The notes beneath the pieces are model-generated. The model was not told the origin of the DNA and made no database searches. It saw only the letters and a program-made list of their open reading frames with translations. Position numbers and translations under genes: made by a program. From the IMG/VR virus record IMGVR_UViG_3300020049_015566: a stretch of DNA of 20,000 nucleotides. The stretch is one strand, 5' to 3'. Source of the stretch: an uncultured virus (IMG/VR IMGVR_UViG_3300020049_015566). Its lineage: Duplodnaviria; Heunggongvirae; Uroviricota; Caudoviricetes. Positions 1-20,000 of this stretch are shown in pieces. Each line of letters opens with the position of its first letter. Positions within the stretch are counted from its first letter, which is position 1.

Positions 1-52
1 TGCTGCCAGGGCGCGGGATGCCCTCCTTGAACTGCTGGAGAAGACAGCATGA
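1..52 (+). CDS. 3' end of an upstream CDS (partial, ...AARARDALLELLEKTA*)
   Basis: Open frame from nt 2 ends in TGA 50-52, overlapping the next ATG (ATGA), the coupling pattern used throughout this operon. Confidence 0.45.
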   Translation, partial: AARARDALLELLEKTA

Positions 53-282
53 GTTTTGAACAACTGACGATTCGCAGCACCTGCCTCTATGTGCTGAACA
101 ACGACGGTCCCAAGACCACCAAGGCCCTGTTCCTGGAGTGCCACACCCAGCTGGAGCCGAGTCCTAGCCCTTCCGAGGTCATTACTGAGCTAAACCTGAT
201 GGTCGAGCAAGGCCTGCTGGAAATTGTTGTAACCCCCACCGACCCCAAACAAGACCCCGTCTACGGAGTAAAGCTGAAATGA
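49..282 (+). CDS. Hypothetical protein, possible small winged-helix
   Basis: 77 aa, GGAG RBS upstream, overlaps the next start. The pattern GPKT..ALF...EV...LNLMVEQGLLE...VYG resembles a wHTH. Confidence 0.6.
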   Translation: MSFEQLTIRSTCLYVLNNDGPKTTKALFLECHTQLEPSPSPSEVITELNLMVEQGLLEIVVTPTDPKQDPVYGVKLK

Positions 283-986
283 AACCCCAAGCACTTGCTA
301 TTCGCGCTCATGAGCTCGCTTCCATCCTGGAAACCTTCGGTGAGCAGTTCCCCGAGCTCGAGGCTCAAACCCAGCGCACCGAAACGGGATCGGCGCACCT
401 GATCGAGTTTAAGGACGAGGGACAGGCCTCCTTCTTCATGGGACTGCTGGAAGGCGTTCGTGAGCTGCTGTACTTCGCCCCGCGTGAGCATATCGAAGGT
501 GATGAGAACTTCCGGCAGCTCCTGCCCTACGTCCTGGTCCATGGCCCAAACGAGGGTAGCGTCCTTGGCTATAACCGCCCCGGCAAGGGTCAAGGTGAAT
601 CCCGCCTGCAGGGTGCCTTCTCGATCGGCTTCGGGGGCCATGTTGAGCTCAAGGACTGGAGACCGGGGCAGTCCGTGGGGGAGATGCTCTCAGCCTGCGC
701 CGATCGCGAGCTGGCCGAAGAGCTGGGTGTGAACGCCTGCCAGCAGGTCCCCGCTCTTCCTTCGGCCCTTCTGGTTGACAACACCAACCTTGTCGGCCGT
801 GTCCATCTGGGCCTGGTTTACCAAACCTATGTGCGAGGGGACTTTGACGTCGACTCCTCCGAGGTCGAGAATCTGGTCTGGACCCCCCACAAGGAGATCA
901 GCGAGATTCAAAACCCCGAAAACTGGACGGCCATGCTGCTTGGCCTGCCTTTGCCTGGCTGGATTATTGAGGTCAAGGGAGACTGA
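279..986 (+). CDS. NUDIX-family hydrolase (predicted phosphoesterase, COG4112/YmaB-like)
   Basis: RQLLPY, GESRL..AFSIGFGGHV, Nudix-like CADRELAEELGV and VGRVHLG motifs. Confidence 0.85.
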   Translation: MKPQALAIRAHELASILETFGEQFPELEAQTQRTETGSAHLIEFKDEGQASFFMGLLEGVRELLYFAPREHIEGDENFRQLLPYVLVHGPNEGSVLGYNRPGKGQGESRLQGAFSIGFGGHVELKDWRPGQSVGEMLSACADRELAEELGVNACQQVPALPSALLVDNTNLVGRVHLGLVYQTYVRGDFDVDSSEVENLVWTPHKEISEIQNPENWTAMLLGLPLPGWIIEVKGD

Positions 987-987
987 C

Positions 988-1713
988 ATGGCCGACCAGG
1001 TGATGATCGACACCCTGGGGGTGACGACAAACCCGGAGGGGGAGAGCTGGGTAACCTTCTCCCCAGTCGGTCCCGCCTTCTCCCTCACCCCCCCATTCCA
1101 GGCCTCCGAGTTCCGGGTAGCCCCCGGTTCCCGGCTCGGCCGGGGTACCTTCCTGGATATCGACAAGTTCTCGGCTTCCAAGGGGATAAACACCCGGCGG
1201 TGGGGAGACAAGGTGGAGGCTGCCATCCAGGAGGTGGCCTGGGCCCTGCCGGTGCCGTACCTCCAGGCCCAGGTTCCCATTCATTACATGCGGACAGGGA
1301 GGGGTGGGGAGGTCCTGCGGGCCATGGTGGGGCTCTCCGGCCTGCTCATGGGGGCCACGGCGCTGACTCACCACTGGTTGACACTGCCGAAGACTATGCG
1401 GGATTCACGGGTCTGTGACAGCAACATCGGAGCCGTCGTGTGCTGGGGGGTGACCTCCGGCGACCAGCCCCTGATGCGGGAGGTGGAAAGGGCTGAACGA
1501 CGGACCCCCCTGCTTTGGCTAACGGATGATGAATTCCTCATCAAGTCCCCAGCAGGGAGGTGGGTGGACGCCGACAAGTTCCTGGCGGCGGCTGACAAGC
1601 TGCTCCGCCTTCCGGACTTCAACCCATATGCCGTGCTGAGAACCTGGGCGATCCAGCGCTATGAGCACCGGCAGTTTGACGTTGCCCCGCACCTTTACTT
1701 TCTCCACCGCTGA
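988..1713 (+). CDS. Hypothetical phage protein (241 aa)
   Basis: Start moved from 775 to ATG 988, which has an AGGGGAG RBS and lies directly after the NUDIX stop. No recognisable motif. Confidence 0.7.
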   Translation: MADQVMIDTLGVTTNPEGESWVTFSPVGPAFSLTPPFQASEFRVAPGSRLGRGTFLDIDKFSASKGINTRRWGDKVEAAIQEVAWALPVPYLQAQVPIHYMRTGRGGEVLRAMVGLSGLLMGATALTHHWLTLPKTMRDSRVCDSNIGAVVCWGVTSGDQPLMREVERAERRTPLLWLTDDEFLIKSPAGRWVDADKFLAAADKLLRLPDFNPYAVLRTWAIQRYEHRQFDVAPHLYFLHR

Positions 1714-1752
1714 GGGTTGGGCGGTGATTTACAACCTTGGAGTAGGCATAGC

Positions 1753-2343
1753 ATGAACTTTGAAGAAGCCCGAGGGTTATTCCCCGGCTGGAACCCGATG
1801 CACCAGATGATAAAGCCACAGCATCTGGACAAGCTCCGCCTCGTTACGGACCACGACCTGATAGCCTATGGGATTGACTTCCTGGAGTTACCGGCATCCG
1901 TTCGGGCGGAGGTAAGCGGACCGGAGGGTTTGTCCGGTTTCAACCTCCCGGACGTTCCGGCCAATTTCATCCGCATGGTCAGCCGGGTATTTCCCAATGT
2001 CGCCCACCTGCACCGATACCCTCGGTTGCTGGACGTCGACTTCTCCGAAGCTGTCGTCCACAACCACTGGATGTGGTTCGGCAGCTACCGGAAGATCCAC
2101 CTGCAGGACGGGGAATCCTCCATGTCATGGTTGAAGCCCCAAACGAACTATCAGGAATCCTCCGGCCACTTCCGGCGGGTGGCCACCAGTACCTTGCTGA
2201 TGGGTCGTGAGTGGATGAACTCGACTTGCCCCTGCGGGCCTTCCTGTCTGAGACCCGATCACTGGCAGCAACGGAGCACCGGCCCTGGTCGCGGTCGCTC
2301 CCCCAACCTTAATCTCCGTATCCCCAAGAGGACTGCCGAATGA
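1753..2343 (+). CDS. Hypothetical phage protein (196 aa)
   Basis: ATG 1753 preceded by GGAGTAGG; stop overlaps the next ATG. Confidence 0.65.
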   Translation: MNFEEARGLFPGWNPMHQMIKPQHLDKLRLVTDHDLIAYGIDFLELPASVRAEVSGPEGLSGFNLPDVPANFIRMVSRVFPNVAHLHRYPRLLDVDFSEAVVHNHWMWFGSYRKIHLQDGESSMSWLKPQTNYQESSGHFRRVATSTLLMGREWMNSTCPCGPSCLRPDHWQQRSTGPGRGRSPNLNLRIPKRTAE

Positions 2344-2552
2344 GCATCTATGACGTTTCTGGTGAACTGAACTCCCCCAAGGTCGACGCCCGCCTGCATG
2401 AATACTGGACCGAGTGCCAGCTTCACCGTCGTGAGCGGCAGTTGGACGACGAAGAATTCGCCGGCTGTATGCAGACAAACGCCGGCGATGGCAAGCTGCC
2501 CTTTGCCACCCGTATGAAGCTCCTCAAGTTCACGGGAGTCAAAGCCGCATGA
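2340..2552 (+). CDS. Hypothetical protein (70 aa)
   Basis: GAGGA RBS and ATGA overlaps at both ends. Confidence 0.65.
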   Translation: MSIYDVSGELNSPKVDARLHEYWTECQLHRRERQLDDEEFAGCMQTNAGDGKLPFATRMKLLKFTGVKAA

Positions 2553-3925
2553 AGAAGACCCTCCGGGCGTACCAGATCCAGGATCTGGCCCGCATGATTG
2601 CCGAACCCCGGCTGATCCACCGGGGGGAGCCCGCAACGGGCAAGACGGCGCCCTGTTGCGCGATGGCGCAGTATGTGTTCGAGTACGAGGGGGGCGCCAC
2701 CCTCTTCCTGCAACCGAAGTCGATCATCCAGAAGAACCGGCAGGAGATGCTGGACTGCACCAGCTGCTTCGACATTGATGATGTGATCATCTTCGACCCA
2801 CAGAAGATCCACAAGCTCCGCAAGCCACCGACGGTGATCCTCACCACGGCGGATACGCTGGTGCGGCACTGGGCGTCGATCCAGGCGATCACCTCCCGGC
2901 CGATCAAGCTCTGTCTGGCCGATGAATCCCACCTGTACTTCAGTTCCGACAAGGCGAAGCGGACCCAGTTCTGGTATTCGGTGATGGACAAGATCCCTCG
3001 CCTGATCGCCATGACTGGGACGCCGATCCGTGGCCGGATGGATTCCATCTACCCGGCGATCCACATGATCGAACCCCGTTACTATGGTTCCCAGAAGAAT
3101 TTCATCAACTACCACGCGCTGATGAGTTTCGAGGGCAAGATCATCGGCTGGACCAATCATCTCAAGCTCGGCCGGATTCTGAACCAGCATGCTATCAACC
3201 GGACTTTCAAGGAATGCTATGGGGAGGAGAAGAAGCTGCTGCTCCCGGTGACGCTGGAGATGAGTTCCCAGCACCGCAAGTTCTATGACCAGTTCCATGA
3301 AATGGCGGTCCTGGAACTGGACAATGATGACGTCCTGACAGCAACCAACGAGGCGGTGGCCGTCATGCGGGCCCGTCAGATCATTGCCCACCCTGAGAGC
3401 ATCGGCATTGAAGGGTGGAAGGATGAGGTCCTGCCGAAGGATCAGTGGATCCTGGAGGAGGTAGTCCCGAATTATAACTCCGCCCTGATCTTCTGCACGC
3501 TGGTGAAGGAACAGGAACGATTGAAGAACCTCCTGGAGGCCGAGGGGTTACGGGTCGGCCTGATCAACGGCTCTGTCAGCCTCAGCCGGCGGGCGGAGAT
3601 CGACCGGATGTTCCAGGCAGGTGAGCTGGACTTCATCGTGGCCTCCCCGGCAACAGCCGGTGTGGGCTTCAACTGGCAGCGGGCGGAGTGTGTTGTCTTT
3701 GTGAGCTGTGACTATATGGACGACAACATCGTTCAGGCGTATCGTCGAGCAATTCGCGGCGTGCGCGACACTACGTTGCCGATCTATATCCTGCGCTACG
3801 CAAAGACGGTCGAGAAACGCATCCTGCAGATCCTGGAAACGAAGAGTGCCCTGGCGGCCAAGATTGACCCCACCCGCGAGGCCCTGGCCGGTCTCTATAC
3901 TGATGAGGATTTCTATGATGTCTGA
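2549..3925 (+). CDS. Superfamily 2 (SNF2-like) DNA helicase
   Basis: Q-motif LRAYQ, Walker A ATGKT, motif II DESH, motif III MTGTP, motif V AGVGFN, motif VI QAYRRAIR. Confidence 0.92.
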   Translation: MKKTLRAYQIQDLARMIAEPRLIHRGEPATGKTAPCCAMAQYVFEYEGGATLFLQPKSIIQKNRQEMLDCTSCFDIDDVIIFDPQKIHKLRKPPTVILTTADTLVRHWASIQAITSRPIKLCLADESHLYFSSDKAKRTQFWYSVMDKIPRLIAMTGTPIRGRMDSIYPAIHMIEPRYYGSQKNFINYHALMSFEGKIIGWTNHLKLGRILNQHAINRTFKECYGEEKKLLLPVTLEMSSQHRKFYDQFHEMAVLELDNDDVLTATNEAVAVMRARQIIAHPESIGIEGWKDEVLPKDQWILEEVVPNYNSALIFCTLVKEQERLKNLLEAEGLRVGLINGSVSLSRRAEIDRMFQAGELDFIVASPATAGVGFNWQRAECVVFVSCDYMDDNIVQAYRRAIRGVRDTTLPIYILRYAKTVEKRILQILETKSALAAKIDPTREALAGLYTDEDFYDV

Positions 3926-4115
3926 ACGAACCCGTAACCTTGGGAAGGTCCTGTACTACTGGGCTGAAGGCTATAACGTCACCCTCCGGCAGGTCTGGGC
4001 GGGCACCCCTGGCTGGTTTGGGCTGCTTGTGTTCCTGATGGTCATTACGCCCTTCATGCCGATCCTGCTGATCACCAGCCTGGTTTTGGGGGTTCCCGAT
4101 GACGACGCCCCCTGA
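3918..4115 (+). CDS. Small membrane protein (65 aa)
   Basis: ATG 3918 (or 3915) after GAGGA; long hydrophobic stretch GWFGLLVFLMVITPFMPILLITSLVLG. Confidence 0.65.
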   Translation: MSERTRNLGKVLYYWAEGYNVTLRQVWAGTPGWFGLLVFLMVITPFMPILLITSLVLGVPDDDAP

Positions 4116-4380
4116 GCTCTCGGATCTGGAGCATGCCCTCTGGTTCGTGAAGACCTACTGCCCGCACTGGCCGATTGTCGGCCGGGACTGGCAGACGTTG
4201 GACGGAACTCAAGAGGAGCACCGGGAGGAGGCTGAACGCTGCTATGCGTTGCTTGAAAAGGCCGGTTTGATCGAGCTGGCCCTCCGGCCTCCGCGGGCTA
4301 AGCCGTGGCGTTCCGGGAAGCCCAACTTCATCGCCCATAGTCCAGAGGAGAAGAAGGTATGCCTACATTGCCAAAGGTAG
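4099..4380 (+). CDS. Hypothetical protein (93 aa)
   Basis: Fills the gap between neighbours with short overlaps; no recognised motif. Confidence 0.55.
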   Translation: MTTPPELSDLEHALWFVKTYCPHWPIVGRDWQTLDGTQEEHREEAERCYALLEKAGLIELALRPPRAKPWRSGKPNFIAHSPEEKKVCLHCQR

Positions 4381-4799
4381 GGAGGGTCAAGCAGACTCTG
4401 ATTGACCGGGTGCTGAAGGAGAACGAGTTCAGCAGCCTCCAGGAGATGTTTGATTACTACCTGAAGGAAGGGCATGGCCCCTATCAGATTGCGCTCTTCC
4501 TGGGGATCCACCGTCGGACGGTGCATAGCTGGGCGATTGAAGCCGGCGTGGTGCTTCCGAAGCGCTGTGAGAAGAGGGCCTTCCCCAAGAGTCCCATGCC
4601 GCCCCAGGCGCTGGAAGCATCCAAGGAGGTCTGTACGCGGTGGATTGACTGGAGAGGTCAACGTGTCAGCATGCAGGATGCCGCCAAGCGCCTGGGGATC
4701 ACTGGGCAGGCTATGGCGTATCGGCTGGATAACTGGAATAATCTGGAGCGGGCAATGACTGAGAGGCGTGACCCCAACGCCGGAGGGAGAACACGATGA
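4359..4799 (+). CDS. DNA-binding protein with two predicted helix-turn-helix units
   Basis: HTH-like GPYQIALFLGIHRRTVHSWA and SMQDAAKRLGITGQAMAYRL; GAGGAG RBS. Confidence 0.75.
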   Translation: MPTLPKVGRVKQTLIDRVLKENEFSSLQEMFDYYLKEGHGPYQIALFLGIHRRTVHSWAIEAGVVLPKRCEKRAFPKSPMPPQALEASKEVCTRWIDWRGQRVSMQDAAKRLGITGQAMAYRLDNWNNLERAMTERRDPNAGGRTR

Positions 4800-4936
4800 A
4801 GAAATTTCTGATGCTGCTGATTGCTGTAACCCTGACGGGCTGCGCTGGTCAACTTCCGGTCCCCTGCCTTGAGATCAAGATCTGCCCCACCCAGGTGGTG
4901 GGTTTTAGCACCGGAGGTGGGGATGTACTACGTTAA
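4796..4936 (+). CDS. Small lipoprotein, 46 aa (not in ORF track): MKKFLMLLIAVTLTGCAGQLPVPCLEIKICPTQVVGFSTGGGDVLR
   Basis: GGAGGGAG RBS and ATGA overlap with the previous stop. Basic N-terminus, hydrophobic core and LTGC lipobox with Cys16. Confidence 0.8.
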   Translation: MKKFLMLLIAVTLTGCAGQLPVPCLEIKICPTQVVGFSTGGGDVLR

Positions 4937-5171
4937 GGCCTACCTGATCTTCATGACGGTCTTCTTCATCCTGTATCTGTGGGAGACTGCCAGCTGTGTT
5001 CGGGACGTAGAAGACCAGGGTGCAGTCGTTCCCTTCTTCGTTCTCCGGAACATTATCCTCCGCGACTTCACGCATGCTTTCTTTTGGCCAGTGATTGCAA
5101 CCGGTGTCTATCTGACCTGGGCCTTGATGTCGGGTCAGAAGATTTACAAAAGGCTCACAAAGAAGTCGTAG
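4923..5171 (+). CDS. Small membrane protein (82 aa, two hydrophobic segments)
   Basis: ATG 4923 preceded by GGAGGTG; hydrophobic stretches AYLIFMTVFFILYLW and AFFWPVIATGVYLTWALM. Confidence 0.7.
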   Translation: MYYVKAYLIFMTVFFILYLWETASCVRDVEDQGAVVPFFVLRNIILRDFTHAFFWPVIATGVYLTWALMSGQKIYKRLTKKS

Positions 5172-5270
5172 ACGGGTTGGGAGACGCCCCTTAAACTGAA
5201 ACCTCACCAGCCAGTTCTTACTAACCTAACTTTTTCGGGTCGGGCTTTTCAAGCGGCAGGTGCTTTCCAC

Positions 5271-5296
5271 CCTCCCCCTCGGGGGAGGTTTTTTTT
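5271..5296 (+). terminator. Intrinsic terminator
   Basis: CCTCCCC-ctcg-GGGGAGG followed by T8. Confidence 0.9.
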
Positions 5297-5303
5297 ACCC
5301 TAG

Positions 5304-5375
5304 TTGAAGGTGCCCTGCGTTGACATCAGCGCACGGCGGTTCCCAAGACCCCGTGGTCGATCCGGGCACCTTCAA
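5304..5375 (+). other. Multibranch structured element upstream of the SSB-like gene (candidate ncRNA or cis-regulatory RNA)
   Basis: Perfect 12-bp inverted repeat TTGAAGGTGCCC (5304-5315) / GGGCACCTTCAA (5364-5375). It encloses hairpins TGCGTTG-acat-CAGCGCA and GGT-tcccaag-ACC. Confidence 0.5.
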
Positions 5376-5469
5376 GTGGGGTACGAGAAAAAAGCAGTTG
5401 GAGCTTTACCACACTATAGGCTATGGACAGCCTGCCAACTCAAACACACTCTTTTACGAGACCTGAATC

Positions 5470-6159
5470 ATGACCCAGAACCACATTCAAGACCAGATCG
5501 AAGCCGCCCGCAAGCTCGCTCAAGAGCAAGCCAACGCCCTCCCCGCGGCTGACACGACTGTCGCCACCGTTACCCCCGGTGCCAACCAGGTTGCCCTCCC
5601 CACTGCCGGCAAGAAAGTCACCATGGAAGACCTGATGGTCGGCCAGATGGCTGTCGACGGCTGGATGAAGGTTGCCTTCGACGGCATCAAGGTCGGTGAG
5701 TCGAAGTTCATCGACGAAGCCGGCTTCACTGCCATCATCGACGCCCGCGAAGGTGTCGGCTACACCCCTCAGCTGTCCATCAAGTTCGGACAGTCTCCGG
5801 TCAACTACCTGAAGACCTATGACCAGGTAACGGCCAGCAACGGCAAGTCCTGGCCGGATGAGCTGGTGCGTATCGGCCAGCAGTTCCCGACGGCCCGTCC
5901 GTACCCCTCGGCGGATGTCATTGCCATGCTGGTCAAGGATACCGGCACCCTGAAGGCAGGTCAGAACGTGGGCTATGCCCTGGCGACGACCTCCTTCAAG
6001 CACTTCGCCAACTTCCTGCGGGACGTTGAAAGTGCCGGCCTGAAGGGTGAGCGCGTGCTGGTGCAGATCAGCTGCATCCCGAAGGAAGGCAAGGGTAACA
6101 AGTGGGGTGAAGTCAAATACACCCTGATTGGCCCGGCCGACGCTGGCGGCGAGGAGTAA
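5470..6159 (+). CDS. Putative single-stranded DNA-binding protein (229 aa)
   Basis: Beta-rich body, acidic C-terminal tail DAGGEE, strongly biased codon use, bracketed by terminators, located between helicase and exonuclease/polymerase. Function is inferred from context. Confidence 0.55.
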   Translation: MTQNHIQDQIEAARKLAQEQANALPAADTTVATVTPGANQVALPTAGKKVTMEDLMVGQMAVDGWMKVAFDGIKVGESKFIDEAGFTAIIDAREGVGYTPQLSIKFGQSPVNYLKTYDQVTASNGKSWPDELVRIGQQFPTARPYPSADVIAMLVKDTGTLKAGQNVGYALATTSFKHFANFLRDVESAGLKGERVLVQISCIPKEGKGNKWGEVKYTLIGPADAGGEE

Positions 6160-6184
6160 TCCTCAACGCAGGAGGCGTAACGAG

Positions 6185-6211
6185 AAGGCCCACCGCAAGG
6201 TGGGCCTTTTT
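6185..6211 (+). terminator. Intrinsic terminator
   Basis: AAGGCCCACC-gcaa-GGTGGGCCTT followed by Ts. Confidence 0.9.
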
Positions 6212-6235
6212 CATATCTGAAATCTGGAGTAGTGC

Positions 6236-7009
6236 ATGAAAATCCAACTGATTGATGCCAACAACTACCTCCGCCGGAAGTTCGAGTCCTCGTTCAACGT
6301 CCCCTCGATCGTCCCCTTGCTTAGCCCTGAACCGATGTTCTGGGTCTTCGACGGCAAGGGCGCCCTGAAGGCCCGACAGGACCTCTACCCTGGCTACAAG
6401 GCCAAGCGGGACCGTGAGACGCCGACCAACAACGGTGCCTATGCGATGCTGCAGACGATCCGTGAGGAGCTCCTGATCCACACCGGCGGGTATATCGTTC
6501 GGGTGCCGGGCATGGAAGCCGACGATATCATTGCCCACCTGGCCGGGACGTTCAGCGGCCAGGGGATTGACGTCTGGGTCGAGTCGAACGACGGCGACTT
6601 CCACAGCCTCGTGGACGAGCGGGTTACCCTGGCTACCCCCCCAGGGTGGACTTCCGAGATCGCACCAAAGGACGTCCGCCTCTACAAGACGCTCGTCGGA
6701 GACCAAAGCGATAATATCCCGGGGCTGAAAGGCTTTGGTGAGAAGGGCTGGAAGGCGCTGTCGGAGGGGGAGAGGCAGCTGTGGAAGGAGTTCTTCCAGG
6801 GTGGAACAGACTGCGACATCCGGAGCATGCTGAAGCCCTCTCAGCTGGAGTGGTTCAACGCCGGCGGGGACAAGCTGCTTCGTATCTTCTGGAAGGTCGT
6901 CGGCTTCCTGCCGGTCACCGACGAGCTCATCAACCGGCACACCGTGGCTGGAGTCAAGGATGCCAAGGCCTACAGTGACGTTCTGAGGAAGTACATGTGG
7001 ACGATCTGA
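6236..7009 (+). CDS. 5'-3' exonuclease / flap endonuclease (PolI N-terminal, T4 RNase H-like)
   Basis: LIDAN, VFDG, R..LYPGYKAKR, EADDII, SNDGDF and LVGDQSDNIPGLKGFGEK (H3TH) motifs. Confidence 0.95.
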   Translation: MKIQLIDANNYLRRKFESSFNVPSIVPLLSPEPMFWVFDGKGALKARQDLYPGYKAKRDRETPTNNGAYAMLQTIREELLIHTGGYIVRVPGMEADDIIAHLAGTFSGQGIDVWVESNDGDFHSLVDERVTLATPPGWTSEIAPKDVRLYKTLVGDQSDNIPGLKGFGEKGWKALSEGERQLWKEFFQGGTDCDIRSMLKPSQLEWFNAGGDKLLRIFWKVVGFLPVTDELINRHTVAGVKDAKAYSDVLRKYMWTI

Positions 7010-7227
7010 AGCTAAGCCTCCGCCGGGGAGCCAACCTGGTGGACACCATCCGCACCCGGTTCCCCAAGACTCCCCCAACGGAGTATTACCACTGGCAAGA
7101 GAGCCTGGATGCCATCTGGGCCCTTTATGATAACGCTGTGATCGACGCACTCCAGGCCAAGAAGGCCAAGGCAGTGCTGAAAAAGCAGATCCAAACCGGA
7201 GTAAAACGCTATGCAAATGCCGAGTAG
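6997..7227 (+). CDS. Hypothetical protein (76 aa, GTG start)
   Basis: GAGGAAG RBS; bridges the exonuclease and polymerase with short overlaps. Confidence 0.6.
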   Translation: MDDLKLSLRRGANLVDTIRTRFPKTPPTEYYHWQESLDAIWALYDNAVIDALQAKKAKAVLKKQIQTGVKRYANAE

Positions 7228-8800
7228 CATCCTGGTCGACCGCCGTAACATCCAGCAGGTCCGTGACCTGATCCTGGAGGACATGCGGTCATCCGGCCTG
7301 AAGGGGCTGGACATCGAGACCACCAACCGCTTCGCGCATGAGGGGATCCTCAAGCTCGAAAGCAAGAAGACGATCTTTGACATCCGCCGCACGGTGATCA
7401 CCGGCTTGTCTGTCTACGCCGACGGCGCCAACCGCTGCTGGTACTTCAACCTCTTCCACGCCGACGAGGCGAACCGCCTGACCTGGCCGGAAGTGCGTGA
7501 ATTCCTTGAGGCCCCTGGCCGCAACCCCTTCTGGGTGATCCACAACGCCCCGTTTGAAATCACGATGTTCGAGAAGTGTGTTGGCTTCAACCTGGGCACC
7601 AACGTCATCTGCAGCCTGCAGCTCTGCGTCACGGCCTACGGCCCGGACACTTACCCCTTGTCGAAGTTCATCACCCCGGACATCGGGGGTATCGCCCGGC
7701 TGATGCCGGCCATCAGCAAGGCCTTCGCCGGATATCAGAAGGGGGATCCGATGACGGCCGACCAGGAGGAGCTCCTGTTCAAGGTCATCGCCAAGGAGAG
7801 TGACGCCGAGCACAGCTACAACGGCTATGTGAAGTCCCTGGCCTACGGCTATGGTCTCAAGCAGGCCGTCAAGAGCTGGTTCGAGTACGAGATGATGCCC
7901 TATGACGCCCTGCTCAAGGCGCACAACGCCACGCGCATGTGCGAGCTCACCGGCGACCAGGTAGTGGCCTATGGCTGCGACGATGCCTTCTGGTGTGTGA
8001 AGCTGTACCACCGGGTGCTGCAATACATGATGGAGACCAACCCGCTGGCGGTGGAGACCTTCTTCACCCAGGAGAACCCAATGGTGCATGAGTATGCCGC
8101 CATCTGGCAGGGGGGTCTGCGGGTCAACAAGGCGAACATCCTCAAGCGGATGGATATGGAGCGCAAGGAGGCCGCCGCCCAGCTCCGCAAGATGAAGGCG
8201 GCGGTGCGTCAGTTGCGCTTCGAGAAGGACCCTCACGAGAAGCTGCTGAAGTACGACGCCAAGTGGTATGAGAAGAACGGTGAGAAGTACCGCACGATGA
8301 TCATGTCGTGGGCCGAGTCCCCTGACAGCGACGACGACTTCAAGCAGGTGATGCAGGTGCGCTCACCGACCTCCTCCGGCTGGGCGGCTGACCGAGGGGT
8401 GGCTGAATCGAAGGGGGTCAACCTCAACCACTACATGCCGATGCGGGTGATGCTGTACGACCTCTGCGGCCTCTCTTTCCAGCTGGCGGACGGCAAGGTG
8501 CAGTCGGACGACGAGGCCCGCAAGACGATGTTCCGTCGCTATGCCAGGAAGTGGGCTGAGAGTCACGGCGTGGAACTGGACAAGGTCTTCGACGTGGAGA
8601 AGCTGAAGGTCCTGTCGGAGCCGCTGCGGGAGGATCCGGTTGTTCAGGTGCTGATGGCCTACATGCAACTGGCGGGTATCGAGCAGCGCATGAAGCTGTA
8701 CCTGACGCCCTACCTGATGATGGTCGACCCGGAAACGGATTGTATGTACCCGGTGCTGTCGAGCCGGTTGGCGACGAGACGGACGAGCTGTCAATTTCCT
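7211..8800 (+). CDS. polA: Family A DNA polymerase, exon 1 (3'-5' exonuclease domain and thumb). Spliced CDS join(7211..8800,9068..9359,9640..10346) = 862 aa
   Basis: ExoI GLDIET, ExoII HNAPFE, ExoIII YGCDDA. Ends ATRRTSCQFP, equivalent to TGRLSS.NP of PolI. Confidence 0.93.
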
Positions 8801-9067
8801 AAATGTTGGGCTTCAGTGGCGTAAGCTGCTGTCGAAAGCTACCTAATTCGGGAGAACACCCTCTGGGGTCAATCACCGAGCTAAGTGTAGGGGGAACCCT
8901 GCTAAATGCGTAACGACCATCCCGCAAGGGAGTACAGCCAAGCGGCTGGAAATGGTAGTCACCCCACCGGGTAAGGCCGAGGGTGTTGATATGGTCTGAT
9001 CTGCATGGTGACATGCAGCTGCCGGAGAGGCGGCCTGGGTCTAGCGTCCCCAGGTGAACATAAATTG
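8801..9067 (+). ncRNA. Group I intron 1 (IA2/td-like, 267 nt, no ORF)
   Basis: 5' exon ends in U8800 and the intron ends in G9067. P1: CCU|AA-aug-UUGGG with U.G pair. P10: GUU 8805-8807 with exon AAC. P2 has a GUAA loop. P3 GCUACC 8838-8843 / GGUAGU 8954-8959. P AAUUCGGGAGAAC, Q AAUCACCGAGC. P7 GACCA 8915-8919 / UGGUC 8992-8996. P7.1, P7.2 and P9 hairpins present. Excision restores FP|NGQQL. Confidence 0.93.
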
Positions 9068-9359
9068 AACGGACAGCAGTTGGCGAAGTACGGGGGGAGC
9101 GCCTATGTGCGGGGCTTCTTCCTGCCAGACCAGGATGACCATGTATTGGTTTCAGCAGACTGGTCGGCCATTGAGCTAGGCATCATCGCGCAGTATTCGC
9201 TCGACCCGGCCTTCATCAAGGCCTATGGTCAGCGGCCACACGATGACCTGCACAGCTGGACAGCCTCGCAGATGATGCGGATGTCGTTGGAGGAGTTCAA
9301 CAAGCTCCCCGACAAGAAGCAGTTACGTACAGATTTGGGGAAGGGTGGGAATTTCGGCT
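9068..9359 (+). CDS. polA: Family A DNA polymerase, exon 2 (motif A and start of motif B)
   Basis: NGQQLAK...VRGFF...VLVSADWSAIEL (motif A)...DDLH...RTDLGKGGNFG (motif B). Confidence 0.93.
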
Positions 9360-9639
9360 TAAAAATCAAGGACTTAGGCCCCTGCAGCCGTGAGGTTGCT
9401 TGAAGAACCAGGTGAACTCAGGGAAACGCCAGAACGGCCAATCCTGAGCCAAGCCGGTAGGGAAACCGGAAGGTGCAACGACTATCCCGCAAGGGAGTAG
9501 GGCTCAAGTGGGCTCGAAGCGCCTGGCCCTGTGATCGAACCTCGGAGGAGGTGGCGCAGGTGATGATATAGTCTGGTCTGCATGGGGACATGCAGCTGCG
9601 AAAGCGTCTAGGGGATAACGCCCCCTAGAGAACACAACG
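9360..9639 (+). ncRNA. Group I intron 2 (IA2/td-like, 280 nt, no ORF)
   Basis: Exon ends in U9359 and the intron ends in G9639. P1 GGCU|UAA pairs with UUAGGCC 9374-9380. P2 GCAGCC-guga-GGUUGC. P3 CCAGG 9408-9412 / CCUGG 9522-9526. P GAACUCAGGGAAAC, Q AAUCCUGAGC, R AACGACUA, S GAUAUAGUCU (P7 GACUA/UAGUC). Excision creates T|AC (Tyr), restores NFGYWYSG and fixes the frame. Confidence 0.93.
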
Positions 9640-10346
9640 ACTGGTACAGTGGAGCTCTCGGCACCGTCGCCAAGGCACGGGGATGGTCCAGCGAGGAGAT
9701 GTGGGAATTCACGGAGATTTACCGTGGGATCTTTGCGGTCGCGGAGGAGTGGCGTCTTGAGACCATCCAGACTGTTCGTCAACAAGGGTATGTGACCTTG
9801 CCTGATGGATTACGGCGGGATCGGTTTGAAGCCACCCCCACCTGGGCTGATGTGATGCGGAACAAGTTCCGGGCGTACAACGTGCCGGGCTTCGTCGAGC
9901 TGATGATCAGCAAGATCCAGAACCGCTCCGGCAACCAGGCGGTGAACGCCATGGTGCAAGGGCTGTGTGCCACGCTGGCGAAGCGGAAGATCCTCAAGCT
10001 GCGGAAGATGATCGCCGACCGTGGTTATCGTGCCCGCTTGTGGCTGCTGGTGCATGACGAACTGGTCTGCTCCGTCCACAAGGACGACGCGATCGACTTC
10101 ATGTACGACCTGTACGAGCTGATGATCGACGGTGAGGGCATCTTCAACGAGATCAAGCTGGACTCCAGCCTGGCCGTGGGGCGCAACTTCCAGCCCTGGG
10201 ATGCCAAGGAGTGCCCACAGGGTCAGATCGAGCTCATGGAGCTCAACAAGGGCCTCCCCTGCCTGCCTGAAGAACGGTATGGGCAACGGGCAACACGGGA
10301 GGAGATTGGGGATGTACTCAAGTACCTGTTTGAGACCCCGGCCTGA
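9640..10346 (+). CDS. polA: Family A DNA polymerase, exon 3 (end of motif B, motif C)
   Basis: WYSGALGTVA..., GYVTLPDGLRR, AVNAMVQG and LVHDEL (motif C). The frame is open upstream of the ORF-track start at 9699. Confidence 0.93.
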
Positions 10347-10510
10347 TGGCCAAGCGTAAGCGGAAACGGCCGCCCCCCTGCTGGTGTCAGGGGTGGTGGT
10401 TCCCGCACCGACGGGGTTGCATCTACTGCGATGACTACCCCAAGCCCCTCACCGAACAGCAGTGGCTTGACCACCCGATGAACAGACGTAACACTGTTCA
10501 GACCCGATAA
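10346..10510 (+). CDS. Small basic Cys/His-rich protein, 54 aa (not in ORF track): MAKRKRKRPPPCWCQGWWFPHRRGCIYC...
   Basis: TGATG overlap with the polA stop; CxC...FPHR.GC..C pattern; ends just before the next gene. Confidence 0.65.
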   Translation: MAKRKRKRPPPCWCQGWWFPHRRGCIYCDDYPKPLTEQQWLDHPMNRRNTVQTR

Positions 10511-10527
10511 CCCAATGGAATTTTGAG

Positions 10528-10746
10528 ATGCCTGACTTTATCGACCAGATGCAAGAGAGCGATGCCCTGACCTTCCAGGCGCAGGAGAACATTGCCAGGA
10601 TCCAGCGGGAGGCCGCAAAGGCTCCCACCTACTTCAAGTTCTGCCGCAACTGTGGGGAGGCTACCGAAGGGGGTGCCGCCTTCTGTGATATGGACTGCTG
10701 TTCTGATTATGAGCGGATCCAGAGGGCCAGGGGGCAGAGACGATGA
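10528..10746 (+). CDS. TraR/DksA-like C4 zinc-finger protein
   Basis: N-terminal D.ID..QE helix and CRNCGE...FCDMDC zinc finger in a 72-aa protein. Confidence 0.7.
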   Translation: MPDFIDQMQESDALTFQAQENIARIQREAAKAPTYFKFCRNCGEATEGGAAFCDMDCCSDYERIQRARGQRR

Positions 10747-11150
10747 GCACCTACCACGAGGTGGAGGAGGAATTCCTGGGGCTCCTCCCGAAGCGAGCCT
10801 TTGCCCACCGGCTGGTGGATACCAAGGCGGCCAGGAACCTGGTGGAGAACCAACCCTCGGATTACATCGTCACCTCAAACGGACATATGTGGTATGCCGA
10901 GGTGAAGCTCTGCTCTGAGCTGGTCAGCTTCCCCTTCGCCAATATCCGGAAGGGGCAACTGCGGGCCATGGTATTACAGCTGCGGGCGGGGGGACTTTAT
11001 TTTGTCCATATCAGAAGTTCTTATATGAACCGCTGGTATCATATCCCGGCCGCCCTGATCCTGGACACGCTGGAGTCGGGGAAGAAGAGCCTGAAATGGA
11101 GCGAGATTGATGACCACGCCTACGCAAAAATCCCCTTTGCCGAAGTTTAA
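10743..11150 (+). CDS. PD-(D/E)xK nuclease, RecU-like Holliday junction resolvase
   Basis: Early Glu (HEVEEEF), PSDY...YAEVK, SFPF.NI...Q. Confidence 0.8.
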   Translation: MSTYHEVEEEFLGLLPKRAFAHRLVDTKAARNLVENQPSDYIVTSNGHMWYAEVKLCSELVSFPFANIRKGQLRAMVLQLRAGGLYFVHIRSSYMNRWYHIPAALILDTLESGKKSLKWSEIDDHAYAKIPFAEV

Positions 11151-11709
11151 CCACCCCACCAAGCTGGACTGGCCGGATCTCATGGTCGATCTGGAAACGA
11201 CCGGCTTGCAGGCCGACCGGCACGGCATCCTCCAGATCGCTGCTGTACGTTTCGATCTGCTGTCGATGCAGCTTGATGCCACGGACACCTTCCAGGCCTG
11301 CCTGACCATGCCGCCCCACCGCTGCTGGATGGAGAGTACCCGGGAGTGGTGGATCCGGGACAAGTACGACTTATTGGAAAAACTGATGAGCCAGCAGGAA
11401 GAGTGGCGGGAAGTGATGGAACGCTTCGCGGTATGGGTGGGAGGGGCCAAGCCTACCTTCTGGTCGAAGCCTTCGCACTTCGACTTCACCTTCCTGTCAT
11501 CGTACTTTGCGGATGCCGGCGTTGAGAACCCGTTCCACTACCGCAAGGCCAATGACCTGAACAGCTTCCTGCGAGGGATGTACTGGCCGCAGGACCCCCC
11601 CTACAACGACTGGAACGTCTCTACCAGTGGGGATGCCCATGACGCCTTGAATGACATCTTCCACCAGTTGAAGGTGCTGTTCATGAACTATGAGCACAAG
11701 CGAACATAA
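11107..11709 (+). CDS. DEDDh 3'-5' exonuclease (DUF5051/ExoVIII N-terminal-like)
   Basis: DLMVDLETTG, I.QIAAV.FD, T..WW, FDF..L and HDALND motifs. Start may be 11110. Confidence 0.88.
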   Translation: MMTTPTQKSPLPKFNHPTKLDWPDLMVDLETTGLQADRHGILQIAAVRFDLLSMQLDATDTFQACLTMPPHRCWMESTREWWIRDKYDLLEKLMSQQEEWREVMERFAVWVGGAKPTFWSKPSHFDFTFLSSYFADAGVENPFHYRKANDLNSFLRGMYWPQDPPYNDWNVSTSGDAHDALNDIFHQLKVLFMNYEHKRT

Positions 11710-11729
11710 GGAAAACTGATGAAGAAAAG

Positions 11730-11758
11730 AAGCCCGCCTGACCAGCGGGCTTTTTCTT
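11730..11758 (+). terminator. Intrinsic terminator (possibly bidirectional)
   Basis: AAGCCCGC-ctgacca-GCGGGCTT then TTTCTT; A-rich tract upstream. Confidence 0.85.
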
Positions 11759-11766
11759 GGCCGGCT

Positions 11767-11952
11767 ATATCACTTTTCCTGATGGAAGCCAGAAGGGTTG
11801 GCAAAAACGCTGATGAAGCCATATCACTTTTTCTGATGTAAGCCCGAAGGGTTGGCAAAAACGCTGATGAAGTCATATCACTTTTCCTGATGTAAGCCAG
11901 AGTGATTGGCAAAAACGCTGATGAAGTCATATCACTTTTGCTGATGGAAGCC
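11767..11952. repeat. Tandem repeat, 54 bp x ~3.5
   Basis: Units at 11767, 11821, 11875 and a partial unit at 11929. Consensus ATATCACTTTTCCTGATGKAAGCCAGAAGGGTTGGCAAAAACGCTGATGAAGTC. Confidence 0.97.
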
Positions 11953-12194
11953 CCCAGAACCCCAGAAATACTGATTAAAACCGAGGAATCCCCGAGTTTT
12001 GCCTATATCAGTTTTTCTGATGATCCACAGCGGTTTAGCCAAAAAGCATCAGAAAAACTGATGAGCCAAATTGGGGCAGCTTTTTCTATATCAGTTTTTC
12101 TGATGAAGTCGGTCGGTGTATCAGTTCTGCTGATAGATCATGATTTTTTCGACGTTTCGGCCAAAGTACCTCAAACCCATACCCACCAAGGGTT

Positions 12195-12330
12195 ATAGCG
12201 TTTTTTCCCTCTTTCTCACTGTTACATAAAAACCTAAGCTACGTTTATAAGAAATTTTGGGAGAGAGAGTTAGAGAAATTCTTTATATGAGAGGGATCTT
12301 TTTTGTTATGTGACAGTGTTACATATCAGC
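12195..12330. other. AT-rich tract with nested imperfect inverted repeats (candidate unwinding element)
   Basis: Much more AT-rich than the coding DNA. CACTGTTACATAA 12217-12229 is inverted to TTATGTGACAGTG 12306-12318 (12/13). Inner pair TATAAGAAATTT 12246-12257 / AAATTCTTTATA 12276-12287. Confidence 0.55.
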
Positions 12331-12338
12331 AACACAAT
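12310..12338 (+). promoter_or_regulatory. Possible sigma70-type promoter for the KTSC-sbcDC-thyX operon
   Basis: GTGACA-N17-CACAAT upstream of 12406. A promoter is expected here because a terminator lies at 11730-11758. Confidence 0.35.
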
Positions 12339-12405
12339 CCTTACCCACCAACCTGTGGCCTCCCAGTAAACTGGCCACTCCAAACCAACCTATCGGAGCA
12401 ATCCC

Positions 12406-12639
12406 ATGAACATCCCCACCCTGAAGCCCGTCGAGTCTTCCCAGATCCAAGCCATTGGCTATGACGCCGCAGCCCTCCGCCTGTTCATCCTGTTCAAGAA
12501 TGGCGCCGCTACCTACGCCTACGAGAATGTCAGCGAGATCCTGTACGAGAACCTGATGAAAGCTGAATCTATCGGCTCCTACTTCTCCCGGAATATCAAG
12601 GCCAATCCTGGCGTCCACCCCTACAAGAAGATCGCTTGA
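12406..12639 (+). CDS. KTSC domain protein
   Basis: PVESSQIQAIGYD....L.I.FKNG..Y.YENV....YE.LM.AESIGSYF..NIK; GGAG RBS. Confidence 0.93.
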   Translation: MNIPTLKPVESSQIQAIGYDAAALRLFILFKNGAATYAYENVSEILYENLMKAESIGSYFSRNIKANPGVHPYKKIA

Positions 12640-12652
12640 TCGGAGCCCCACC

Positions 12653-13657
12653 ATGCCCCTGTTCAATCTTGATGGTATGACCGTCAACACCATTGGCGAC
12701 CCCCACCTGGGTCGCAGCTTCAAGACCGGTGTCCCCCTGCACCGGCTCGGTGACCGGGAAGCGATGGTCTGGAAAGAGTTCGAGCGTCAGCTCGGACTTC
12801 CCGCCGACCTGACCATCATCATGGGGGACCTGTTCGACAAGTTCGTCGTCGCCCCTGAAGTAACGCTGAGAGCCTTTGAGCTCATCCGGATGCTCGATGC
12901 CACCGGGCGGCAGATCTATATCCTGCGTGGTAACCACGATGCCAGTCGGGATGCCCAGAAGGCCTCCTCCTTCGATCTGTTGAAGGCCCTTCTGGGCTCC
13001 GACGAGTCGATCTGCGCCGAGGTGATTGAGCACCCCCGCTATGTCCGGGTGGACCATAAGGTATTCCTGCTCTGCGGTTGGGAACCCTTCCGCTCAGCCG
13101 GTGACGGCGTGGTAGCCGCCGGCAGTAACCTCTGGGCCGAGCCGGTCGTCGCCGCCTTCGGCCACTGGGACGTCATCCAGCATGGCGATGATACCCACAA
13201 CATGATCCCGCTCGACCAACTGGCCTCCCACGGCATCAAGAAGGTATTCACTGGTCATGTCCACAAGGCCGACAGCTTCCGCCGCCAAGGTATCGAAGTC
13301 GTCGTCGTCGGCTCGTTACAGCCCTACGCCCACGGCGAGCAGCAGCCGGGGGATCCACTTTACCAGACGTTGACGCCTTCTGAAGTCTACGCCGCCGGAC
13401 TGGAATCCTTCCAGAACACCAACCTGCGGGTGCTGCTGGCCCCCGGAGAGGAGTTCGCAGACACCGTGGATTGTCTTTCCTTCACGGTGAAGCGCACCAG
13501 CTCCCTGGAAGATGAGCAGGAAGGGGTCCAGGAGGTCAACGTAGGCGCGTTTGACCTCAAGACGTTGTTAGGTACGTCCTGCACCTCCTGCGGCGTCTCT
13601 GAGGCCTTACAGGCCCGAATTCACACTTCTCTCATGGAGCGTATGAACAATGCTTAA
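12653..13657 (+). CDS. Mre11/SbcD-like metallophosphoesterase nuclease
   Basis: GDPHLG, GDLFD, GNHD, FGH and GHVH motifs; directly upstream of a Rad50-like gene. Confidence 0.92.
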   Translation: MPLFNLDGMTVNTIGDPHLGRSFKTGVPLHRLGDREAMVWKEFERQLGLPADLTIIMGDLFDKFVVAPEVTLRAFELIRMLDATGRQIYILRGNHDASRDAQKASSFDLLKALLGSDESICAEVIEHPRYVRVDHKVFLLCGWEPFRSAGDGVVAAGSNLWAEPVVAAFGHWDVIQHGDDTHNMIPLDQLASHGIKKVFTGHVHKADSFRRQGIEVVVVGSLQPYAHGEQQPGDPLYQTLTPSEVYAAGLESFQNTNLRVLLAPGEEFADTVDCLSFTVKRTSSLEDEQEGVQEVNVGAFDLKTLLGTSCTSCGVSEALQARIHTSLMERMNNA

Positions 13658-15722
13658 TTCCCTCAGCATCAACGGGCATATGGTGTCCTTTGAAGAACAC
13701 AACCCCATCGCGCTGCGCCAGGGACTCACCCTGATCACCGGCAAGAACGGCCGTGGCAAGTCCACCGTGCTGGAAATGATCCGCTACGCCCTGTTCGGGT
13801 CCCGGGCGCTGCGCCGCCCGATGAGCGACTACAAGGGCCTCAGCGTCGTCCTGGACTTCACCCTCAAGGGTGTTGGCTACAAGGTCACCCGTTCCTCGGC
13901 CCTGACCCTGCTGGCTACCGCAGACGGCACCAACCTGGCGACCGGCACCACCCCGGTCAACCAGGCGGTCACCAACCTGTTTGGCTACGGTCTGGCTGTC
14001 TTCGACATCGCCAACTGTTGCGGCCAGAACCAGGTGATGCTGTTCTCTGACCGTATGCAACCCGGCGACCGCAAGAAGCTGATCGACCAGACGGTTGGCC
14101 TGTCGGCCATCGACGACCTCGCCGCCGAACTCAATGCCGAAGCCTTGGGCCTCGGTAAGGAAATCACCTTCCTCGACCAGCGCCTGGGCGAGGCTCCGCC
14201 GCAGGAACCCTCACGACCGAACCCCTTCCGTGACCTGGAAAACCTCCGGGCTGACTGCTCGAAGGCCCAGGGGGCCTGGGCGCAGGCTCAGGTGATTCGC
14301 TCGACCCTGAGCCGTCTTGACCTGACCCCACCGGTAGCCCCCACCCCGGTGGACCTCCCTGCCGGCTTCAACCCGGAGGCAGTCCAGCAAGAAATCGCCG
14401 GTCTTCGTGTTCGTCAGACCCGTCGTTCCTTCCTGCTGGGTACGGTTAACCAACGTCCGGTACCCCCGGCGGCTCCGGTCAACCCGGATATCACTTTTTC
14501 TGATGAAGAGCTGACCGCAAAGATCTCGGATGCCCAGACCCACAAGATCCTTAACCAGCAGCTTGCCGCCCTCGATCTCCCCACGTTGAGCCTGGAGCAG
14601 ATCGACGAGGCCGCTGCCAATTTGTCCTTGTGGAATGACTTCCAGGCCGCCAAGAAGCTGCGTGAGCAGGGAGATGCTGAATGTCCCGCTTGCGGTCACC
14701 ACTTCCCGAACGCCCACAAGGCTCTGGAGCACTACGCCCATGTGCCGGCCGAGATGGAACGCCCTTCGTTGACCTCGGACTACCTGCACCGCCAGCGGCT
14801 GCTGCACGAGAACATCCAGAAGGGTGAGACGCTCAAGGCCGCCCTGATCTCCCTCGAACCCCTGATGCCGGAGGCGGAGCAGCTGCGTACCCACCTGCGT
14901 AGCTACCAGACCCAACTGGAGGCCTATAACACCCAGGCCACCCGGTACCAGGCAGCCCTGGAGGCCTTCCAGACCGCCGAGAGCGAACTGTCTGAAATTC
15001 CGGACGGCTCTGGGCTGATCACCAGCCTGGAGAAGGGTCTGGAGGCGCACCGTTCCCACACGGCGGCGATTGAGAAATTCGAGCAGGCCAAGATCAAGCA
15101 TGCCGAGGCGGTTGCTGAGCACGCACGCCTGACCGAAGAGCTGGTGGCTGTCGATAGCGAAGCCCAGAAGCTCACGGGCCTGCAGCAGCTCCTGGAGGAG
15201 CACCTGACCTACCAGGAGGCTTACAAGGCCTATACGAAACGCCTCGGCGACTGGAATGCCGATTCGGATAAACTGCGTGAACTGACCGCGCAGCGTGATG
15301 ACCTGAAGGCTGGAAAGTCCGCCCTCACGGACCTCAAGGTTCGCATCAAGTCCTACTTGCTTCCCTCCCTCAACAGCGTCTCCAGCCAACTGCTGTTCGA
15401 GATGACGGGTGGGGAGTTGAGTGAAGTGAAGCTGGATGAGGACTTCGAGATCCTGGTGGACAGCAAGCCGATCGCAGCGATGTCCGGTTCCGAGCAAGCC
15501 GTTGCCAACCTGGCGATCCGTCTCGGCCTCGGCCAGATCCTGACCAACCGGGTGTTCTCGGTGTTCATGGGAGATGAGCTGGATGCCTCCATGGACGACG
15601 ACCGGGCGGCCTACCTGATGGAATGCCTGCGTCGACTCCGCGGTTCGATCAGCCAGATCCTTCTGGTAACCCACAAGCAATTTGAAGCTGACAATACGAT
15701 CAGCCTGATGAGGAGAAAATAA
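13650..15722 (+). CDS. Rad50/SbcC-like SMC ATPase
   Basis: Walker A GKNGRGKS, Q-loop, coiled coil with central zinc hook CPACG, signature MSGSEQ, Walker B FMGDELD, H-loop VTH. Confidence 0.95.
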   Translation: MLNSLSINGHMVSFEEHNPIALRQGLTLITGKNGRGKSTVLEMIRYALFGSRALRRPMSDYKGLSVVLDFTLKGVGYKVTRSSALTLLATADGTNLATGTTPVNQAVTNLFGYGLAVFDIANCCGQNQVMLFSDRMQPGDRKKLIDQTVGLSAIDDLAAELNAEALGLGKEITFLDQRLGEAPPQEPSRPNPFRDLENLRADCSKAQGAWAQAQVIRSTLSRLDLTPPVAPTPVDLPAGFNPEAVQQEIAGLRVRQTRRSFLLGTVNQRPVPPAAPVNPDITFSDEELTAKISDAQTHKILNQQLAALDLPTLSLEQIDEAAANLSLWNDFQAAKKLREQGDAECPACGHHFPNAHKALEHYAHVPAEMERPSLTSDYLHRQRLLHENIQKGETLKAALISLEPLMPEAEQLRTHLRSYQTQLEAYNTQATRYQAALEAFQTAESELSEIPDGSGLITSLEKGLEAHRSHTAAIEKFEQAKIKHAEAVAEHARLTEELVAVDSEAQKLTGLQQLLEEHLTYQEAYKAYTKRLGDWNADSDKLRELTAQRDDLKAGKSALTDLKVRIKSYLLPSLNSVSSQLLFEMTGGELSEVKLDEDFEILVDSKPIAAMSGSEQAVANLAIRLGLGQILTNRVFSVFMGDELDASMDDDRAAYLMECLRRLRGSISQILLVTHKQFEADNTISLMRRK

Positions 15723-16093
15723 TGGCGCCGACACCGTCGACCTACAAACAAGCCGCCCGGGCCATCTTGGATTGCGGGCTTACCCCCAACGAGGTACAGG
15801 CTGAGTATGGGGTAAGCCACGATGACTGCCAGCGCATGGTCCAGGAGGGGCTTGTCCCCTTCCTGGGCCGTTTCGAGGACTACCAGTACATCATCAGCCT
15901 CAAGACCCGTGGCACCCCCTGGCCGACACACCACTTCAAGGCCATCATGCGGGCCAAGGAGTCCTGCGATAGCGGGAAGGCTAATCTGACCTGTGCTTAC
16001 GGGCCAGAGACGATCGTGATGTACAGCTTCCCGGTATCGGTAAAGCAGTTCCGCAAACCCTGGTTCTTCGGGATGGGAGAAGGTCATGAATGA
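15722..16093 (+). CDS. Hypothetical protein (123 aa), possible N-terminal HTH
   Basis: GAGGAG RBS, TAATG overlap; LTPNEVQAEYGVSHDDCQRMVQEG is HTH-like. Confidence 0.65.
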   Translation: MAPTPSTYKQAARAILDCGLTPNEVQAEYGVSHDDCQRMVQEGLVPFLGRFEDYQYIISLKTRGTPWPTHHFKAIMRAKESCDSGKANLTCAYGPETIVMYSFPVSVKQFRKPWFFGMGEGHE

Positions 16094-16253
16094 GCCCTTG
16101 AATGTGAACGGTGTGGAGATGGTGGACAAGCTGCTGCTGGCGGCGAACACCAACGCCGGCCAGAAGGAGGAGGGGCCTGTTGCGAAACAGGTTCGCCGTC
16201 GCAAGGTCGAGAAGATGCTGCGGAGGATGAGGAAGCGGGGTGACCTCCCATGA
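16086..16253 (+). CDS. Small protein with basic C-terminus, 55 aa (not in ORF track): MNEPLNVNGVEMVDKLLL...VRRRKVEKMLRRMRKRGDLP
   Basis: GGGAG RBS; fills the gap exactly; stop overlaps ATG 16250. Confidence 0.65.
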   Translation: MNEPLNVNGVEMVDKLLLAANTNAGQKEEGPVAKQVRRRKVEKMLRRMRKRGDLP

Positions 16254-16822
16254 GCTACATCCGATTGAAATCCGGGGGCCTCTTTGACTTTGCGGTCCCA
16301 GAGAAGTCCATCTTCACACTGGATGACATTGCCTGGGGCCTCGCCCACATCTACCGTTTCAACGGCCAGACGCACCAGCCGATCTCCGTAGCCCAGCACA
16401 GCATCAATGTCAGCTATCTGGTCGACCCCCGCATTGCACGGGACGCCCTGCTGCATGACGCCGCCGAGGCCTTCCTCGGAGATATCACGACCCCGCTGAA
16501 GGCCGTGCTTGGGGAGCGATTCCGATCTCTGGAATGGGTGACCGAGTATATGGTGGCTCAACGTCTTGGCATTACCACTCCCCCAGGTAACCCTTTCATC
16601 AAGGAAGCGGACCTCGTCTGTCTGGCGACAGAGCGGGCCTTCCTGATGAAGAACGACCCTGGTGAGCCTTGGGACTGCCTGGAGGGTATCAAACCCATGC
16701 AGGTTGAGGACTTCAGCCACGCCTGGACCTACTTCAGCATCGGCAGCCAGAGCTGCCCTGAAGAGGACTACCGGAAATTTTTACGACGCTATGAGGAACT
16801 TTCACATGTTCAAGCTGCTTAA
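16250..16822 (+). CDS. HD-domain 5'-deoxynucleotidase (YfbR-like)
   Basis: DIA.GLA.I.RFNG, SVAQHS, LLHDAAEAFLGDITTP and K.AD...LATE motifs. Confidence 0.9.
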   Translation: MSYIRLKSGGLFDFAVPEKSIFTLDDIAWGLAHIYRFNGQTHQPISVAQHSINVSYLVDPRIARDALLHDAAEAFLGDITTPLKAVLGERFRSLEWVTEYMVAQRLGITTPPGNPFIKEADLVCLATERAFLMKNDPGEPWDCLEGIKPMQVEDFSHAWTYFSIGSQSCPEEDYRKFLRRYEELSHVQAA

Positions 16823-17699
16823 ACCTGCCGATGCCATTGATGGCGTCACGGCAGAGGTCGTTGAGGACACTATCTGCAATGGGGTCCGGTTGACGACCCT
16901 GAAGATCCGTTATCACCGCATGATCCACGCCGAATTCCTGCGCCACCGTGTATTCTCCCGGGGCGCCGGCAGCAGCCGGGCAATCCCGGTTACCAAGATG
17001 GCCGCGAGTGCAGACGCCACGCCGGTTTCCTGGGGAACCAACCAGGCGGGCATGCAAGCGGGTGCGGACCTGACCGGCTGGAGGCTGTTCACCGTCCAGC
17101 TGCTGTGGCTTATCGCCATGCACATTGCCCGGAGATTGAGTATCTGGATGGCGAAGGCCGGGGCGCACAAGCAACTCGCCAACCGCCTGACCGAGCCATA
17201 CCAGTGGATGACCGAGGTCATCACCGGCACTGACTGGGACAACCTCTTCAACCTGCGGGACCATGAGAAGGCACAGCCTGAAATCCAGGTCATTACCCGC
17301 AAGATCCGGGCAGCGATGGCCCTCAGTGAGCCGAGGCAGGTTGGAAGACTGGTTTGTGACCCGTTCAACTGGCACCTTCCCTTTGTTCTCCCTCATGAGC
17401 GCGTGAAGGCCTCCGAGATGGGTTATGACAGCGCCTCACCAATGGAGAACTGCCACTTCCTGGCGAAGCTGTCCAGTGCCCGTTGTGCGCGTGTCAGTTA
17501 CTGGAACCATGATGGTTCAGCCCCGCAGGTTGTGAAGGACCTGGGGCTATTTGACAAGCTCACGGAGGATCCTCAAGCCATTCATGCCTCCCCGATGGAA
17601 CACCCGGCGCATCCTACCTCCCATGGGAAACGTCGCGTGCGTAATTTCCGCGGCTGGAAGCAGTTCCGCGTCATGGTTGAAGCCGGAGAAGTCCAATGA
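16806..17699 (+). CDS. thyX: Flavin-dependent thymidylate synthase
   Basis: RHRVFSRGAGSSRAIP, HKQ.ANR, LR.H..AQPEI, ARCARVSY and HASPMEH motifs. Start moved to ATG 16806 (GAGGA RBS). Confidence 0.9.
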   Translation: MFKLLKPADAIDGVTAEVVEDTICNGVRLTTLKIRYHRMIHAEFLRHRVFSRGAGSSRAIPVTKMAASADATPVSWGTNQAGMQAGADLTGWRLFTVQLLWLIAMHIARRLSIWMAKAGAHKQLANRLTEPYQWMTEVITGTDWDNLFNLRDHEKAQPEIQVITRKIRAAMALSEPRQVGRLVCDPFNWHLPFVLPHERVKASEMGYDSASPMENCHFLAKLSSARCARVSYWNHDGSAPQVVKDLGLFDKLTEDPQAIHASPMEHPAHPTSHGKRRVRNFRGWKQFRVMVEAGEVQ

Positions 17700-18313
17700 G
17701 AACCCGCCCCTATCTCCTGCTGCTGTCGACCAACACCGGTTACGGGTCCGGCAAGACCACGGTAGCCAAGGCAATGCAAGAACTTGACCCGACACTGGAC
17801 ATCATCAGCATCGCCACCCCCCTGAAGGAAATGGTGAAGTCCCTGCTCAAGTCCCTGGGGTACCGGAGCACCGAAGTCATGCAGATGCTGTATGACCCGG
17901 CGTTCAAGGAGACCCCTATCTCTGGTATCGGGGATGGGACAGTCACCCCCCGCCGGTTGATGCAGACCCTGGGGACAGAATGGCGAAACATGGTTGACCC
18001 TGACCTGTGGGTCAAGCTGACGGTACAGAAGGTCATGTCACTGCGGGAGCGAGGCAAGAATATCTGTATTGATGATCTTCGCTTTCCGCATGAGCTGACC
18101 CCATTCCGATCCGAGCTTTTTCCGGGGTCCCCCGAGGTCATCCACCTTAACATCGACCGGCCTGGACACTCTAAGGGCGTAGGCCAGCATGCTTCCGAAG
18201 CGGGGCTTGCCGGTGTCAAACCGGACTTTCAGATGCTCAACGACGGGACGATCGAGGAGCTCAAGTTCAAGGTCAAGGACCTATTCTTCTTCTTCCCAGA
18301 TGTGAAAGAGTAA
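17696..18313 (+). CDS. Deoxynucleoside monophosphate kinase
   Basis: GSGKTT, A.PLKE, TPRRLMQTLGTEW.R, IDDLRFPHE, H.SE and NDGT motifs. Confidence 0.92.
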   Translation: MRTRPYLLLLSTNTGYGSGKTTVAKAMQELDPTLDIISIATPLKEMVKSLLKSLGYRSTEVMQMLYDPAFKETPISGIGDGTVTPRRLMQTLGTEWRNMVDPDLWVKLTVQKVMSLRERGKNICIDDLRFPHELTPFRSELFPGSPEVIHLNIDRPGHSKGVGQHASEAGLAGVKPDFQMLNDGTIEELKFKVKDLFFFFPDVKE

Positions 18314-18347
18314 TGAAAAAGGCCCCAACTGGGGCCTTTTTCATTAC
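18310..18347. terminator. Bidirectional intrinsic terminator between convergent modules
   Basis: Perfect 17-bp inverted repeat GTAATGAAAAAGGCCCC-aact-GGGGCCTTTTTCATTAC with a T-tract on each strand. Confidence 0.93.
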
Positions 18348-18892
18348 GCCGATATCAACCGCAGGCACTCCTTGCGAACCTTGGCCAGTCGATTCAACCA
18401 ACCCTTCCCATACTCCGCCCAGTCCTCATGCACCCGGTAACGGTCTTCACGGATTGCCAGGATCTTATCCAGGAGCCGCACCTTGGCCTCTTGGGTACAA
18501 CTCCGGTAACCGTTGGCCGCCATCAGGCTCTTGACTCCGAAGTAACCATCCGGCTTCACGCCCAGTGCCTGCTGCAGGAACTTGATCGACCGCACCGGAC
18601 CATGATTTACCGCCCCATCGTAGACCAGTAAGGCCAACCAGTCGTCCAGCAGGTCGCAGTGGGCCATCTGCCAGTAGTCCCGCTGGAAACACCCCTTGGC
18701 CTGCGCCAGGGACATCGTCTTGATCGGAATCCCCCGGTACTTGCCATCCTTGACGCCATCCGCCATGTCCGAGAGGCCGAACTTCGTCTCCCCACCGTTA
18801 TCCTTGGCGAGGTTGGTGTACTTCAGGCCCTCGCACTTTTCGAGGACGAACTTGAAGCTGCTGTCAAAATCAGGAGTGGACATGGTGGTCAT
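18344..18892 (-). CDS. Endolysin, glycoside hydrolase family 108
   Basis: EG..Y.N...D.GGETKFG, A...F..DYW, YD.AVNHG, LQQALGVKPDG.FG and YGKGWLNR motifs. Confidence 0.9.
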   Translation of the reverse strand: MTTMSTPDFDSSFKFVLEKCEGLKYTNLAKDNGGETKFGLSDMADGVKDGKYRGIPIKTMSLAQAKGCFQRDYWQMAHCDLLDDWLALLVYDGAVNHGPVRSIKFLQQALGVKPDGYFGVKSLMAANGYRSCTQEAKVRLLDKILAIREDRYRVHEDWAEYGKGWLNRLAKVRKECLRLISA

Positions 18893-19158
18893 CCCCGGGG
18901 GCCTTCAGAACCCCCCATCAGGCGCGGTTGAAGACTCAGAAAAAGAACAGTGGCCCCCGCCATGACCCATGTCTTGAACCAGGGGAAGTCCGGGGGGAGC
19001 TCCGGGAGCATCAGCAGGAGTGATAGTCCGGCGCAGGCCGTGATCAGGTACAGGATCCGCAACAGATGGGAGGTCTTGGGGCCCATCTGGTTGAGCATGC
19101 AGATAGAACGTACCAGCAGGGCCAGGGCGCAAATGAGGAGAATGACCGAACTGAGCAT
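18889..19158 (-). CDS. Holin-like membrane protein (89 aa)
   Basis: Three hydrophobic segments; directly upstream of and overlapping the endolysin. Confidence 0.65.
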   Translation of the reverse strand: MLSSVILLICALALLVRSICMLNQMGPKTSHLLRILYLITACAGLSLLLMLPELPPDFPWFKTWVMAGATVLFLSLQPRLMGGSEGPRG

Positions 19159-19164
19159 GATGGA

Positions 19165-19485
19165 TCACCGCTTGATGAGGGTTTTGATGAACTGGAGGGG
19201 GCTGCGAGCCACCTCCGCCGAGAGCTCGAGCAGGGCCGGGATGAGGTTCATCCCCATGACCCCGATCAGAAACCCGACCCCTGGCAGGACCCCTGCCGGC
19301 ATACCCAGCAAGTATCCCACCAGCGGGGTTCCGTAATGGGCAGTCGCCGCCCCCGTGACCAGGGCGGCATAGATGTGGCGGTCCAGTGTCCGAACGAAGC
19401 TGAGCGACAGCAACGCACCGATAAACCCGGCGATCAGGAAGGCATATTTGGCCAGAATGGCGCTTAACGAGATCGGCTCAGACAT
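19165..19485 (-). CDS. Holin-like membrane protein (106 aa)
   Basis: Three hydrophobic segments (AGFIGALLSL..., GFLIGVMGMNLIP), basic C-terminus, lysis-cassette position. Confidence 0.7.
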   Translation of the reverse strand: MSEPISLSAILAKYAFLIAGFIGALLSLSFVRTLDRHIYAALVTGAATAHYGTPLVGYLLGMPAGVLPGVGFLIGVMGMNLIPALLELSAEVARSPLQFIKTLIKR

Positions 19486-19536
19486 GTCGGGAGTCCCAGT
19501 GGTTTCCGGGATTGTATCGTTTGACCCTGAAGGAGG

Positions 19537-19761
19537 TCAAACCTGAGGGTCTTCCTGCCAGGGATCCTCGTCCGGAACTTCGTACTCGCTGACTTTCTCA
19601 GCGCCGAAGCACCGGCCATTCTCTGCTTGCATGGCGGCGAGGTACTCACCTGCCTCTGCGGGGCTGGTAGCCTCAAACGTCAGTTGCTCGCCCTGCTCAT
19701 TCAGAGCCGAGATGAACTCGCCTTGTTGCTCAACCAGCAACTTATAAACTGTAATGATCAT
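19537..19761 (-). CDS. Small acidic hypothetical protein (74 aa)
   Basis: ATGA overlap with the upstream - strand gene. Confidence 0.6.
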   Translation of the reverse strand: MIITVYKLLVEQQGEFISALNEQGEQLTFEATSPAEAGEYLAAMQAENGRCFGAEKVSEYEVPDEDPWQEDPQV

Positions 19762-20000
19762 GGTGCGAAGTACCCCTGTGCGTTAACGTAAACGCCGCCA
19801 AAAACCGATGCTGACAGCGTGACAACTTCGAGCAATGTAGCAGCAGTTGATTTTAATGGGTCGCTAAATTGTATAGTGCTAACACCTGCAATACCTGCTG
19901 TACCAATTTTCCCACGCCACAACACAGTCCCGCCAGCACCGTCTCGAATAGCAATCTCTGTTGCAGCACCAAGAACATCGGACGATATTTGCAGGCTGGT
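19758..20000 (-). CDS. 3' end of a probable virion/tail-associated protein (partial, not in ORF track)
   Basis: Open frame from 20000 to TGA at 19760-19758: TSLQISSDVLGAATEIAIRDGAGGTVLWRGK...VYVNAQGYFAP. Beta-rich and lower GC. Confidence 0.65.
   Translation of the reverse strand, partial: TSLQISSDVLGAATEIAIRDGAGGTVLWRGKIGTAGIAGVSTIQFSDPLKSTAATLLEVVTLSASVFGGVYVNAQGYFAP

Follow-up and report, generated by a model that had tools for sequence, protein, structure and literature searches.

Positions 7211-10346 of the analysed stretch (20,000 nt, hereafter the window) very probably constitute one family A DNA polymerase gene with two small group I introns of subgroup IA type. The host of these introns is an uncultured, tailed phage from wastewater, distantly related to Achromobacter phage JWF.

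Results and Discussion

Reconstruction of the polymerase gene

Excision of 8801-9067 (267 nt) and 9360-9639 (280 nt) gave a single family A polymerase frame of 862 codons, spanning 7211-10346. The three exons (1590 + 292 + 707 nt) add up to 2589 nt and encode 862 aa, with a sole, terminal stop in the translation, in exact agreement with the coordinates of the original prediction. The exons and inserts are as follows.

7211..8800, + strand: polA exon 1; 530 codons in open frame; N-terminal, exonuclease-like part to ...SCQFP; last base U8800
8801..9067, + strand: probable group I intron 1; 267 nt, ORF-less; in-frame stop 8822-8824; based on RF00028, the R1 model (see below) and the intron-less relative L034
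9068..9359, + strand: polA exon 2; 97 codons and base 1 of a Tyr codon; based on Pfam and Klenow alignment
9360..9639, + strand: probable group I intron 2; 280 nt, ORF-less; in-frame stop 9401-9403; based on RF00028 (over cut-off), helices and covariation
9640..10346, + strand: polA exon 3; bases 2-3 of the Tyr codon, 234 codons and stop; based on Pfam and Klenow alignment

Motif A (SADWSAIEL) lies in exon 2 and motif C (VHDEL) in exon 3; motif B is divided, its first half being in exon 2 and its second in exon 3. Both exons matched Pfam DNA_pol_A (PF00476, cut-off 34.3), exon 2 at 52 bits (E 6.8e-14, profile positions 140-204) and exon 3 at 55.6 bits (E 5.7e-15, profile positions 227-380). 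Exon 1 is 46-99% identical to its homologues (at least 120, among the matches listed). The homologue P0004, which is 71% identical, has the same residues as the window across both joints, and its Klenow alignment spans 'sadws.vel', 'gk..nfg..y' and 'vhdelv', that is motifs A, B and C. Across its joints the spliced frame gives SCQFP|NGQQL and GKGGNFG-Y(T|AC)-WYSG, thus rebuilding the conserved motifs as had been proposed, and alignment to uninterrupted homologues, suggested earlier as a check, was collinear and free of gaps at both joints in all 16. The 38-kb virus record that contains the window (47% complete) has a single DNA_pol_A gene; a second DNA_pol_A match was sought in this record and none was found.

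Each insert carries an in-frame stop, as predicted: 8822-8824 terminates ORF 7211..8824 and 9401-9403 terminates ORF 9005..9403. Because these stops lie 7 or 14 codons into the introns, two splicing events would be required for the full-length enzyme. The expectation that such a locus is prone to fragmented annotation was also borne out, as gene callers split it, and the databases list proteins of relatives that stop short at these two sites (lengths about 538-544 and 635-651 aa, with short read-through tails). For annotation, the true product would be one 862-aa enzyme, not fragments. Among the database proteins, P0042, P0054, P0062, P0085 and P0098 terminate near residue 551, a candidate further intron site. 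The polymerases of Achromobacter phage 2-1 (two pieces) and Acinetobacter phage Mystique (three to four) are likewise annotated in pieces; these look like frameshifts and were not retained as introns, because the pieces abut or overlap without a gap of 250-300 nt.

Group I features of the two inserts

Intron 1 comes directly after a Pro whose counterpart in the Klenow chain is residue 351; with a numbering offset of 323, we take this residue to be Pol I P674 (E. coli numbering). Intron 2 lies in polymerase motif B, at codon 764 (E. coli Pol I numbering). The folds, the borders and the exon joints are demonstrated by the results below and above.

The search with Rfam RF00028 (curated cut-off 50 bits), which had been put forward as a check of group I identity, came out well for intron 2 (9350-9595, 66.9 bits, E 2.8e-15) and fell just short for intron 1 (8791-9018), whose 48.2 bits lie 1.8 below the cut-off (E 6.6e-11, search over 1.2 kb). 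For a further covariance model, R1, 5 site-2 introns served as the only input, since MAFFT did not align P7.2-P8 correctly between the two introns. In the 20-kb window R1 found exactly two places, intron 2 (267 bits, a match by construction as intron 2 is among the 5 building sequences) and intron 1, whose 86.1 bits (E 4e-26) represent an independent match.

RNAalifold, run on 7 sequences, recovered P2-P6, P7.1, P7.2, P9 and P9.2; it mis-paired P8 and was unable to draw P7, and the structure was therefore set by hand from the Rfam alignment. In intron 1, P1 is formed by CCU|AA (8798-8802) with UUGGG (8806-8810), giving the pair U8800.G8808; it is short, with 5 pairs and a 3-nt loop. P2 (8814-8831) is followed by P3-P9, P7.1, P7.2, P9.1, P9.2 and the terminal G9067. 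In intron 2, GGCU|UAA (9356-9362) pairs with UUAGGCC (9374-9380) to form P1, with the pair U9359.G9377, and the terminal G is 9639. The remaining helices assigned in intron 2 are listed below.

9384-9399, + strand: P2, hand-set structure
9408-9414/9520-9526, + strand: P3, hand-set structure
9417-9423/9442-9448, + strand: P4, hand-set structure
9428-9438, + strand: P5, hand-set structure
9449-9473, + strand: P6 and P6a, hand-set structure
9478-9484/9569-9574, + strand: P7, with G9480-C9573 as guanosine-site pair
9485-9496, + strand: P7.1, hand-set structure and covariation
9500-9515, + strand: P7.2, hand-set structure and covariation
9528-9560, + strand: P8, hand-set structure
9578-9595, + strand: P9, hand-set structure
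9597-9628, + strand: P9.1 and P9.2, hand-set structure

Every helix that the original prediction had named could be drawn with standard pairs in both introns, and both have the complete P2-P9 core together with P7.1 and P7.2. The group I rule that it invoked, an exon U at the 5' site and a terminal G, was also found at both borders (U8800 and U9359; G9067 and G9639). The terminal omega G is shared by the introns of the relatives L035, L036, L037, L038 and L042, and the U.G pair in P1 is present in all 6 site-2 introns counted in relatives, L041 being left out. For L035, L038 and L042 an unrestricted search proposed as P1 a pairing with the P2 3' strand; this was rejected, as limiting the search to the pre-P2 segment yielded the homologous guide. 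A search by eye for P10 gave no convincing candidate in either intron. The presence of P7.1 and P7.2 places both introns in subgroup IA as a whole (IA1, IA2 and IA3 taken together), which is reportedly defined, after Michel and Westhof in 1990, by these extra hairpins between P7 and P3'. Minimum-energy folds were modestly better than those of shuffles (z -1.98 and -2.57) and did not reproduce the full canonical fold.

Covariation was examined in 89 model matches. In these, 95.2% of cells pair; the corresponding values are 62.1% for shuffles and 35-45% when the partners are slid. Double changes occur at 55 of 56 pairs. These figures are somewhat inflated by the fitting of the alignment to the model. 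The P7 pseudoknot, which lies outside the model, showed U-A (63) or C-G (18) at 9483/9570 and A-U (68) or G-C (10) at 9478/9574, and its guanosine site is G-C in 80 of the 82 sequences with letters.

Relatives, alleles and mobility

A metagenome contig with 94% nucleotide identity (L034) is without intron 1 and reads ...CCG|AACGGACAG exactly at the predicted joint. Another relative (L035, 94%) has both introns with the same borders as the window. Known hosts of relatives are Achromobacter, Xylophilus, Caulobacter and Acinetobacter. Over 793 spliced codons, the window and L035 differ synonymously at 117 and non-synonymously at 20, which indicates that the interrupted gene is under purifying selection; in intron 2, the changes in P7.2, P2 and P9.2 preserve pairs.

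Neither intron contains a complete ORF of at least 40 aa on the + strand, which upholds the claim that both are endonuclease-free. Also, no free-standing endonuclease was detected by Pfam among the 23 window ORFs, and no HNH_3 match was found in the 38-kb record. In a relative of 81% identity (L036), the counterpart of intron 1 bears an I-HmuI-like HNH (HNH_3) ORF in P6a, which matches PDB 1u3e 'HNH homing endonuclease' (E 2.3e-12); in intron 1 a 6-bp GGAA-loop hairpin occupies this location. Intron 1 is the ORF-less version of a mobile intron whose copy in this relative has the I-HmuI-like HNH gene. Site 674 of this one gene family occurs in three states: without an intron, with an ORF-less intron and with one that bears an endonuclease.

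In relatives, the motif-B intron sits 6 or 13 nt upstream of the intron 2 site of the window, so that it is found at three positions spanning 13 nt (behind codon 759 and within codons 762 and 764). All 6 copies are directly preceded by GGCU or GGGU, which pairs with the guide GGCC or GCCC. The ribozyme cores are 89-98% identical, and the polymerase genes that carry them only 66-72% at the DNA level. Intron 2 belongs to a lineage of ORF-less introns with recent movement between diverged polymerase genes, occupying three adjacent positions of motif B in the same gene family. Near-identical cores in diverged genes, the three positions and the guide-matched GGCU or GGGU are the pattern that RNA-guided integration would leave, that is reverse splicing followed by reverse transcription and recombination. 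We know of no natural phage genomes between which an intron was shown to have moved by this route, and it is unlikely that the motif-B intron is mobile now without endonuclease, its site being picked by a 4-nt guide. The locus and its metagenomic relatives form a compact natural series for the study of endonuclease-free intron spread.

The P7.1 16-mer of these introns was found in at least 121 IMG/VR contigs. When the spliced product was compared by tblastn with 80 loci bearing the P7.1 motif, a single weak match was obtained (L069), and none of the 80 was this polymerase. A scan of viral contigs with exon 1 alone gave no match; with alignment A1 it gave 31 loci, all uninterrupted.

Splicing and alternative explanations

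Each predicted intron would fold to a P3-P9 catalytic core and bind a free guanosine at the P7 G-C pair. The cut would fall behind the exon U paired with the guide G (CCU/GGG in intron 1, GGCU/GGCC in intron 2), and the exons would then be joined behind the terminal G of the intron. We infer this chemistry, as well as its independence of protein, from membership of the group I family. In the X1 and X2 contigs, labelled RNA-Seq and possibly DNA, neither joint (8800/9068 or 9359/9640) was found and the introns were present. Raw-read run X21 contained zero reads matching 7211-10346, and run X3 is DNA over this region. Apparent joints (8951->9560 and similar) were rejected as splicing: 17-24 foreign letters stand between their sides, and we attribute them to other members of the intron family. 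These runs speak neither for nor against splicing.

The inserts could be genuine group I introns that, in one case or in both, depend on a phage or host protein (maturase or chaperone) in the cell and so would not be self-splicing in the strict sense. Some Bastillevirinae introns were spliced in vitro while others were excised only in infected cells, according to the excerpted text of PMC11878797, and the short P1 of intron 1 together with the lack of an evident P10 would fit such a dependence. However, both cores are complete, all helices are kept across relatives, and the window showed neither an intron ORF nor a maturase-like gene nearby; we regard a protein requirement as unlikely. A decaying pseudogene, with one or both introns no longer splicing and another polymerase in use by the phage, would account for the X1 and X2 contigs without spliced joints, and the 47% of the genome in the record leaves room for a second enzyme. 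This is very improbable, given that the excess of synonymous over non-synonymous differences to L035 extends over all three exons, that alignment with Klenow shows intact catalytic motifs in P0004, a homologue identical to the window in its joint residues, that compensatory changes maintain the intron helices, and that the 38 kb hold no further DNA_pol_A match.

We give almost no credence to three separate polypeptides, or to read-through by recoding or bypass, in place of RNA splicing. ORF 9005..9403 does begin at an ATG within intron 1, in frame into exon 2, and ORF 9699..10346 begins 20 codons into exon 3, as separate translation would have it. Yet the cuts fall inside the 'RRxxxxxPN' motif and the O-helix motif B, both necessarily continuous. 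Moreover, ribozyme covariance models match the inserts, and the near-identical L034 is without insert 1. As for bypass, 267-280 nt is far beyond known hops, the one in T4 gene 60 being 50 nt.

Comparison with known phage introns

The DNA polymerase gene of staphylococcal phage K is known to contain one or more introns, and orf142 of Staphylococcus phage Twort has three ORF-less introns. At site 674, as described in the part of PMC3428280 consulted, polymerase introns occur in SPO1 (I-HmuI), SP82 (I-HmuII), Bastille (I-BasI) and Pf-WMP3 (I-PfoP3I, group IA2). Intron 1 is at the same codon boundary as these; in contrast, it has no ORF, and the polymerase that it interrupts is a diverged one from a JWF-like phage of Gram-negatives, not from Herelleviridae or T7-like phages. 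The same part of the source places the endonuclease in P6a in the introns of Pf-WMP3, phiI and W31, as is the HNH gene of L036.

The T7-like phage phiI has an ORF-less polymerase intron with 'collaborative homing' by a free-standing endonuclease (PMC3984707, in excerpt). That intron lies at motif C, site 881 (PMC3428280, in excerpt), whereas the present ones lie at 674 and at motif B (764), and no free-standing counterpart was found here by Pfam among the window ORFs or as HNH_3 in the 38-kb record.

The original prediction considered two minimal endonuclease-free introns in one polymerase gene unusual. This view did not hold, as comparable multi-intron and small ORF-less cases appear in the consulted parts of two publications (PMC11878797, PMC12880540), and the spread of the P7.1 16-mer over IMG/VR also speaks against it. 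Polymerase genes of Bastillevirinae can have two or three group I introns, some without internal CDS, with an average of 802 nt and mostly with endonuclease genes (excerpted text of PMC11878797). The multiplicity within one polymerase gene is the same here, with introns that are minimal (267 and 280 nt) and mutually related. The Jug jumbo phages have 2513 small ORF-less introns of about 206 nt, several per essential gene, with splicing confirmed by metatranscriptome reads (excerpted text of PMC12880540). Short ORF-less introns, and several of them in one essential gene, are common to both systems; the phage group and the genes differ, and ours are predicted from DNA. The locus leaves the general knowledge of phage introns unchanged: the arrangement is real and, set beside these systems, ordinary for phages.

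Reading frame and exon joints of polA

Scanning of the window for open reading frames gave three open pieces on the + strand (7211..8824, 9005..9403 and 9699..10346), the first two being terminated by the in-frame stops (8822-8824 and 9401-9403) that the original prediction had pointed out. The family A DNA polymerase gene is organized as follows:

7211-8800, + strand, exon 1 (1590 nt)
8801-9067, + strand, intron 1 at site 1 (267 nt)
9068-9359, + strand, exon 2 (292 nt)
9360-9639, + strand, intron 2 at site 2, in motif B (280 nt)
9640-10346, + strand, exon 3 (707 nt)

Once joined, the exons form the 2589-nt frame that had been proposed, and translation yielded 862 residues with the final codon as sole stop. 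The restored motifs FP/NGQQL and NFG-T/AC-WYSG (a slash marks the cut) were recovered in the joint peptides SCQFP/NGQQL (joint 1) and GKGGNFG-Y-WYSG (joint 2), in which the Tyr codon is divided T/AC. Exons 2 and 3 both matched Pfam DNA_pol_A above cut-off; the stretches of the profile that they cover, 140-204 and 227-380, follow one another, which is the pattern expected from the pieces of one gene.

Exon 1, used as a query, retrieved 648 relatives; among the 120 listed, lengths were about 530-545, 635-651 and 826-918 aa. The suggested comparison of the spliced protein with intron-less homologues was favorable, as none of 16 uninterrupted relatives (46-71% identical) was gapped at either joint, and the residues of the homolog P0004 (71%) are the same as those of the window across joints 1 and 2. 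Also, the first insert is missing from the metagenome contig L034 (94% identical), whose sequence there, ...CAGTACCCG/AACGGACAG, is the predicted exon joint 1, and the contig L035 (94% identical) contains both inserts (267 and 280 nt) with borders as in the window. Moving the borders of joint 2 by 1 base either way turns the conserved Tyr into Phe or Asp. At joint 1, a shift of +1 or +2 leads to an identical mRNA, and a U before the cut together with a G at the intron end is given only by 8800/9067.

Group I structure of the two introns

The Rfam RF00028 search advised in the original prediction succeeded for intron 2 (9350-9595, 66.9 bits, cut-off 50) and stayed below cut-off for intron 1 (8791-9018, 48.2 bits, cut-off 50; E 6.6e-11 in a 1.2-kb search). 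Helices P2, P3, P4, P5, P6/P6a, P7, P7.1, P7.2, P8/P8a and P9 of intron 2 were placed from the Rfam alignment, and 62/62 pairs of its secondary structure were standard. P1 pairs GGCU/UAA with UUAGGCC in intron 2 (U9359.G9377) and CCU/AA with UUGGG in intron 1 (U8800.G8808); with the G that ends each intron (9067 and 9639), the group I border rule invoked earlier is borne out.

A covariance model was trained on five site-2 introns (window, L035 and the relative loci L037, L038 and L042). In the 20-kb window it matched at two places only, intron 2, a training member, and intron 1 (86.1 bits, E 4e-26); overall, 89 places were matched among the 88 sources searched. Pairing over the model alignment reached 95.2% of cells, versus 62.1% when shuffled and 35-45% with slid partners, and two-sided changes occurred in 55/56 pairs, both figures being biased toward the model to which the alignment was fitted. 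P7 was left out of the model yet covaries: U-A (63 rows) alternates with C-G (18) at 9483/9570, as does A-U (68 rows) with G-C (10) at 9478/9574. Of the 82 rows with letters at the guanosine-site pair G9480-C9573, 80 are G-C. Single-sequence folding (z -1.98 and -2.57, with minimum-energy folds differing from the canonical ones) contributes little to the group I identification.

Selection and genomic neighborhood

Between the window and L035, 793 spliced codons presented 117 synonymous versus 20 non-synonymous differences, spread over all three exons. In intron 2, pairing was kept despite changes in P7.2 (9503/9512, 9504), P2 (9387) and P9.2 (9607-9629), and no second DNA_pol_A match was found in the 38-kb virus record containing the window (47% complete). 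Taken together, these comparisons indicate that the interrupted polA is under selection as a single spliced frame. The same 38-kb record, 47% complete, gave no HNH_3 match.

The + strand of the window carries a phage replication module, with its genes in the following order:

Before polA, + strand: NUDIX, SNF2 helicase, HTH protein, 5'-3' exonuclease (6236-7009)
After polA, + strand: RecU-like resolvase, RNase T-like exonuclease, Mre11/Rad50-like pair, dNMP kinase
GH108 lysin, - strand

The nearest named phages (tblastn) were Achromobacter JWF (46%), Xylophilus Lumi, Caulobacter Seuss and several 80-kb Acinetobacter phages. The ORF at 4359-4799 (+, 146 aa) was considered as a free-standing endonuclease, for which no support emerged: it has no nuclease domain, and its two helix-turn-helix matches are weak.

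Positions of the introns in the polymerase

When P0004 was aligned with the Klenow fragment, the Pro preceding joint 1 fell on Klenow chain residue 351, which is P674 of Pol I with the chain offset of 323. As a check on this offset, the motif B Lys, Phe and Tyr land on 758, 762 and 766, their textbook numbers. In PMC3428280, polymerase introns are located at site 674 in SPO1, SP82, Bastille and Pf-WMP3, at 676 in phiL7 and at 881 in phiI and W31. Thus, intron 1 occupies the classic polymerase intron site, common to it and the first four of these phages.

Intron 2 interrupts codon 764 after its first base, within motif B. In the portions of the literature searched, no polA intron was described there, which is a weak sign of absence; supplements of the cited papers may list motif-B sites. 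A "motif B" mentioned in the Jug-phage paper was discarded as a polymerase intron site, the passage concerned dealing with an ATPase (PMC12880540).

Distribution among relatives

No interruption was present in any of the 31 IMG/VR relatives, whose identity over exon 1 is 35-68%. A separate survey covered 34 metagenome and genome loci.

Intron status of the surveyed loci
Intron(s) present: L035, L036, L037, L038, L041, L042 (6/34)
Intron-less, spanning site 1 only: L034 (1/34)
Uninterrupted over both sites: 24/34
Sequence stopping before site 1: 3/34

The site-674 intron of L036, an 81% relative, is 843 nt long (L036:4963-5805). Its P6a loop carries, in place of the P6a hairpin, an ORF of 182 codons (5096-5644) matching HNH_3 and PDB 1u3e "HNH homing endonuclease" (I-HmuI of SPO1; E 2.3e-12). 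L036 also bears the motif-B intron, at a position 13 nt upstream of site 2 in the window.

Among the 27 exon bases closest to joint 1, 7 are not the same in L034 and the window, versus about 6% overall. The differences cluster beside the joint (QFP CCT and QQLA in the window, 8770-9100; QYP CCG and QQIS in L034:3196-3281), and the intron-less allele is without the U required before the cut. Such a cluster fits co-conversion or target-site divergence.

Five homologous proteins (P0042, P0054, P0062, P0085, P0098), one of them named from Inquilinus limosus, stop around residue 551 (GFFxxD), immediately ahead of motif A, and carry short tails of unrelated sequence; these shared ends may mark a further intron site. 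The polymerase is also annotated in abutting or overlapping pieces in Achromobacter phage 2-1 (two) and Acinetobacter phage Mystique (four). Introns were rejected there, as no room exists between the pieces, which look like frameshifts or sequencing errors.

Three insertion positions in motif B

Introns in motif B were located as follows:

Window's site 2: L038 (L038:4154-4411)
6 nt upstream of the window's site 2 (GGC U/UU): L042 (L042:6371-6644), L041
13 nt upstream of the window's site 2 (GGU/): L037 (L037:4651-4951), L036

Thus, one ORF-less intron lineage occupies three motif-B positions, spread over 13 nt, from one relative to another. The site-2 intron cores are 89-98% identical, versus 66-72% for exon 1 DNA of the same relatives, and L037 and L038 reach 98.1% core identity despite their differing positions, which points to a recent transfer of the motif-B intron between diverged polymerases.

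In site-2 introns, a guide sequence is located 2 nt before P2. GGCC goes with the exon end GGCU, and GCCC with GGGU, in 6/6 copies with a correctly set border; in L037, GGGU is available at both positions and the upstream one is occupied. These observations hint that the guide sequence decides the insertion site. Survivorship instead of guide-directed siting could yield the same GGCU/GGGU picture, P1 pairing being obligatory for any surviving insertion.

The wider intron family

At least 121 IMG/VR contigs contain the 16-nt P7.1 hairpin motif. Of the 80 loci with this motif that were retrieved, 65 had their upstream flanks compared with Pfam.

Host genes (flanks) and endonuclease genes at loci with the P7.1 motif (Pfam)
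Major capsid proteins, flanks: SU10_MCP 8, Phage_capsid_3 3, Gp10A-like 1
Ribonucleotide reductase, flanks: 2
Terminase, flanks: 1
DNA_pol_A, flanks: 2
Endonuclease genes within longer introns: HNH or HNH_3 8, Endonuclease_7 2, LAGLIDADG 1, NUMOD3 1

Four viral contigs (L094, L119, L122, L128) contain two cores within 916 nt, so that twin introns in close proximity are no rarity in this family. When contig depth was summed in three wastewater runs, that of the intron cores (8891-9100 and 9416-9625) was about 15 to 350x that of the flanking exons, indicating that the core is common to many other genomes in those samples.

Comparison with known systems

Phage polymerase genes interrupted by group I introns have been known ever since SPO1. 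The original prediction called the two-intron polA unusual, a view that does not hold, as multi-intron polymerase genes and small introns are already published. Bastillevirinae are reported to have polymerase genes with two or three introns, some without internal coding sequence (PMC11878797), small introns, about 206 nt long and with splicing confirmed by RNA reads, are reported by the hundreds for Jug phages (PMC12880540), and the mobility of ORF-less introns via free-standing endonucleases has been reviewed (PMC3984707). With these precedents, the two-intron polA is an ordinary kind of feature, correctly read, in a new phage lineage. A modest interest is added by the series of alleles at site 674 and by that of three positions in motif B.

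Follow-up and report, generated by a model that had tools for sequence, protein, structure and literature searches.

Very probably, the two group IA2 introns that split the polA gene of an uncultured virus (IMG/VR IMGVR_UViG_3300020049_015566; the whole 20,000-nt stretch analyzed is hereafter called the window) were acquired independently and share only core blocks that run through subgroup IA2, with a base-pair swap in helix P7 that is recurrent and with the core of the second intron present at two neighboring sites in polymerase motif B. The original prediction had read the two introns as close relatives, descended from one ancestor retargeted to a second site 292 nt away or kept alike by ongoing gene conversion of core segments.

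Two group I introns in a phage polymerase gene

The window holds a phage replication region with a polA gene of the Seuss/JWF type, interrupted by introns I1 and I2 (Table 1); the best cultured matches of the polymerase are those of Achromobacter phage JWF, Xylophilus phage Lumi and Caulobacter phage Seuss (43-54%). Excision of both introns yields an 862-aa family A polymerase, neither junction shows an insertion or deletion relative to seven intronless homologs, and the junction left by I1 (site 1) is identical to the DNA of the intronless locus L268. Sequencing runs were compared with the window if their word share was ≥0.2. Among them run X1, the only RNA-labelled run (its RNA status is a guess), tiles the window without loss of either intron, and no spliced joint occurs in its contigs.

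Table 1. Features of the polA region, in window coordinates.
Feature	Position	Strand	Description
polA exon 1	7211..8800	+	530 codons, ending ...SCQFP; colinear with intronless homologs
Intron I1	8801..9067	+	267 nt, group IA2, td-like clade, without ORF, P^N site
I1 P1	8798..8810	+	contains U8800.G8808 at the 5' splice site
I1 P3	8838..8959 (8838-8844 / 8953-8959)	+	6/7 paired; sequence unlike I2 P3
I1 P6b hairpin	8886..8902	+	ortholog L267 has an HNH ORF at this position instead
Block 1 in I1	8912..8934	+	J6/7, P7 5' strand (C8918), P7.1, GUA linker
Block 2 in I1	8987..9022	+	J8/7, P7 3' strand (G8993), P9.0 5' strand, P9
polA exon 2	9068..9359	+	292 nt; motif A (ADWSAIE) and first half of motif B
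Site 2a (K-G^G-N-F)	9346..9347	+	empty in window; I2-type intron there in L267, L269; 19/50 protein tails
I2 P1	9356..9380	+	7 bp; exon GGCU with guide GGCC
Intron I2	9360..9639	+	280 nt, group IA2, without ORF, site 2b (N-F-G-T^AC)
Block 1 in I2	9477..9499	+	carries U9483 (P7)
Block 2 in I2	9564..9599	+	carries A9570 (P7)
polA exon 3	9640..10346	+	completes spliced product, 862 aa

Both introns contain the P3-P7 core, the G-binding helix P7 and the P4-P6 domain, and in both P7.1 and P7.2 are joined by G-U-A, a feature described for subgroup IA2 (PMC3428280). I2 scores 66.9 bits against Rfam RF00028 and passes the gathering score of 50; I1 falls just under it (48.2 bits, E 1.1e-9). P3 of I1 includes one U-U, and its P4 has one base bulged out. 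I1 ends in G9067 with a P9.0 of 3 bp, and its P1 loop also offers a 4-bp P10 with exon 2; I2 has U9359.G9377 as its splice-site pair and ends in G9639 with a P9.0 of 2 bp. Both are intact group I ribozymes whose helices covary and whose P1 suits its own exon, which upholds this part of the original view. From this anatomy and knowledge of the family, each intron would be excised from the polA mRNA in the usual two steps, with the 5' site set by P1 and its U.G pair and the 3' site by the terminal omega-G with P9.0 and P10.

Neither I1 nor I2 encodes an endonuclease in the window. The I1 ortholog in L267 encodes an HNH_3 match and a weak NUMOD4 match, and because this ORF stands where the window has the P6b hairpin, I1 is most likely, and most simply, a homing intron that lost its own nuclease gene; it would have arrived by homing with that HNH nuclease, the gene being lost here later. 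Within P6b, window position 8894 is G and is A in G001, L266 and all four runs compared; this is the sole difference between the window and G001 over about 3.8 kb and lies at the N of the GNRA loop (GGAA versus GAAA), so that it is neutral or a base error in the window. P9.2 of I1 differs from that of its L267 ortholog, and the P9.2 stem of I2 (window 9607-9629) is wholly unlike that of L266 (2796-2818), the two cores being identical at 209/217 positions; such peripheral stems seem to be swapped fast between alleles.

Shared blocks and separate origins of I1 and I2

The matches that suggested kinship are as first described: block 1 agrees at 22 of 23 nt (C8918/T9483) and block 2 at 33 of 36 (G8993/A9570, A8999/G9576, T9009/G9586), P1 and P3 differ between the introns, the exon between them is 292 nt long, and one difference in each block covaries, C8918-G8993 and U9483-A9570 being the same pair of P7. 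The remaining two differences in block 2 are also structural: 8999/9576 sits in P9.0, the helix that each intron forms with its own 3' end, and 9009/9586 occupies the N position of the P9 GNRA loop.

Both block matches are far above chance for random DNA, and both blocks are scored as repeat families; among IA2 introns the I1/I2 match is not above background. The exact 23-mer occurs in its C form in 23 other IMG/VR stretches and in its T form in at least 117, in introns whose hosts are capsid, ribonucleotide reductase, RNA polymerase, primase and polA genes (129 flanking frames scanned). The block 2 pattern matched 94 stretches, 51 of them at 33/36 or better to one of the two introns, and 11 reached the original match level in both blocks; the comparison sets were gathered with the blocks as bait and establish the existence of such matches, but not their frequency across IA2 introns at large. 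Even the td intron of Escherichia phage RB3 matches block 2 of I1 at 33/36. Many IA2 introns lie in or beside major capsid protein genes (L003, L008, L019, L177 and others).

When the P7 partner was read without requiring pairing, 23 loci were C-G and 110 U-A, 7 of the 140 had no downstream motif, and the single discordant row proved to be a mis-hit. The C-G state occurs in 16 of 144 rows, and a quick tree built with the P7 columns removed requires 13 changes to account for it, so the pair is a recurrent, structure-neutral switch. The I2 orthologs L269 and L270 carry C-G, and window I2 and L266 carry U-A; the compensatory change is real, but took place inside the I2 lineage.

To place the two introns, cores were aligned on their pairings over 126 columns, with 167 distinct introns extracted, 23 doubtful cores dropped and 144 kept. 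I1 and I2 agree at 93/126 positions, and 40 of the 142 other introns are closer to I1, and 86 closer to I2, than the partner intron is. Inside the blocks the pair agrees at 55/59, equalled or bettered for I1 by only 8 of 142; outside them it agrees at 38/67, below the all-pair median of 63%, and in that part 85 of the 142 others surpass I2 in identity to I1, and 116 of 142 surpass I1 in identity to I2. I1 belongs to a clade of 13 rows (100/98) that also takes in td introns, introns of ATPase genes and the polA P^N introns L006 and L069; its block 1 is identical to that of its relatives L020 and L006, and in the P1-P2 region and at the 3' end it aligns well with L069, which occupies the P^N site in a different phage family. 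The nearest rows of I2 are L008, L019 and L087 (115/126), the first two being capsid-gene introns. All 20 quartets put I1 with its own relatives (11-22 sites versus 0-4), and none of 200 bootstrap trees joins I1 to I2. An AU test rejects the joined pair on the 21 nearest rows (p 3e-6) and on 31 rows with orthologs (p 0.0067), both row sets having been chosen after the identities were seen; it does not reject it on all 144 rows (p 0.124) or on any of four random 30-row subsets (p 0.08-0.54).

That I1 and I2 are sister paralogs, one intron copied to a second polA site 292 nt away, is therefore highly improbable. The identity within the blocks and the AU result on the full row set would allow it, and Twort orf142 provides a precedent, with two highly similar IA2 introns (2 and 3) in tandem in one phage gene (PMC10136302). 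Against it stand the low identity outside the blocks, the different P3, the likeness of the I1 ends to L069, the bootstrap trees and the independent presence and absence of the two introns described below. In Twort the highly similar introns permit skipping of a 23-nt exon (PMC10136302), whereas the window's introns are distant and their 292-nt exon is essential; I1 and I2 are not each other's nearest relatives across the core, as a sister pair of the Twort type is. Equal conservation of the blocks in unrelated IA2 introns together with separate clades, named in advance as the outcome that would contradict close kinship, is what we observe, and neither that kinship nor retargeting across 292 nt is upheld. 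As the blocks and the P7 swap are family-wide, core matches are a poor ground for taking two IA2 introns to be sisters.

Relatives of the gene show that the two introns come and go separately. Four of 55 related polA loci contain introns: both are present in L266 and L267, and L269 and L270 have the I2 type alone. L268 (92% aa identity) and L141 have none. Of the best 120 of 723 protein matches, 113 are full length, three end at site 1 and four near site 2. The protein cluster members P0142 and P0177, which begin in exon 2 and read through motif B, are read from their ends as probable I1-only alleles. The survey of alleles proposed at the outset thus found every state (none, I1 only, I2 only, and both in the window, L266 and L267), and I1 and I2 appear to assort independently.

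Ongoing gene conversion between I1 and I2, which would keep the blocks alike, is very unlikely. The high block identity would fit it, as would the 4 nt after P9 that window I2 has in common with I1 and at which L269 and L270 differ, but the same 4-nt tail occurs in L151 and L162. Identity between the I1 and I2 families is flat at 91-93/126 whether or not the introns reside in the same genome, I2 from hosts without I1 has the C-G pair of I1 while co-resident I2 has U-A, and block 1 of I1 is shared exactly with its own relatives. Co-conversion of the U before site 1 was considered and set aside, as L268, L269 and L270, intronless at that site, already have it.

Recombination between the blocks had also been proposed to delete exon 2. 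Such an event would drop 565 or 577 nt, including the 292-nt exon with motif A, and shift the frame; no clean joint of this kind was found in the four runs. Joints from 8951 to 9559-9564 do occur in all four, and were rejected as deletions because 19-24 foreign letters stand between the ends and their depth is unrelated to that of the phage itself (up to 1670 versus 75-100 in X1), which points to other introns. Exon skipping is known from Twort orf142 and SIOphi terL (PMC10136302, PMC11878797).

One intron core at two sites in motif B

Site 2a lies 13 nt upstream of site 2b (N-F-G-T^AY). I2-type introns occupy 2a in L267 and L269 and 2b in the window, L266 and L270, and at each junction of which both ends are seen their removal restores motif B and the frame. 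Among 50 protein tails read, 19 are of the 2a and 6 of the 2b type, some of the latter possibly being the window's own genome, and the window's own 90% clusters contain 2a, 2b and empty alleles; the two sites are mutually exclusive, and the window's own species uses both. In runs X2 and X3 the contigs carry I1, exon 2 and the I2 core as in the window, with 22 gap positions and 65 other letters across 9596-9641, a pattern that would fit 2a.

L269 (2a) and L270 (2b) are identical at 213/217 core positions, in host genes that agree at 555/852 aa (65%) and 1754/2568 nt; no core column groups introns by site and five group L269 with L270, L269 being the one 2a intron seen whole. Their agreement starts at the guide and stops 6 nt beyond P9; on either side of this segment the two introns differ. 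The 2b introns of L266 and L270 both begin GGAAAA, and a clade of 2b introns is not rejected (AU test, p 0.145).

Guides follow the junction at which they stand. In L269 the guide GUUCCU-GCCC fits the exon GGGU^GGGAAU, with a P10 of -7.5 kcal/mol; P10 is weaker in 2b introns (-3.1 to -4.4), where L270 sets guide GCCC against exon GGGU, and the window and L266 set GGCC against GGCU. The 2a read-through residues V-P, V-S and I-S match the exon hexamers of the same lineage, GGGAAT (L269), GGAAAC (L141) and GGAAAT (L266), the codons being inferred from residues. In the three 2b alleles, a small number, the 2a position never carries the 5' tetramer of the same allele, which would avoid a cryptic splice site.

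We suggest that allelic introns exchange their core by patch recombination, in a segment running from the guide to shortly after P9, and keep their site-specific ends; we give this origin of the 2a/2b pattern about an even chance. Only a patch exchange would be viable, because a single crossover between 2a and 2b alleles would duplicate or delete 13 nt, and core exchange is slightly favored over true retargeting because one patch needs fewer steps than a move followed by replacement of both ends. The retargeting or core conversion first proposed for I1 and I2 thus fails for that pair and apparently holds among I2 alleles 13 nt apart. BLAST against the collected loci found no donor for the 3' domains, and the I2-family patterns had no match in genome_contigs or viral_contigs.

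Alternatively, the I2 ribozyme may truly have moved 13 nt, by reverse splicing into a second GGGU or by homing repair guided by microhomology, and then re-fitted its P1 loop and 3' end, an explanation to which we give a little less than an even chance. Both 5' exons can end in GGGU, L270 at 2b retains the 2a guide GCCC, cores 98% identical stand at different sites, and in fungal rDNA sister introns 6 and 10 nt apart (S1046-S1052, S1506-S1516) have been proposed to result from transposition (PMC1299323). The fungal pairs are old, clade-level events in rRNA, whereas 2a and 2b concern cores 90-98% identical in a protein gene, with both forms present in one phage species. A true move would require relocation, a new 5' loop and a new 3' domain within about 2% core divergence, and the 2b ends could instead be those of an older resident: ORF-less introns of Pseudomonas phage CP-p-PA-22062 (L161, 269 nt) and Klebsiella phage RCIP0099 (L159) already stand at the 2b position and phase, and L161 has P5 and the last 10 nt in common with window I2. 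Their cores, at 95/114 and 98/114, are not among its nearest rows. How group I introns reach new sites is an open question, and the reverse-splicing route is described as being without direct experimental evidence (PMC3984707), which also counts against a move by RNA. Introns occur in polA motif B at ≥5 positions within about 20 nt across phage families (L161, L159, L162, L188, L103, L038).

Assembly of conserved intron blocks into false contigs could in principle mimic the pattern, as the shared blocks are points where contigs do break off and foreign introns accumulate; we consider it most improbable, since 2a tails are found in 19 and 2b tails in 6 of the 50 proteins from several sources, the frame is restored at every junction, each with a P1 of its own, and the 2a guide codons follow the exon codons of each lineage.

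Core exchange, if right, means that trees of intron cores can mislead on insertion history. The possibility that the site changed by 13 nt recently, with both addresses segregating in one phage species and guides re-fitted to each junction, is put forward tentatively; if true, it would offer a population-level snapshot of group I intron transposition, whether through reverse splicing or through illegitimate homing. Until now this step has been deduced chiefly from old rDNA phylogenies, and natural allele pairs would make it open to assay. We found no report in the open-access literature of a phage case of one intron core at two adjacent sites. Under either mechanism the allele set (none, I1, 2a, 2b, both introns) is natural material for studying how specific the guides are, immunity to the nuclease and the route by which the introns move.

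Homing, related introns and neighboring features

I2-lineage introns seen whole lack an ORF, and may have spread with a free-standing HNH gene beside polA. In L269 a free-standing 276-aa ORF with two HNH_3 matches directly follows polA (3807-4637), and X2 has an 866-nt insert at that place; X3 (2a by inference) and L270 have no free-standing HNH. The L269 gene, the X2 insert and a diverged tract around motif B in L268 suggest collaborative homing for the I2 lineage. The F-CphI nuclease and the S-PM2 psbA intron likewise combine an intron lacking an ORF with a free-standing nuclease gene next to the gene that hosts the intron (PMC6083498), but F-CphI belongs to another nuclease family, and the window has no free-standing nuclease.

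The tract in L268, an intronless conspecific, spans about 150 nt (L268:255-410; window about 9246-9359 and 9640-9680) and is strongly diverged; outside it L268 is 93-97% like the window. It could be an imported, nuclease-resistant tract. Window positions 9310-9346 match the distant 2a allele L267 at 29/30 and conspecific L266 at 24/30, and likely represent a co-conversion tract.

Phage polA genes with multiple introns (PMC11878797) and several polA intron sites (PMC3428280) are known. The td intron of RB3 (KM606994; L157) falls in the same 100/98 clade as I1 and agrees at 100/125 core columns, but lies in the thymidylate synthase gene, carries the I-TevI ORF and has U-A in P7 and, in the register used here, a 2-nt J3/4. 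At the codon boundary of I1 stand polA P^N introns of Vibrio phage phi 1 (L006/L155), L069, PhAPEC7, PPWS1 and vB_MZM_4AB-P. L006 and L069 belong to the I1 clade, L006 with the same C-G pair in P7, whereas the introns of PhAPEC7, PPWS1 and 4AB-P belong to another clade; unlike window I1, the P^N-site introns of other phages carry ORFs in the P6 region. The phi 1 polA gene (L155, KP280062) also has two introns, the first of the I1 clade at P^N; its record annotates the gene only as split CDSs. The P^N site is presumably that of SPO1, Bastille and Pf-WMP3.

Elsewhere in the window, a long, perfect-looking hairpin lies in an AT-rich intergenic stretch at 12007-12062, with a weak mir-3167 score on both strands, and a minus-strand ORF at 11688-11930 contains three repeats of about 18 codons; the region around the two is a possible origin region. 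A 146-aa ORF at 4359-4799 has two HTH-type matches.
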